Source: Bacteroidales bacterium (lineage in GTDB: Bacteria; Bacteroidota; Bacteroidia; Bacteroidales; FEN-979). Taken from it: 64,000 nt of DNA. The DNA lies in assembly GCA_028706295.1 (NCBI GenBank), contig JAQWBQ010000009.1, positions 8,110-72,109 on the forward strand, written 5' to 3'. This document shows, one piece after another, positions 1 through 64,000 of this stretch; position 1 is the stretch's first letter, and each line of letters starts with the position of its first letter. Both the position numbers and the translations under genes were made by a program. Below the pieces are notes generated by a model. That model was not told the DNA's origin and ran no database searches. It saw only the letters and a program-made list of their open reading frames with translations.

Positions 1-189
1 CGCGTCAATCCTGCAGTGCTGAACGGAAGCCGGCGTAAACGGATTGCACAGGGTTCCGGGACTACCATCCAGGAAGTGAACCAGCTCATCAAACAATTTG
101 ACGACACCCGGAAAATGATGAAAATGGTCACTGCCAACAAAGGAAAGAATATGTCGCAGATGATGCGGAATATGAAACGTTCAAATTAA
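1..189 (+). CDS. ffh: Signal recognition particle protein Ffh, 3' end (partial)
   Basis: Frame 1 reads RVNPAVLNGSRRKRIAQGSGTTIQEVNQLIKQFDDTRKMMKM...RSN*, the M-domain motif (SRRxRIAxGSG..EVNxLxKQF). Not in the ORF track. Confidence 0.93.
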   Translation, partial: RVNPAVLNGSRRKRIAQGSGTTIQEVNQLIKQFDDTRKMMKMVTANKGKNMSQMMRNMKRSN

Positions 190-287
190 ACCTGATACAG
201 GAATACAGCGGTCATCCTGTAAGCACGGTTTGGGACTGCACATCCCGGTATCGGCGCCCAAAACCAGATCCATGATATATCTGCAAA

Positions 288-459
288 AACCTGGTTCGTG
301 CATATCGTGATTGATAACAATGGATATTCCATGTGACCGATGAAATATAAAATTATTAACAAATGAAATATCCATAGGAACCAGGTTCATACAAAACACA
401 AATGATAATTATGGATATTCCATGTGACCAATGAAATATAAAATTATTAACACATGAAA
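288..459 (+). repeat. Degenerate 91-bp tandem duplication ending in the folD start
   Basis: 320-368 and 411-459 share 47/49 nt (atggatattccatgtgaccRatgaaatataaaattattaacaMatgaaa). Similarity extends upstream (aacctggttc at 288, aaccaggttc at 379). Period is 91. Confidence 0.9.
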
Positions 460-1344
460 CTTTTAGATGGTAAACTGATTGCCGATCAGATAAAAGATGA
501 ACTGGCCCGCGAGGTACGGGAGAATTTCATCGACAAAGGATTGAATCCGCCCCACCTGGCTGCCATCCTGGTTGGTGAGGATCCGGCGAGCCTTTCTTAT
601 GTTGCCGGAAAGGAACGGTCCTGTCGCGAAGTAGGATTCACCTCCTCAGTTTACCGCTACCCGGAAAACATAAGCAGGGAAAAGCTTTTCGAAGTAATCG
701 ATTTTCTGAACCATGATTCCGAGATCAGCGGTTTCATCGTCCAACTGCCCCTGCCGCGACATATCAGCGAACAGGAGGTGATTGAACGAATCGATCCCTC
801 CAAGGATGTCGACGGCTTTCACCCGGTGAACCTGGGAAAGATGATGCTGAACCTGCCCTGTTTCCTGCCGGCAACCCCGAAAGGGATCATGACGCTCCTC
901 GAAAGATACCAGATTGAAACATCCGGTAAAAATTGTGTGGTACTCGGACGAAGCAACATCGTCGGAACGCCGGTCAGCGTGCTCCTATCGAGAAAATCGA
1001 ACCCGGGAAATGCAACGGTGACGCTGTGCCACAGCCTATCTCAAAACATCCGTGCGCTGACGGTACAAGCCGATATTCTGATCGCTGCGATTGGTAAACA
1101 AGGCTTTGTCACGGCCGACATGGTAAAGAACGATGCCGTGATTATTGATGTCGGGATCCACCGGATCCCTTCCGAAACTTCAAAGTCGGGATTCCGGCTG
1201 GTCGGTGATGTAGATTTTCCAGGGGTTTCGAAGAAATGCAGTTATATAACCCCGGTTCCGGGCGGTGTCGGGCTGATGACGGTCGTTTCATTGCTCCAGA
1301 ACACGCTCGCGGCAGCCAGGATGAAATCACCTGCGGTACAGTGA
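454..1344 (+). CDS. folD: Bifunctional methylenetetrahydrofolate dehydrogenase/cyclohydrolase
   Basis: Motifs LAAILVGEDPAS, VQLPLP, KDVDGFHP, PATPKGI, GRSNIVG, TPVPGGVG. Confidence 0.97.
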   Translation: MKLLDGKLIADQIKDELAREVRENFIDKGLNPPHLAAILVGEDPASLSYVAGKERSCREVGFTSSVYRYPENISREKLFEVIDFLNHDSEISGFIVQLPLPRHISEQEVIERIDPSKDVDGFHPVNLGKMMLNLPCFLPATPKGIMTLLERYQIETSGKNCVVLGRSNIVGTPVSVLLSRKSNPGNATVTLCHSLSQNIRALTVQADILIAAIGKQGFVTADMVKNDAVIIDVGIHRIPSETSKSGFRLVGDVDFPGVSKKCSYITPVPGGVGLMTVVSLLQNTLAAARMKSPAVQ

Positions 1345-1973
1345 ACCATTCCCAAAATACCCTGCTGGCGCTCGGAAAATTACTCCCCGTGATGGAAGAA
1401 TTCTATTCCGTACAGGGTGAAGGATTCAACACCGGGCAACCCGCATACTTTATCCGTATTGGCGGGTGCGACGTCGGCTGTCGCTGGTGTGATGTGAAGG
1501 AATCATGGAATGCTTCCGACTTTCCGCCGATCAGTACCGATGAAGTCATCAGCCGGGCCGCGGGATTTCCGGCTAAAGCCATCGTGGTGACGGGCGGCGA
1601 ACCCCTTCTGTATAACCTCGACTACCTGTGTGAAAAGCTTCACCGGTTGGATTTCAGGACGTTTCTTGAAACATCGGGATCACAACCACTCAGCGGATCC
1701 TGGGATTGGATATGCCTGTCGCCTAAAAAGGATGCGCCGCCGTTTCCGGAGGTTGCAGTAAGGGCACAAGAACTGAAGGTCATTGTTCATGACGATTCGG
1801 ACTTCGTCTGGGCCGAAGAAAACCGAAAGTTAATATCTTCCGGTTGCCTGTGTTTCCTTCAACCCGAATGGAGCCGGCACAATACCATGATACCAGCCAT
1901 CGTTCGTTATATAAAGGACAACCCGGAGTGGAGAATCTCGTTACAAAGTCATAAATACATGCACATTCCCTGA
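1341..1973 (+). CDS. queE: 7-carboxy-7-deazaguanine synthase (radical SAM)
   Basis: EEFYSVQGEG, CDVGCRWC (CxxxCxxC), TGGEP, ETSG, LQPEW, SLQSHKY. Likely start is GTG 1341, overlapping the folD stop (GTGA), not 1236. Confidence 0.9.
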   Translation: MNHSQNTLLALGKLLPVMEEFYSVQGEGFNTGQPAYFIRIGGCDVGCRWCDVKESWNASDFPPISTDEVISRAAGFPAKAIVVTGGEPLLYNLDYLCEKLHRLDFRTFLETSGSQPLSGSWDWICLSPKKDAPPFPEVAVRAQELKVIVHDDSDFVWAEENRKLISSGCLCFLQPEWSRHNTMIPAIVRYIKDNPEWRISLQSHKYMHIP

Positions 1974-1975
1974 CC

Positions 1976-3916
1976 ATGCGCCGGATCTTTTTTCTGATAC
2001 TGGTTTTTGCAGCATCGTTGCATCAAGTCGACGGGCAACAGTCTCAGTTGTCAACCCGGAATAAACGGGCCGAAAAGTATTTTTTCACGGCAATTGACGC
2101 CTACCGGGCCGGCAACCTTTCAAAAGCATTGAATGATCTGAACAGAGCGGTTGAAGCGGATCCGCTTTTTACCGAAGCCTTTATTCTCAGGGGTGACGTT
2201 TATGCCGATCTGCGCCAGCCCGACCAGGCCATCGATTCGTACCAGTCGGCCATCATGACCAACAATCCCTTCGCCCCGAGCCTCTACATGATCCTTGCCG
2301 GAGTACAGCAAAATGCAGGACGATACGGGGATGCACGCCTCAATTACATCAGGTTCATTGAATCGCAGGGAATCCCGGAATCAAAGAAACAGCAGGCTGA
2401 AAAAGGAGTTATGGCCTGCGATTTTGCCCTTGATGCGATGGCACACCCCGTTCCGTTCTCACCGGTCAACATGGGCGACAGCATCAACACACCTTATGAC
2501 GAATACATTAACGCCATAACCGCGGATGAAGAACGGCTCTATTTCACTAGGAAAAATCCCCGGAATGCAATGACCATCGACCGGAGCCAGGAATTCGAGG
2601 AAGATTTTTATTTCGCTGTAAGACAGGATACAACATGGCGTTACGCACAGAGTCTCGGCACCCCCATCAATACCCACGGCAACGAGGGGGCACTCTCTAT
2701 CTCCCCCGACGGGAAATACCTCTTTTTTGCCGCCTGCAACCGGGAGGACGGATTTGGGAGTTGCGATCTGTACTGGTCCCGGTGGGTCGACAACCACTGG
2801 AGCCTCCCGGAGAATCTGGGACCGACTGTGAATTCGCCTCAGTGGGATTCCCAGCCCTCTTTCTCCTCCGATGGGAAAACCCTCTATTTTGCAAGCAAAA
2901 GGAGCGGCGGAAAGGGAAGCTCCGATATCTGGACAACACACCTGCAGTCCGGGGGGAATTGGAGTGTCCCTGAAAACTTAGGAGATTCGGTCAACACCCC
3001 TCAGGAGGAGATGGCCCCCTTCATTCATCCCGATGATCAGACCCTCTATTTTTCTTCAAAAGGGCATCGGGGTATGGGTGGTCTGGATCTGTTCTTTTGC
3101 AGGAAAAACCGGGATGACCGGTGGGGATCACCCGTCAATCTTGGATATCCCATCAACACACACGCCGAAGAAATTACCCTGGTCGTAAATTCCAAAGGGA
3201 ATATGGCATTCATCTCCTCCGATAAACTGGGCGGTAAAGGACGACAGGACGTTTATGAATTTCCGTTATACGATAAAGCAAGACCTTTGCTGACGACCTA
3301 TTTCAAGGGCGTAGTCTATGACGAAGAGACTAAATCAAGGCTTGACGCACGTTTTGAGCTGACTGACCTGGAACAGATGAAGCTGATCGCCGAATCGCGG
3401 TCGGATCGGGTAACCGGCGAATTTCTCCTGGTACTGCCTACCGAACGAAATTACGGACTTAACGTATCAAGGGAAGGATACCTGTTTTATTCCGAAAATT
3501 TCCCCCTCACTGGAAACGGAGATCTGTCGAAACCATTTATTAAAAACATTCCCCTGAAACCGATTAAAGTAGGAGAGAAGGTCGTTCTGAAGAATATTTT
3601 TTTCGATACAGATCAATATTCTCTGAAAGATCAATCCATGGTTGAACTTGATAAACTGGTCGATTTTCTTAAGAAAAATCCGAAATTGAAAATCGAAATC
3701 AGCGGACATACCGATAACATTGGAACCTCCGTCCACAACCTGGAGTTGTCACAAAACCGGGCGAAAGCGGTATTCGACTTTCTCTCAGGTCACGGCATCG
3801 ACGGTAAAAGAATGACTTACAAGGGTTATGGCTTTAACGATCCGGTCGACTCGAATGATACAGAGTCGGGGAGGGCCAATAACCGGAGAACTGAATTTAA
3901 AGTCATTGGGAATTAA
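1976..3916 (+). CDS. TPR-PD40(WD40-like)-CRD-OmpA_C protein, PorE/T9SS-associated family
   Basis: Signal peptide ending VDG|QQ, TPR helices, repeated PD40 units (SPDGKYLFF, SSDGKTLYFAS, HPDDQTLYFSS), C-terminal OmpA domain (EISGHTDNIG...RANNRRTEF). Confidence 0.85.
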   Translation: MRRIFFLILVFAASLHQVDGQQSQLSTRNKRAEKYFFTAIDAYRAGNLSKALNDLNRAVEADPLFTEAFILRGDVYADLRQPDQAIDSYQSAIMTNNPFAPSLYMILAGVQQNAGRYGDARLNYIRFIESQGIPESKKQQAEKGVMACDFALDAMAHPVPFSPVNMGDSINTPYDEYINAITADEERLYFTRKNPRNAMTIDRSQEFEEDFYFAVRQDTTWRYAQSLGTPINTHGNEGALSISPDGKYLFFAACNREDGFGSCDLYWSRWVDNHWSLPENLGPTVNSPQWDSQPSFSSDGKTLYFASKRSGGKGSSDIWTTHLQSGGNWSVPENLGDSVNTPQEEMAPFIHPDDQTLYFSSKGHRGMGGLDLFFCRKNRDDRWGSPVNLGYPINTHAEEITLVVNSKGNMAFISSDKLGGKGRQDVYEFPLYDKARPLLTTYFKGVVYDEETKSRLDARFELTDLEQMKLIAESRSDRVTGEFLLVLPTERNYGLNVSREGYLFYSENFPLTGNGDLSKPFIKNIPLKPIKVGEKVVLKNIFFDTDQYSLKDQSMVELDKLVDFLKKNPKLKIEISGHTDNIGTSVHNLELSQNRAKAVFDFLSGHGIDGKRMTYKGYGFNDPVDSNDTESGRANNRRTEFKVIGN

Positions 3917-3935
3917 ATTAAAGTTCGTACCTTTG
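3906..3935 (+). promoter_or_regulatory. Bacteroidota sigma-A promoter of thrS
   Basis: TTG (3906-3908), 19-nt spacer, TACCTTTG (3928-3935), 26 nt before the ATG. Confidence 0.75.
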
Positions 3936-3961
3936 CACCCCTCAAAACCACACGCTGACTC

Positions 3962-5905
3962 ATGATTCGTATTACTTTACCCGATAACTCCGTTCGTCAA
4001 TATCCTGAAGGTGTTACGGGACTTGATATTGCAAAAAGCATCAGTGAAGGACTGGCGCGGAATGTTCTTTCGGTTATGGTTGATGGAACGGTACAGGATG
4101 CTACACGTACCATCGAAAAGGATGCTTCTGTCAGGTTGCTGACCTGGAATGATCCCGAAGGTAAAGCCACCATGTGGCACTCCTCGGCACACTTAATGGC
4201 CGAAGCGATCGAATTGCTTTACCCGGGCGCCAAATTCGGGATCGGTCCGGATGTGGAGAACGGATTTTACTACGATATCGATTTCGGCTCGCAGACCATT
4301 TCCTCCGATGATTTTCCGAAGATTGAAAAAAAGATTCTGGAGCTGGCAAGGGAAAAGCAGCAGTATCTCAGGAAAGAGGTTTCGAAGGAGGAGGCGATCC
4401 GTTATTTCACCCGGAAAGGAGATGAATATAAAATTGAACTGATTCAGGACCTTCCCGACGGGAGTATCACTTTTTACGAATCAGGAAAATTCACGGATCT
4501 TTGCCGGGGGCCGCATCTGCCCGATACCGGATTCATCAAAGCAGTTAAATTATTGAATATCGCGGGCGCCTATTGGCGCGGCGATGAAAAACGCAAACAG
4601 TTGACCCGCATCTACGGCATCACCTTCCCAAAACAAAAAGAACTTGACGATTTTCTCATTCTTCTTGAGGAAGCAAAGAAACGGGATCACCGGAAGCTGG
4701 GGAAAGAGTTGGAATTGTTTGCCTTTTCTCAGAAAGTAGGACTGGGATTGCCACTTTGGTTACCCCGGGGCGCCCAGTTGCGTGAACGACTTGAGATGTT
4801 CCTGAAAAAAGTCCAGAAAAAAGCAGGATATCAACAGGTTATGTGCCCCCATATCGGGAATGTAGAGTTGTATAAGACCTCGGGCCATTACCAGAAATAC
4901 GGAGAGAGCTCATTCAGGCCCATATCGACACCGGTCGAAGGGGAAGAGTTCTTCCTGAAACCCATGAATTGTCCCCATCATTGCGAAATCTATAAAACTT
5001 CTCCCAGATCTTACCGGGATCTTCCGATCCGGCTTGCCGAATTTGGCACGGTTTACCGGTATGAACAGAGTGGCGAACTTCACGGATTGACCCGTGTTCG
5101 GGGATTTACGCAGGATGACGCCCACATTTTCTGTACACCGGAACAGGTGAAGGATGAATTCAAGGGCGTCATGGATATCGTCATGCTTATTTTTAAAGCG
5201 CTCGATTTCAAAGATTTTATTGTTCAGATTTCGCTCCGTGATCCCAATAACAAAGAAAAATATATCGGATCGGATGAGAATTGGGAAAAAGCTGAAACCG
5301 CGATCATGGAAGTTGCAGGCGAACGCGGCCTGACAACCGTTGTCGTACCGGGTGAAGCTGCCTTTTACGGGCCTAAGATGGATTTTATGGTCAAGGACGC
5401 GCTGGGACGCAAATGGCAGCTCGGAACGATCCAGGTTGATTACAATCTTCCCGAACGGTTTGATCTGGAGTACATTGGAGCCGACAACCAGAAGCATCGC
5501 CCGGTAATGATCCACAGGGCTCCCTTCGGTTCGATGGAACGGTTCGTGGCAGTATTGCTCGAACACACCGCCGGTGATTTCCCGCTCTGGCTCACACCCG
5601 ATCAGGCTATCGTATTGCCAATCAGTGAGAAATATCAGGATTATGCAAAAAAAGTTTTAAATTTGCTGAATAATTCCGAAATTCGCACCCTGATTGACGA
5701 TCGGAACGAGAAGGCAGGCAAGAAGATCAGGGATGCAGAAATGAAGAAAATTCCTTACATGCTCGTGGTGGGTGAACGCGAAGAGAATGAAGGAACGATC
5801 TCAGTCAGAAGGCATGGTCAGGGTGATCTTGGTCCCGTAAAAGTGGAAGATTTTATTAAAAAGGTACAGGAAGAGATCAGTAATGAACTGGGTGAAATAA
5901 ACTGA
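3962..5905 (+). CDS. thrS: Threonine--tRNA ligase
   Basis: TGS domain, [49 protein letters not shown]. Confidence 0.98.
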
Positions 5906-5998
5906 CGCTTTAACCTGGATGCATTGATGCCACATTCTTTGACTGATCTGCTGCCAGATAAAAAAACAGAGTATTAACCAAAGATAGGAGATAACACT

Positions 5999-6553
5999 AT
6001 AGTAACGCAATTCAATGGTCCCCGGCGGACTCCCAGACCCGGGAAAAAAGAAGAGCCGTACAATATCAATCAATGGATTAAAGCGCCCGTAGTCCGTGTT
6101 GTTGGCGAAAATATTCAACAAGGCATTTACAACATCCGTGAAGCCTTGAATATTGCAGAAATGCAGGGTCTTGACCTGGTCGAAATTTCCCCCACCGCTA
6201 ATCCTCCGGTTTGCAAGGTGGTCGATTACAAAAAGTTTCTTTATGAATTAAAAAAGAAACAAAAAGAGATGAAGGCCAAAACGGCCAAAGTTGTGATCAA
6301 GGAGATTCGCCTCGGACCCAATACCGATGACCATGATTTCAATTTCAAACTCAATCATGCCATCAAGTTTCTTAAAGAAAATGCAAAAGTCAAGGTGGAT
6401 GTGTTTTTTAAGGGCAGATCCATCATCTATAAAGAACAGGGAGAACTGATCCTTCTGAAATTTGCCCAGGCGCTGGTTGATGTCGGAAAAATCGAACAGA
6501 TGCCGCGCCTCGAAGGAAAACGGATGATCATGATCATTTCCCCAAAGAAATAA
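5999..6553 (+). CDS. infC: Translation initiation factor IF-3 (non-canonical ATA start)
   Basis: The frame is open from an in-frame TAA at 5975. ATA 5999 begins [38 protein letters not shown]..., joining the track ORF ([32 protein letters not shown]). The track start at 6146 truncates the N-domain. Confidence 0.9.
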
Positions 6554-6605
6554 GTTAAATAAATCATCAAATCAATCAATAAATCAATCAATTAACAAAG
6601 GTAAC

Positions 6606-6800
6606 ATGCCAAAAATGAAAACGAAATCCGGTGCCAAGAAAAGGTTTTCTCTTACGGGGACCGGAAAAATCAAACGGAAGCATGCCTACAAAAGCCACAT
6701 TCTGACCAAAAAGACCACGAAAAGGAAACGTAACCTTACCTATTCGACGCTGGTAAATAAGGCCGATGAAGCGAATGTAAAGGAGATGCTCCAGGGTTAA
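6606..6800 (+). CDS. rpmI: 50S ribosomal protein L35
   Basis: [36 protein letters not shown]; canonical operon position. Confidence 0.98.
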
Positions 6801-6872
6801 TTCATCATTGTTTAACTTGTGCACAGCTTCAAGATCCCGTATTCGGGACGCTGACACAAAAAATCGAAAAAA

Positions 6873-7220
6873 ATGCCAAGATCAGTAAACGCAGTCGCCT
6901 CGCGTGAGAGAAGGAAAAAAATCCTGAAACGGGCCAAAGGACAATTCGGCAGAAGAAAGAATGTCCTGACCGTTGCGAAAAATTCAGTTGAAAAAGGTTT
7001 AACCTACGCATATCGTGACCGCAGAACCAAGAAAAGAAATTTCAGGGGACTGTGGATCACCCGCATCAATGCCGGGGTGCGTGCCTATGGAATGTCCTAT
7101 TCGGTATTTATGGGAAAACTGGCGGAAAAGAATATTCTGCTGAATCGTAAAACCCTTGCCGACCTGGCAATGAATCACCCCGAGGCTTTTAAAGCCGTCG
7201 TCGAAGCAGCAAACGCATAA
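6873..7220 (+). CDS. rplT: 50S ribosomal protein L20
   Basis: [23 protein letters not shown]...[21 protein letters not shown]. Confidence 0.98.
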
Positions 7221-7240
7221 TCCCTGCTGAACATGAAACG

Positions 7241-7268
7241 AAAAAAGCGGCTCAAAGGCCGCTTTTTT
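7241..7268. terminator. Bidirectional intrinsic terminator
   Basis: AAAAAAGCGGC-TCAAAG-GCCGCTTTTTT between convergent rplT and the redoxin gene. Confidence 0.88.
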
Positions 7269-7282
7269 ATTACCCCGCTTAA

Positions 7283-8704
7283 TCATTTCTTCTTTTCCTG
7301 AAGCTTCTTGTCGTAATTGATGATGAATTGCTCCAATTGATCCCCAAGCAAACGTTTGGCTATGATCTCCTTCTGCTCATTCAGAACATATACCACAGGC
7401 GTTGAGAAAATATCGTACTGATCGTGGTAGTTTCCCGTCAGCGTTCTCGGCCCGTTGACATTGATCCAGGTCATATTTTTTTTCTTTATCCCCGCTTTCA
7501 TTTTAACCATTGACGTGTCGGAACAAACAGAAAAGATCTCCAGTCCGTACTTTGATTTGTCCCTCAAATAAAATTCCCGGATCTTCGGAACCTCAACCTC
7601 ACAATGACTGCATTCCGGATCCCAGAATAACAGAATTAAATACCGTGCTTTGATACTATGCATCGAGACCAGGTTAAAACTGGTGTCCTGCATGATCATG
7701 TTGGGCGCTTTATTGCCAATGAGAATCGGTCGTAACTTATTGGCTTTCTTTATGATGGATTCATTTACGCTTTTTGCTATCCAGGGGGTCTGACCCGTGG
7801 CATAATAGGTATCGACGATGTTGACAAAGATCCGGTCAAAGCCCATGATCTCTGAGCTTTCGTAATGATAGGTTGTAAACCAGATCAGGTATTTGAACAC
7901 CTCTTCATTGGGGCGGGCCCGCTCGGCGAGTTGGTTGATCGCCTTCATAATGGTATCGGGGGTCTGTATGATGACATTATCGAGGTATTTCTTTAATTTG
8001 TTGTAGAAAACAGGGGTCCTGAGAATCCGGTCATCCGCAAGGTTTACACCATCCCAGTATTCCGCAACATAAGTCCTATAGGAGTAGGTGGAGTCTTTTT
8101 TTCCGTTGGGCAAGGTGGGATTCTCCTTAATATCCGGCTCCTTCATCACCTTAAGCATCAAAGTGAGAAAACTTTCAGGATGCTCCTTTATGATCCGGTA
8201 CTTATAATCGATCAAGGCTTTATTGATTACCTGTATCTGATCGTTAAGCGCCTTTGCAGTATCACTATTTTCACCCGACGCTTTGATGCGGTCCTGCAAC
8301 TCCTGCGCTTTTTTAAATTGTATCTTGTTGTAATCCAGATATTGATAAAACAATTTATTTTCAGGTGAATCTTTGATGACCATTTTACCGGTAAGATCGG
8401 TTACATCCGTTTCCATCGAAAACCTGCGATCATTGTTGATGATGAAATCACAATAATTCTTTTCCGACACGATCAGAATGTACATGCCACCGGGCAGATC
8501 CTTGGATTTCAACGTACAGCGACCGGATCCATCCACTTTAAGCGTATCTTTAATATAGGTATTGTTACCGTAATAGTTGCCGATCATACAGACGGTGTCT
8601 TTGAGTCCGTGGATCTGAATCCGGATAAGAGTTTCGTTCTGGGTGTATCCGGTAATACCCAACAAGAACAAAAAAATGGTCAGAGAGGTAATTTTCACTC
8701 GCAT
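7283..8704 (-). CDS. Periplasmic TlpA/redoxin-domain protein (DUF4369/DUF5106-like N-terminus)
   Basis: Signal peptide GYT|QN; C-terminal thioredoxin fold with GNKAPN...LFWDPECSHC and STPVVYVLN..IIAKRL. Confidence 0.8.
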   Translation of the reverse strand: MRVKITSLTIFLFLLGITGYTQNETLIRIQIHGLKDTVCMIGNYYGNNTYIKDTLKVDGSGRCTLKSKDLPGGMYILIVSEKNYCDFIINNDRRFSMETDVTDLTGKMVIKDSPENKLFYQYLDYNKIQFKKAQELQDRIKASGENSDTAKALNDQIQVINKALIDYKYRIIKEHPESFLTLMLKVMKEPDIKENPTLPNGKKDSTYSYRTYVAEYWDGVNLADDRILRTPVFYNKLKKYLDNVIIQTPDTIMKAINQLAERARPNEEVFKYLIWFTTYHYESSEIMGFDRIFVNIVDTYYATGQTPWIAKSVNESIIKKANKLRPILIGNKAPNMIMQDTSFNLVSMHSIKARYLILLFWDPECSHCEVEVPKIREFYLRDKSKYGLEIFSVCSDTSMVKMKAGIKKKNMTWINVNGPRTLTGNYHDQYDIFSTPVVYVLNEQKEIIAKRLLGDQLEQFIINYDKKLQEKKK

Positions 8705-8743
8705 TCTTAAAAGTTTTAGCCTGTTAACGCAAATTGTTCCGAT

Positions 8744-9436
8744 CTATTTTGCAGGAAGCTCATTTTCATAGGGTCTGAAAAAAAACCGGACATAAAAGTA
8801 ACCGATGGCTTCATTCATCGTTTCCCGGAAACCTTTGCTCGATTTCCACCAGGAATGTTTTCCATAATAAAAACTGGGCAGAGAGATGATTCCTACTTTA
8901 ATGGAGTCACCCATCGCAGCTTGAAACAAAAGCCGGCTTCTGCCCCCGTGCACGCTCATGGTCATGAGATTGAGCGACCGGATGCCGGGTCGATGCACTT
9001 TCAGCCACCGCTTCAGGGCAATGGCAGAATTATAAGTCCGGTCGTTTCGGATTTCATCGGTACCTACCATGACCAATTTACTTGAATCGAACCCCAACCG
9101 CAGCAACGACTTCCCCGCTACAATCGCCGTGTTGTGATAGGGCGCCAAAAGATCGCCATACTCCAGCGGGGTTCCTGTGGTTACGAGTAATTGGTACTTA
9201 TTATTTTTGAACTCATTGATCGCGGCTTGCAAAACATAATCGCTGATAAATCCTTCAACAACGAGCAGCTCCGTTTGTTCCCGTTCAACAGGAGCGAGGG
9301 TGGGATAGAGGTTGGAAAGGATGAGGTAAGAAATCCCAATAACAAACACAAGGAGCAACAGGTGCCCATAAACCGTCAAACCCCACCGTTCGCGTTTCCG
9401 GAAAAGAAAATTCTCTTTTTTTAAGGAATTGTTCAT
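8744..9436 (-). CDS. YdcF/ElyC/SanA (DUF218)-like membrane-anchored protein
   Basis: N-terminal TM helix, LVVEG, RTYNSA, TMSVHGGRSRLLF, WWKSSKGFRETMNE pattern. Confidence 0.6.
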   Translation of the reverse strand: MNNSLKKENFLFRKRERWGLTVYGHLLLLVFVIGISYLILSNLYPTLAPVEREQTELLVVEGFISDYVLQAAINEFKNNKYQLLVTTGTPLEYGDLLAPYHNTAIVAGKSLLRLGFDSSKLVMVGTDEIRNDRTYNSAIALKRWLKVHRPGIRSLNLMTMSVHGGRSRLLFQAAMGDSIKVGIISLPSFYYGKHSWWKSSKGFRETMNEAIGYFYVRFFFRPYENELPAK

Positions 9437-10992
9437 GATTCAAGGTGTTCCTTACGCAACAGGTCGTTCACAGTCTTCACCGGATTGAAGGTAATAATAG
9501 GTACCTCAACAAACAAGGTAATCCAGTGTGCCATGGAACCATTCCACAATCCGGGCAATTCCTGCGCTTTTAATGTCATCCCGCCACTCGATTTCAGGGT
9601 GATGAAACCGGTGTTTTCATCAATGAACTGGTTCAGATCGAATTTTTTGCCGGAAAAATCACGGATGCAGCAGACCAGGTCGACCGGGTTAAAATGGGTG
9701 GATGATTTTACGATCAATCGCTGTTGTTCATTGTTGAGGTCGATCTGTGAAGATTCGACGATCTGCAACGAGTTTTTTCCCTGCCCGTCAACGATCCAGA
9801 AAGGACCGCCCCCGGGTTCACCCTCATTTTTAACCATTCCGCAGACCCGTATCGGGCGGTTCAGGAGATTAAACAGAAAGTCTGCTTTTTGGTTGACAGG
9901 CCAATGCAGGAATTCACCGGGAATGTCGAGGTGCAATACCCCTTCTGCAAAAGCGGAGATCCGGTTCAATTCCAGGTCACCGGATCTTCCCGACTGAATT
10001 TTATTAAGGTGGCCGAAAATTTCATCCCGGAGATGGATCAGGTATCCCCCGAGCAGCTTTTTATATTGGTAGGTTGTGCCTTTGAGCCGGTCGGGGACAA
10101 TGTTATCTATGTTTTTTATGAAAATGAGGTCGGCGTCAATTTCATTCAGATTTTCTATTAATGCCCCATGCCCTCCGGGACGAAAAAGGAGGGTTCCCGC
10201 TTCATTCCTGACCGGGAGGTTATTTTCATCAACGGCAATGATATCAGTCGACGGTTTTTGTACCGAGAAGGTGATGTCAAAATTCACGCGGTACTTTTGT
10301 TCGAGACCCGTAATTACTGCGGCAACCAACTTCCGGAAAATATCCGTGTGCTCGGTCGAAATGGTAAAATGCAATCTTGCGACATGCTGGTTGTCACGGG
10401 TATATTCGATGGCCTCAACAAGATGCTCCTCTGCTGAAGTACGGGCTCCGTCAGGATAACGGTGAAACTTAATCAGTCCTTTAGGCAAATTGGAGTAATT
10501 GAGCCCTTTTTCTGTTAAAATATAGTCAATGATTTTATTAAATGATTTATATTCAAGTAATTCTGAAAGATTAAACCCATCTTTGGCCAGTATGTCCCGA
10601 AGTTCCTGGTAAAAGGCAATACTTTCAAGATGCGTCATCAGATAGAACACCGAATTGGGCCCTTTATCGGCAAGGTACAAGTGCATTCCGGACTGATCTT
10701 CAGTGTATTTTTCACGAAATTCAAACAAATGCTTGAACATCCTGCTGGCGGCTCCCGAAGCCGGTACGAATTTGACAATTTTCAATCCAGGTTGCCGGCT
10801 TGCAAAGAGTTCAATCATCCGGTCCCGGTCGGTTTCGTCGAATACCATCAACCCATCGGATGGGGAGGCGGGCCTCACAAGGCTGACAAACGGGAATCCT
10901 TTGATAAAATGATCGATCTGCTTCCGGATTTTTACGGGATCAATACCCTTCTGTTCAATTTGAGCAAGGTCCTGTTGATTCAGCATTACCAT
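9433..10992 (-). CDS. DUF4301 family protein
   Basis: KFVPASGAASRMFK, RPGGHGALIENLN, FIKNIDN, GMVKNEGEPGGGPF, ELPGLWNG, FNPVKTVNDLLR. Confidence 0.88.
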   Translation of the reverse strand: MVMLNQQDLAQIEQKGIDPVKIRKQIDHFIKGFPFVSLVRPASPSDGLMVFDETDRDRMIELFASRQPGLKIVKFVPASGAASRMFKHLFEFREKYTEDQSGMHLYLADKGPNSVFYLMTHLESIAFYQELRDILAKDGFNLSELLEYKSFNKIIDYILTEKGLNYSNLPKGLIKFHRYPDGARTSAEEHLVEAIEYTRDNQHVARLHFTISTEHTDIFRKLVAAVITGLEQKYRVNFDITFSVQKPSTDIIAVDENNLPVRNEAGTLLFRPGGHGALIENLNEIDADLIFIKNIDNIVPDRLKGTTYQYKKLLGGYLIHLRDEIFGHLNKIQSGRSGDLELNRISAFAEGVLHLDIPGEFLHWPVNQKADFLFNLLNRPIRVCGMVKNEGEPGGGPFWIVDGQGKNSLQIVESSQIDLNNEQQRLIVKSSTHFNPVDLVCCIRDFSGKKFDLNQFIDENTGFITLKSSGGMTLKAQELPGLWNGSMAHWITLFVEVPIITFNPVKTVNDLLRKEHLES

Positions 10993-11010
10993 AATCTTTA
11001 GATTTCAACG

Positions 11011-11018
11011 CAAAATTA
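11011..11018 (-). promoter_or_regulatory. -7 element for DUF4301 gene
   Basis: CAAAATTA on + equals TAATTTTG on -, 18 nt upstream of the start. Confidence 0.65.
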
Positions 11019-11321
11019 TCGGAAAAAATGAAACAGGGGGGAGGAATTTTTATCTCTGCGAAAGATCATTCTATAAGGTAATGCCGGTTTACTTTTACCG
11101 GAACCATCAGTCGGAAGACTCAAAAATCATTTTCAATCCTTTTTTTATATAATTATAAACCAGTTTATAATTAAATATACATGAACTATTGCTTAATAAT
11201 ATATTTAATATATAATTGTATTACACTATGTTAGTTTAATTTTAATGACTTATCTGATGGTTATTTACAAATCAAATAATCCATGAACAGAATTAATTTA
11301 CGGATAGATACAGGTAAGTGT

Positions 11322-11434
11322 TTACAGATGTAATTACATTTGTAAACTGCATTAAAACACTATATATTAATATTATATATTTATTTTTCGTTTTTATTCA
11401 TGTTTAATTTTACATTTGTAAATTACATTTGTAA
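11322..11434. repeat. Four TTACA-N2-TGTAA palindromes in two tandem pairs
   Basis: 11322-11333 TTACAGATGTAA, 11334-11345 TTACATTTGTAA, 11410-11421 and 11423-11434 TTACATTTGTAA. Confidence 0.88.
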
Positions 11435-11537
11435 TCTTTTTAGTTTTCATTAATAAATTATTGTTATAATATTATATATCAATATTATAAAATAAATGAA
11501 AAAACTATTACTTTAAATAAAACAATTTTTAAAGTAC

Positions 11538-11568
11538 TTTGATGTTCGTTTTTAAATATTTACTTTTG
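11538..11568 (+). promoter_or_regulatory. Consensus Bacteroidota sigma-A promoter of the HTH gene
   Basis: TTTG (11538-11541), N19, TACTTTTG (11561-11568), 16 nt before the ATG. Confidence 0.85.
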
Positions 11569-11584
11569 TAAAAAACTTTTTTCG

Positions 11585-12079
11585 ATGGTCGACCGGATTT
11601 TATATCTACTCAAGCAGAAAAATCTGACGATCTCCCAGTTTGCCGATGAGATCGGGATCCAGAAGTCGGGTATGTCACATTTAATTTCAGGCCGGAACAA
11701 ACCAAGTCTGGAATTGATTTTAAAAATTCTGCAAAGGTATCCGGAGGTAAAACCCGAGTGGTTGTTGCTGGGCACCGGGGATAAGTATTCAGGTAGCAGT
11801 AAAAAAGAAAATCCGGTTCAACCTGTCGGTGATAATGCAAAATATGCATCAACGGGTGCTACCTTATTCGATATTCCCGAAATAGTCACAGGAGAAGCTG
11901 AAGCCAAACCGGTATCCGTTGAACCGGACGATGGATCGGTGAATCCCGCCGTTCACATTGATCCGGCTCCCATCCCTTCGACAAATCCGACAGGGATTAC
12001 CGAAAATCAGGGATCAGGGATCGACCGTGTGGTCCTGTTTTTTAAGGACCGGACTTTCATGGAATACGCACCCCGCTGA
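11585..12079 (+). CDS. XRE/Cro-CI family HTH protein
   Basis: LTISQFADEIGIQKSGMSHLISGRNKPSLELILKIL..YPEVKPEWLLLGTG, a linker, then C-terminal IDRVVLFFKDRTFMEY. Confidence 0.88.
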   Translation: MVDRILYLLKQKNLTISQFADEIGIQKSGMSHLISGRNKPSLELILKILQRYPEVKPEWLLLGTGDKYSGSSKKENPVQPVGDNAKYASTGATLFDIPEIVTGEAEAKPVSVEPDDGSVNPAVHIDPAPIPSTNPTGITENQGSGIDRVVLFFKDRTFMEYAPR

Positions 12080-12129
12080 CCGTTCATATCGCTTTTGAAC
12101 GTCGCATGAACCCGGGTGATTAATGGTGG

Positions 12130-12549
12130 TCAATGGTTTTCTAACGAAGAGAAAAAGAAGGAGGATTCGCGCAGGGCGCTTTCATCACTGTCGGAGCCAT
12201 GAATGGCATTTTCACTCAGATTTTTCCCGTAAAGTTTACGGATGGTGCCTTCGGCTGCCTTTGCAGGATCGGTGGCTCCTATAAATTGACGAAAAGCATC
12301 AACCGCATTTTCTTTCTGAAGAATAGCCGCAATGATGGGGCCGGATGACATGAATTTGGTAAGATCCTCATAGAATGGTTTTCCCAGGTGCATTTCATAA
12401 AATAATCCGGCCTGCTCCCGGGTCAGCCGGGTTTTCTTCATGGCTTTAATCCGGTATCCACCCGATTCAATCTGTGCAAGAATTTTACCGGAATAACCGG
12501 CTTCGACAGCTGAAGGTTTGATCATGGTAAAAGTAATATCTCCACGCAT
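12130..12549 (-). CDS. ndk: Nucleoside-diphosphate kinase
   Basis: TFTMIKP, FMSSGP, GATDP..A..GTIR, NAIHGSDS. Start is ATG 12549 because a -7 element lies at 12571-12578. Confidence 0.96.
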   Translation of the reverse strand: MRGDITFTMIKPSAVEAGYSGKILAQIESGGYRIKAMKKTRLTREQAGLFYEMHLGKPFYEDLTKFMSSGPIIAAILQKENAVDAFRQFIGATDPAKAAEGTIRKLYGKNLSENAIHGSDSDESALRESSFFFSSLENH

Positions 12550-12570
12550 TTTCAATGTTTTTATACAGGA

Positions 12571-12609
12571 CAAAATTACCATAAATAATTCAAAATATCC
12601 CTATTTTTG
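12571..12609. promoter_or_regulatory. Back-to-back -7 elements for ndk (-) and DHH gene (+)
   Basis: CAAAATTA 12571-12578 (TAATTTTG on -) and TATTTTTG 12602-12609. Confidence 0.65.
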
Positions 12610-12631
12610 CAAATGCTAAACTCCCTTCTGC

Positions 12632-13651
12632 TTGGAAAATACTGATTTTATTGATATATCACAATTGCTGTCAACACGGCGGCGAATTCTGATTACGACT
12701 CATACCAATCCCGATGGTGATGCCATTGGCGCGAGCCTTGCCCTGGCGAGCTACCTGAAGAAAAAGCGGCATCAGGTTTGGGTAATGGTTCCGGATCCCT
12801 ATCCCGATTTTCTTGCCTGGATGCCCGGTACCCAAGAGGTACTGGTATATAAAAAACAACCCGAAATCTGCGAAAACATCGTGAATCAGGCCGATGTCAT
12901 CCTGGCAGCCGATTACAACTGTTTCGACCGGATAAATGAAATCGGGCCTTTGGCAAGGAATTCCCGGGCTGTGAAGATCCTTGTGGACCATCATTTGAAC
13001 CCGTCGGATGAATTTGATTTCAGGATTTCCGTTTCGGCGGTCTCATCCACCTCTGAACTGGTTTACAATTTCATAGAAGCAAATGGCGATCTCAACCTGA
13101 TGGACCGGGAGATTGCAGAAAATATCTATACAGGAATTATTACCGATACAGGTTCACTGAGTTATTCCTGCAACTATATTAAAACCTACCTGATTGTTGC
13201 TGAATTATTTAAACTTGGGATCGATGGCGAGTACATTCACCGGTTGGTCTACGATACCTATTCGGAGAGCAGGTTGAGATTGCTCGGATATTCGATCAGT
13301 CACCAACTGGTTGTGTTACCGGAATTTCACACTGCTTATATCACCTTGACAAAATCAGATCTTGACCGGTTTCATCATCAGATCGGAGACACAGAGGGTA
13401 TTGTTAACTATGCCCTTTCCATTGAAGGGATCAACCTCGCTGCATTGTTTATGGAACGGGATGGTATCGTTAAAATCTCCTTCCGGTCAAAAGGTAACTT
13501 TTCGGTGGACTGCCTTGCCCGTGATCATTTTAACGGGGGAGGCCACAGAAATGCCGCTGGCGCCAATTGCAGTACCACCATAAATGAAACGGTTCAGCTA
13601 TTTCTGAAAATTTTGCCTCAGTTTCAGTCTCAGCTCAATTCAGTCTATTAG
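12632..13651 (+). CDS. DHH/DHHA1 phosphoesterase (NrnA-like oligoribonuclease/pAp phosphatase)
   Basis: HTNPDGDAIG, VDHH, IITDTGS, KISFRS, GGGHRNAAG; TTG start. Confidence 0.92.
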   Translation: MENTDFIDISQLLSTRRRILITTHTNPDGDAIGASLALASYLKKKRHQVWVMVPDPYPDFLAWMPGTQEVLVYKKQPEICENIVNQADVILAADYNCFDRINEIGPLARNSRAVKILVDHHLNPSDEFDFRISVSAVSSTSELVYNFIEANGDLNLMDREIAENIYTGIITDTGSLSYSCNYIKTYLIVAELFKLGIDGEYIHRLVYDTYSESRLRLLGYSISHQLVVLPEFHTAYITLTKSDLDRFHHQIGDTEGIVNYALSIEGINLAALFMERDGIVKISFRSKGNFSVDCLARDHFNGGGHRNAAGANCSTTINETVQLFLKILPQFQSQLNSVY

Positions 13652-14202
13652 TGAAAAGAGTAAAAGAACGGTCGTTTTTACACGTTCCGGAATTGTTCAT
13701 GTTCCTGTTACTTTGCTGGTTTTCCTCCTGCAATGACCATTCACAACCTGTTGAAAATACAGTAAATTTCACGATGACCGACGACACCGTCATCAAATAC
13801 AACAGAGAGATTGTGCAAGCCGAATCACAGGATATTGAGGATTTCATAAGCCGGTACAAATGGAACATGGTGAAAACCCCGACAGGCCTCCGGTACATGA
13901 TTTATAAGCAGGGAAGCGGACGGCATCCGGTGGGGGGTGACCAGGTGACCATAAATTATTCGCTTAAACTGCTCGACGGCAAAGAGATCGTTAAGCCGGG
14001 TTCCTCTGATACCCTGAAGTTCAAGCTCAGCACAGGTAAAGTTCCGGGCGGACTGGAAGAAGGTATCATGCTGATGACGGCCGGCGCCAGGGCAAAACTG
14101 GTTGTGCCGTCGCACCTGGCTTTCGGATTGCTGGGTGATCTCGACAATATTCCCAACAGGGCCGTTCTTGTTTATGATGTGGAACTCTGTCGGATCAATT
14201 AA
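13651..14202 (+). CDS. FKBP-type PPIase lipoprotein, GldI-like
   Basis: Lipobox FSSC; GLRY..GDQVTINYSLKLLDG..GLEEGIMLM..SHLAFGLLGD..VLVYDVEL. Sits in the GldI position of the ndk-DHH-gldI-FKBP block. Confidence 0.8.
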   Translation: MKRVKERSFLHVPELFMFLLLCWFSSCNDHSQPVENTVNFTMTDDTVIKYNREIVQAESQDIEDFISRYKWNMVKTPTGLRYMIYKQGSGRHPVGGDQVTINYSLKLLDGKEIVKPGSSDTLKFKLSTGKVPGGLEEGIMLMTAGARAKLVVPSHLAFGLLGDLDNIPNRAVLVYDVELCRIN

Positions 14203-14211
14203 ATGAATCCC

Positions 14212-14219
14212 TAACTTTG
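14212..14219 (+). promoter_or_regulatory. -7 element upstream of the large FKBP gene
   Basis: TAACTTTG about 200 nt before the start codon. Confidence 0.6.
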
Positions 14220-14417
14220 TACCTTCACTTTGAACGGAATGTTTATAAAACTGTTGAAAAATTAAATATAAAGAAAGGCTTGTAAAGCCGGTAGCTTGTT
14301 AACTTAACATGCTTATTCGCAACAGCTTTCACCGGTTTTCATTTTTCGGGTTTAATAGTGTTAATTATTTAATAATCAGTAAATTATAATCTAAATTTTG
14401 TTTAATTAAAATGTAAA

Positions 14418-15722
14418 ATGCACATTATGAAAAAAATTGTTCTGAATCCGTTGGTCATGGTGATGTTGGTTGCTTTGACTGTGTTGGCTTGTTCATCGAA
14501 GTATGCAGGTTATGATAAGAGTGAAACAGGTTTATACTACAAGTTGTACAAAACCGGAAAGGATACCGTAAAAGCAAAAATCGGTGATTTTGTATCGCTT
14601 CAGATGCGTTACGCCTATAAAGATTCCACGCTCTTTAACAGCAAGGCGATGGGTGAGCCGATCAGATTTCAGGTACCCCCTTCCGATTTCAAGGGAGATA
14701 TTTATGAAGGCATCCGGATGATGTCGGCTGGCGACAGCGCCTCATTCATCATCAACGCCGATTCGCTCTTTCTGAAAACATTCCGTCAGCCCCAAAGGCC
14801 TCCTTTTGTCGACAGTAACAGCGTGGTCTATTTCTATGTGACCTTGCTGACGGTTGAGTCTCCTGACCTTATGAGAAAGAACGAAGAATTGGCGCTGAAA
14901 AAATATCTGGAAGAAAAAAAGATCACGGTAGCTCCTTTACCTTCAGGTCTTTACTATATCGAAAACGTTGCAGGAAAAGCTAAGAAAGTGGATACGGGAA
15001 CCTGGGTAAGGGCACATTTCAAGGTATCGTTGATCGACGGAAAGGAGATATTCTCCTCCTTTGACCGTCCCGAACCAATGGAATTCGAATATGGCCAGCG
15101 TTTCGACACTCCCGGTTTTGAAGAAGGCGTTGGAAAAATGATGAAAGGCGGGAAATCGACGCTGATCGTGCCGTCATCCATTGCTTTCGGTGAACAAGGC
15201 CGCGGCTCTATCGTTCCCCCGTTCGCTACCATAATCTATGAAGTTGAAATAGTCGATATCCAAACCAAGGCTGAACATGAAAAACAGGTTGCAGCCAAAC
15301 AAAACGAAGCCAAAATGAAATCGGAAAATGCCAAGAAACAGGAAAGTGAACTGATGCAAAAATACCTGAAAGACCACAAAATCACGGCTAAGCCAACGGC
15401 AAGCGGACTGATCTATGTCGAAAACGTAAAAGGAACCGGAAAGCGCGCTGTTCCCGGACAAAAGGTTAAAGTTCATTACACCGGAACCCTTTTAAACGGA
15501 ACGAAATTCGATTCTTCCCGCGACCGCAAGGAACCTTTTGAATTCACACTCGGTAAAGGCCAGGTTATTCAGGGATGGGACGAAGGCATCGCCATGATGA
15601 ATGTAGGTGGAAAAGCCACGCTTGTAATCCCGTCGAAAATCGGTTACGGTGACCGTGACATGGGAAGTATTCCTCCCTTTTCTACACTCGTCTTTGATGT
15701 AGAATTACTTGATGTGAAATAA
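14418..15722 (+). CDS. FKBP-type PPIase lipoprotein with three FKBP domains
   Basis: Lipobox LAC. Three xSGLYY/IY...FKBP modules, the last canonical (VKVHYTGTLLNGTKFDSS..QVIQGWDEG..LVFDVEL). Start may be ATG 14427. Confidence 0.88.
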   Translation: MHIMKKIVLNPLVMVMLVALTVLACSSKYAGYDKSETGLYYKLYKTGKDTVKAKIGDFVSLQMRYAYKDSTLFNSKAMGEPIRFQVPPSDFKGDIYEGIRMMSAGDSASFIINADSLFLKTFRQPQRPPFVDSNSVVYFYVTLLTVESPDLMRKNEELALKKYLEEKKITVAPLPSGLYYIENVAGKAKKVDTGTWVRAHFKVSLIDGKEIFSSFDRPEPMEFEYGQRFDTPGFEEGVGKMMKGGKSTLIVPSSIAFGEQGRGSIVPPFATIIYEVEIVDIQTKAEHEKQVAAKQNEAKMKSENAKKQESELMQKYLKDHKITAKPTASGLIYVENVKGTGKRAVPGQKVKVHYTGTLLNGTKFDSSRDRKEPFEFTLGKGQVIQGWDEGIAMMNVGGKATLVIPSKIGYGDRDMGSIPPFSTLVFDVELLDVK

Positions 15723-15736
15723 TTAAAATCAAGGAT

Positions 15737-16780
15737 TTGAAAAAAATAATTCTCCTGGTAATAATCAGCTTTCTGGTTGTTAGATCAGAGGTGGTTTCAT
15801 TGACCGTTAACTTTTCATCGACAAAAGTCTGCCTTGGAAATGAAACCACCCTGATCAACAGATCGGTTGCCCCTGGCGACAGCATCCAGTACGTGATGTG
15901 GGATCTGAACGGCGATGGAAAATTTGATGATGCATTTACCGATACCGTTCAGACAACGCTCAGCTATTCGGGCTCACACGAGATCGGATTAAAGGTGATC
16001 ACATATGGCGGTGAGGCGAAAGCATTGTATCAGCTGGTTTATGTCGGAGCGGTCAAGGCCGGATTTTCTTTCAAGACCGGCTGTATGTACCAACCCATAC
16101 AGTTCGTGGATCAATCGGAAGTTATCGGTGATGCCGCTGCTGGTTATTACTGGGATTTTGGTGATGGTACGCTTCCGGTATACATCCAGAATCCGACCCA
16201 TCAATTCACTTCTGCCGGCACTTTCGTTGTGAAACAGCGTGTTACTTCACTGCTGGGATGCATGGACTCGACGGTTCAAGCCATTACCATTGGAAACGAG
16301 GTAACAGTTAATTTAAGTTTCATGGGGGATACGGTGTTCGTCAAAGGTGACAGTGTAATCGCCTATCTTACGAGCACATACGACAGCGTCAGGTGGTCGA
16401 CCGGAGCAACAAGTTCTTCGATCGTAATAAAAACCGGAGGGTATTATTGGGTCCGGGTTTACGTGGGCGGCTGTTTTGCCGATAAAAGCTTTCGGGTTCA
16501 GGTCGACGAATATGGATCTGATGCGGTGATAATGAACCTGATCACGCCCAATGGTGATGGGATGAACGACCAGTGGAAAATCCTGAACCTGGAAAAAATC
16601 GGTCCGTGCGACGTGAATATTTACAACCGTTACGGGGAGCGGGTTTTTTCAAATCCGACGTATGACAATGCGTGGGAAGGCACTTTCAAGGGCAAATCCC
16701 TTCCGAACGACACCTATTTTTATTTTGTCCGCTGCTATAATCAGGATTTGATCCAGGGAACTGTAAACATTCTGAAATGA
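15737..16780 (+). CDS. PKD-domain T9SS cargo with type B CTD (gliding-motility-associated C-terminal domain)
   Basis: PKD motifs WDLNGDG and YYWDFGDG; CTD NLITPNGDGMNDQWKI..IYNRYGERVF..WEG..LPNDTYFY. Confidence 0.88.
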   Translation: MKKIILLVIISFLVVRSEVVSLTVNFSSTKVCLGNETTLINRSVAPGDSIQYVMWDLNGDGKFDDAFTDTVQTTLSYSGSHEIGLKVITYGGEAKALYQLVYVGAVKAGFSFKTGCMYQPIQFVDQSEVIGDAAAGYYWDFGDGTLPVYIQNPTHQFTSAGTFVVKQRVTSLLGCMDSTVQAITIGNEVTVNLSFMGDTVFVKGDSVIAYLTSTYDSVRWSTGATSSSIVIKTGGYYWVRVYVGGCFADKSFRVQVDEYGSDAVIMNLITPNGDGMNDQWKILNLEKIGPCDVNIYNRYGERVFSNPTYDNAWEGTFKGKSLPNDTYFYFVRCYNQDLIQGTVNILK

Positions 16781-17718
16781 GAAGGATTCTACTCTGTATC
16801 ATCATTTCCATCGGATTTTTTTCTGGTCTCCGCGCCCAGCAAGTCCCGATACCTGATAACTACCTGATCAACCCGGTGATAGTTTCTCCGGCATTTTCGG
16901 GGAAATATTTTCCATTTCAGGCCTATGTAACCCATCGGAGCGAATGGACCGGTTTATCGGGAGCTCCGGTCATCGGAAATATCAGTATTGACGGCAAACT
17001 CGGGAAAAAAATGGGAATCGGTGGCAACATCCTGTTGAATAAAGCCGGGATATACCGTAACTTCACAGTGAATCTAAATTACGCATTTCATTTGCAGGTT
17101 GCTAAAGATCACTTTCTGAGCTTTGGGATTACCGGAGCTTTTTATCAGAATTCAGTTGATTTGTCGGATCTGGTTGTGAGTGACCCCTATGACCCCATGA
17201 TCCTGAACCATGATAAAACGACCGAGAGTTATTTCAACGTAGGAGCCAGCCTGTTGTATAACTGGAAGGATTTCAATTTCTGTATCGCTTTCCCGATGAT
17301 GATCAATAACAAATCGTTGTATTCCGATACGCTTTACGACAACGTGCTGACCATGAACCGTAACTGGATGATTTACGGTAATTATTCCATTTTCCTGGCA
17401 AAGGACTGGAAACTGAAAATTGATCTGCTGTTCCGGCAGGCCCAACACATGCCCTGGACTTTTGATATCTCTACGGCTGTGAGGTATGCCGACAGTTACT
17501 GGTTGGGAGTTTTGTACCGGAAAAATAACATCATCGGAATCCAGGTCGGACTGGCTGTGGTCAAGACCATCGTGCTCAACTACACGTATGAATTTTCGGG
17601 TTCTTCCATGGATGGGAAAAGCGGAGGAACCCATGAAATTACTTTGGGATGCCGGATCGGGAGCCCCGCTGCATCAAAGTCAAATTCCGCCCTGAAAATT
17701 AACGAATATGACAGATAG
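16777..17718 (+). CDS. PorP/SprF family T9SS outer-membrane protein
   Basis: NYLINPVIVSPAFSG, HRSEWTGLSGAP, YTYEF...GGTHEITLG; directly follows a type B CTD gene. Confidence 0.9.
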   Translation: MRRILLCIIISIGFFSGLRAQQVPIPDNYLINPVIVSPAFSGKYFPFQAYVTHRSEWTGLSGAPVIGNISIDGKLGKKMGIGGNILLNKAGIYRNFTVNLNYAFHLQVAKDHFLSFGITGAFYQNSVDLSDLVVSDPYDPMILNHDKTTESYFNVGASLLYNWKDFNFCIAFPMMINNKSLYSDTLYDNVLTMNRNWMIYGNYSIFLAKDWKLKIDLLFRQAQHMPWTFDISTAVRYADSYWLGVLYRKNNIIGIQVGLAVVKTIVLNYTYEFSGSSMDGKSGGTHEITLGCRIGSPAASKSNSALKINEYDR

Positions 17719-20700
17719 AACATACAGTTTCCCGAGAGGTATTATTTCTGACAGACCGGGATGGAGAATACGGCTGTTTTTTCTTTGTTTGATCTCATTC
17801 CTCGGGTATTCATCAAATGTGACACTTGCTCAAAATATCACCAAAACAGGGGGCATCTGTTTCAGGGTAGATGGTAATCCTTCGCTGGCAAAGTTGGTAT
17901 CGCTGGATTCTCTTTTTGCTTTCCATCAGCAGAAATTCTGTCTCGCAATCACTTCGTGGTCACTGCCACTGACACCCGATTATGTTACAAAACTGAAGGA
18001 GTTCTCAGCAACCGGACATGAGATTCTCGACAATACACCGACACATCAAACAAGTTATTTCACGGTGCTTAATATCCAGGACACCTCCCTGTATTCCAAT
18101 TCCTGGGGTGTTGATCACATTAACGGCCAGCAGGTATGTCTGAAGTACACTTCGGTTGACCTGTCGACCCCGCATGGCGAAGGTCCTCTTAATGTTTTTG
18201 GAAATCAGGTGATCAGTGCGAATCCCGGCGAGTTTTCCGATCTGAACGGCGACCCGTATTATTTCGCGCTGTACATTCAATTTAAAGACCGACCCTATCT
18301 CTGGTACGATCTGAAGAACAAGAATCCGAATGATCCGGATTCCTTAAAAATAAAGTCATTCTGGGGTGAGCCCGTCGATATCGGAACGCACTGGTGGTTC
18401 AATTATAAAAAGCTTACACAACGGGAGGTATTTATGCATCCTGCCGGCATCAGCCTGTTGGGAAAACGGTCGCAGAAGATCTTTGATGACCTGGGCATGG
18501 AGCTTCCGACAACCTGGATCCACCCGTCGGGTCCGATGCCCTGGCTGAATGCCAATGAGGTCAAATCCAATCTCGGCGATTCCCTGGGGTACACGTGCGG
18601 CTCCAACTATTCCAGCGCCGCCTATTTTTGCTTTAATGAAGCAAACCCGTCCCTTACCAAACAGTTTGCCTTACAATCGGGTGATATATCCCTGGAAAAC
18701 CATTATTTCAATTGGAATAAACCCCGCATTGCCGAAGCCGTTGCCAAACATTTTGTAAAAGTTGACCTTTCTTATCTTTCGGATCCGGTTGATGGCTGGC
18801 ACAGCTATCTTCAGAGGGTCGACAGCCTGTTGACCTGGTGTACCTTGAATAACATCCCGGTCAAAACTTATAACCAATGGAGTGCAATGGTGTACGACAG
18901 CCTGCCAAACCGGGGGATCAATGTTTTTCCCAGGCTGAATTCAGATCTCGACGGTGATGGTTTCCCGGATGGATATGACCAGGATACAGCTACACTAGCC
19001 GGACATTTTCTGCAGACAGATGGGGTTTCAGCCAGCGGAGGGAAGAGTTTCGAGATTGCCGGAAGCGGAAACATATGCAGGATAACAACATTGGCAGGCA
19101 TTGAGAAGGGGAGCAATAAATTTACGATCTGGGTGAAACGAACCGGTGCCGATTCAACCACGGTTGCCGTCGTTTTTTCATTCCCCGAAACGGGGGCAAC
19201 CCAGACGCTCTTATTTCCGGTTGACACAAATATCTGGGTCAAACAATTTCAGATCCTCGATGTTCCAGAAAACGCTTCACTTCTGAATATTCTGATCCGC
19301 AATGATGGCCTGAATACCGATTCAGTCCGTATCAGCGGGATGGACCTCAGATCAACAGGCTTCCTGAAAAAAACTATTTATCCCGACCAGGAGGTAATGC
19401 AGACAGATCAGTTCCATAATGTTGCTCTGAACACCCTGGTCAACGATTCCGTTTATGCCCCTTCGACAATAACCTGGACCATCGGTCATCGGGATACGAT
19501 GGATCTGAAAATCCTTACCGGGAATATCCTTCAGGTTTTAAAACCTTGTTCTTTCTGGACAGGCCGTGACAGCACCTATCTGATCGCTGAAAGTGAAGAC
19601 GGGTTCCGTGACAGCTGTTTTATGAAGTTCATTTCAAATCCGCTCGAAAACGGGTGCAGCGGCGTTCCCATCACCCTGACACTTCTTGATACCCTTAGCA
19701 ATGATATCATTCGTTGGACCTCCATACCTTTCGATTCCCTTTTCACTGATACGACCATTTATAATCCCACCGTTGCCCCACTGGTAACCACGCAATACAA
19801 AGTAATGTGCATCAATCCATTGGGGAATGTTAATTATGACAGCATTATTTTATTCCGTTTTCCATTTCCCGAACCGGGTTTACCAGTCGACACCGCTATA
19901 TGCCTGGGTGATAGTGTTTTGTTGACTTCTCTGGAAGGTGTAAAATTTTTATGGAGTACCGGTGATACAACGGCTTCGATCTGGGTCAAGCCCGAAGAAA
20001 ATACGACCTACACGGTTGTTGCCACCAGCGCCTTTGATTGCAGTAAAGCCGACAGCACGCTTGTGATCGTCGCAGAGAAGCCCATCGTGAAGTTAAACGG
20101 ACTACGAACTGCTTATTGCCGGAACGATTGGGCTGCAACTATTTATGGTACTCCTCCCGGTGGCACGCTGGGCGCAACATCCGGACTTATTGGCAACCAA
20201 TTTTTTCCTGACCGAGCCAACATCGGGGTAAACAAGGTCTGGTACACCTATACCAGTGAAACCGGATGCGGGGATACCGATACAGTGACAGTCAATGTTT
20301 ATAATCTTCCCCAGATAAAAAGGTTACCAGATACAACATTGTGTGCCGGCAAATCGGTGGTATTGAATGCCGGTGGCGGTTTTGATAACTATCAATGGTC
20401 TAACGGAGTGCGGGATTCGATCACGCAGGTTGATTCGACTGGTTTTGGAATTGGAACCAAACCTGTTTGGGTGTACGTTACTAAAAATGGTTGTGCAAAT
20501 AAAGATACTGCCTATATCCAGTTCATAATTTGTCCGGGGTTGGATGAAAATTCGCATTCCGGAAAATATGTCCTTTATCCCAACCCGGTTTTCACGGAAC
20601 TGATTGTTAAGGTATCCGACGGGAACACTGATCCTTTTGAACTATGCATTGTTGACATGACCGGCGCTATTTTAAGCAGGTTACAATACCATGACCTAAT

Positions 20701-20797
20701 CAATAAGGTCCCGGTCGATGGACTCCGGTCAGGGATCTACTTTATCAGGATAACACGGGGAATCGAGGTTGCCAATTACAGATTCATCAAAATGTAA
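17708..20797 (+). CDS. Large T9SS cargo (type A CTD) with N-terminal polysaccharide-deacetylase-like domain and Ig-like repeats
   Basis: Signal ending TLA|QN; ICFRVDG..GHEILDNTPTH; Ig-like units (WSTGDTT, WSNG); CTD LYPNPV...GIYFIRI..YRFIK. Confidence 0.72.
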   Translation: MTDRTYSFPRGIISDRPGWRIRLFFLCLISFLGYSSNVTLAQNITKTGGICFRVDGNPSLAKLVSLDSLFAFHQQKFCLAITSWSLPLTPDYVTKLKEFSATGHEILDNTPTHQTSYFTVLNIQDTSLYSNSWGVDHINGQQVCLKYTSVDLSTPHGEGPLNVFGNQVISANPGEFSDLNGDPYYFALYIQFKDRPYLWYDLKNKNPNDPDSLKIKSFWGEPVDIGTHWWFNYKKLTQREVFMHPAGISLLGKRSQKIFDDLGMELPTTWIHPSGPMPWLNANEVKSNLGDSLGYTCGSNYSSAAYFCFNEANPSLTKQFALQSGDISLENHYFNWNKPRIAEAVAKHFVKVDLSYLSDPVDGWHSYLQRVDSLLTWCTLNNIPVKTYNQWSAMVYDSLPNRGINVFPRLNSDLDGDGFPDGYDQDTATLAGHFLQTDGVSASGGKSFEIAGSGNICRITTLAGIEKGSNKFTIWVKRTGADSTTVAVVFSFPETGATQTLLFPVDTNIWVKQFQILDVPENASLLNILIRNDGLNTDSVRISGMDLRSTGFLKKTIYPDQEVMQTDQFHNVALNTLVNDSVYAPSTITWTIGHRDTMDLKILTGNILQVLKPCSFWTGRDSTYLIAESEDGFRDSCFMKFISNPLENGCSGVPITLTLLDTLSNDIIRWTSIPFDSLFTDTTIYNPTVAPLVTTQYKVMCINPLGNVNYDSIILFRFPFPEPGLPVDTAICLGDSVLLTSLEGVKFLWSTGDTTASIWVKPEENTTYTVVATSAFDCSKADSTLVIVAEKPIVKLNGLRTAYCRNDWAATIYGTPPGGTLGATSGLIGNQFFPDRANIGVNKVWYTYTSETGCGDTDTVTVNVYNLPQIKRLPDTTLCAGKSVVLNAGGGFDNYQWSNGVRDSITQVDSTGFGIGTKPVWVYVTKNGCANKDTAYIQFIICPGLDENSHSGKYVLYPNPVFTELIVKVSDGNTDPFELCIVDMTGAILSRLQYHDLINKVPVDGLRSGIYFIRITRGIEVANYRFIKM

Positions 20798-20805
20798 TTC
20801 CGTTT

Positions 20806-22158
20806 TCAGGCATTCTGATCCCAATCAAGATTATCGAGGATTGCCAATAGATCACTCGGGCGGTAAGGTTTTGCAAGGTATTCGTCCATTCCTGCAGCGA
20901 GGCATCTTTCGCGGTCGGTCATCATGACATGGGCGGTCACTGCCACAATTTTTATTTTCCTAACCCCACGTTCCAGATTCCGGATTATGCGGGTAGCTTC
21001 AATCCCGTCCATGATGGGCATCGCGATATCCATCAGAATCAGATCGTATGGGCGTTCTTTGTATAAATCGACGGCAACTTTCCCGTTCTCAGCGAGTTCA
21101 ACATGATGGCCAGCCCGTTTCAGACTGGTCATCGCGAACTTTTGATTAAGCAGGTTATCCTCAACCAATAGGATTCGGAGTGGTCCGAGTTTTTTCCGGG
21201 GAGTCGGGATCCCGTTACCGATTTTCCGGATCACCGCTTCATCTCCGACCTCAAATCCGAGGGTGAACCAGAATGTGGAACCTTGTCCCTGTGTACTTCT
21301 TACCCCGATTTTGCCCTTCATAAGAGTAGTCAGATTCTTTGAAATGGATAGCCCCAGTCCGGTACCTTCGTACCGTTTCATTAATGGATTTTCGAGTTGG
21401 GCGAATTCATTGAACAGGTTTTCCTGTTCTTCCGGCGGAATCCCAATCCCGGTATCTGTGATCTCAAATTTGAGGATGACTTTATTCCCGACATTTGTCG
21501 GTGCATTCAGAAATTCATCCGGGAGGAACATCTGCAATGCTGGATCAGGATGAGAATTCATTTCGATCGTTTCGACGGAAACCTCGACATGGCCACGGTT
21601 TGTAAACTTTATGGCATTATTGGTCAGGTTGATCAGTATTTGCTTTAGTCGCACAGGATCTCCGAGGAGGCATTTCGGGACCGAGGATTGGATTTTAGAG
21701 AAGAGATCGATTTTTTTCCCTTTAGCTTTGATAGATAACAACTTGATGACCTGTTGAATTTCTTCATGGGGATAAAACGGTTTATAATCCAGTTTTAACT
21801 GTCCGGCTTCAATTTTTGAAAGGTCAAGGATATCGTTGATAATGGTCAGAAGATTGACACTCGAAATATTGATAATTTCCAGGAACTCCCTTTGTTCGTC
21901 TGTCAGAACGGTCTGGCTCAGAACATTGTACATGCCGATTATGCTATTCATAGGGGTCCTGATCTCATGACTCATGTTTGCAAGAAACATCGACTTCGAA
22001 CGATTGGCATCTTCGGCATCCTGGCGTGCTTTGATCAGCTCCTGGCTTATTTTCTGATGGTCTTCCAGTTCTTCCCGGTCCTTTGCTGATTTTTCAATGA
22101 TCACTTCAAGTTCGGCGATTCGTTTTTCGAGCTCTTTTATTCTGCTTTCAGCGTCCAT
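20806..22158 (-). CDS. Cytoplasmic hybrid histidine kinase (coiled coil-HisKA-HATPase-REC)
   Basis: [58 protein letters not shown]. No TM helix. Confidence 0.93.
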
Positions 22159-22159
22159 T

Positions 22160-23572
22160 CTATAGTTTATTCAATTGGTTCTTCATGATTGAATACAGCT
22201 CCTGTTGATTGATGGGTTTCGAAATATAATCATCAAAGCCCGCTTCAAGCAGTTTCTCCTTATCACCTGTCATGGCATAGGCAGTTTGGGCGACAAAGGG
22301 AACTGTCTTGTACGCTTTGATTTTTTTTCTTACTTCATGCATCAGTTTGATTCCATCCCAGGGTGGGGGAAGGTTGATGTCGAACAACATGATGTCGAAA
22401 ACCTTTCCGGCTTTATATTCCTCTTCAATGACTTTCAGCGCCTCATCTCCATCCATAGTTGTGATTACATTGCCCAATGACTTGGTCATTTCAAAAAGGA
22501 CAATTTTGTTCATAAGGTCATCTTCCACAATAAAAATTTCAAGCCCTTGTAAAGTCTTAAACTTTTCTTTCTTTGTGGGTTCTTTTCGGGGTTGAATCTC
22601 GTCTGTAGTTTTTTCAGGTGGGAAGAAGATAGTCACGGTGGTGCCCATCCCTTTGGCAGATTCAATTTCGATATGCCCGCGCATCATTTCGACCAGGCTT
22701 TTAGCAAGCGGTAATCCCAATCCTGCACCGCTGTTCTCCTTTGTATATCCCAGGCTATCCTGCCTGAAGGGGTCGAAAATTCCCGGCAGATAGGTGGGAT
22801 CTATTCCAATCCCGGTATCCTTGATCCGGATACAGATTTCACCCTTGTCGGTCTGAAAATCGGTCGAAACATTGATAAATCCGTTGGGGGTGTACTTCAC
22901 AGCATTTTCAAGAACGATACTCAGAACTTTATTCAGCCCCTTCTCATCAATGAAAGCAGCCGGTACCTCATTGATCTTGAGATTCAACTTCAGCTTTTGC
23001 TCGTTGGCTTTGAAAATAAACATTTGTGTTGTGTCGGCAACCACATTGTTGAGCTGACATGACTTCAACTTTATTTGCATGTCATTTGCCTCTAACTTGC
23101 TAATATCTAATATGTTATCAAGCAAGTGAGAAAGCTTGTCCCCGCTTTCGGAGATAGCCCTGGCATAATCAAACAACTCTTTATTTTCGAGAAGGGATAT
23201 TTCAGCTTCGAGCAGGCTTGCAAACCCGATAATATTGTTCAGGGGAGTCCGGATCTCATGGCTAAAGTTCGATAAGAAGGCATTCTTCATGAAGTTGGCC
23301 TCTTCAGAACGTTTTAGTGCTCTTTTCAGGGTAAAGTCAGACTTTTCCGGATCGCCTTCTTCTTTTTTCAGTTCTGTTATCTTGTCTTTGATAATCTGAT
23401 CGACTGATTCTTTGGTCTCGGCCAAATCGGCGCTCAGTTTTTTCAAGGCTTGATCTTTTTTCAGTGATTCAGCCCTTAGGCTTTTCAATTTTCCCGAAAG
23501 GAGGATCACAGTCATGATGAGCGCCAATAAAACCAGGCAGGCTATGTAGAACAGCACACTATACAGATTCAT
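22160..23572 (-). CDS. Membrane-anchored hybrid histidine kinase (TM-coiled coil-HisKA-HATPase-REC)
   Basis: One N-terminal TM; [32 protein letters not shown]; [23 protein letters not shown]. Confidence 0.92.
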
Positions 23573-23581
23573 GATCAGATA

Positions 23582-24388
23582 TTATTTATAGGCAACATAA
23601 AGGTCTTCTTCAGGATTGATGGCATATTGCGTGAGGTTTGACTTCCACTTTTCCCTGGTCGGATTGTAGGTTTTAACCACAAATCCCCCGTTTTCCAGCC
23701 GGTTTTTATAGTCCTGACCATAGATTCTGACATGATCAAACTGACCGAACACCTGTTCCCTTGATTCCGGATCGGTGATTGACGGATCTTCGTAAGTGGT
23801 TTTCAGGACTTTTGAGATCGGGACCTGGAGAATCGCCCATCCGCCGGGTTTCAGGACCCGGTAAAGTTCCCTGATTGCAAGGTTATCATTGGGGATGTGT
23901 TCGAGGACATGATTGCAGATAATCACATCAAATGATTCATCTTCATATGGAATGGCTGTAATGTCGAGAAGATGGGTTTGTCGGGCATAGTAATATCCTT
24001 CGAGGTATTTGACTCCGGGAACATATAAAAGATTCGGTAATTCGCTCAACATGGCTCTCAGGCACCCTTCGGGAGCAACATGAAAAAGTTTCAGCGGGGA
24101 TGAAAAAATGGTGGTTTTTTCCTGTAGAAACAAATAAACCAGTCGATCCCGGTCCAGCGAATAGCAGCGGGGACACACATCGTTATTTCGAAAACCGGCT
24201 CCGATAATCTGTTTTTCATACAGAACCGGAAGGTCAAATCCGCCGGGAAGAAATTTGCGGAATGATTTTTTACAATACGGGCAATAATAAGAATCACCAG
24301 AATATAGTAAACCGTTGATTTTTTGGTAGCCTCCTCTGAGTTTTCTGCCAAGCCAGAAAGGGATGATTTTCTTTATTGCACTTTTCAT
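23582..24388 (-). CDS. Class I SAM-dependent methyltransferase with N-terminal Cys motifs
   Basis: CPYC...CPRC, LFHVAPE, LDITAIPYEDESFDVIICNHVLEHI, RVLKPGGWAILQVP. Confidence 0.85.
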   Translation of the reverse strand: MKSAIKKIIPFWLGRKLRGGYQKINGLLYSGDSYYCPYCKKSFRKFLPGGFDLPVLYEKQIIGAGFRNNDVCPRCYSLDRDRLVYLFLQEKTTIFSSPLKLFHVAPEGCLRAMLSELPNLLYVPGVKYLEGYYYARQTHLLDITAIPYEDESFDVIICNHVLEHIPNDNLAIRELYRVLKPGGWAILQVPISKVLKTTYEDPSITDPESREQVFGQFDHVRIYGQDYKNRLENGGFVVKTYNPTREKWKSNLTQYAINPEEDLYVAYK

Positions 24389-24395
24389 AATCGGT

Positions 24396-26087
24396 TTATT
24401 TGTGATTTATTAAAATGATTTTTCTAACGATCGATTGCTCCAGGGTTTTCAACAGGAGCGAATATACTCCCGCTTGAAACTGTTCTGTTTCCAGTTGTAT
24501 CTTTACGGGACCCGGTCCGGAACCGGGATATTGTTTATTGAAAACGATCCTGCCATTAGCGTCCAGAAGGGTCAATTTCAGATTTGATAAGCGTTCCAGC
24601 GTTACAGAGATATTGATTTTATCTATTGCCGGATTTGGAGATATGGAAACCGTCAGGATGGGTTTATAATGGTCAGGCAGCGCGAGCAGCGCAGAATCCT
24701 GACATTCGAATGCGCCGATATCATAAAGTTTGGCAAACGGCCGGATCCGGTTATGGATGTCGTAAGAAATTTCGAAGCCGGCGATGGTGGCGGCGGTATT
24801 GACAGCCTGGGAGGTCCGGGTCAGGTCAAAATTGCCCTGGGCCGGATCGACAAATCCCACGGTACTGATATCAAGTGATTTAATGTTCTGGACCATACTG
24901 ACCGGGGTTGAGGAAGATCCGATGTAAATGTACGACCGTTCACCCTCAGTTCCGTATGACCCCGGATTGATTAAAATATTATTTGAGATATGATTGTTCG
25001 AGCTTAGATTGTCTTCAAACCTTACACCGTAACTTTTGGGATCGATCACGGTATTGTAAGCAAGGAGGTAGCTGTTTGATGCTGAAGTGAATGTTGAACC
25101 GACAAAAAAGCCGTATTTTAAATAGGGTGCAACGTTTTGTTGGGGTTTATAGGTTCTTCCGGGATTTATGATCAGGTTATTGAAAATCCTTTGGTCCCCA
25201 AGTGAGATGATATCGATTCCATCGCCTTTCCCGTCGCGGATGTCGTTATTGTAACAGGAAGCCTGAGTTCCTCCGCCTAACAGGATCCCTGACATCTGGT
25301 ACATAACTTCAAGTTGGCTGTCATGGAGTATGACATTATCGTGGACGGCGCAGGCAGAGTCGGCGGAACTTACCTGTATCGCATCCCACCCGGTTCCGGA
25401 AACAAAATTTCTGTAAACTTCGACACCCTTTAACAAATGAGGCAGTACAGTTGTATCCTTTTCGTTGCAGGTTATGGTCTGACCCGCATATTTTGAACTG
25501 CCGATATACATTCCTTCCATCCCGGTATCGAAGATAAAGCAATTGTGGATTTTCAAATTTCTGAGGACGAATTTTTCGCGGGTGGATTTGAACTGGCAAT
25601 CGGGTTCCGTTTTTGCAAAAATTCCAACCAGGCCTGTTTTTCCTATTTCAAGGTACTCTAATTCGACATCGGTCGATAGTCCGTCGACCGATAATCCTGC
25701 ACCCACAGTATTGTTAATCTTTATTCCATACACCGAAGCCGGATCCCCGTTCCCTGAGAGTTTTACGTAAGAACAGGAATCGAATTTAATTCCATAATTG
25801 ACACAATTTAAAATAGAGACCACACCACCGCTGTTCAAAATAACAATGGGATTATTTCGTGAGCCATGAAGGAAAGAGAGCAGTAACATGGTCCGGTTTC
25901 CTTTCAACAGGCAGATGGTATCGCCAGGCAAAACTCCTGAGGCATTGGAGCGTCCATCAATCATTGTTACCGTGGAGTCAAAGCTGATTTTACATCCGTT
26001 TGCCTGTTTCCATCCGGTTAAACTTTGCATTCCGGTGATCAGCGACAGAAAAACTATCAGCTTATTTCTGAGGGATTTTTTTAACAT
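24396..26087 (-). CDS. T9SS cargo with right-handed parallel beta-helix (pectin-lyase-like) and type A CTD
   Basis: Asn-ladder repeats (IHNC, VYRN, VHDN, CYNN, IFNNLIIN), RPFAKLYDIGAFE anchor-like motif, CTD ISPNPA...GVYSLLL..RKII. Confidence 0.8.
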   Translation of the reverse strand: MLKKSLRNKLIVFLSLITGMQSLTGWKQANGCKISFDSTVTMIDGRSNASGVLPGDTICLLKGNRTMLLLSFLHGSRNNPIVILNSGGVVSILNCVNYGIKFDSCSYVKLSGNGDPASVYGIKINNTVGAGLSVDGLSTDVELEYLEIGKTGLVGIFAKTEPDCQFKSTREKFVLRNLKIHNCFIFDTGMEGMYIGSSKYAGQTITCNEKDTTVLPHLLKGVEVYRNFVSGTGWDAIQVSSADSACAVHDNVILHDSQLEVMYQMSGILLGGGTQASCYNNDIRDGKGDGIDIISLGDQRIFNNLIINPGRTYKPQQNVAPYLKYGFFVGSTFTSASNSYLLAYNTVIDPKSYGVRFEDNLSSNNHISNNILINPGSYGTEGERSYIYIGSSSTPVSMVQNIKSLDISTVGFVDPAQGNFDLTRTSQAVNTAATIAGFEISYDIHNRIRPFAKLYDIGAFECQDSALLALPDHYKPILTVSISPNPAIDKINISVTLERLSNLKLTLLDANGRIVFNKQYPGSGPGPVKIQLETEQFQAGVYSLLLKTLEQSIVRKIILINHK

Positions 26088-26111
26088 GCTTCTCTCTTTA
26101 TGGCGACCGGT

Positions 26112-27293
26112 TTAGCCCCGTTTGGCCCGTTCCCAGTTCACGGATTGCTGTTTTTTGATATATCGCATAAAGCCAAGATATACCGCAAGGTTCATGATCA
26201 TGAAATAGTATGGGACGAAAAGGATTTTTATTTTAATTTTTCGTTCTTCCAGAATCCAACCGGTGAAAGCCATCAGGTAAATCAGTAATTGCCCCCAGAA
26301 CAGCCAGGTATATACCGAACATCCATTAAAAAATCCATCCGAAAGTGCGATGATAAAATTGCAGATCAGGATGATGGCCAGCCCAATGGGGGCAAGGGTC
26401 CAACGCAGTACCCGGTGTGAAATATATTGAAATGAGAGCATTCCGTATATGAACGGGTTGAGCAGCGCTTTCAATCTGATGACCGATTGGATACCGCCTG
26501 CAGAGATCCTTATCTTGCGTTTCAGCTCTTCTTTGACACTGGCTGAAGGATTTTCAATGGCATAGGCATCGGGGTCATACTGGATGGTATAACCCTGCAT
26601 AGCGATCCGTAATGAAATAATAAAATCATCGAGCAGTGTATCACGTTCCACGGGTTTAAACAGTTCGGTACGGAGGGCGAACAATTCGCCCGCTGCACCT
26701 ACAACCGAGTACAGACGGGCATCCCACTGTTTGAGTTTTGATTCATATTTCCAGTAGATTCCCTCAGTTGCGGCGGCAGTATCTTTGTTGAATATCCGTT
26801 TTTCACCCGATACACAGCCAACCTTCGGATTGCTGAAAAGACTGACGATCCTTCGGATTGATTCTTTGCCCAGCATGGTATTTCCATCGGAAAAAATAAC
26901 TATCGGAGTTTTCACAAACTGCATCCCGCGGTTCATAGCAGCTATTTTACCTGCCCGTTCCGGTTGATGGTACACTTCGACACCGGGGTAGTTTCGGAGC
27001 AGATCGGGTGTGCCATCATCCGATCCATCGGTGATCCACACATGTTTTACTTTCTCCTTCGGATAATCCAGTGAAAAAGAGTTTTGTAGTTTCATATCTA
27101 CAAAGTCTTTTTCATTGTAGGCGGTCACGAACAGTGTCACTTCGGGTTCATACCCGGCATCCTCCCGGTTTTTGTTCTTACCGGTTACCATTTCCTTGAT
27201 CCTGACCAAACAAAAGAGCAGTAACCCATAACCCAGGTAAGAATAGAAAATGATGAAAAGAAAGACCCAAAATAGGATTTTAATTATCAGCAT
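26112..27293 (-). CDS. GT2 glycosyltransferase (PgaC/IcaA-like, membrane-bound)
   Basis: VTLFVTAYNE, TDGSDD, GKIAAMN, FSDGN, LLDDF, ELKRKIRI, flanking TM helices. Confidence 0.9.
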   Translation of the reverse strand: MLIIKILFWVFLFIIFYSYLGYGLLLFCLVRIKEMVTGKNKNREDAGYEPEVTLFVTAYNEKDFVDMKLQNSFSLDYPKEKVKHVWITDGSDDGTPDLLRNYPGVEVYHQPERAGKIAAMNRGMQFVKTPIVIFSDGNTMLGKESIRRIVSLFSNPKVGCVSGEKRIFNKDTAAATEGIYWKYESKLKQWDARLYSVVGAAGELFALRTELFKPVERDTLLDDFIISLRIAMQGYTIQYDPDAYAIENPSASVKEELKRKIRISAGGIQSVIRLKALLNPFIYGMLSFQYISHRVLRWTLAPIGLAIILICNFIIALSDGFFNGCSVYTWLFWGQLLIYLMAFTGWILEERKIKIKILFVPYYFMIMNLAVYLGFMRYIKKQQSVNWERAKRG

Positions 27294-27299
27294 AGCTTT

Positions 27300-28487
27300 T
27301 CAGTTATTGTTACTTATTTCCTCTATTGCTTTATATATCTCATTTACATTGGCTTCCCAGGTATGACTTCGGGCAAATTCCTCACGACGGGTCGCTTGTT
27401 CGGGTGAATCTTCTATAAGCGCTTTTTCAACCAGTTCAAGATACTCCTCCCGGGATGTTGCCAGATACGTGTATTCCTCAAAAACAACCATCGCTTCGGT
27501 CCGGGTTGCAACCACCGGTTTCCCCATTGCGAGGTACTCATCTATTTTACGTGGATAATTCCCAATGGTTACCTCATTCAGGATTTGAGGATTGATCGCT
27601 ACATCAAAACAGGAGAGGTAGGCCGGGAGTTCATCGGGATTTTTGCTTCCCAGAAAATGAACATTTGGCATACCGTGAAGGGAGCTTGCTTTAAATCCTT
27701 CATCTTCAGGACCGATCAGAACGACAGACCAACCGGGTCTCTGTTCGGCAAGCCACGCGATGATGCCGATATCAAGCCTAAGGGTGTAAAGTGCGCCGAT
27801 ATACCCGATTATCGGTTTTCGGATCTCTTTAATGTCATCGGGCGCTTCTTTTATCAGTTTCATGTCAAAGGCAGTGACATCACAACCTTGTCCCACATAA
27901 TAGGAACGGGGGTTGTATTTACGGAGGTAATTGGCCAGGTAAACTGAGTTGGCAACGGCAAGATCTGCTTTTTGAATCAGTTTTGCTTCAATCCTGATGC
28001 CTTGTCGTTTCCACCATTCCACGGCAATCAGGTTATCGCGTGAATAATAGATGTACAGTTTCGGTTTCAGAAGTTCCTTCAGATAGAAACTGCGGAACAT
28101 GTCACTGTCGTTAAAAATGACGAAATCACGGAATCCGAGCTTTCGGATTGCTTTTCCGATCTGCCGGGCAAACCGACGGTTGTTGATGCGGTTCAGAAAA
28201 TCGAACAAGCAGTCATTACTGATCTGGCTAATGGATTCGAGAATGGTCCTTGGAAACAGATTCCACAGGTTATCCTGTACCTGTATAAGATCATCCAGCT
28301 CTCCCTTCAGGATCTTCCTGCGTTTCATGATCCGTGGATCCTTTCGCTCACGGTACAGGGTCAACCGGTCGACCGGGTAATTAACGTAAAGAACTCTGTG
28401 CTTTTTTGCGAATTCCAGGGCAAGATTGATACAGTTGCTTCCAATGGCGCTGTCGAATGCTTGCAATCCGGTTACTACGATATCCAT
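27300..28487 (-). CDS. GT4-type glycosyltransferase (TuaH-like)
   Basis: IGYIGAL, NYPRKIDEYLAMGKPVVAT, HTWE. Confidence 0.85.
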   Translation of the reverse strand: MDIVVTGLQAFDSAIGSNCINLALEFAKKHRVLYVNYPVDRLTLYRERKDPRIMKRRKILKGELDDLIQVQDNLWNLFPRTILESISQISNDCLFDFLNRINNRRFARQIGKAIRKLGFRDFVIFNDSDMFRSFYLKELLKPKLYIYYSRDNLIAVEWWKRQGIRIEAKLIQKADLAVANSVYLANYLRKYNPRSYYVGQGCDVTAFDMKLIKEAPDDIKEIRKPIIGYIGALYTLRLDIGIIAWLAEQRPGWSVVLIGPEDEGFKASSLHGMPNVHFLGSKNPDELPAYLSCFDVAINPQILNEVTIGNYPRKIDEYLAMGKPVVATRTEAMVVFEEYTYLATSREEYLELVEKALIEDSPEQATRREEFARSHTWEANVNEIYKAIEEISNNN

Positions 28488-28511
28488 GGGCAGGTCGGTT
28501 AAAGGCTTCTG

Positions 28512-29645
28512 TCAGGGCGCTGTTTCGTGATAAAGTTTCAGTACGTTCTCAGCCATGGCTTTCCAGGAAAACCGGGCGGCATTGTCGAACCCGGCCTTGA
28601 TCAGCCGGTCACGGAGATCCTGATCGGAAAGCAGCCGTTTGATGGCAGTTGTTATCTCTTCAGGTTTGAATGGATCGATAAAGAGGGCAGCATTACCGCC
28701 GACTTCAGGCATGGAGCTGGTATTGGAAGTAATTACGGGAACACCACATGCCATTGCCTCGAGCATGGGGATGCCGAAACTTTCACGAAGTGAAGGATAG
28801 AGGAATATGGTACAAAGTCCGTAAATGGCCGGCAATTCCGTATTGGGTACATATCCGGTCAGCTTTATATAGTCTTTCAGGTTGGGATCGCCGATATCGC
28901 CGATCAGTTTATCCAGTGCGGCACGGTCAAAGTCAAGCATAACCAGCGGGATCTTTTCGTCGGAGGATTGAAGGAAGAGTGATAGCGCTTTCAGAACGCC
29001 GGCGGTATTTTTTTTCGGATCGGTATTCCCGAAGAAAAAGAAGAACCGGTCGGGCAGGTTGTACTTTTTCTTTACCCGATCCTGTTCCTGAAGATCGGTA
29101 GCCGGTTTAAAATGTTCACTAACCCCGTTATATATGGCACATAATTTAGCATCGTCAATTTTGAAAAAGCTGGCGATCCGTTTTTTTTCATATTCTGAAA
29201 CAGTAATAATTCTGGAGGCTTTTCTGACGACCTGAGGTACAACCAGTCTTCGGTACATATTTCCGAATTTCTGGTAAGGCGTGAAACCTTTCTTAAGCAG
29301 GCTGAGGCTTTCCATGTAGATGATGTCATGTAAAGTGACGACCAGGGGGATGGCCGTTTGGACAGGGGCCGTATTGCTGGTACAGTGCAACAGAGAACAC
29401 CCGGCTTTTTTTGCGGCATTTGGGAGGGTTATCTGTTCCCATACCGGATAGGGAGCGGAGGGAAGCTCTACTACCTGAAAATTGCCGTTCGATGCGATGC
29501 AACGATCTTCATCTTGTTTAACAAATATGAAATATTCATTCGCATGATCGAGTTTCTGCAGGTTCCTGATCAGTTCCAGGGCCACCATATCCATTCCGTG
29601 TTTCTTGCGACGAAACAGACGCTGCCCTTCGATTCCGATTTTCAT
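28512..29645 (-). CDS. GT4 glycosyltransferase (MtfB-like)
   Basis: VVTLHD, IITVSEYEK, LYPSLRESFGIPMLEAMACGVPVITSN. Probable start is ATG 29645. Confidence 0.92.
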   Translation of the reverse strand: MKIGIEGQRLFRRKKHGMDMVALELIRNLQKLDHANEYFIFVKQDEDRCIASNGNFQVVELPSAPYPVWEQITLPNAAKKAGCSLLHCTSNTAPVQTAIPLVVTLHDIIYMESLSLLKKGFTPYQKFGNMYRRLVVPQVVRKASRIITVSEYEKKRIASFFKIDDAKLCAIYNGVSEHFKPATDLQEQDRVKKKYNLPDRFFFFFGNTDPKKNTAGVLKALSLFLQSSDEKIPLVMLDFDRAALDKLIGDIGDPNLKDYIKLTGYVPNTELPAIYGLCTIFLYPSLRESFGIPMLEAMACGVPVITSNTSSMPEVGGNAALFIDPFKPEEITTAIKRLLSDQDLRDRLIKAGFDNAARFSWKAMAENVLKLYHETAP

Positions 29646-29711
29646 AATGATATTATTAATATTTCGAATATTCAAGTACAGATGCGTACAACCTTCATTA
29701 CACCATTCGGA

Positions 29712-30902
29712 TCATTGGTTTTTTTCATGGTAAGAATGTTCCGTGTGGATAAATGTTTTATTTCCGCCTTTGATTCTCAGGGTTATCAGTATCATCAGCA
29801 GAAAAATCCCGGGAAGCGATATCAGAGCCTGTAGTGTTTTAAGGTTGAAGAACCGCTTCGGGATGGAGATCACCAGGGTAATAAGAATCAGAGAGAGGAT
29901 TCCAGTCCAGCAATAAAAAAATGGCATATCCGGGATGATCAGGTTCAGGGCGCCGATCAGAACCACGATGCCGAGGAGTAAAATTCTGGGGGGCAGGGAG
30001 AATTGAAGCGTTTTATCAAAGTAATCCAGATTCCCGTGCCTGAAAAGATGATAAACAGATTTCAGAAAGTCTCTGCCAAAGAAATAGATTTGCGATGAAA
30101 TCCATCGCTTACGCTGTTTATAAAAAACATGGGCATTCTGAACTTTTTCGTCCAGAACAAAGGCATTGTTCAGGTATTCAATCCGGATGTTATCGTGAAG
30201 CAGCATCAGCTCCAGTTCTTTGTCGAACCCTCCTACGGCGTTTAGTTTCGGAATGTACTTGCGAAACAAACTTACATCAAAGACCATGGCCGATCCGATG
30301 AGGGCTGAGGAGAGTCCGAGCGCCCGGTGACCATTCCTGAAAATATTGTTGTTAATCTCTTCGCTGATGGCATCAAGCAGTGCAAAGGAGGTATTCGTAT
30401 TTTTCGCGATCCGGTGACATTGAATGACACCGGCCCCTGATTCGGCTGCTTCATTTATTTTCTGTAAAAAACGATCCTCCATGAGGTTGTCGGCATCGAG
30501 GATCAGGATAACCTCCGTTTCAGGTAAAAGATGTTCCAGGGCAAGTTGCAGGGACTTGGCTTTGGTGCTTTTTTCAAACTTTACTTCCACGAGTTGTATC
30601 GGGAAGCCTTTGAGTTTTTCGAGGGTATCCTGCTGAAAGGTATCGGCAATAAGCAGGATATTAAAATGTTCCGAAGGATAATCCTGTTCAAGGGCTGACC
30701 GTACGACATCCAGGATCACGGGATCTTCCATGAAGGCAGGAATGACAACGGTGATGTGCCGGTTGCGATCGGAGGTGTATTTTTTTCCGGGTCCGCTCAG
30801 AGATCCAGCGAGGGCGAATACAAAGAGGTACAGCGTGGTGCCCCCGAAATAGATGAGCATCACGATCTGGATTATCCGAATAATATTTTCGATTAGCTCC
30901 AT
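29712..30902 (-). CDS. GT2 glycosyltransferase, membrane-bound
   Basis: VVIPAFMED, IAD, TKAKSL, ILDADNLM, GFDKELE, VLDEK, QRKRWI. Confidence 0.9.
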   Translation of the reverse strand: MELIENIIRIIQIVMLIYFGGTTLYLFVFALAGSLSGPGKKYTSDRNRHITVVIPAFMEDPVILDVVRSALEQDYPSEHFNILLIADTFQQDTLEKLKGFPIQLVEVKFEKSTKAKSLQLALEHLLPETEVILILDADNLMEDRFLQKINEAAESGAGVIQCHRIAKNTNTSFALLDAISEEINNNIFRNGHRALGLSSALIGSAMVFDVSLFRKYIPKLNAVGGFDKELELMLLHDNIRIEYLNNAFVLDEKVQNAHVFYKQRKRWISSQIYFFGRDFLKSVYHLFRHGNLDYFDKTLQFSLPPRILLLGIVVLIGALNLIIPDMPFFYCWTGILSLILITLVISIPKRFFNLKTLQALISLPGIFLLMILITLRIKGGNKTFIHTEHSYHEKNQ

Positions 30903-30915
30903 ATCGTTCTCCTCT

Positions 30916-32109
30916 TTATGGTTTTTCTTTGGTTACTCCGTGCGTAGTATGGCCGAACCCTTTTTTTGCCTTGAAAATCCTGAACAGGGAACCCATCATA
31001 ACGAGAAATCCTTTTGGAAGGAGCATTACCGCTTTCAGGGTTTGCAGGTTAAAATAGGGTCGCGGAACAGCAATCAGTAAGGTAAACGATGTTATCAAAG
31101 TAATGCCAATCCATCCCAGGGTCCACAACATCGGGTTAAAAAATAAAGATAAGACCGAGATGATAAAAAGAAAACCGATCAGGAAGATTCTCGGCGGGAG
31201 AAATTGCTGGAATACCTTATCGAAATAATCGATGTTTCCGTTTACAAAAAGTTCCCTGATACTCGAAAAGAAATATTGGCGGGCGTATATGATCTGGTTT
31301 GCAATCCAGCGGGTCCGTTGTACCAGGAAAACATTCGATTTCTGAACCTTTTCATCGTACACCCGGGCATCTTCGCGATATTCGATGGTATACTTATTTT
31401 TCAGAAGTTTAATTTCCAATTCTTTATCTTCACCAAAAGAATCGATCGTCGACATATAGGATTTGAATAGCCCGTAATCGAAGGCCATGCCACTGCCAAT
31501 CAGCGCCGAAGAAATACCGGCCACCCGGTGTCCTTTTCTGAAAATATGGTTATTGATCTCTTCGCTGACTGAATCGAGAATTGCGAACGAGGTATTCCTG
31601 TTTTTCGACATCCGGTGGCCCTGAATGGCAAGGTATCCGGCCGAAAGCGAATCGTTCATCAGAGTGATGAAATTATGTTCCATGAGGTTGTCGGCATCGA
31701 GAATGACGGCCGCATCATAATCATCAGGAAGCAGGCTCATGGCTTTATTCAGGGCTCTTGCTTTTGAGCTCTTTTCAAATGACACTTCGACAACACGGAT
31801 CGGTAATTTCTTCAGCTCGGTGAGGGTTTCGGCTTTAAACGAATCAGCAATAATGATTACTTCAAAGCATGACGACGGGTAATCCTGATCGAGTGCCTGC
31901 CTGGCAACGTCAACGATCACGGCATCTTCTTTATAACCCGGTATTAAAACCGCGAATTTCCTGAGTCGCTCGTCTTTCTTTTTTTTGGGATGGTAGGTGA
32001 ATAGGCCGGCCATGGAAAAGAAAGCAAAGTACAGCACGGCAATCAGAAAATAAAAGAAAAGAACCGCTTGCAGGATGTTAATAATTATAATCAGCGTTTC
32101 TCCGACCAT
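30916..32109 (-). CDS. GT2 glycosyltransferase, paralog of 29712-30902
   Basis: VLIPGYKED, SKARALN, ILDADNLM, GEDKELE, VYDEK, QRTRWI. Start is ATG 32109, downstream of a -7 element. Confidence 0.88.
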   Translation of the reverse strand: MVGETLIIIINILQAVLFFYFLIAVLYFAFFSMAGLFTYHPKKKKDERLRKFAVLIPGYKEDAVIVDVARQALDQDYPSSCFEVIIIADSFKAETLTELKKLPIRVVEVSFEKSSKARALNKAMSLLPDDYDAAVILDADNLMEHNFITLMNDSLSAGYLAIQGHRMSKNRNTSFAILDSVSEEINNHIFRKGHRVAGISSALIGSGMAFDYGLFKSYMSTIDSFGEDKELEIKLLKNKYTIEYREDARVYDEKVQKSNVFLVQRTRWIANQIIYARQYFFSSIRELFVNGNIDYFDKVFQQFLPPRIFLIGFLFIISVLSLFFNPMLWTLGWIGITLITSFTLLIAVPRPYFNLQTLKAVMLLPKGFLVMMGSLFRIFKAKKGFGHTTHGVTKEKP

Positions 32110-32144
32110 GGTATATCTGTTATGAAAAATTGAACGGCATATGG

Positions 32145-32152
32145 CAAATTTA
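32145..32152 (-). promoter_or_regulatory. Internal -7 element inside the polysaccharide locus
   Basis: CAAATTTA on + equals TAAATTTG on -, in the 74-nt gap before ATG 32109. Confidence 0.55.
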
Positions 32153-32183
32153 ATCAAAAGTGATTTGAAAACAAACCGGATAA

Positions 32184-33107
32184 TTATAAATACGGATTGT
32201 TATGAATTTGGGCGCTTAAGGATCTCTTGAGGTGCCAACCAATCGCCCTGACATAGGCATAAAACAACGAGAACCGGCCTTTCAACAGGTATTTAAGGGC
32301 ATTCCGGGGAATGGCAACCAGGAGCTGGTACAACAATCCGATGAAAAAATCAGTTCCAAAAACGTTTCTCCGCATGAAGACAATTCGGTTCCGGTTAAGG
32401 TAGTAAATTTTCATCGGGCTTAATTTTCCGACTGAAACAGATTCTTTATGATAGACGAGTGAATTGTATACATAATAAATTTTATAACCGGCCCGCTTGA
32501 TCCTGTAACTCCAATCAGCTTCTTCATAATAGAGGAAAAATATATACGACATCAGTCCGATTTCCCTGATCACCCTCATCGGAACCATCATTGCTGCTCC
32601 ATGGGCATAAGCCGTTTCAGTATCCCGGTCATGTTGTCCTACATCCTTTTCCCGGTAACCGATCGCGAAGTTGCGCATCGTGTGGTGGTTAATGGGTGTA
32701 TATCCTGCATATTGGATGATGTTCCGGTCATAATAGAAACGAAGTTTGGAACTGACAGCTCCAATGGTCTTATCGGATTCCAGTTTTTCGACCAGGGGTT
32801 CCAGAAAACCTTTGTCAACAATCGTATCGTTGTTTAAAAGGAGCACGTACTCTCCCCGGGCCCGCATGATACCCTGGTTATTGCCACCCGCGAATCCGTA
32901 ATTGATAATACTTTCATAGAGGATGACCGACGGAAACCGTTGTTTGATGATTTTCGGATTATCATCGGGGGAGGCGTTGTCGATTATGATAATCTCAATG
33001 TTGGGATAGGTGATTTTGGTAAGCGATTCGATGAACTCGCAGGTATCCTCCGATCCGTTATAGTTCACGGAAACGATTGAGACCAGTGGATACCTTTTTT
33101 GAGCCAT
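32184..33107 (-). CDS. GT2 glycosyltransferase (rhamnosyltransferase-like)
   Basis: SIVSVNYN, IDNASPD, GFAGGNN, LLNNDT, HGAAMM, YYEEADW, YHKES. Confidence 0.9.
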   Translation of the reverse strand: MAQKRYPLVSIVSVNYNGSEDTCEFIESLTKITYPNIEIIIIDNASPDDNPKIIKQRFPSVILYESIINYGFAGGNNQGIMRARGEYVLLLNNDTIVDKGFLEPLVEKLESDKTIGAVSSKLRFYYDRNIIQYAGYTPINHHTMRNFAIGYREKDVGQHDRDTETAYAHGAAMMVPMRVIREIGLMSYIFFLYYEEADWSYRIKRAGYKIYYVYNSLVYHKESVSVGKLSPMKIYYLNRNRIVFMRRNVFGTDFFIGLLYQLLVAIPRNALKYLLKGRFSLFYAYVRAIGWHLKRSLSAQIHNNPYL

Positions 33108-33129
33108 CTTGGATCGGTTTTTCCCGGTT

Positions 33130-34068
33130 TCAGGTATTCAGATGCGGGCTTTGATGCAATGCGGGATTGCAGCAGTTTTTCAGATGCCATCCCATGGCTC
33201 GGGCGTAAGCTTTAAACAGGCTGAACTGGCCTTTAAGCAGGAAGACCGAGAGGTTTTTAGGAACGGCAATAAAAATCTGATACAGGATTGACAGGAGCGC
33301 TGTTTTCCCGTGAATATTCCGTCGCATGTAAAGGATGCGACCGCGGTTCAGGTAGTAGATCTTTAACGGACTGAGGCTTCCTGTGGTAATGGAGTCCTTA
33401 TGATAAACGATGGAATTGTGAATGTACAGGATCCTGTAACCGGCGTCCCTGATCCGTTGTATCCAATCGAGTTCTTCGTAGTACAGAAAGAAAATATCGG
33501 CCATCAGCCCAACTTTTTTCACTACCTGAACCGGAAGGAGCATGGCGGCACCGAATGCGAAGCTGGTTTCCCGGTCTTCGTCGTATTGTCCATCATCTTT
33601 TTCATTGAAACCAATGCCGCGATTACGGATGGTTATGGGATTCATGGGCGTGAAGCCGGCAAACTGGATGGTATCTTTTTGGTAAAAATATCTGATTTTC
33701 GGACTGACAGCTCCGATAGTCGGGTCGCGTTCAAGTTTTTGAATCAGCGGTTCGAGAAATCCGGGTTCTACCTCCGTATCGTTGTTGATCAGGAGCAGGT
33801 AGGAACCATGTGCTTCGTGGATTCCCAGGTTGTTCCCGCCGGCAAATCCCAGATTGGCATTGCTTCGGATCAGCCGCACCTTGGGAAACTGTTCGGCGAT
33901 CATATCCGGGGGACGCGTGGGAGAGGCGTTGTCGACAACAATTATTTCGATTGAAGGGTAGGTGATTTTGCTCAGTGAACGCAGCAGTTCGCAGGTCACT
34001 TCCGGTTGGTCATAATTAACGGTGACGATGGTCACCAACGGTAATAATACGGATTTGGGATCATCCAT
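33130..34068 (-). CDS. GT2 glycosyltransferase, paralog of 32184-33107
   Basis: TIVTVNYD, VDNASP, GFAGGNN, LINNDT, FGAAML, YYEELDW, YHKDS. Confidence 0.9.
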   Translation of the reverse strand: MDDPKSVLLPLVTIVTVNYDQPEVTCELLRSLSKITYPSIEIIVVDNASPTRPPDMIAEQFPKVRLIRSNANLGFAGGNNLGIHEAHGSYLLLINNDTEVEPGFLEPLIQKLERDPTIGAVSPKIRYFYQKDTIQFAGFTPMNPITIRNRGIGFNEKDDGQYDEDRETSFAFGAAMLLPVQVVKKVGLMADIFFLYYEELDWIQRIRDAGYRILYIHNSIVYHKDSITTGSLSPLKIYYLNRGRILYMRRNIHGKTALLSILYQIFIAVPKNLSVFLLKGQFSLFKAYARAMGWHLKNCCNPALHQSPHLNT

Positions 34069-34201
34069 TCAGCCGTTCCTCCCTTTTTTTGTCCTCGGCA
34101 GCTTTTTTTGCCGCTTTCTGATCCTGGTACCAGGCGGCAATGACACCGATGGGCGTAAACAGTACCAGACCGATCAACATATGTACAACTACTCCTTCCA
34201 T
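34061..34201 (-). CDS. Small 46-aa single-pass membrane protein (not in ORF track)
   Basis: MEGVVVHMLIGLVLFTPIGVIAAWYQDQKAAKKAAEDKKREERLNG*. Starts 6 nt after the upstream stop and overlaps the next ATG by 8 nt. Confidence 0.75.
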   Translation of the reverse strand: MEGVVVHMLIGLVLFTPIGVIAAWYQDQKAAKKAAEDKKREERLNG

Positions 34202-34207
34202 ACTGGA

Positions 34208-35680
34208 TTATGATATTGTATTTGATTTTTGTTCAAGAATCATCTGATCGAGGCCGGGGGCAAGGAATACATAGGCCATACTGGCATAAATCAACAAACC
34301 GGTCGGGAACTGGCCAAGAACCGCGTTGCCGTAACTTGCAACCATGATACCGAAGATTCCGCACAACAGCGCACTTATTTTGACCAGGAGTTCGGGATCT
34401 CTGATTTTGACCATACAGATATAACATCCCTTTCCGATGATATAGCCTAGAATAAACAGGTGAAGGTACAGTCCGATAATTCCGCATTCGGCCCAAATCA
34501 ACACGAACCAGCTATCGGTCGCGACACTTGATAGGAACGTTCCAGGGGTGTAAGCCTGGGCACGGTCGCCTGCATGGCCGATGCCTCCTCCGAAAGGCCT
34601 GGTTTTCAGATATTCCTGAAAGAGCCGTTGGTTTTTTATACGCACAAGGTATGACGCGTCCTGTTCCGGAACGAAGGCGGTTCGCATCCGGTAAATCTGG
34701 TAGTTGCTGTTACCCAGGGTTGTGAACCGCATGAAAGAATAGAATATGATCATAACAACGGTTCCAATCAGGATGACCTTAAAATTCTTACGCAGGATTA
34801 TGTACAGCGCCAGTCCTCCCATGGGAACAAAAATAGCTCCCCGGGTTCCAGAGGCCGACATCCCGTAGAAGCCTGTTATCATCACAGCAATCCAGAACAA
34901 TCTCTTTTTAAAATTCTTTTCACTCATCATCATGATGGCGCCGATGAGTCCGATCTGTCCCTGAGCCGCCCCGAATTGCCCGGCGTCGGTGTAAAACGAA
35001 AAAGCCCGCAGGTTGCCCCAGATTATATGTGTAATACCTCCAACTTCATCCAGCCACCGCTGTTCCCATGGATCCACTCCGATATTTAACTGGATCCATC
35101 CTTTAATTCCGGCGAGTATCGAAAATACGCCCCAGATGGTCAAAAATTTATCGAGGTGCTTCGGAGAATTGTATAGTAAATAGACCAGCGGGATGGTCAG
35201 GATCATGTAGAATGCGATTCCCCGGAATGCCGAAAACCAGGCTGTTTTACTGATGGCCTCAGGGTTAAAAAATTCCAGGCAGATATATAGGAACCAGATC
35301 AGCGACAGGATTATCAGATCGGATTTCAGGGAAGTGATGTTAAGTTTTTTATCAAAATAGTGAAAAAATATGGCCACATAGATAACGATCTCAGTAATAT
35401 CCATCAAATATCCCATCTTGATCGGGACATAGCGCTGAACGCCCATTAAAAGGAAATTGATGATAAATGCAAAGGTCAGTCCGATTTCGGGTTTTGCGAT
35501 AACCCGGTTAAGGGCATAAACGATAACGGGAAGGGCCATCAGGGCAGATGCGATGGTAAATCCGCCGCGGGCAATGACGAAACCGATACCAATGGCCATA
35601 ACAAGGATCGATCCGGCTAAAAACGGATTTTTCAACCGGTCGGCTCCTGTTCTTTCATGAAATGGATTTAACGACTCCAC
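34208..35680 (-). CDS. O-antigen ligase/Wzy polymerase-like membrane protein
   Basis: About 12 TM segments, SGTRGA, periplasmic loop PFGGGIG...DSWFVLIWAECGIIG. Confidence 0.8.
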   Translation of the reverse strand: MESLNPFHERTGADRLKNPFLAGSILVMAIGIGFVIARGGFTIASALMALPVIVYALNRVIAKPEIGLTFAFIINFLLMGVQRYVPIKMGYLMDITEIVIYVAIFFHYFDKKLNITSLKSDLIILSLIWFLYICLEFFNPEAISKTAWFSAFRGIAFYMILTIPLVYLLYNSPKHLDKFLTIWGVFSILAGIKGWIQLNIGVDPWEQRWLDEVGGITHIIWGNLRAFSFYTDAGQFGAAQGQIGLIGAIMMMSEKNFKKRLFWIAVMITGFYGMSASGTRGAIFVPMGGLALYIILRKNFKVILIGTVVMIIFYSFMRFTTLGNSNYQIYRMRTAFVPEQDASYLVRIKNQRLFQEYLKTRPFGGGIGHAGDRAQAYTPGTFLSSVATDSWFVLIWAECGIIGLYLHLFILGYIIGKGCYICMVKIRDPELLVKISALLCGIFGIMVASYGNAVLGQFPTGLLIYASMAYVFLAPGLDQMILEQKSNTIS

Positions 35681-35686
35681 ACCTTG

Positions 35687-37072
35687 CTATGGTTGTTGGT
35701 TAATCCGGAATACCCGAAAAATGTAATTTCTGTAGAAAAAGTATCCTTTCCTGAAAATGTCAATGAAGGAGATTTCGATTTCCTGCCGCAGGAAACGATA
35801 TCCTACGACGATGCCAATAATCGAGAAGATGATGGATGCAATGGCAACAAAAAACAGGATGGTGGTAACTGGCATTTCGGGAAACAGATAATGCATGCCA
35901 AAAACGGCAAAAATATCACCCAGGATATTGGCGGTGGTCATATAGATCACTTTCTGGAAATTTCGCTGGGGTTTATTCAGGCTGTCGAGCGCCACCCCGG
36001 TGAAACGGTCTAACGGCAACAGTACGCAGTAGATAATCATGGCAATCATGACATAGGAGAGGGGAGTAAGGAGCTCGCGATACTGGTTACCGCCGATAAA
36101 CAGGATGAATAACTTGTTAAATATCAAACTGACAAGTGCGATGGCAATGAACAGGTAAGCAACAATTCCGGTGTAGGAATAGTAGATGTCTTTAAAACGC
36201 TGCATGTTGTTATTGAGGCTCTCTTTCGACAACTTTGGAAAGGCGGTGGTCGCAAAGCTGATCAGTGGAATTTCGATTAGTTCCACATATTTGAGCGGTA
36301 TGGCATACATCGCGACACCGGCAGGGCCGCAATAGGCGCTGAAGGAGATGATGAAACTGTCGGCACCTTTGAGAAGACTGCTGCCGACCTTGGTCCCCAT
36401 CGAGAACTGGCCGTATCGCAATACTTCCTTCATTTTAACTTTGGTAAAGTAGCGAAGGTACTCCAGGCCCGTCCACTTACGTATAATGCAAAAGAGGGAG
36501 GTTGCCAGGTTGGTCAGAAGATAAATCATAACAACCACGGTAATAGTGATATCGGTGAGCAGGTATGCGATAAAAATGATGACCAGGAAGGAACAAAGGT
36601 TGAAAAATCTGATCCAGAATATCTTACCAAATTGAAGTTCAGCCTGGAAGATGGTCCAGGCATAGTTCCATGGCAGGTTAATCAGGGCAAGAACGGGGTA
36701 CCAGTAACAGAAAACATCATAACCACTGCTTTCCAGAGTTCCCGGAATGATCAGCGTCAGGGCCCAAAGGATTGCTGTAATCGGTATAAGGATCAGAAAA
36801 CCGATGATCCAGCTTGATCCCAGGTAGTATTTGCGGTCTTCGGGCGTGGGTGAGGAGAGAAACCGTACCAGGGCTTCTTTACTAAGTCCGAACCTGAGCA
36901 TGTCGATGAGAGAAGCCGGCGCCGTAAAAAGTACCCATTTCCCGAAATCCGGGATGGAAAGCATTCTCATCAGGATCATGAAGGAAAGCAAACCCATCAC
37001 AGCCGTTGACAGATTGGCTGCTAATGAGAGAAAATTCAGGTCATTAACCAGTTTTAGGAGTCTCGTTTTCAA
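35687..37072 (-). CDS. Wzx-like oligosaccharide flippase
   Basis: Multi-TM PST pattern: RMLSIPDFGKW, IDMLRFGL, GVAMYAIPLKY, TTAFPKLS. Confidence 0.8.
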   Translation of the reverse strand: MKTRLLKLVNDLNFLSLAANLSTAVMGLLSFMILMRMLSIPDFGKWVLFTAPASLIDMLRFGLSKEALVRFLSSPTPEDRKYYLGSSWIIGFLILIPITAILWALTLIIPGTLESSGYDVFCYWYPVLALINLPWNYAWTIFQAELQFGKIFWIRFFNLCSFLVIIFIAYLLTDITITVVVMIYLLTNLATSLFCIIRKWTGLEYLRYFTKVKMKEVLRYGQFSMGTKVGSSLLKGADSFIISFSAYCGPAGVAMYAIPLKYVELIEIPLISFATTAFPKLSKESLNNNMQRFKDIYYSYTGIVAYLFIAIALVSLIFNKLFILFIGGNQYRELLTPLSYVMIAMIIYCVLLPLDRFTGVALDSLNKPQRNFQKVIYMTTANILGDIFAVFGMHYLFPEMPVTTILFFVAIASIIFSIIGIVVGYRFLRQEIEISFIDIFRKGYFFYRNYIFRVFRINQQP

Positions 37073-37074
37073 AA

Positions 37075-39741
37075 CTAAATATTATTCTTTTCACGAAACC
37101 TGAATGTTAAAATCTGTTTGATCGCTCTTCTTAGTTTGGATCTTTGTCTGGGCAATTCACCAAAAACCACATCGAGGTAAATAAGTTCAACACCATTTAA
37201 AACGATTTGCGGGGTCTGCTTGAAAAGTGGTAAAAATGCGTTGAGCGCGCTCTCATCTGCATCTGTCCATGAACGGTTTGCCCGGGTCACGATCAGGCCG
37301 AAATCAAATGCCCGGATCAACTCGAGGGGATAAGAATTGTTGATCAGGGACGGAATTTCAACGAGTACGTAGTCGTAGCCATTCAGATCGAGATGTTCAT
37401 AGCCTACCAGCAGGGAGCTGAGTTCATTTACTTCAAAGAAGTTATCCCGGATTACAAACTGGATTTCATCATCGGTTGGTGGAATCAGCTCGCCGGAAGA
37501 TATATAAGATTGGTTTCCTGATTGTTCTTTTACATAGTTCAGATAAATCACATTTTCGCCGAATGATCTTAGTTTGCGGGTAAGTTCGCGCCCGATGCTG
37601 GTTTTACCTTCTGCATCGCGGGTGCTGAACAATAAGATCATGATGGGTCTCTTGTTGGGCAGGATATTGGAACGGGTCAGGGCAAGTTTGATATTCTGGG
37701 CAAGGATCTCAACGAGTCGGGGCAGAATAAATCCGATATCGACCGAATAGATCTCTTTTCCGATCTGTGGGTAGATACCCGCGACTTTCAGTTTAATAAA
37801 CCGTTCGGCACGTTCGGGGGTTTTGATGGTGGTATCGAAAAATTCAAGGGCCAGCAGGATGGCGGCCATCAGAACAAAGCCTGCAACGGCAGCAATAAGT
37901 ACAAGAAGGAGTGCTTTCGACCGGATCGGATTCAATGGGTAGTAAGGAGCGTCGACCACCTTGAGGTTGGTCGAAAGCTCATCGTCCTGTTGTCGCAATT
38001 TGGCTAAGTTCAAATCGTGAAGCAATTGCAGAAATTCGCTTTCAGTCACGGAAATCAACCGTTCGATGCGTTTCATTTCAGCGCCAAGCGGAGCAAAAAC
38101 CTCATACACCCGCTGAAAATGTTTCTTTCGCTCAGCCAATACCCGCAGGGCGGCCTTGCTCTCTTCATAGGCCACCACATTGGCCAGCCAGGAGTTCAGA
38201 AGGTCCTTTAACGGCAGACCTTCGACGCTGTTGGTGACCAGGTAAAGCCGGTCGATGTTGTTTTTAATTGCGGCTTTAATGTTTTCAACACGCGATTTCA
38301 GCATGGAAAGCTGCTGGATGGTGGCCGAATCATTACCAAGATCGATCTCAATGTTGGCAATTTGCATGGTCGTTTCCGCAAGCTCATTCCTGAGACGGAG
38401 GATGGCGCTCGTGTTGAGTGAAAGTTTCGCGTGTGATTCCAGCTTTTTTTCAATAATTTTAATTGCCGCATCAGAGGAGGCAAAAGCAATTTGTTTATTC
38501 TGAAAAGTCACGTCAAGCTCTTCCTTGGTGATGGCGATCTCCTTGGTCTGCTCGTAGTAGTTGATGATGTTGTTTCGTTCATTAAAGACCAGCAGGTCAT
38601 TTTCTGCTTTCTGAAGCCTGCGGGCTGCATCTTCAAGTTGCCGTCTGAAATACTGAATGACGGCATCCGTCTGGTTTTGCTTTAAAAGCTTATAGTTCCA
38701 GATAAAAACCTTAGTCAGGAAGACCAGGGTCTGCTGGCATATTCCCGGATCAGGGCTCGAGTAAGTCAGCCGGACCAGGTCGCTGTTCTGTACCCGGTAG
38801 ATTCCGACGGTCGAAAGTACTTTTATGCTGTAAAACCGGTCTTCTTCCGAGTTCCACAACTTATAGATAAAGTTATAGTCATTCTGATGGCCGTAGGCCA
38901 GCAAGCGTCTTACAATCCGGTCAAAGGCAGAAGAATCCTGAACGCCTCTCGTTATGGATATCAGGGTATCGGAGGTTGAGAAGTAATCGCGGATTCGGGA
39001 GTTTGAATCGCCGTAAGAGGCCGGGGAGGGTTCGGGTTCATACCCCTGCTCCGGTACCGGTGAAGCTTCGGGTACATCAGCAACAACGGAAACCTGCAGC
39101 TTTTGACCGACCGAAAGGGTATTCCCGGCAAGGTCGTTGATTGATTTTAGGTCGTCGACACTCAGTCCGTTCGAGTGGGCAATTGAATACATGGTTTCAC
39201 CCCGTTTGACGACATGAAATTTGCCGGTGGAAGCGCTCGGGGATTTTACATTGCCGTATTGGGCCTGTCCGCTATTATAATCATTTTCGAAAAGTGCGGT
39301 ATCAAGTTGTGAAGTCCGCCTGGATGGGGCTTTGTAATAACGTTTATCGCTCCTTTTGGCTTTTCTCACGATGTCGAGCACATCGGGCGGGACTTTGGAA
39401 AGGATGTCGTCGTAGTTTTCTTTGGAGATGTAACGGGGGTCGTAATGGTCGAGAAGGAGATGTTGTGCAAGGAGGCTTACGGAAACTTCTTCAAGGGTTT
39501 GACGTGATTTGATAAGGTTGATCAGGTTGTCGAAAGAGGCCATGGTGGCCATCATATCGTAGGAAGTCTGCTGCTGAACAGAATAACCTGAAGTCACGCC
39601 GGTGTATATCGTTGTTTCGGAGTAATAAGACCATTGGCTTTTACGGGTCAGAAAGAAGACCACCGCAGCTATGATCAGCGGCACAAGGATCAGCAGAATG
39701 ATGTGACGCTGTAACAGTTTTATAAAATAAATGATCTTCAT
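37075..39741 (-). CDS. Wzc/GumC-like polysaccharide co-polymerase with inserted LysM and degenerate kinase-like C-domain
   Basis: N-terminal TM, coiled coils, second TM, EFFDTTIKTPERAE, STRDAEGKT. LysM at residues 175-217 (nt 39091-39219). Confidence 0.85.
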   Translation of the reverse strand: MKIIYFIKLLQRHIILLILVPLIIAAVVFFLTRKSQWSYYSETTIYTGVTSGYSVQQQTSYDMMATMASFDNLINLIKSRQTLEEVSVSLLAQHLLLDHYDPRYISKENYDDILSKVPPDVLDIVRKAKRSDKRYYKAPSRRTSQLDTALFENDYNSGQAQYGNVKSPSASTGKFHVVKRGETMYSIAHSNGLSVDDLKSINDLAGNTLSVGQKLQVSVVADVPEASPVPEQGYEPEPSPASYGDSNSRIRDYFSTSDTLISITRGVQDSSAFDRIVRRLLAYGHQNDYNFIYKLWNSEEDRFYSIKVLSTVGIYRVQNSDLVRLTYSSPDPGICQQTLVFLTKVFIWNYKLLKQNQTDAVIQYFRRQLEDAARRLQKAENDLLVFNERNNIINYYEQTKEIAITKEELDVTFQNKQIAFASSDAAIKIIEKKLESHAKLSLNTSAILRLRNELAETTMQIANIEIDLGNDSATIQQLSMLKSRVENIKAAIKNNIDRLYLVTNSVEGLPLKDLLNSWLANVVAYEESKAALRVLAERKKHFQRVYEVFAPLGAEMKRIERLISVTESEFLQLLHDLNLAKLRQQDDELSTNLKVVDAPYYPLNPIRSKALLLVLIAAVAGFVLMAAILLALEFFDTTIKTPERAERFIKLKVAGIYPQIGKEIYSVDIGFILPRLVEILAQNIKLALTRSNILPNKRPIMILLFSTRDAEGKTSIGRELTRKLRSFGENVIYLNYVKEQSGNQSYISSGELIPPTDDEIQFVIRDNFFEVNELSSLLVGYEHLDLNGYDYVLVEIPSLINNSYPLELIRAFDFGLIVTRANRSWTDADESALNAFLPLFKQTPQIVLNGVELIYLDVVFGELPRQRSKLRRAIKQILTFRFREKNNI

Positions 39742-40529
39742 TAATCGATCTTATTGATTACGTTAAACTTGATACCGGCGATTTCCTGTAATATCATATA
39801 TGCATTGTAAAATTCGTTGCGCGCCTGTTCAAAATCGGTAACTGCTTTTCGGTACATTTCATTGATGTAAGCAAGTTCGTACAGCGTGGTCTGACCGTTG
39901 AGAAATTCTTTATCACCCATCTCTTTCTGGAGTGCATTCGCAATGACGTTATCGTTGGCAATTTTCAAAATACGTTGGTTTACGATCAGTTGATTGTACT
40001 GGATAATGATCAGTTTACGCAATTCCACGACCTCATTATCCTTTACTGCCATGGCCTTTTCAACTTCTTTGGTTGCAGTTTTGATCCGGTTTTTTCGGTC
40101 CCATAGGTCGTCCATAGGCATACGTAAGCTGATGCTTGCAAGCGCTCTGTTGTTGTTCTGGTAAGATAAGATGGTATTGTTGTCACCATAATTTGTCTTA
40201 TTGTTGGTCAAAGCATCCCAGACATCATTTTGAAGAAGACCGTCGATATAAAAGTTTTGCATCCATTCGCGACGGGCTGTCTTTACTTTGTATTTCCAGA
40301 TGGAGATATCGGCATCCTGTGAGCGAAGCAGGGGGGAGTGTATGATGGCTGAATCGATCAGATCTTCGAGCGGGGGAATGCGTTGGGTGATATCATCGAC
40401 AAACGGATTAAAGGTGACCGTTGAATCCTGGGGATGGCTGCCGACCTTCATAAATCCCTGTCCCCAAAAGGTAAGCGGGATGACAACCAGGAAAAGAGTC
40501 ATGAAGGCGGTTTCAATTTGTTTTCTCAT
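39741..40529 (-). CDS. TolC/outer-membrane efflux protein family, half-length (262 aa)
   Basis: Signal FWG|Q, LEDLIDSAIIHSPLL, a short beta segment (ISLRMP), then helical KEFLNGQTTLYEL..AYMILQEIAG. Only one OEP repeat. Confidence 0.72.
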   Translation of the reverse strand: MRKQIETAFMTLFLVVIPLTFWGQGFMKVGSHPQDSTVTFNPFVDDITQRIPPLEDLIDSAIIHSPLLRSQDADISIWKYKVKTARREWMQNFYIDGLLQNDVWDALTNNKTNYGDNNTILSYQNNNRALASISLRMPMDDLWDRKNRIKTATKEVEKAMAVKDNEVVELRKLIIIQYNQLIVNQRILKIANDNVIANALQKEMGDKEFLNGQTTLYELAYINEMYRKAVTDFEQARNEFYNAYMILQEIAGIKFNVINKID

Positions 40530-40554
40530 AAGCTGAGATCAAGAGGTTCAAAAA

Positions 40555-41787
40555 TTATACATTTTCTTTTTGAATAAAAACTGCAAACGTCCTAAAAATC
40601 AGGACGATATCACCCCAGAATGAATTGTGTTCTGCATAGTAGTTATCGAGCGCGAATCGTTCCTCCTCCGACATTACTCCTTTTCTGCCTCTTTTCTCGA
40701 CCTGCCACAATCCCGTCAGTCCGGCGGGAGCCCTGAACCGGCGGCTCCATTTTTTCTTGGTAAGGGCTTCGGCTTCATTCAGAGGGAGGGGGCGGTTTCC
40801 CACTATCGACATGTCGCCCTTCATGATGTTGAAAAGCTGGGGCAGCTCATCGATGCTGGTCATCCGGATAAATTTACCCACTTTCGTTATCCTGGGGTCA
40901 TCTTTGATCTTCAGAAAGGCTTTTTTAACGTTCCGTCGTTTGTTGGCCAGTCTTTCGCAAATCTCCTCCCCGTCATAATAAACAACGGGTGAACAGGTCT
41001 GACCCTGGGGTAATTTAGCGCATTCGGAACAACTGTCTTCAACGATATCACTGATGTATTGATTCAGGTGGGCGACGTCTTTGAGCCGTTTGTCAGCATC
41101 GGGGTACATCGACCTGAACTTGTAAAAATCAAAAATGCGGTAATTGGCTCCGACCCTTTTGGAAATATAGTAGACTTTTCCCCTAGACTCCAGAAGTATG
41201 GCGATAACAGTAAGCAACATTATCGGAGAAAGAATAAGCAGTGCAGTCAGGGCGATGGTGATATCAAAAATTCGTTTTGGAAGAGGTGTTTTATAGGGTG
41301 TAATGTCTTCATCCTGAAGCGAAATCGGTTTTGAAACATGTTCCGACTTTAATCTCTTGAGAAAATTGATCCTGCTGTGGATGTTGCTCACATTGATCTC
41401 CTTGTCGTAGTAATCGTCTGCCCCCATATTATAGGCATCCAGTTTCAGACATTTATCACGGAAGAAAGAGATGAGGATATAGGGAGTTTTGGAATATATT
41501 TTTTGTACTTTGATTTTATGGAACAGCGTAAGTCCGTTGATACCGGGAAGATAGTATTCACTTATGATTGCGTCGATCTGCCGGTTTTCGGTGAAGGCTT
41601 TTTCTTCCCTTGCTTCGGTGGTCACATCAAAAAGATGGAAGGTATTTTCGGTCAGCCAGTAAAGCGCGGCAAGGCCATTGGTGAAATGAGTGATATGAAA
41701 AAGTTCACTATTCTGAAACAGGCCAAGATTTACCTGGTCGTTTCCGATATATAATACTTCAAGCCTGTTGGCGGAACCTTCAGCCAT
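40555..41787 (-). CDS. Receiver-domain-fused priming phosphoglycosyl transferase (Bac_transf)
   Basis: REC-like residues 8-145; KRIFDI, FYKFRSM, DDPRITKVG, SIDELPQ, GDMSIVGNRP, PAGLTGLWQV. Confidence 0.9.
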   Translation of the reverse strand: MAEGSANRLEVLYIGNDQVNLGLFQNSELFHITHFTNGLAALYWLTENTFHLFDVTTEAREEKAFTENRQIDAIISEYYLPGINGLTLFHKIKVQKIYSKTPYILISFFRDKCLKLDAYNMGADDYYDKEINVSNIHSRINFLKRLKSEHVSKPISLQDEDITPYKTPLPKRIFDITIALTALLILSPIMLLTVIAILLESRGKVYYISKRVGANYRIFDFYKFRSMYPDADKRLKDVAHLNQYISDIVEDSCSECAKLPQGQTCSPVVYYDGEEICERLANKRRNVKKAFLKIKDDPRITKVGKFIRMTSIDELPQLFNIMKGDMSIVGNRPLPLNEAEALTKKKWSRRFRAPAGLTGLWQVEKRGRKGVMSEEERFALDNYYAEHNSFWGDIVLIFRTFAVFIQKENV

Positions 41788-41792
41788 TTGGT

Positions 41793-42191
41793 TTAGTTTC
41801 CCCTGCGTTGTGTGTATAAATCTCTGAATTCCAACCTTCTTTTGATCCGGGCAATGAGTTCCTTGGGATTAAAGGGTTTCAGCACATAGTCATCAGCGCC
41901 CATTTCAAAACATTTTATTTTATCTGCGCTCTCCTCTTTTCCCGAAAGCATAATCAGGGGAATTTCATCGAAGAAACCGCTTTCCCGGATTCTTTTGATA
42001 AATTCAAATCCATTCAGGACCGGCATCTCGACATCGCAAATGATAAGGTCAGGCAGGTTGCCTGACTGAAGATAAAACAATGCATCCATCCCGTTGCTAA
42101 TGGAAGTTACATCGAAGTCCTTGTTAAACGTGTTTTCGATGATAAACCGGATACTCTTTTCATCATCAATAGCGAGTATCTTTTTTTTCAT
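41793..42191 (-). CDS. Single-domain response regulator
   Basis: ILAIDD, DLIICDVEMP, LSGK, DYVLKPFN, no output domain. Start is ATG 42191. Confidence 0.9.
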   Translation of the reverse strand: MKKKILAIDDEKSIRFIIENTFNKDFDVTSISNGMDALFYLQSGNLPDLIICDVEMPVLNGFEFIKRIRESGFFDEIPLIMLSGKEESADKIKCFEMGADDYVLKPFNPKELIARIKRRLEFRDLYTQRRGN

Positions 42192-42210
42192 GAAATGAGG
42201 ATTTGGTAAG

Positions 42211-42218
42211 CAAATATA
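42211..42218 (-). promoter_or_regulatory. -7 element heading the polysaccharide locus
   Basis: CAAATATA on + equals TATATTTG on -, 19 nt before ATG 42191. Confidence 0.7.
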
Positions 42219-42289
42219 TTTAAATCCATCAGAAATGCAGAAAATAAATATTAACAATAAAATAAAAGTTACTGACTTTTCGGCCGAAT

Positions 42290-44326
42290 TTACTTCGTTT
42301 TCTGATCGAAGGCATCGATTTGTTCACGGAGGATTTTATATTCATCACGCAACCGGGCGGCTTCGAGGAAATCGAGTTCTTTCACAGCCTCTTCCATAGC
42401 CCGGCGGTTTACCGCGACCATTTTGATCAGTTTTTCTTTTGAGAGGTACTGATAAACGGGATCGGCAGCAATTTCGAGGCGTTCTTTTTCAATGTAAGGT
42501 CCTGGTTGTGTCCGGGAACCGTCGGCAATGGCGGTTTGTCCAAGAATATCCCGGGTGCTTTTGACGATTTGGGCCGGGGTTATGTTATGTTCAGCATTAT
42601 ACCTGATCTGTTTTTCACGACGCCGGTTGGTCTCCTCCATCATCCGTTTCATCGATTCAGTCAGTTTGTCGGCATACAGGATGACCTTGCTGTTGAGATT
42701 TCGTGCCGCCCGTCCTGCAGTCTGGGTCAGCGACCGTTCGGATCTGAGAAATCCCTCTTTATCCGCGTCGAGAATGGCAACCAGCGATACCTCGGGAAGA
42801 TCCAGTCCCTCGCGAAGCAGGTTTACGCCGATCAGGACGTCAAAGGTTCCAAGCCGCAAATCACGGAGTATTTCAACACGTTCGAGGGTGTCAACATCCG
42901 CATGGATATAACGGCACCGGATTTCGAGCTTTAAAAAATAGGCAGAAAGTTCTTCAGCCATCCGTTTGGTGAGTGTGGTCACCAGGGTGCGTTCCCCTTT
43001 CCCGATGCGCTGATGGATTTCATCGAGAAGATCGTCTATCTGGCGGAGGCTGGGACGAACCTCAACAAAAGGATCGGGCAGGCCCGTCGGCCGGATCACC
43101 TGTTCTACAACCACTCCTTCACATTGCTGGAGTTCGAAATCAGCCGGGGTAGCGCTTACGTAAATGGTTTGATTTACCAGCGCTTCAAACTCATCGAATT
43201 TCAATGGCCGGTTATCAAGGGCAGAGGGCAACCTGAACCCGTATTCGACCAGGGTTTGTTTTCGCGAACGGTCTCCGCCGTACATGGCTCTGATTTGCGG
43301 GATGGTCACATGGCTTTCATCGATAACCATCAGAAAATCATCGGCGAAGAAATCAAGAAGGCAGAAGGGTCTGGATCCGGAGGTCCTGCCGTCGAAATAC
43401 CTGGAATAGTTCTCAATCCCGGAGCAATATCCCAGTTCACGCATCATTTCGAGATCATAATTCACACGGTCTTCAAGCCTTTTAGCCTCAAGTTCCTTAC
43501 CGTTTTCCCTGAAATAGGCACATTGTCTGATCAGATCATCCCTGATCTCCTCCAATGCTTCCCGCATTTTATCGGGCGAGGTCACGAAAATATTTGCAGG
43601 GTAAAGAGTCATCGCGGGAATCAACTCAATTCGATGTCCGTTGACCGGATCAAAGGTCTCGATCGATTCGATCTCGTCGCCGAATGATATCACCCGGTAA
43701 GCCACATCCATGTAAGCCGGATAAATATCCACCGAATCGCCTTTGACCCTGAACTTTCCCCTGGTGAAGTCGGTTTCGGTACGGGAATAAAGGCTGTTTA
43801 CCAGGTATTGCAGAAGCTTGTTGCGCCCCATTTTTTCTCCTTGCCGGAGCCGGATTACATTGTCGTTGATATCCTGTGGGTTACCAATTCCGTATATGCA
43901 GGAGACCGAGGAGACCACGATAATATCCCTTCGTCCTGACAACAACGAGGAAGTCGTGCTGAGTCTTAATTTTTCGATCTCGTCATTGATCGACAAATCC
44001 TTTTCAATGTACGTATTCGTAACCGGAATGAAGGCTTCAGGCTGGTAATAGTCATAATAGGAAACAAAGAATTCCACCGCATTCTCGGGAAAGAACTGTT
44101 TGAATTCCCCATAAAGCTGTGCTGCAAGGGTTTTGTTGTGGCTTAAAACCAGTGTGGGTTTTTGAACCTGCTGGACGACATTGGCAATGGTGAAAGTTTT
44201 TCCGGAACCCGTCACCCCCATAAGGACCTGACCCGGATCACCCCTGACGATTCCCGCAGTAAGCTGCCTGATCGCTTCCGGCTGATCTCCAGTCGGTATA
44301 AATTCGGTTGTCAGTTTAAATTCCAC
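42290..44326 (-). CDS. uvrB: Excinuclease ABC subunit B
   Basis: GVTGSGKTFT, HNKTLAAQL, YYDYYQPEAF, IDESH, NLLREGLD, GRAARN, C-terminal UVR motif. Confidence 0.98.
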   Translation of the reverse strand: MEFKLTTEFIPTGDQPEAIRQLTAGIVRGDPGQVLMGVTGSGKTFTIANVVQQVQKPTLVLSHNKTLAAQLYGEFKQFFPENAVEFFVSYYDYYQPEAFIPVTNTYIEKDLSINDEIEKLRLSTTSSLLSGRRDIIVVSSVSCIYGIGNPQDINDNVIRLRQGEKMGRNKLLQYLVNSLYSRTETDFTRGKFRVKGDSVDIYPAYMDVAYRVISFGDEIESIETFDPVNGHRIELIPAMTLYPANIFVTSPDKMREALEEIRDDLIRQCAYFRENGKELEAKRLEDRVNYDLEMMRELGYCSGIENYSRYFDGRTSGSRPFCLLDFFADDFLMVIDESHVTIPQIRAMYGGDRSRKQTLVEYGFRLPSALDNRPLKFDEFEALVNQTIYVSATPADFELQQCEGVVVEQVIRPTGLPDPFVEVRPSLRQIDDLLDEIHQRIGKGERTLVTTLTKRMAEELSAYFLKLEIRCRYIHADVDTLERVEILRDLRLGTFDVLIGVNLLREGLDLPEVSLVAILDADKEGFLRSERSLTQTAGRAARNLNSKVILYADKLTESMKRMMEETNRRREKQIRYNAEHNITPAQIVKSTRDILGQTAIADGSRTQPGPYIEKERLEIAADPVYQYLSKEKLIKMVAVNRRAMEEAVKELDFLEAARLRDEYKILREQIDAFDQKTK

Positions 44327-44337
44327 GGGATCAGTGG

Positions 44338-45471
44338 TTATCGATTTTTTATTAAAACAACTCCTACAGGTTCATGATCCGATAAATCCAGGTTAAATTT
44401 CTGATAGGAAAGGGCGGCGAATTCATCTGAATGTAAGATGTAATCAATTCTGAACGACGGAAGCTTTCCGGAGTAGGTGCTTTCAAAAAATACCTTTCCG
44501 GCTTCCCTGTAACTGTCTTTTAACTGCCTGGTAAGCCGTTGATAGGTAAACGATGTGGGTGCGTCATTAAAATCACCGGCCAGGATGACCGGATAGTTAC
44601 ATTGGGCGATATGCTCCTGCAACTGTTTCACCTGTTCGGCGCGGATCATGAAAGCGCGTCTTAATTTCCACAGCATCTTCTTCGAACCCTCTGTCAATCT
44701 TGGGGTTTCCTTATCAGGATCGGTCAGGTTGGAGATAAAGTTGTAATCTTCATCTCCAAAACGGGTTGATTCAAGGTGAAGGTTATAGACCCTGACGGTA
44801 TCCGAATCGATGAACAGATCGGTATAAATGGCATACAGGCTGTGACCTTCCATATTTAAGTAACCCTTGCCCACTACCGGAAACCGGGAGAAGGTAGCAA
44901 TGGCAACGATTTTCTTCCGGTTCCAGAATTTTTTGTAATTCACGAAATGATACTGCTCCATCCGGATCGATTCGGTGAAGTTTTTAAATGTTTCGTCAAA
45001 ATCTTCTCCGATGGCATAAAACTCCTGGATGCAAATAATATCTGTTTGTCTTACAGCGATGAAATCGATGATTTTTTCACGGTTTTCCGGGATACTCTGA
45101 GCGGTCGATCGTGTGCTGCCATAAAAATGATGGATGTTGTAGCTGATGATACCGATCTGTTTCCCTGAGAGCTTTTTATCCGCCGAACCATGGATCGGGA
45201 TATAAGTCATCAGATAGCTCCAACCCGCAATAATCAGGATGAGCGAAATAAATAAATACCACCTCCAGAGAACCAGCCAGATCATTACAAATACGGCATT
45301 CAGGATCAGGAAGGCCGGGTAGGCCAATCCGAACAGCGCGATGATCCAATAACCTGCAGGGCTTAAAAATGCTGCGGTATAGGATAACAGCAGACCAACA
45401 GCAGTGATCAGATTTAATACCAGAAGTACTCTCTGAAATACCGTGCGTCGTTTTTTTCGATTCATCTGCAA
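44338..45471 (-). CDS. Endonuclease/exonuclease/phosphatase family membrane protein
   Basis: N-terminal TMs, SYNIH, ICIQE, NLHLES, AGDFND, RIDYI, SDHEP. Confidence 0.9.
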   Translation of the reverse strand: MQMNRKKRRTVFQRVLLVLNLITAVGLLLSYTAAFLSPAGYWIIALFGLAYPAFLILNAVFVMIWLVLWRWYLFISLILIIAGWSYLMTYIPIHGSADKKLSGKQIGIISYNIHHFYGSTRSTAQSIPENREKIIDFIAVRQTDIICIQEFYAIGEDFDETFKNFTESIRMEQYHFVNYKKFWNRKKIVAIATFSRFPVVGKGYLNMEGHSLYAIYTDLFIDSDTVRVYNLHLESTRFGDEDYNFISNLTDPDKETPRLTEGSKKMLWKLRRAFMIRAEQVKQLQEHIAQCNYPVILAGDFNDAPTSFTYQRLTRQLKDSYREAGKVFFESTYSGKLPSFRIDYILHSDEFAALSYQKFNLDLSDHEPVGVVLIKNR

Positions 45472-45475
45472 TGGA

Positions 45476-46411
45476 TCAGCGACGGTTTGATGATTTGAAC
45501 AGAAACTCCTTTTCCTCCCGCGTCAGGCAGTCATAACCTCCCTTTGATATTTTATCGAGAATTTCATCGACCCTGCGTTGTTGTTCGGCTTTATTCCTGT
45601 TATATTGTTCGTCAGAAACCGGTCTGCCCGTATTGCCAGGTTCATAATAGCCGCTCTTTTTCCCGCTGAACCTGCTCCTGAACCGGTTCCTGAATGACTG
45701 ATAACCGGGGTCCATGGTGCCGGATCGCGACAAACGGTAGAACTGAGTATAAAGGAATCCGAATACCGCGCCACCGATATGTGCCAGGTGTCCGCCTGCA
45801 TTCCCGCTGGGAATCATGAAAAAATCAAAAACAAAGAGAATTATGGCCAGGTAAAGGATCCGTACCCTTCCGAAAAAGAGGAGTTGGATCTGGTACTGCG
45901 GAACATAAAACGAAATGGCAGAAACAATGGCCATGACGGATGCGGATGCGCCAAGGGCAAAGGAAACCGGAACCATCTCTTCGAATACCGGAAACATGTT
46001 GAATGAAAGGATGAAAACAAGTCCTCCGGTAAGTCCGCCTAAAAGGTAGACGGCCACCAGGTTCCGGTCTGACAGGAATTCCGTAAAAATCCTGCCAAAC
46101 CAATAGAGCCACAACATGTTAAACAGCAGATGCCAGAATTCCAGATGCAGGAACATGTAGGTGAAGGCGGTCCAGGGTTTCCCGGCCAGCGTTTGAAGCG
46201 AAGCAGGCACCGCGAAATTATGAAGGATATAATTATTAAGTACCTGATTTTCGGGGTGGATAAAGAAGAAGAGCAGTACCTTCGCTGCCTGGATCAGGAT
46301 CCAGATTCCAATGTTGATCAGCAGGAACACAGAAAGGGCAGATCCAGATCGGAAAAATCTTTTCAATTCCTCCATTACGGGATGGGGTTGATTATAGGAA
46401 TAATTCATCAT
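45476..46411 (-). CDS. Rhomboid intramembrane protease with C-terminal soluble tail
   Basis: YMFLH..WHLLFNM, GASAS, AHIGG; tail RRVDEILDKISKGGYDCLTREEKEFLF. Confidence 0.9.
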   Translation of the reverse strand: MMNYSYNQPHPVMEELKRFFRSGSALSVFLLINIGIWILIQAAKVLLFFFIHPENQVLNNYILHNFAVPASLQTLAGKPWTAFTYMFLHLEFWHLLFNMLWLYWFGRIFTEFLSDRNLVAVYLLGGLTGGLVFILSFNMFPVFEEMVPVSFALGASASVMAIVSAISFYVPQYQIQLLFFGRVRILYLAIILFVFDFFMIPSGNAGGHLAHIGGAVFGFLYTQFYRLSRSGTMDPGYQSFRNRFRSRFSGKKSGYYEPGNTGRPVSDEQYNRNKAEQQRRVDEILDKISKGGYDCLTREEKEFLFKSSNRR

Positions 46412-47244
46412 AGCAACGGGCCGGCTTTTTTTCTCCAGTAGAGAATCAAAAAGAAACCAAAGATCATACCCCCGAGGTGGGCGAAATGCGCCACGTTATC
46501 ATTCGGGTTGCTCGAAAGTCCCGATACCAGTTCAATAACACCATACAGGATGACAATCCATTTTGCTTTGATCGGGAAAAGAAAATAGATAAAAACCAGC
46601 ATGTTGGGGAACATCATACCGAAGGCGAGTAAAATTCCGTACACGGCTCCGGATGCACCGATGGTCGGGACATCCATCTGCATCCGGATAAGCTGTCCTA
46701 TATATTCGACCGATTGATTCAGGTAAGCGGGATTCGTCTTGTCGAGGTTCCAGGTCTGAATGAATTGGAGTATGGTTCCTTCCGCTTCATAATAATTCGG
46801 ATAGTGATTCCGGACGAATGCGATAAATGCATCGATCGAAGGGGCATTCTGGTAAGCTTCGGCAGCCACCTGAATAGATGAGATGTCCAGCCAGTTCACA
46901 AAGGTCTGTACCAGGGCAGCTCCGATGCCGGTAATCATATAATAGGTCAGAAACCGTTTGGGTCCCCATACATTTTCCAAAAGATAACCGAACATCCAGA
47001 GGGCGAACATGTTAAAGAAAATATGGCTCACGTTGGCATGAAGGAACATGTAGGTGACATACTGATATGGCAGGAAGAGTTCTGACTGAAAATAGTGAAG
47101 GCCGAGCAGATTTTCAAGATCGATGCCGAAAGCGGATTGAAATGAGATGGTAGCAAGAAAAAACAAACCATTGATGATGAGGAGGTTTTTCACTACCGGT
47201 GGCAGCAGGCTGAATCCGGCCGGGCTGTATTGTTGTGTCATCAT
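46408..47244 (-). CDS. Rhomboid intramembrane protease
   Basis: YMFLH..HIFFNM, GASGA, AHFAHLGG. Confidence 0.92.
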   Translation of the reverse strand: MMTQQYSPAGFSLLPPVVKNLLIINGLFFLATISFQSAFGIDLENLLGLHYFQSELFLPYQYVTYMFLHANVSHIFFNMFALWMFGYLLENVWGPKRFLTYYMITGIGAALVQTFVNWLDISSIQVAAEAYQNAPSIDAFIAFVRNHYPNYYEAEGTILQFIQTWNLDKTNPAYLNQSVEYIGQLIRMQMDVPTIGASGAVYGILLAFGMMFPNMLVFIYFLFPIKAKWIVILYGVIELVSGLSSNPNDNVAHFAHLGGMIFGFFLILYWRKKAGPLL

Positions 47245-47250
47245 TCTGAA

Positions 47251-49101
47251 TCAGGTGATTTTAAGTTTATGTATAAGGTCACTGAAGGGAAGTACCATCA
47301 TGACCGGTTTTCCGTCGGGTGACAGGTCCGGAACCTGGCAGGCAAAAAGATTCTCGATGATCGAATCGATCTCCTCCGGATGAAGGCGGGTTCCGCGTTT
47401 AACTGCAAGACGGCAGGCCATCGCTTTTGCAAGTTTCTGGTCTTTTGACAGTCTGGCGTCCTGAGCAGGCGTCTTCAGGCTTTCAAGGACCGACTCGATA
47501 AAGGGTCCTACCTCGTTGGGCGGCACGTCCGGTGGAAGTGTATGTACCAGAAAACTGTTCTTCCCAAAATGGCTGATCTCAAATCCCAGGTTCGAAAAAT
47601 GGGAGATCCATTCCTGTAAAAGCCGTGTGTCATCGGGATTCAGGGTGATGGTCGGGGGCAGTAAAAGGTGTTGTCCCTGGATTTTTTCCGGTTGATTGGT
47701 CTTCAAAAACCGTTCATAAAGGATTCGTTCATGGGCACGATTCTGATCCAGGATCACAATTCCGGTTTTTGTGTGCGTGATCAGAAAGGTGGCATTGACC
47801 TGGATGTTCACTTTTTTATCCCCGGTTACCGACGGCCTGGAAGCAGGAACTTCCGGTTGGTTTTCAGGGAACAGAGGAGGATTATCGGATCCGGATCCCG
47901 GTTTTGGCAATGCTGCATACATTTCATTCCAGGCATGGATGGAATCATGCGAGGCAGGGTGATGGGTTCCCTTATCCGGAGCTGGTCTTTGCGTCGTGAA
48001 AGGATTATAGCCCGGGGTGACGGTAATGGTCGGTTGCCTGACCTGGTAACCTGCCGGCAGGGGTGGGGGATCCATTCCGGGCTCTTTCTCAAAATCAAGG
48101 GAAGGTGCGAGGTTGAATCTCCCGAGCGATTGCCTGACTGCTGCGTGCAGAATGGCATAAATGCTTTTATTATCCTGAAAATTTATTTCGCTCTTTGTCG
48201 GATGAATGTTCACATCGATGGTATGGGGATCAACCTCCAGAAAAATGAAATAGGAGGGGGTTGAGTCATCGGGTATCAGTTCTTTAAAAGCAGTTTCGAC
48301 TGCATGATGAAAATAGGCGTTCTTCATAAAACGCCGGTTTGTGAAAAAGAACTGTTCACCGCGTGTTTTTTTAGCGAATTCGGGTTTACCAAGAAATCCC
48401 GAAATATTTACCATCGGGGTTTGTTGTTCGAGCGGGATCAGTTTTTGTCCGTAAGAGGAGCCGTACAGATTGAGGATCCTTTCTTTCAAATGCCCGGATG
48501 GCATCTGGTACAGAATTTTATCCTGATTATAAAAAGTAAAGGAAACATGCGGATTCACAAGTGCAACCCTGAAAAATTCATCCAGAATATACTTAAGTTC
48601 AAGGTTGTTCGATTTCAGAAAACTACGACGGGCAGGAACGTTGAAGAACAGGTTTTTAACGCTGACAGAGGTGCCATCCGGGCAATTCACCGGAAACTGG
48701 GCTTTAACTTCGGTTCCTTCGATTTGAACACAGGTTCCGATTTCATCGCCCCTGCGTTTGCTCTTGAGTTCTACCTGCGAAACCGCGGCAATGGAGGCAA
48801 GCGCCTCGCCTCTGAATCCCAGTGTCTGAATAGCAAGCAGGTCATCGGCTTTATGAATTTTGGAGGTAGCGTGACGTTCAAAGCACATACGGGCGTCTCG
48901 TTCCGACATTCCACAGCCATTATCTATGACCTGGATCAGCATCTTTCCCGCATCTTTCACGATCAGTTTGATATCGCCCGCTCCGGCATCAATGGTGTTT
49001 TCCATTAATTCTTTGACAACCGATGCCGGGCGCTGAACAACTTCGCCTGCAGCGATCTGGTTTGCAATTGCATCGGGTAAGAGGTGAATCAGATCAGTCA
49101 T
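47251..49101 (-). CDS. mutL: DNA mismatch repair protein MutL
   Basis: NQIAAGEVVQRPASVVKELMEN, DNGCG, HATSKI, GFRGEAL, DVNIHPTKSE. Start is ATG 49101. Confidence 0.97.
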   Translation of the reverse strand: MTDLIHLLPDAIANQIAAGEVVQRPASVVKELMENTIDAGAGDIKLIVKDAGKMLIQVIDNGCGMSERDARMCFERHATSKIHKADDLLAIQTLGFRGEALASIAAVSQVELKSKRRGDEIGTCVQIEGTEVKAQFPVNCPDGTSVSVKNLFFNVPARRSFLKSNNLELKYILDEFFRVALVNPHVSFTFYNQDKILYQMPSGHLKERILNLYGSSYGQKLIPLEQQTPMVNISGFLGKPEFAKKTRGEQFFFTNRRFMKNAYFHHAVETAFKELIPDDSTPSYFIFLEVDPHTIDVNIHPTKSEINFQDNKSIYAILHAAVRQSLGRFNLAPSLDFEKEPGMDPPPLPAGYQVRQPTITVTPGYNPFTTQRPAPDKGTHHPASHDSIHAWNEMYAALPKPGSGSDNPPLFPENQPEVPASRPSVTGDKKVNIQVNATFLITHTKTGIVILDQNRAHERILYERFLKTNQPEKIQGQHLLLPPTITLNPDDTRLLQEWISHFSNLGFEISHFGKNSFLVHTLPPDVPPNEVGPFIESVLESLKTPAQDARLSKDQKLAKAMACRLAVKRGTRLHPEEIDSIIENLFACQVPDLSPDGKPVMMVLPFSDLIHKLKIT

Positions 49102-49135
49102 CTCCACAAAAATACCGAAAAAATTGATGCGGCAA

Positions 49136-49143
49136 CGAAATTA
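49136..49143 (-). promoter_or_regulatory. Possible -7 element for mutL operon
   Basis: CGAAATTA on + equals TAATTTCG on - (one mismatch), 34 nt upstream. Confidence 0.45.
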
Positions 49144-49325
49144 CCGGCCGGGGAACTCAGGCTATCCATATAAATGCATAAGGAAAGCTGCTTTTCAATG
49201 TAAATAGTAACAGCTTTTTCAGCATGCATGCATGAAAAGGACTACCTTTCGAAGGTACACCCGAAAAAGAAAGGATCATTATTGTTGTGATATGGTTCTA
49301 TCAGAGCCGGATCACGGCTGTTCTG

Positions 49326-49886
49326 TTAAAACCTGGATTTGTCCAGAACCGGAAACCTCATCAGGGTGAGGTAATAGGCTCCGTAGAACACAGCGCTGTA
49401 AAAGATTGTCCCGAGAACATCATTCATAAAGAATGAGATTCCGTAGGTGGCATCACGGAAGAACAACAGGCCGGCGACATAACATTCGATGAGGCCGCCA
49501 AAAGTCTGGGGGTACATCGGATTGCCTACCCACGATGCGAAGTTGGTTATCACGAAAAAGATAACCGACGACGACAAGGAGGCAAGCAATACGGAGCCCA
49601 CCTGGACCTTTTTCCGTATGCTCATACCTATCAGCACCGTAATGGCAAAACTCATATAAACCGCGGGCATGTTGGCATGCAGTCCTATAACGAGATCGCT
49701 TATGAACATCGCGGCGATCGGAAGGGCGAAAGCGTATTGCTTTCTGTCGAAATAGGTACCGGCGAATAGCGCCATAGCCGCGATCGGCGTGAAATTTGGC
49801 CAATGCGGTAACAACCTTAACAAGGCTGCAGTTAAAATAACAGTTACAACAATAATAAATCTAGGATTGATAGATTTATATTTCAT
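49326..49886 (-). CDS. DUF6580-family putative transport membrane protein
   Basis: RLLPHWPNFTPIAAMALFAG, FISDL, FFVITNFASW..YPQTFGGLIECYVAGL.FF. Start is ATG 49886. Confidence 0.78.
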   Translation of the reverse strand: MKYKSINPRFIIVVTVILTAALLRLLPHWPNFTPIAAMALFAGTYFDRKQYAFALPIAAMFISDLVIGLHANMPAVYMSFAITVLIGMSIRKKVQVGSVLLASLSSSVIFFVITNFASWVGNPMYPQTFGGLIECYVAGLLFFRDATYGISFFMNDVLGTIFYSAVFYGAYYLTLMRFPVLDKSRF

Positions 49887-49910
49887 TAATATATTATGAT
49901 TTGGTTGAGA

Positions 49911-49970
49911 CAAAAATACTAAATCATTTGAATAAAAGTCAAGTTACCCGGAAATTTGTTTTTATTTTTG
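49911..49970. promoter_or_regulatory. Divergent -7 elements for DUF6580 (-) and amidohydrolase (+)
   Basis: CAAAAATA 49911-49918 (TATTTTTG on -) and TATTTTTG 49963-49970. Confidence 0.65.
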
Positions 49971-49999
49971 ACGAACGATCTTTAAACCAATTAATTAAA

Positions 50000-51634
50000 A
50001 TGAGAAATTTTTATTTTTTGTCCATTTTTATTGCATTTTCTATGATTTCAGGGTGTACGATTCAAAACAAGGATGCCGATCTCCTGGTTTATAACGGACG
50101 GATATACACCGTCGATTCATCAGGTCAGGTGGCAGATGCCATGGCCGTGAAAAACGGGAAAGTGCTGGCAATCGGCACTTCATCCGCATTGTTCAGGGAA
50201 TATGATTTCAAGGATACTTTAGACCTGCAGGGAGGATTTGTTTTTCCGGGTTTTATTGATGCGCATTGTCATTTCTTTGGTTATGCACTGAGCCTTCAGT
50301 ACATTGATCTGAAAGGAAGTTCCTCATTCGAAGAAGTACTGTCGCGCCTGGAACAGGCCGGGAAACAGAAGCCCGACAGCTGGATTGTGGGCCGTGGCTG
50401 GGATCAGAATATCTGGCCCGTCAAAGTCTTTCCCGATAACCAGCGATTGAACCAATTATTTCCGGAAAACCCTGTTTTGCTGATACGGATCGACGGTCAT
50501 GTAGTACTTGCCAATGAGGCGGCACTGAAAGCTGCAGGGATGGAGCGGTTTTCGACTTTTCAACCCGGTGAAGTCCTCATGAAAAATGGAAAACCGACCG
50601 GGATCCTTTCCGAAAACGCTGCTGATCGCATTCGGGATATGGTTCCGGTCCCGCAGGGAGATCAATTGGCAGCGTTGCTCCGGCAGGCAGAAAGTAATTG
50701 TCTGAATGCCGGTTTGACCGGTGTTTCTGACGCCGGACTCGATTATGACCGGGTTATGCTGATCGATTCCCTTCAGAAAAAAGGTGTACTGAAAATTTTT
50801 GTAAATGCCTGGCTGACGCCTAATCCCGTCAACCTTGAGAAGTTCGTTGCTAAAGGGCCTTACCTGACGGAATGTTTAAGCGTCCGATCGATAAAAATAT
50901 ATGCTGATGGAAGCTTGGGCAGCAGAACTGCCCGGCTTAAAAGACCTTACAGTGATGATCCTTCAACCTCCGGCGTAATCGTGACCTCACCCGATTCGGT
51001 TCTGAAATTGTGCCGTTTGGCATATGATCATGGTTATCAGATTAATACCCATTGTATCGGAGATTCAGCCGTGGCGATGATTCTTGATCTTTACAGCCGC
51101 TTTCTGAAGGGTAAAAATGATCTGCGGTGGCGTATTGAACATGCCCAGATCGTGGATCCCCGCGATTTTCACCTGTTCGGAGAATATTCGATTATTCCCT
51201 CCATACAGGGAACCCATGCGACCTCGGATATGAAATGGGCCGAACGCAGGGTTGGATCGCTCAGAATGGAAGGTGCTTATGCATACCGGACGCTCCTCGC
51301 TCAGAACGGATGGATCGCCAATGGGACCGATTTTCCCATTGAGCACATTGATCCCGTTATGACTTTCTATGCTACTGTCAGCAGAAAAGACAGGGAAGGA
51401 AATCCGGAACAAGGGTTTTACCCGGAAGAGGGTTTGTCAAGGACCGATGCCCTGCGATCCATGACGATATGGGCGGCAAAAGCCGGTTTTTCGGAAAAGG
51501 TGAAGGGAAGCCTTGAAACAGGGAAGGATGCCGACTTTGTGATCCTGGACCGTGATCTGATGGAGGTTTCTGAAATAGATATTCCTGAAACCCGCATCGT
51601 GGGCACTTTTATCCATGGACAACGTGTAAAATAA
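50000..51634 (+). CDS. Amidohydrolase 3 (YtcJ-like) lipoprotein
   Basis: Lipobox ISGC; PGFIDAHCH, GRGWD, RIDGH, ADGSLGSRTA, HCIGD, RIEHAQ, NGTDFP. Start is ATG 50000. Confidence 0.9.
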   Translation: MRNFYFLSIFIAFSMISGCTIQNKDADLLVYNGRIYTVDSSGQVADAMAVKNGKVLAIGTSSALFREYDFKDTLDLQGGFVFPGFIDAHCHFFGYALSLQYIDLKGSSSFEEVLSRLEQAGKQKPDSWIVGRGWDQNIWPVKVFPDNQRLNQLFPENPVLLIRIDGHVVLANEAALKAAGMERFSTFQPGEVLMKNGKPTGILSENAADRIRDMVPVPQGDQLAALLRQAESNCLNAGLTGVSDAGLDYDRVMLIDSLQKKGVLKIFVNAWLTPNPVNLEKFVAKGPYLTECLSVRSIKIYADGSLGSRTARLKRPYSDDPSTSGVIVTSPDSVLKLCRLAYDHGYQINTHCIGDSAVAMILDLYSRFLKGKNDLRWRIEHAQIVDPRDFHLFGEYSIIPSIQGTHATSDMKWAERRVGSLRMEGAYAYRTLLAQNGWIANGTDFPIEHIDPVMTFYATVSRKDREGNPEQGFYPEEGLSRTDALRSMTIWAAKAGFSEKVKGSLETGKDADFVILDRDLMEVSEIDIPETRIVGTFIHGQRVK

Positions 51635-51659
51635 AGAAGGCCGCCCGTAGAGGCAGCCT
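51627..51659 (-). terminator. Intrinsic terminator (minus strand)
   Basis: On - reads AGGCTGCC-TCTACG-GGCGGCCT followed by TCTTTATTTT, between convergent genes. Confidence 0.7.
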
Positions 51660-51684
51660 CCTGAACAAATAGGCAACCTGAAGC

Positions 51685-52326
51685 CTACTTAAGTTGTTTA
51701 CAGAGAAATTTTCCCAATTGTTTTCCGGCTGATTCAAAGCATTCGGAAATCCTGAGTGTCGCATCATAAGCTTTTTTGTCAACCGAAACCCCTCCGACCG
51801 ACATTGAAGGTGAGGTCTTTGGTTTTACGCTTTCCATAAGAATAGTGGCAAGCACCTTGCCGGGGGTGGCGGTTTCAATCAGGTCGACTGAAAGGTCGAT
51901 GGAAGCAGATTTTGCGGTGCCCATGACAATGGTCTCTACACCCTGTTCCACGTAGGTTACATGGACGACCAGGGTGTATTTGGCTGAAGGATCGGAAACG
52001 CCGGAAAGTCCGCAATCTTTTGATTGTTTGTTAAAGTCCTCCTCGAAAGCCGGTTGATATTTTTCTGTTTTGGCCGCTTTCCATTTTTCAGCCCACATCT
52101 CTCCGGTACCAGGGTCTTTTGCATTTCTGTCGGCAATCCCTTTTTTCAGATAATCGGCTTCATTGTCGAATTTTCCGACCACCATGGCCGAATAATCGTA
52201 CTGGATGTTTATGGCTGACTGGCCTTTAAGGTCCGAGATGCTGCCTGTCTTAATTTTTTGCCCGAAGGTGGTCCCGGCTGAAATTATTAATGCCAGGAAA
52301 AAAAGTAATAAGAATGATTTTTTCAT
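51685..52326 (-). CDS. Secreted/periplasmic hypothetical protein
   Basis: Signal TFG|QK; own -7 element at 52365-52372; no recognisable catalytic motif. Confidence 0.75.
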   Translation of the reverse strand: MKKSFLLLFFLALIISAGTTFGQKIKTGSISDLKGQSAINIQYDYSAMVVGKFDNEADYLKKGIADRNAKDPGTGEMWAEKWKAAKTEKYQPAFEEDFNKQSKDCGLSGVSDPSAKYTLVVHVTYVEQGVETIVMGTAKSASIDLSVDLIETATPGKVLATILMESVKPKTSPSMSVGGVSVDKKAYDATLRISECFESAGKQLGKFLCKQLK

Positions 52327-52396
52327 GGTTTTGAGTTTTGTTTAGGTTTCTAATTTTATTTAGACAAAATTACAATAATTTTGAATTCCTGTACCT

Positions 52397-53719
52397 TTAG
52401 TTTGAAACATTCCCGTTTTTTTCTCGGTTATCGATAAATTTAACCGGTTTCCGGCTCATTTCGGGGCTTTGCATTTTCAGAATTTTTGCCTCTGGTTCGA
52501 ATGAAAGGAGGGGTGCAACGCGCAGTTTGGCTCTGAAGTGGTCTTTGATATCTTTCTCTTTTTCTTCACCGATTCCCTTGCAACTCAGGTGGATCAGAAT
52601 TTCGTCCGTTCCGATCTGGTTCGTATAGACCTCCACGATGTAATTCGTCACGTATTCGATATTATCTAGAATGTCGTACAAAGCGGGAGGGAAAAGGGTT
52701 GTTCCTTTGTACTTGATCATCTGGTTTTTCCGACCGATGACCGGACCGAGTCGCATGGTGGTTCTTCCGCAGGAGCAAGGATCTTTGTAATGATGACAAA
52801 CATCTCCTGTTTTGAACCGGATCAGCGGCATGCCCTCAACGCCGAGGGTGGTTATCGTCACTTCTCCCAATTCGCCTTCTTTTACCGGTTGATCAAGGTC
52901 ATTCAGAAACTCGACAATGATTAGTTCCGGGTGATGGTGGCCGCCGCAGCCTTCGGTACATTCGGTGAAAGATGTTCCCATTTCGGTTGAGGCATAGGTA
53001 GAATAGAGTTTAATCGGCCATTTGTCGAAAATTTTCTTTCCGAGCGTATTCAGGGAGAGGTCTTTTTTTCGAAGTGGTTCTCCGATGCAGATTGCGCTTT
53101 TAATACTGCTGGAGCGGTAGTCAATGCCATGTTGTTCGGCGTAGTCAATGATTTTAAGGATGAAGGATGGGACGGTTACGATGGCGTTGGGTTTGATGCG
53201 TCCGATGGTATCCCACTGTAGCTCAGGTATCCCGTTTCCGACCCTGACGACGCTGGCCCCCAACATTCTGATACCGAGAAAATAAGCCAGGCCGGCCATG
53301 AAACGACGGTCGATGGTGGTCATTAACTGGTAAATGTCGGATGCGGAGCCACCCGCACAGGTAAAGGAGATGGCCTCATTGTATGCCAGGCGGTCCAGGT
53401 CTTTATCGGTCATGGCAAAAGTGACCGGATCCCCCAATGTTCCGGAAGTGGTTATATAATCGATGATCCGGTCAGCAGGAACACACAGGAAATCCCGGTT
53501 GTATTTTTGAAGGTCTTCCTTGTTGGTAACCGGGATTCTTTTCAGGTCGCTTACCGACCTGATCCGGTCCACGTCAATATGGTTCAAGGAAAACAGATTC
53601 CGGTAGAAGGGTGAATTTTGCCAGGCATAATTCAGGGCTTCCCGGAGTCGATGGTCCTGATAAGCGGCAATTTCCTCAAGCGGTTTCTGTTCAATTGCCG
53701 GGAAAAATAATTGATTCAT
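52397..53719 (-). CDS. Phenylacetate-CoA ligase (PaaK)-like adenylate-forming enzyme
   Basis: AWQNSPFYR, TTSGTLGDP, YASTEMG, IRFKTGD, GRKNQMIKYKG. Confidence 0.88.
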   Translation of the reverse strand: MNQLFFPAIEQKPLEEIAAYQDHRLREALNYAWQNSPFYRNLFSLNHIDVDRIRSVSDLKRIPVTNKEDLQKYNRDFLCVPADRIIDYITTSGTLGDPVTFAMTDKDLDRLAYNEAISFTCAGGSASDIYQLMTTIDRRFMAGLAYFLGIRMLGASVVRVGNGIPELQWDTIGRIKPNAIVTVPSFILKIIDYAEQHGIDYRSSSIKSAICIGEPLRKKDLSLNTLGKKIFDKWPIKLYSTYASTEMGTSFTECTEGCGGHHHPELIIVEFLNDLDQPVKEGELGEVTITTLGVEGMPLIRFKTGDVCHHYKDPCSCGRTTMRLGPVIGRKNQMIKYKGTTLFPPALYDILDNIEYVTNYIVEVYTNQIGTDEILIHLSCKGIGEEKEKDIKDHFRAKLRVAPLLSFEPEAKILKMQSPEMSRKPVKFIDNREKNGNVSN

Positions 53720-53742
53720 GAAAAATTTGAAGTACGGGGTTG

Positions 53743-54432
53743 TTAAATTTTAATACCGATCATGATCTTAAAGACGGAGGTCTCAATGGTCTGACTTGGT
53801 TTGCTTTTATTGAAATTATCATATTTCATCTCTCCGAAACTGTATTGGGCGGAGAACAACATCACGCTGTACCGGATGTTCATTCCGATCTCATTTTGCA
53901 AAAAATTCATCCCGTACTTGGAGAAGTTGGATTCGCCGATCCCGTCCCATTCGTCATAATGATAGGCAAAGTTTGCATTGATCTTGTAAAAGATATCGAT
54001 CATCAGCCGGTCGACCGGATTGATGGTAAACACGGGACCGAATTTTTGACCTCCATACCAGTAGTAGTGGTCGGTCGGTTTGTTCGGATCGACCGGGTTG
54101 GTTGAATTGAACCACAGGGAAAGGAATGTGGCGTCGAGTCCGGCGCGCAGGTGGTTATTGGCAAACGCGGGCCCAAAATAGATCAGAAACCCCATATCGA
54201 AAGCCCCGCCGATCTTTGCAGGCAGGTAGTTTAACCCGGTGACTGACTGGTTTCCGGATGTGGGATAAACATGTTGTCCCAGGGCATAATTGCCGATCGG
54301 GAATACTGGTCCCAGGCTGAAGTAAAACCCGCTGTTAATCCGGTTTTTATTATAGGTTGGTTCATCCTGGGCATTCCCTGTCAGCGGTATCAGCAGGGCA
54401 AACAAAACGTAAATAATTGCAGCTCTTTTCAT
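53743..54432 (-). CDS. Hypothetical small outer-membrane beta-barrel protein
   Basis: Signal GNA|QD; alternating hydrophobic strands (GFYFSLG, FDMGFLIY, IGMNIRY, FKIMIGIKI); -7 element at 54454-54461. Confidence 0.55.
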   Translation of the reverse strand: MKRAAIIYVLFALLIPLTGNAQDEPTYNKNRINSGFYFSLGPVFPIGNYALGQHVYPTSGNQSVTGLNYLPAKIGGAFDMGFLIYFGPAFANNHLRAGLDATFLSLWFNSTNPVDPNKPTDHYYWYGGQKFGPVFTINPVDRLMIDIFYKINANFAYHYDEWDGIGESNFSKYGMNFLQNEIGMNIRYSVMLFSAQYSFGEMKYDNFNKSKPSQTIETSVFKIMIGIKI

Positions 54433-54513
54433 GGATTAGTTCTGAAAATTTGTCAAAATTACATCTTATCATTATTGTTTGAGTACCAAACTTCAATTTA
54501 TTCTGAATCTTGT

Positions 54514-55599
54514 TCAGTGCGGGTAGTTATACCGGTCCATGAACAAGGTCAGTTTATTGGCAATGATTTCTTTATCGACTGATGAAAGTGTGAACTCATT
54601 TTTTTTAAAATCGGCATTGGAGCCCATGTAGTTTTTTATTTGACGCTGCAGATCTTCAGGAAAGGGATGACCCATTCCCGTGTAGAGATCCCGGAGAACA
54701 GAGACGGTATCTTTTTCAAGATCTTCAAACCTGATTTCGAAGAAATTACACGGTCTGATCAGGTTCCGGTCCTTTTCGATGGTATGGAGCAGAAACTCCA
54801 GGAACCCGGCAACCGGTTCCGTACTGAACCGGCACTTGAATTTTGTAAGTGCATTTTGTTTCTGAACAATATTCCACATGTTGATGGTAGAGGGCACAAC
54901 ATTGTAAGGATGCCGAAGGATGTGAATAAATTTTGCATCCGGGAAGCGTTCGGTCAGGAATTTGATGCGGAATGAGTTGAACGGATTTTTAGAGACGATG
55001 GTTCGGGAGTTACCCATCTGAAGTTTGGCAAAGTAACGAACCAGGTTTTCACTCCAGTTAACAAGGAGTTCATCGGCAGGTAAAAACGGCAGGTCATTTT
55101 TCAGGAAGTAAGAGGAAGAGGTCGGGAATACCAGTTTCTCCAGCGGGGAGTAGTTTGTGAGGCGGTAAATCGCGTACTCATCCTCCTGGGGTTCGTCCAT
55201 TCCGATCCTGACCATATCCATCGGGCGGTGCTCGTCGATCAGGGTTTTGAAGACCGGTTTGTAGTATTTATAGGACAAAAGAAAACTATCGGGTATGGCT
55301 ACCTGAAACAGGGTAGGGGCAAGCATGGAGGGATCCAGGCTCAGGAGTTTATGAAGGAGTGTGGAGCCGGTTCGCCAGTGACCGATTATGAAGATGGGAT
55401 TTCTGGGTGGGATCGCTTCAGCCAGTTCCTTTCCAAACCTGATTTTTTCAGCCGTTGCGAACAATGAGGACCAGACCGAGCTTTGAAAGAGGAAAAACAT
55501 CCGGGACAGTGTTGCCGGAGTATAAGAGATTCTGTTCCTGCGAAGTAAGCGGACAAGCTGGCCAAAAGTGATTCCGGCAGTCAGATAGGAATCTTTCAA
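54514..55599 (-). CDS. PAPS-dependent sulfotransferase
   Basis: 5'-PSB IFIIGHWRTGSTLLH, 3'-PB FIHILRHPYNVVPS, PQEDE, VSKNP, FEDL. Confidence 0.9.
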   Translation of the reverse strand: MKDSYLTAGITFGQLVRLLRRNRISYTPATLSRMFFLFQSSVWSSLFATAEKIRFGKELAEAIPPRNPIFIIGHWRTGSTLLHKLLSLDPSMLAPTLFQVAIPDSFLLSYKYYKPVFKTLIDEHRPMDMVRIGMDEPQEDEYAIYRLTNYSPLEKLVFPTSSSYFLKNDLPFLPADELLVNWSENLVRYFAKLQMGNSRTIVSKNPFNSFRIKFLTERFPDAKFIHILRHPYNVVPSTINMWNIVQKQNALTKFKCRFSTEPVAGFLEFLLHTIEKDRNLIRPCNFFEIRFEDLEKDTVSVLRDLYTGMGHPFPEDLQRQIKNYMGSNADFKKNEFTLSSVDKEIIANKLTLFMDRYNYPH

Positions 55600-55611
55600 G
55601 ATTGTCCTGAA

Positions 55612-55884
55612 TTATGATGGTTGCAGATTTCTTTGTTCCGTTATGAAGGCGGCGATGCTATTGACAGAACGGATCACTTCCCGGGCTAGGTTTTGATCGT
55701 TGATGCGAATACCATAAGTTCGCTGGATAGCCATAATGATTTCAATTGCATCGACCGAGTCAAGCGTCAGCGCGTTGCCTCCCCCAAAGAGAGGTTTTTC
55801 GTCATCCACCGCGGCAGGGTCTATATTTTCGATTGCCAGGGTAGACATGATCAGTTTTTTTATTTCAAGTTTCAATTCTTCCAT
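55612..55884 (-). CDS. Acyl carrier protein
   Basis: 90 aa, MEELKLEIKKLI..PLFGG..LDSVDAIE with the phosphopantetheine Ser. True start is ATG 55884, inside track ORF 55612-56034. Confidence 0.92.
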   Translation of the reverse strand: MEELKLEIKKLIMSTLAIENIDPAAVDDEKPLFGGGNALTLDSVDAIEIIMAIQRTYGIRINDQNLAREVIRSVNSIAAFITEQRNLQPS

Positions 55885-55889
55885 AGTGG

Positions 55890-56894
55890 TCAAACGGTCT
55901 TCGATAACTTCCTGAAAAAATTCTCTTCCACGTCGGCGCGGTCGCGGATCATATCGCCTAACTGTTTTAATTTTTCGGCGCCAAGGTCCCGGTTCTTGCC
56001 GATCCGGGCGGCAAAAAGTGAAATTTCCCTCCACCCGTCGCCGATAAGCATGAGTTCGGCCGAAAGATCCCGCAATTCGGACTTATTCAGGATTTCGGAT
56101 GCCTGCTGAAGAAAAGTGGCATAGATGTACCTGAATCCGGCCCCACCGGTTCCCTGATCTTCCAAAAGAATGTTGATCTTCATTATTTCGTGCGAAAGAT
56201 GTTCGGTATCGCGGGCGATGGCAGGCCATTCGAGGATCTTGCGGGAAAACATCCGCATTCCCCGGATACCGAGGAAGGGGATCGGGATTTTCAGCATGTT
56301 GAAGCAGGCTTTCCGGATGCCTCTCTCCACAGCCTTTTTCATATCGATTTCGGTCGGGATCCGGTCGAGGTGGTACAAAAAACCCTTTGGTGACATTTCA
56401 CCGCCGGCAAACCTTCCCTTTTGAAGCGATGTTGCTTCGAGTTCGACCATCTTCGGGAAATAGGCATCGCTGATAAGATATCGGGTTCCCTGCCGGCCGA
56501 CTACCACCATAAAATGGACATTGATATGGACCCGCTCCCAGGATGGCACGTAGTCAAGGTAGAAGAAATCGACCTGGCAGGCCGTCGGGATTTTCCGGTC
56601 GATAAGGTCATCAAGTGCAGTCATTCCCGATGCCGGATCTTTGAATGCGTAAGTTTTGAACTTCACACCCAGGCGTTTTTCGATATCCACGCGCATCTGC
56701 CCGGGCTTATTGCGAACAATAAAGGTCGGGAATGCAAAAGATTTCATCTTATGGAAGTAACCGAAAAAGATCCCGCCGGATATGCCGAAAACCAGGGGTT
56801 CGGTAATGTCCAGTCCACCAAAATTCAATAGTGATGTTATGGTCCCCGATTCGCAGTGGGCCGCCATCTTATGTTTAAAGTCGAGTTCCGTCAT
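55890..56894 (-). CDS. BtrH_N/DUF4872-family papain-like transacylase/peptidase
   Basis: FKHKMAAHCESG, EPLVFGISGGIFF, VDFFYLDY, VHFMVVVG, ISD, EQ-like GTGGAGFRYIYATFLQQA. Confidence 0.8.
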   Translation of the reverse strand: MTELDFKHKMAAHCESGTITSLLNFGGLDITEPLVFGISGGIFFGYFHKMKSFAFPTFIVRNKPGQMRVDIEKRLGVKFKTYAFKDPASGMTALDDLIDRKIPTACQVDFFYLDYVPSWERVHINVHFMVVVGRQGTRYLISDAYFPKMVELEATSLQKGRFAGGEMSPKGFLYHLDRIPTEIDMKKAVERGIRKACFNMLKIPIPFLGIRGMRMFSRKILEWPAIARDTEHLSHEIMKINILLEDQGTGGAGFRYIYATFLQQASEILNKSELRDLSAELMLIGDGWREISLFAARIGKNRDLGAEKLKQLGDMIRDRADVEENFFRKLSKTV

Positions 56895-57401
56895 CTAAGT
56901 CCGCTCCGAAATTTTGGTGAGCACCACATAGGGATTTTCGGTCTGATCCTGTATTACTTCGAGATGATCGGTACGATTTTCAAGGATCATGGCCGATTCA
57001 AACTGTTCTTTGTTTTTGATCAGCACGACCTGTAAAAGGTTTGCCAGAGGAACATTAAATACGCCTGCATAGCGGGAGAGCTCGGCAGCCGTCACCTCAG
57101 CAAAACCGGATGGATCCAGATGTTTCTTTACCCGTGATTTCCGGATGGCAGCCCGTGCTGCAAGCTCCGAAAGAGTCAGGTCTTCAAGTACCATGAAATA
57201 TTTCACAACGCTGATGGAACCCCTGATAAGCTGGTCTCTGAGTGCAGATTCAAGGTTTTTTTTCTTCAGAAAAAAATCATCCAGGTAATTGGCTGTGAGA
57301 TAGGATCCGGTTTGAATGGGACCGTACTTTCCGTCATCCTTTTCAACATAAAGAATCATCTGTTGATCAGGGCAATCCACAAATCCTTCTTTTTCTTTCA
57401 T
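56895..57401 (-). CDS. Hypothetical protein with C-terminal HTH-like segment
   Basis: ILYVEKDDGKY..TGS; LTLSELAARAAIRKSRVKKHL..ELSRYAGVFNVP. Start is ATG 57401; abuts the BtrH gene. Confidence 0.65.
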   Translation of the reverse strand: MKEKEGFVDCPDQQMILYVEKDDGKYGPIQTGSYLTANYLDDFFLKKKNLESALRDQLIRGSISVVKYFMVLEDLTLSELAARAAIRKSRVKKHLDPSGFAEVTAAELSRYAGVFNVPLANLLQVVLIKNKEQFESAMILENRTDHLEVIQDQTENPYVVLTKISERT

Positions 57402-57420
57402 ACCATGACCAGTAAGTGCT

Positions 57421-58608
57421 TTATTTACGCTTTGCAAAAATAACAATGCTGAAGAACATTGCCAAACCAAAAAAACCCATCAGTGAAAGGGTTCGGGGTA
57501 CGATATCACACAGGGTTCCGTTGCGGACGAACAGGTCAAGATAGTTGTCGATTCCCCATCGGAGGGGCGAAGCCAGACTGATTACCCGGATGGCCTCTGG
57601 CAACAGATGGACCGGCAAAAAGACGCCACTGATCACACCGAGCAGAACCACGATCACCGATCCGAACATGGCGGCTTGTCCATGGGTTGTGGCGACTGAG
57701 CCGATGATCATTCCGAAACCGATGGCTGCGAGCGCGGAGCCAAAGGTCGTAATGGCTATGGCAAGGTTGTTTGATCCGGTTTCCAGGGGCGGGAAACCAA
57801 AGAGCAGGGGAAACACCTGTTTTCCGATCCACAGGATCAACAAAAACTGCAGGAGGCAAACCAGGAAGTAGATGATCACTTTCCCTGAAAGGATCGACAG
57901 CAACCGTACAGGCAGCGTACGGAGCCGCAAATAACTTCCCTCGTTTTTTTCCGTGATAAGGCTTCCGGAAAGGGGTATCACGATGAAAAACATGGCAAAC
58001 AAGATGAATCCCGGAACATTGTTCTGGATGACATTGGGTACGATCGATTCCCGGTTGCGCGATGGGTAGAGGCAGGTCATGGGAGGAAGCGATTTCTGTT
58101 TCTGTTCGGCCATTACCCTGATCACCGAAGCAAGTTCTCCCGAAAGTCCGTCGATGATTTCGTTCATCGCAAGCCGGGCCTGAACACTTTTAATAAGGTA
58201 TTGAAGAGAATTCAGGATTGATGTTCTGTAACCCTGGTCCAGGGTCGGGTCCACCCAGATCCGGATGGTTGAATCGGGATGATCCAGATCGATTCCGAAT
58301 TTATATTTACCCTGAGCAATAAGACCGGAAGCCAGTTCCGGGGTAAGTGGCGCTTCAGGAACCTGGCGGACAACAGTAAAAAATCCCGATGAATCGAGCG
58401 CTTTGCAAACCTCGCGCGAAATGAGCGACGGTTTTTGGTCGACAACCAGAACCGATGTGCGTTCACGCTGGTATTTCAGCGCGTTTTCCTGTGCCAGTGT
58501 AACGACAAAAATCAGCAGAACCGGCATAAAAAAGAGAATGAACAGTCCCGGAATATCGCGAAGCAGGAGAAGCGCTTCCCTGACCAGTATTGATCGGAGT
58601 TTATGCAT
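57421..58608 (-). CDS. ABC-2 type transporter permease
   Basis: REALLLLRD, VVDQ, NVPGFILFAMFF, ITEKNEG..LRL, GVFLPV..PEAIR..SPLRWG. Confidence 0.9.
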   Translation of the reverse strand: MHKLRSILVREALLLLRDIPGLFILFFMPVLLIFVVTLAQENALKYQRERTSVLVVDQKPSLISREVCKALDSSGFFTVVRQVPEAPLTPELASGLIAQGKYKFGIDLDHPDSTIRIWVDPTLDQGYRTSILNSLQYLIKSVQARLAMNEIIDGLSGELASVIRVMAEQKQKSLPPMTCLYPSRNRESIVPNVIQNNVPGFILFAMFFIVIPLSGSLITEKNEGSYLRLRTLPVRLLSILSGKVIIYFLVCLLQFLLILWIGKQVFPLLFGFPPLETGSNNLAIAITTFGSALAAIGFGMIIGSVATTHGQAAMFGSVIVVLLGVISGVFLPVHLLPEAIRVISLASPLRWGIDNYLDLFVRNGTLCDIVPRTLSLMGFFGLAMFFSIVIFAKRK

Positions 58609-58630
58609 CAGGCAAAAGTAACAAGAAATG

Positions 58631-59710
58631 TCAATTCTTTCTGATTTCGATCAGGCTGATCGGGGAAATAGTAGGAATGACCCGGGAGCAGTGCAGGCCG
58701 GAATTTTCGATCAAACGCAGGAATTCTTCTTTCGTCCGTTCTTTTCCACCGGGCATGGTCGCAAGCATCTGTATATCGAGCAGTTTCGACAGGGAGGGTT
58801 CATTTCCCACCGGAACAACCATATCGATCACGAGGATCCGGGAATGATTGTCCATCCGGTCCGAAATATTTTTCAGAAGTTTCGTGCACAGATCATCATT
58901 CCAGTTATGAATGATGTTTTTAAGGATATAGAGGTCGGCTGACAGGGGTACTTCTTTGAAAAAATCACCGGTAATCAGGTTGATCCTGTCACTCAGCCCG
59001 TACCCTTCGATCAGGGCCGGCGCATTGGTGAGCGCTTCAGCCGTATCAAACAGGATCCCGCGTGTCTTGTCGGTTCCCGAAAGGATGTTTGACAGCAGAA
59101 ATCCTTCGCCTCCTCCGATATCGGCGATTACGGGGAACTTTGAAAAGTCGTAGGCAATCAGGATGGGATCCAGTCCGAGAAACGACAGGTTGGACATCGA
59201 TTTATCAAAGATACTGCTCTCATCCGGATGGTTCTTTAAATAGTCGTAAATACCCATGCCGTATTTATGAGAGAATGCATCATTTCCGCTCCTGACTGCG
59301 TGTTCCAGATCGCCGAGGAGGTTCCAGTTCACCGGACCCAGGTGGTGGAGGATCATATATCTCAGGGATTGCGGACCGTCGAGCAATCCACGGGAAAGGG
59401 AATTCAGTGCGAAACTTCCGTTGCTTTTTTGTTTAAATATTCCCACCCCGGCCAGGGCCCGCATCAGTCGGTATATGGCTTCAGGGTCGGCCTTTACCCT
59501 GTTTGCAATGTCACCTGAGGAGCGGGGTTTTTCCTCCAGATGCCTGGCAATATTAAGCTTCGCGGCAATATAAAGGCAGGGAAGTACCCAGAAGTTCTGA
59601 AATTGTTCATAGAGGACCACACTACCGGGAAAGGTCCGGCGGTTAAGCCTGATTAAAAAGGTGCGGAATCTATTGATGGCATTAATGAGCCAGGTGGGAG
59701 GAAGAATCAT
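58631..59710 (-). CDS. Small-molecule O-methyltransferase (Methyltransf_2 with dimerisation domain)
   Basis: YIAAKLNIA..LYR-like IYRLMRALAGVGIF, IADIGGGEG, GDFF, LKNIIHNW, GGKERT. Confidence 0.9.
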   Translation of the reverse strand: MILPPTWLINAINRFRTFLIRLNRRTFPGSVVLYEQFQNFWVLPCLYIAAKLNIARHLEEKPRSSGDIANRVKADPEAIYRLMRALAGVGIFKQKSNGSFALNSLSRGLLDGPQSLRYMILHHLGPVNWNLLGDLEHAVRSGNDAFSHKYGMGIYDYLKNHPDESSIFDKSMSNLSFLGLDPILIAYDFSKFPVIADIGGGEGFLLSNILSGTDKTRGILFDTAEALTNAPALIEGYGLSDRINLITGDFFKEVPLSADLYILKNIIHNWNDDLCTKLLKNISDRMDNHSRILVIDMVVPVGNEPSLSKLLDIQMLATMPGGKERTKEEFLRLIENSGLHCSRVIPTISPISLIEIRKN

Positions 59711-61515
59711 GCCAATACTTCTTCGTTCTGATGAAGCGGAAGTTTTTTTAATTCAAGTTCACATACTTCCAAATCCGAGATCAGTTTTTTCTTTTTATCG
59801 AACAAGGTTGTTTTCACTTGCGAAAACAGCTCTTTGTAGTATTGAATACCGTTGCAGAGGTTATCCCTGAAATCAGCGAAGTACTCCTGTTGTTTTTTCG
59901 TCCAGGGAAGAGAGGTCTCATTCATTTTCTTCCTGAGATAATCAATATAGATCGTCAGTTCCTTAATGAACATGTTAGGCCTGTCATTGCGGCTGATGAT
60001 GTTTATTTTACCGTAGATATGATCCACCATTTCCTTAAGTGTCATCACCTCTGAAAAATAGGCCATATTAGGTCCCGGACATATTGAAACACCTTTCTTT
60101 TCAACGCTGGTATCCAGTTCATTCACCAGAAGGGCTGAGGTGCCTAAGCCGACGCAGATACAGGATTTATTGACTATTTTACGGTATTCGGCCTGAAATT
60201 CATCATCGGGGAGACCACTGGCTTTTAATTCCTCAATTTTAAGTTTTTGATATTTCCGTGATGCGGTGCAGAGCGTAGGTTCTCCGAATTCATTATTGAG
60301 GGCGGCATATTTTTTATGACATGGATTTCCAGGTGTATTTTGATGGATATAGGTCTCTTTCTCTTTATCTTTGGTATTGCCTTTCAGATTATTGAATGGC
60401 ACACCCAGCGGGCTGATATCACTGATAAACAGATACTCTTCCCTGGCTTTGCAAAGCAGATCAAGGGTTTGCTCATCCACGTTGACCACTTCGGGAACCA
60501 ACAGGAAGGGTGTTCCCCAGCCCACGGAATCGATCTGGTACTGATCAGCCAGGAACTGGTGTTCTTCAAATGTACCAACGCCGCCTTGTGCAGTGATTTT
60601 AATTTCAAGCGCGTTTTCGGGGCAAGGTCGGTTTTTTGCTTTCAGGGCAACCTTAAGCAGTTCAAAAGTTTGGTAGATGAGGTCCTCACGGTTACGGTTG
60701 ATCTCTTCGAGTACCGGTCCAAGGAGGAAACCGTTCGTCGGAAAGGCATGCCCTCCGCAGTTTAAACCTGATTCGATGCGGTATTCAGAAACCCACAGGC
60801 CCTTTTTCGCGAGGTATTTTCCCTGGATCAGCGCCGACCGGTGGTCACTCACTTTAAGGGTTATTTTTTTCTTCAGGGTGAAATTCGTATCCGGATAGAA
60901 GTCATCAAAGGTCTCCAGGTAATTGTATAAGCGGGGACTCATCCCGGCCGATAATACAACAGATGAATTCAGGTCGCTGTTCACGAATCCACGCAAGGCA
61001 GCATGTCCGTCATTGTATTTAGCCGGAAGTTTTACATGATCCTTATAGTTTTCTTTATCCACTTTGGTCATGATATTCACATCGATGCTGCCCATGGAAA
61101 GATTTTCATGGATCCAATCTTTTAAATCGAGGTTATCCCAATCCTGTTTGAATTGTTCGAATTTCTGTTTAAGGGCTGAAGAATCCTGAAGAAGGTCAAT
61201 ATATTTCGAAAATTCACTGCTCTTCTGATCGCAGGTGGTTTTCAGTTCTTCAAATTTATCATGGGCGATTTTATTGACCATATTGAGATAGGCCGTGATC
61301 CGCTTTGCCCTGAAATCATCGATTTTTTTTGAGATTGCCTGAAATGGCAAGTCAAATTTTTTGCTGTAAAACGCTCTGAGTTTTTCCATTAACATATCAT
61401 CCAACAATGAAATCACGGATGAAATACCCAGATGAGCAACTTTTACCGGTGTATCTATGGAATATCCAATCCCAAGTACGGGGATATGGAATGAATGCGG
61501 GTTTATTTTATTCAT
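59707..61515 (-). CDS. Conserved hypothetical; probable FMN TIM-barrel oxidoreductase (FabK/NMO-like) with Cys-rich C-terminus
   Basis: IESGLNCGGH, ITAQGGVG, DSVGWGTPFL, ISPLGVP; PCHK..LCTAS..CICVGL..ICPGPN. Confidence 0.55.
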   Translation of the reverse strand: MNKINPHSFHIPVLGIGYSIDTPVKVAHLGISSVISLLDDMLMEKLRAFYSKKFDLPFQAISKKIDDFRAKRITAYLNMVNKIAHDKFEELKTTCDQKSSEFSKYIDLLQDSSALKQKFEQFKQDWDNLDLKDWIHENLSMGSIDVNIMTKVDKENYKDHVKLPAKYNDGHAALRGFVNSDLNSSVVLSAGMSPRLYNYLETFDDFYPDTNFTLKKKITLKVSDHRSALIQGKYLAKKGLWVSEYRIESGLNCGGHAFPTNGFLLGPVLEEINRNREDLIYQTFELLKVALKAKNRPCPENALEIKITAQGGVGTFEEHQFLADQYQIDSVGWGTPFLLVPEVVNVDEQTLDLLCKAREEYLFISDISPLGVPFNNLKGNTKDKEKETYIHQNTPGNPCHKKYAALNNEFGEPTLCTASRKYQKLKIEELKASGLPDDEFQAEYRKIVNKSCICVGLGTSALLVNELDTSVEKKGVSICPGPNMAYFSEVMTLKEMVDHIYGKINIISRNDRPNMFIKELTIYIDYLRKKMNETSLPWTKKQQEYFADFRDNLCNGIQYYKELFSQVKTTLFDKKKKLISDLEVCELELKKLPLHQNEEVLA

Positions 61516-61553
61516 TAAAGGGGCTAAGGAAATGCAAAGGTACAGATTATTAT

Positions 61554-63974
61554 CTAAAACTGGATTCTCCAGGTTCCCATAGGGAAAAAGACCATGTTGA
61601 AAAAATCCCTGATCTCTCCGGTTTTCGGGTCGATCCGTTGCATGGAGATGTTGGTGAAGGCGGTACGATATTGAAGGTCTACGGAAAATTCGATGTTGTA
61701 CCCGGGCAGGTTTCTGCGGATTCCGAACCTGAAAGCGATCCTTTTATATTCGGGATACCGCGGAATATAAGCCTGTTGCCAGTCGTAAACCGCTCCGCCG
61801 GTGGCTGTTGTGGCCTCTACATCATAGGGCACATAAGGACTTCCGCCGGTCCAGGTAGCCCGAAGTCCGAACGACATGACTCCCCATTTTCGTTTTCCCA
61901 TCACGAATTCATATCCGCCCGCGGCATTCAGCGCGTAGTTTACGTTGAATGCCGATGATCTTGATGCACCATCCGAACCAAGGTATCCGGAGTTGAACAG
62001 CGAGGCAGTTATAAGGAAATAGTAATTCTTCCTGAAGAAATGTTCGAAGGTGAACTCGATGCCATAATTATGGCCGGTGCCCTGATTTACCAGGCTGTCG
62101 GCATATTGCCGGTCGATGAAAAAATCATGACCCTGGTTGCTGAGTGCATAAGAGGGAATGGATTCTTTTACCGGGATATCGTACAAATACTGGTAGTACA
62201 ATTCGGTTCTGAACCTGAGGTCTTTATTGATCAGGTAGTTATATCCCAGGGCGCATTGAGCGCTCCGTGAAAAATCCAGGTTAAGATTTGGTTGAAAGGT
62301 CGTTCCGTCGCTCAAAGGACTTAAAATAAAATAGATCACACGGGGTTGCAATTGGCTGTAAAGTCCGGCTCCGAAGTCAAGGGCATGTTTTTCGGCGATA
62401 TCCCATTCAAACCCGAATCGCGGCTCAATGCTCCAGGAGTTGTTCAGCGACAGCCAGGCACCGTAAAGTCCAAGGGTGGCCGAAAACCGTTCGCTTGCGC
62501 GATGGTGCCACTGCGAAAACCCGCGTAACATCGACATGAATTCATCCGACCGGGTATGGACCACAAACCTGCCCTTCGACATGGCGCTATCGGCGAACGA
62601 CATCTGAAAGAAATCGAGCGATAATCCGCTGTTCAGGACATTCGCGGCTGAGAATTTCCGGGTGATCTGCGAGGAAAATGAGTATTTAAATTCGGTGGAA
62701 CGTTCGCCGGCCCAGGGCGAAGGGGTTTGCTGAACATTTGAGAAGGTATCGATCTTTGTCCGGGTTTCTGAAGCGACCAGGTACAATATGTTTTTCCAAA
62801 GTATCTCTTTTTTCAGAAGGATTTGATGGGAAATTCCGAGAACCCCGATATCGGAACCATTCGAAAGATCCTCTCCATAATCGGGGAAGAGCCAGTCGCC
62901 GGGATCTTTATCGCTGTCGAAGAGATTTATGGCGCTCAGTCCGCCGATACCGGTCAGGGTAAAGGTGCCGGCTTTCCGGGTCGGGATGGTGACTTTCAGG
63001 TTAAGATCCTGATATTTCGGGATGATTCCGGTATTGATACCGAACAAGCTCAGGAATTGAAGGGGAGAATACCGGTATGCCACGAGGTACGATGAGCCAT
63101 TCGATTTCGAAATGGGTCCTTCGGCGCCGAATTCCAGGCCGTTCCAGCCGATTTCGAACCAGTACCGTCGTTTTTCGGTGTTCCCGTTCCGCATCCTGAG
63201 GTCGAAGATCCCTGCGAGTGTATTGCCGTACTGAGCCGGAAAAGCTCCCGTGAGGAAATCGGAATTGGTGATCAGGTTGTTGTTGAGGATGGTCACAGGC
63301 CCCCCGGTGGTTCCGACTGCCGCGAAATGGTTGGGATTTGGGATCTCCATATCATCGATGCGCCATTGCAGCCCTGCCGGTGAGTTGCCCCTGACGATGA
63401 TGTCATTCCGGTTGTCGATGCCGCTGGTAACCCCGGCAAAGTTGGCGACCATCCGGGCGGGGTCGTTGTAGCTTCCTGCATATCGGAATGTCTCATCGAC
63501 ACTGAACGACCGGATGCTGACGGTCGCCATTTTATTGATGGATTCATTTTTTTGATAGTCAGCCCTGATTTCAACCTCCGGTGCGTGCTGTGGCCGCTCT
63601 TCCAGGTACACCGTCAGCGAGGTCTCTTTCCCGGTCGTAACAATGAGCGGTTCTGTTATCGTAGTGGCATAGCCCACAAAGGAGATTTTCAACCGGTATT
63701 GTCCGATTTTCAGGCGCTGAATGCGGAATTTGCCCAGGGTATCTGTGGTAGTGCCGATCAAAGGATCGGAATCCGTGATGATGACCGTTGCTCCTGGTAA
63801 AGGTTTAAGGGTTTGATTGTCGAGAACCGTCCCGGCAATTGCGGACCGGAGCACCTGCTGACCGTTCAGTTCACGAGAAGACCAGGAACAAAGCAGGATC
63901 AGGAGCAAAAACTGGAAAAACGTGGCCCTGAAGGGCAAAATCCGGAATTGATATTTCAGCAGGCTGCATCTCAT
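61554..63974 (-). CDS. TonB-dependent receptor with N-terminal carboxypeptidase-regulatory-like domain
   Basis: Signal LNG|QQ; GTVLD..PLPGATV; plug DPARMV..GV..NDIIVRGNSP..NPNHF; C-terminal Phe (WRIQF). ATG 63974 (TTG 63986 possible). Confidence 0.9.
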   Translation of the reverse strand: MRCSLLKYQFRILPFRATFFQFLLLILLCSWSSRELNGQQVLRSAIAGTVLDNQTLKPLPGATVIITDSDPLIGTTTDTLGKFRIQRLKIGQYRLKISFVGYATTITEPLIVTTGKETSLTVYLEERPQHAPEVEIRADYQKNESINKMATVSIRSFSVDETFRYAGSYNDPARMVANFAGVTSGIDNRNDIIVRGNSPAGLQWRIDDMEIPNPNHFAAVGTTGGPVTILNNNLITNSDFLTGAFPAQYGNTLAGIFDLRMRNGNTEKRRYWFEIGWNGLEFGAEGPISKSNGSSYLVAYRYSPLQFLSLFGINTGIIPKYQDLNLKVTIPTRKAGTFTLTGIGGLSAINLFDSDKDPGDWLFPDYGEDLSNGSDIGVLGISHQILLKKEILWKNILYLVASETRTKIDTFSNVQQTPSPWAGERSTEFKYSFSSQITRKFSAANVLNSGLSLDFFQMSFADSAMSKGRFVVHTRSDEFMSMLRGFSQWHHRASERFSATLGLYGAWLSLNNSWSIEPRFGFEWDIAEKHALDFGAGLYSQLQPRVIYFILSPLSDGTTFQPNLNLDFSRSAQCALGYNYLINKDLRFRTELYYQYLYDIPVKESIPSYALSNQGHDFFIDRQYADSLVNQGTGHNYGIEFTFEHFFRKNYYFLITASLFNSGYLGSDGASRSSAFNVNYALNAAGGYEFVMGKRKWGVMSFGLRATWTGGSPYVPYDVEATTATGGAVYDWQQAYIPRYPEYKRIAFRFGIRRNLPGYNIEFSVDLQYRTAFTNISMQRIDPKTGEIRDFFNMVFFPMGTWRIQF

Positions 63975-64000
63975 AACGGATTGCAAGGTTACAGATTTTT

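Follow-up and report, generated by a model that had tools for sequence, protein, structure and literature searches.

A conserved DarG-DarH-ACP-sulfotransferase gene cassette in a flexirubin-type cluster of uncultured Bacteroidales

Gene content of the locus

The window, a stretch of 64,000 nucleotides from an uncultured, Prolixibacteraceae-like member of the Bacteroidales that is taken to be anaerobic, carries on its minus strand the genes listed here from the upstream end.

61554..63986, minus strand: OMP810, outer-membrane protein of 810 residues, with an N-terminal CarboxypepD_reg domain (PF13620, 3e-16)
59707..61515, minus strand: conserved protein of 602 residues, without family, with orthologues that share 61-83% identity across the genus
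58631..59710, minus strand: O-methyltransferase, a tailoring enzyme (Methyltransf_2, 6.5e-44, plus dimerisation domain)
57421..58608, minus strand: ABC-2 type transporter permease (ABC2_membrane_3, 1.4e-29)
56895..57470, minus strand: DarG-like small protein (DarG3), the longest ORF opening at TTG 57470
55890..56894, minus strand: DarH3, BtrH-like, 334 residues, TGA stop, Cys14 codon at 56853-56855
55612..55884, minus strand: stand-alone acyl carrier protein (ACP), 90 residues, ATG to TAA, codon of the phosphopantetheine Ser43 at 55756-55758, within LDSVD
54514..55599, minus strand: sulfotransferase (ST), 361 residues, TTG start, 5'-PSB loop at 55360-55383, 3'-PB element at 54889-54915
53743..54432, minus strand: signal-peptide protein of 229 residues, a variable accessory gene without family match
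52397..53719, minus strand: FlxY, flexirubin starter ligase of the 4-coumarate-CoA ligase type (PaaK-like; NCBIfam FlxY_rubin, 714 bits)
51685..52326, minus strand: lipoprotein-like protein of 213 residues at the cluster end, found after FlxY in most members of the genus

Chance cannot account for DarH3, the ACP and the ST, all of which are real genes. The first-pass annotation had described them as a BtrH-like/ACP/sulfotransferase triad, and its coordinates, its gaps (5 nt between DarH3 and the ACP, 12 nt between the ACP and the ST) and its motifs are all exact and intact, but it overlooked the DarG-like gene upstream, FlxY downstream and the flexirubin-type setting. Pfam analysis reports BtrH_N (8e-37) and DUF4872 (3.5e-43) in DarH3, PP-binding (7e-7) in the ACP, which is a PRK09184-type phosphopantetheine-binding protein (59.8 bits), and Sulfotransfer_3 (1e-30) in the ST. 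The HCESG motif is read at residues 13-17 of DarH3 and LDSV at residues 41-44 of the ACP, while the ST exhibits the 5'-PSB loop GHWRTGST (residues 73-80) and the 3'-PB element R229...S237. These motifs are all invariant or nearly invariant among 50-81 homologues, with L41, D42 and S43 of the ACP kept in at least 90% of 50 homologues and H13, C14, E15, H127 and D143 of DarH3 invariant in 52. The TTG start of the ST is credible because the N-termini of its homologues are conserved (consensus MKDSYLTAG, Y5 and G9 being invariant). The likelier start of DarG3 is the ATG at 57401 (168 residues), located 20 nt past the stop of the ABC-2 permease gene. Pfam and NCBIfam searches returned no family for the proteins of 602, 229 and 213 residues; the second of these is presumed from its sequence to be an outer-membrane beta-barrel.

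Conservation and genomic setting of the cassette

The first-pass annotation had let its proposal hang on whether the triad is conserved. A homology search with the ST yielded 808 protein clusters, and the order DarG-DarH-ACP-ST is kept, amid shuffled flanks, in 49 of 54 related loci found via the ST, and again in 13 of 16 found via DarH alone. DarG3 lies upstream of DarH3 in each linked locus (49/49; median gap 18 nt), the median gap between DarH and the ACP is 41 nt, and the ST is encoded immediately 3' of the ACP in 48/49 (median gap 32 nt); at one locus (L129), an O-methyltransferase gene stands between the two. The neighbours vary: in 32/49 loci the gene recognised upstream of DarG3 is the ABC-2 permease, the signal-peptide protein of 229 residues is present in 17/49, and a beta-barrel protein, FlxY, a B12 radical SAM enzyme or OMP810 is found downstream of the ST, other families having the order ST-B12rSAM-unk128-OMP810. 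No thioesterase adjoins the ST at the window locus or among the related loci examined. In one genome (G458), the ST has been relocated to a different, glycan-like neighbourhood, apart from DarH3-ACP. These conservation data rule out chance adjacency of the cassette genes, and support DarG3-DarH3-ACP-ST as a conserved functional unit of many uncultured anaerobic Bacteroidales.

The cassette is found near flxY, at one end of a flexirubin-type gene cluster (flxA...flxY) for an aryl-polyene pigment lipid. The score of FlxY lies well over its NCBIfam cut-off of 520 bits, and another contig of the same genome (C49) encodes FlxA (826 bits, cut-off 700) and FlxB (384 bits, cut-off 340), so that the tyrosine ammonia-lyase FlxA, FlxB and the starter ligase FlxY are all found in the genome, each above cut-off. 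That contig also carries two further DarG-DarH pairs, with DarH paralogues scoring 411 and 386 bits; DarG3-DarH3 is a third, divergent pair, 36-38% identical to the other two. DarH3 reaches 324.7 bits against the NCBIfam DarH model (NF053550, DarH_acyl, a BtrH-related acyltransferase), above the equivalog cut-off of 300, and DarG3 scores 47.7 bits with DarG_fam (cut-off 70) and 49.8 bits with flexirubin_DarG, both under cut-off. In a close relative (G427, orthologues 74-96% identical), the locus forms the distal end of a ~67-kb flxA-to-flxY cluster, in which FlxA to FlxY are all encoded on one strand of one contig, together with LolA2_flexi, LolB2_flexi, KS/CLF pairs and thioesterases. For DarB, which together with DarA makes the dialkylresorcinol moiety, the window genome has no match better than 72 bits (cut-off 550), and the relative has only a weak StlD/DarB-family KSIII (104 bits, cut-off 450). 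With no DarB above cut-off in its genome, the host may not produce the canonical dialkylresorcinol acceptor.

The flx-dar clusters of Chitinophaga pinensis and Flavobacterium johnsoniae, and the dar locus of Azoarcus sp. BH72, resemble the present one in FlxA, FlxB, FlxY, LolA2/LolB2 and the KS/CLF pairs, and in a pair of genes, for a small protein and a BtrH-like one, with ABC transporter genes and an ACP gene after it. In the Azoarcus table, darD is hypothetical, darE is BtrH-like, darF and darI are assigned to an ABC transporter, and darC is the ACP (PMC3949708); in vitro 4-coumarate-CoA ligase activity has been reported for the C. pinensis FlxY (PMC3992019). In contrast, here an extra divergent DarG-DarH pair is tied to its own ACP and ST, DarB is lacking above cut-off, B12 radical SAM enzymes accompany the cluster, and the hosts are MAGs of uncultured Bacteroidales, presumed to be anaerobes. 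Sulfotransferases go unmentioned in both papers, and our literature search found no paper tying a sulfotransferase to flexirubin or aryl-polyene clusters, in agreement with the remark of the first-pass annotation that it did not know this arrangement as described. The cassette is best read as belonging to a known pathway, in a variant that has not been described. The specialised lipids most widespread in bacteria include flexirubin-type pigments and aryl-polyene lipids; from the cassette, a new sulfated pigment lipid is predicted for many uncultured anaerobic Bacteroidales. Its four genes also make a compact system in which to probe the roles of DarG and DarH and to ask whether an Stf-type sulfotransferase can use carrier-bound cargo.

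Folds and relatives of DarH3 and the sulfotransferase

As a single sequence, DarH3 returns no match among PDB sequences, and a fold search was needed instead. Foldseek analysis of its AF2 model (pLDDT 90.0) reports AziU3/U2 as the best match (TM 0.66-0.68, E 2e-11), with CtaG (TM 0.64-0.69) and CcbD, in the structure crystallised with its PCP (TM 0.61-0.66); sequence similarity to AziU3/U2 is marginal (E 0.016-0.017). H127 and D143 of DarH3 align with CtaG H128 and D144, and C14 likewise falls on the CtaG triad. BtrH, AsbE and CtaG are carrier-protein-dependent Cys-His-Asp ligases, BtrH and AsbE using free acceptors (PMC12865890). With BtrH, CtaG, CcbD and AsbE, DarH3 shares the bipartite fold, made of a papain-like N-terminal domain and a helical C-terminal domain, the Cys-His-Asp triad and an adjoining carrier protein. 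The known members, however, make amides on amine acceptors, whereas an ester would be expected of DarH if the product is flexirubin-like, and DarH is always accompanied by the small DarG protein. DarH3 is most likely a BtrH-related, carrier-protein-dependent Cys-His-Asp acyltransferase. Regarding DarG, its profile reports only weak XRE/HipB-type helix-turn-helix and designed-repeat matches among PDB sequences; in this check for an AziU2-like partner, it met no AziU2 chain.

The first-pass annotation had likened the arrangement to the ACP-ST-TE module of CurM and OLS, and had asked whether the ST is of the CurM type or of the Stf3/small-molecule type. By fold, sequence and tree, it is a PAPS-dependent enzyme of the mycobacterial Stf type, i.e. 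the type acting on free lipids, and not of the CurM type. Foldseek analysis of the AF2 model (pLDDT 87.7) reports Stf9 (TM 0.70, E 4e-13) and Stf1 (TM 0.60), as compared with CurM ST (TM 0.40, E 2.8e-7) and OLS ST (TM 0.39). Searched against PDB sequences, the ST profile ranks Stf9 (2z6v) and Stf1 (2zq5) above CurM and OLS, which are still detectable (E 1.6e-10 and 3.2e-10, respectively), and in a single-sequence search the alignment to CurM ST is limited to residues 198-319. The ST is not a member of the CurM/OLS clade; in the tree, it falls within a clade (100% support) that is monophyletic, nearly confined to DarH-ACP contexts and sister to a Mycobacterium plus Planctomycetota clade, which holds its closest outside relatives. 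The mycobacterial ones are 34-36% identical over the full length (residues 6-359) and sit behind a P450 of 487-489 residues (cyp128-like), in the position that stf3 occupies by cyp128; the JGI automatic label of the ST homologues is likewise the Stf3 name. Thus, the ST resembles Stf3, which makes sulfomenaquinone, Stf9 and Stf1 in full-length homology, in a fold that includes the N-terminal helical extension, and in its PAPS motifs. It differs from them in lacking an adjoining P450, none being found in the cluster by Pfam/NCBIfam annotation of its genes, in lying beside an ACP within a polyketide-like pigment cluster, and in belonging to a separate, well-supported clade. With CurM and OLS the cassette shares a PAPS sulfotransferase of the Sulfotransfer_3 superfamily encoded straight after the carrier protein, in a unit with an off-loading enzyme. 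Here, however, the components are separate proteins instead of domains of a single polypeptide, and the off-loader is a Cys transacylase encoded upstream instead of a thioesterase downstream.

Proposed role of sulfation

Among 36 genomes of the genus, nine lack the ST. The junctions were read in seven of the nine, and DarG3-DarH3-ACP is intact in all seven; where the ACP abuts FlxY, the two are 10-31 nt apart, and the longer ACP-FlxY spacers contain no ST remnants. Since DarH-ACP-FlxY persists with clean junctions while the ST is absent, sulfation is no obligatory activation before release; on these comparative grounds, the ST is dispensable. Within the genus, it also evolves faster (52-55% identity, against 75-83% for DarH3, the ACP and FlxY), as does the O-methyltransferase. 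An orthologue of OMP810 is found in 25 of the 27 ST-positive genomes and in none of the nine ST-negative ones. Counted on the DarH3 tree, the ST losses amount to 5 changes on the best tree, 1 of them forced by well-supported branches; as this tree is poorly resolved, independent joint loss of the ST and OMP810 is suggestive but unproven. That the ST and a dedicated outer-membrane protein co-vary suggests that a sulfated lipid requires envelope handling of its own.

The reading that we favor, with a probability of about one half, is that DarH3 catalyzes ACP-dependent acyl transfer and that sulfation of the lipid product is optional; the acyl group, the acceptor, the sulfation site and the order of steps are those we infer. 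The stand-alone ACP would carry the acyl intermediate of the pathway, perhaps an aryl-polyenoyl or related chain primed with 4-coumarate, for which FlxY would be the activating ligase. DarH3, through its papain-like Cys14-His127-Asp143 triad and with its small partner DarG3, would draw the acyl group off the ACP, forming an acyl-Cys intermediate, and hand it to a free hydroxyl or amine acceptor, thereby doing the work of a thioesterase in off-loading the carrier protein. The Stf3/Stf9-type ST would then use PAPS to O-sulfate a phenolic or alcohol hydroxyl of the released hydrophobic product, yielding an anionic sulfated pigment lipid, which the ABC-2 transporter, LolA2/LolB2 and OMP810 may handle and export. 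Sulfation would be an optional tailoring step and not activation chemistry required for release.

The alternative that survives best, although we consider it unlikely, is that the ST sulfates cargo tethered to the ACP, either the phenolic hydroxyl of 4-coumaroyl- or aryl-polyenoyl-S-ACP or a beta-hydroxyl, and that DarH3 then moves the sulfated acyl group, the CurM chemistry being omitted. The tight, ancient adjacency of ST and ACP would also be expected if the ST used ACP-bound cargo, its clade is almost restricted to DarH-ACP contexts, the CurM and OLS enzymes, its detectable kin, act on ACP-bound substrates, and homology to Stf3 is compatible with a carrier-bound one. However, the ST groups with stand-alone Stf enzymes, of which the characterised Stf3 sulfates free hydroxylated menaquinone, and in G458 it sits away from DarH3-ACP. 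Furthermore, as the DarH3 and ACP orthologues are conserved in ST-less genomes, DarH3 cannot require a sulfated donor. The first-pass annotation had tentatively cast the BtrH-like enzyme as a thioesterase substitute acting on the sulfated acyl group: the off-loading transacylase is supported by fold and triad, but the need for a sulfated donor falls with these genomes, and the CurM/OLS analogy is unsupported in view of the closer fold match to Stf9, the lack of an adjoining thioesterase and the dispensability of the ST.

Another reading, by analogy, takes a BtrH-fold enzyme and a sulfotransferase as a recurring catalytic partnership, in which DarH3, with DarG3, might act on a sulfated ACP-borne intermediate whose sulfate is either kept via a thiotemplated route or displaced to form a new bond. 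AziU3/U2 is described as an aziridine synthase that works via sulfate displacement (PMC12559475; title of Kurosawa 2022) and uses a sulfated intermediate made by a sulfotransferase; it would set a precedent for a BtrH-fold protein and a sulfotransferase working together. If true, the cassette would embody the ACP-ST-release logic in a split form, with its parts acting in trans, in many Bacteroidales species, yet we regard this as quite improbable.

As the best fold match of DarH3 displaces sulfate, a narrower version makes sulfate a leaving group: the ST would activate a hydroxyl, and by decarboxylative elimination as in CurM/OLS or displacement as in AziU3/U2, DarH3 or another cluster enzyme would form a C=C bond, a ring or an ether, and the product would be sulfate-free. 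We hold it to be very unlikely, since the Cys-His-Asp transacylase triad of DarH3 is complete and an ACP of its own accompanies it, the backbone genes persist where the dispensable ST is missing, the ST lies outside the CurM clade with no thioesterase or decarboxylating partner adjoining it, and AziU2/U3, structurally similar to CtaG, are said to be functionally unrelated to the transacylases (PMC12865890).

Least probable of all is that the substrate of the ST is a lipid foreign to the pathway, such as the hydroxylated menaquinone used by Stf3 or some other envelope lipid, and that the ST is merely co-regulated with the pigment cluster, for although the automatic label, the stf3-like position of the mycobacterial kin and the co-variation with an outer-membrane protein would fit, no P450 or other evident hydroxylase partner adjoins it, and co-regulation poorly explains a position after DarH3-ACP that is fixed across many families amid rearrangement.

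Of minor note, the window genome encodes an APS kinase for PAPS supply; as a correlate of the ST, this gene is uninformative, nearly all genomes of the genus carrying it with or without the ST.

Organization and cluster context of the triad

The array of a BtrH-like gene, an ACP gene and a sulfotransferase (ST) gene described in the first-pass annotation is borne out, with its gaps and motifs, by the ORF coordinates, the Pfam families and motif conservation:

55890-56894, minus strand: DarH3, the BtrH-like protein (334 aa; Pfam BtrH_N and DUF4872)
55612-55884, minus strand: ACP (90 aa; Pfam PP-binding)
54514-55599, minus strand: ST (361 aa, TTG start; Pfam Sulfotransfer_3)

DarH3 is followed after 5 nt by the ACP and this, after 12 nt, by the ST; the HCESG and LDSV motifs and both PAPS elements are invariant or nearly so across 50-81 homologues. 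NCBIfam analysis assigns the BtrH-like protein to DarH, 'BtrH-related acyltransferase' (324.7 bits, cut-off 300), and the PaaK-like ligase two genes downstream of the triad to FlxY, the flexirubin starter ligase (714 bits, cut-off 520), and reports a weak DarG match for the gene directly upstream of DarH3, DarG3. Two further DarG-DarH pairs of the same genome both lie on an 11-kb contig (C49) that also encodes FlxA, FlxB, a KS, an ACP, a B12 radical SAM enzyme and ABC transporter genes. In a relative with orthologues 74-96% identical (G427, labelled an uncultured Prolixibacteraceae MAG), the cluster extends from FlxA to FlxY on one strand over about 67 kb, broken by roughly 12 kb of opposite-strand genes, and also encodes LolA2_flexi, LolB2_flexi, KS/CLF pairs and thioesterases. 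Given the DarH, FlxY and DarG matches, the genes of the 11-kb contig and this one-strand arrangement, the triad forms the far end of a cluster of the flexirubin type. The remainder of the window comprises an exopolysaccharide locus and housekeeping genes.

No DarB scores above the cut-off in the genome (contigs C91 and C49; best match 72 bits against 550). The resorcinol part may be synthesized by a different route, or may be absent. The only StlD/DarB-family KSIII in the flexirubin-type cluster is a weak one from the relative (L093:15618-16775), whose flanking genes encode two enoyl-CoA hydratases, a hydroxyacyl-CoA dehydrogenase and B12 radical SAM enzymes. Regarding DarG3, its ORF from the TTG at 57470 shares 50 nt with the 3' end of the ABC-2 permease gene (window 57401-57470); many orthologue matches measure 166-170 aa, a length that agrees better with a start at the ATG at 57401.

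Types of the BtrH-like enzyme and the sulfotransferase

The AF2 model of DarH3 (pLDDT 90.0) matches AziU3/U2, CtaG and CcbD at TM 0.61-0.69, the CcbD structure having been crystallised with its PCP. Profile alignment places DarH3 H127 and D143 on CtaG H128 and D144, and C14 is invariant among homologues. CtaG, BtrH and AsbE are described as papain-like ligases with a Cys-His-Asp triad and carrier-protein-bound donors, BtrH and AsbE using free acceptors (PMC12865890). Together, the predicted fold, the aligned His and Asp, the invariant Cys and the carrier-dependent relatives make it very probable that DarH3 off-loads the neighbouring ACP via an acyl-cysteine intermediate; the earlier proposal that it stands in place of a thioesterase is thus reasonable.

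The likeness to CurM/OLS modules was not supported for the ST: the phylogenetic check suggested in the first-pass annotation places it on the Stf3 (free-lipid) side, as indicated by several lines of evidence. PDB sequence searches rank 2z6v and 2zq5 above the CurM and OLS STs, and the confident AF2 model (pLDDT 87.7) reaches TM 0.70 with Stf9 and 0.60 with Stf1, but only 0.40 with the CurM ST, the level of tyrosylprotein sulfotransferases. All DarH-linked STs and five unlinked ones form a single clade (100% support), sister to a Mycobacterium and Planctomycetota clade. The mycobacterial relatives lie directly behind a P450 of 487-489 aa, matching the published operon in which stf3 is placed beside cyp128 (PMC7404182), and many homologues carry the JGI label of Stf3 function.

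Conservation of the cassette and loss of the sulfotransferase

DarH3 has an orthologue in 35 of the 36 genus genomes and the ST in 27; whenever the two share a contig, about 300 nt separate them. The genus order is B12rSAM-unk128-[OMP810]-unk602-OMT-ABC2-DarG3-DarH3-ACP-[ST]-[barrel]-FlxY. Among seven junctions read in the nine ST-less genomes, the ACP-FlxY gap is 10-31 nt where the two genes are immediate neighbours, and no trace of an ST is left in the longer spacers. An ST profile search over 185,579 species genomes yielded 80 loci; the order DarG3-DarH3-ACP-ST is kept in 49 of 54 Bacteroidota-type-clade loci (median gaps 18, 41 and 32 nt), amid varying neighbours (at least five different recognised genes downstream, eight upstream). 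With DarH3 as the starting point, 300 genomes sampled evenly across the order gave 16 informative loci, and at 13 of these the ST lies directly 3' of the ACP. The kept order, varied flanks and ST-less genomes indicate an old cassette on which selection acts as a whole, although its ST can be lost.

The 810-aa outer-membrane protein OMP810 (CarboxypepD_reg, 61554-63986) is present in 25/27 ST-positive versus 0/9 ST-negative genus genomes. It lies six genes from the ST in the window, and in other families the two are near-adjacent, in the order ST-B12rSAM-unk128-OMP810.

A genome of another family of the order (G458) is a natural case of an ST unlinked from DarH3-ACP: its ST orthologue (38% identity; L089:6727-7812) is parted from the DarH3-ACP pair (L090:9350-10349). 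By N-terminal sequence reading, this ST adjoins a putative NAD-dependent epimerase (GxxGxxG motif), and a ribosomal protein L31-like gene follows DarH3-ACP.

Proposed pathway and neighbouring genes

The best-supported reading, held at about even odds, is that DarH3, with DarG3, would move an acyl group of the pigment pathway from the ACP onto an acceptor, after which the Stf-type ST would O-sulfate the hydrophobic product at a hydroxyl, a tailoring step that is dispensable, with ABC-2, LolA2/LolB2 and OMP810 aiding export. Sulfation of the ACP-bound cargo ahead of DarH3 transfer would suit the tight ACP-ST adjacency, but is unlikely given the Stf-type homology of the ST and the persistence of DarH3-ACP without it. 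Use of the sulfate as a leaving group, for which AziU3/U2 offer a precedent, is highly improbable with the transacylase triad of DarH3 intact, the ST dispensable and no thioesterase adjoining; an ST substrate outside the pigment pathway is the least probable of all. Acyl transfer followed by tailoring predicts a sulfated pigment lipid, and the cassette provides a compact system for testing DarG and DarH function. Our literature search found no paper that places a sulfotransferase in, or connects one with, flexirubin or aryl-polyene clusters, and term searches of the flexirubin/dar papers PMC3949708 and PMC3992019 gave no mention of one.

Upstream of the window, a 423-aa B12-binding radical SAM protein (L004:2612-3883, contig C98) is encoded by the gene with the strongest conservation in the locus (orthologues 87-100% identical within the genus, 59-77% across families), which is always followed by the gene for a 128-aa protein without family. 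In an unclassified MAG (L145), the B12 radical SAM gene adjoins an ST homologue without DarH-ACP. The same cluster encodes a 1283-aa protein (L004:8879-12730; C98:78878-82729) in which an MMPL/RND-type transporter is fused to a PlsC-type acyltransferase and to a SAM methyltransferase. Lastly, at the edge of the opposite-strand stretch interrupting the G427 cluster lies a 607-aa protein (L094:1245-3068) with an [FeFe]-hydrogenase-like N-terminal part and a methyl-accepting chemotaxis signalling C-terminal part.
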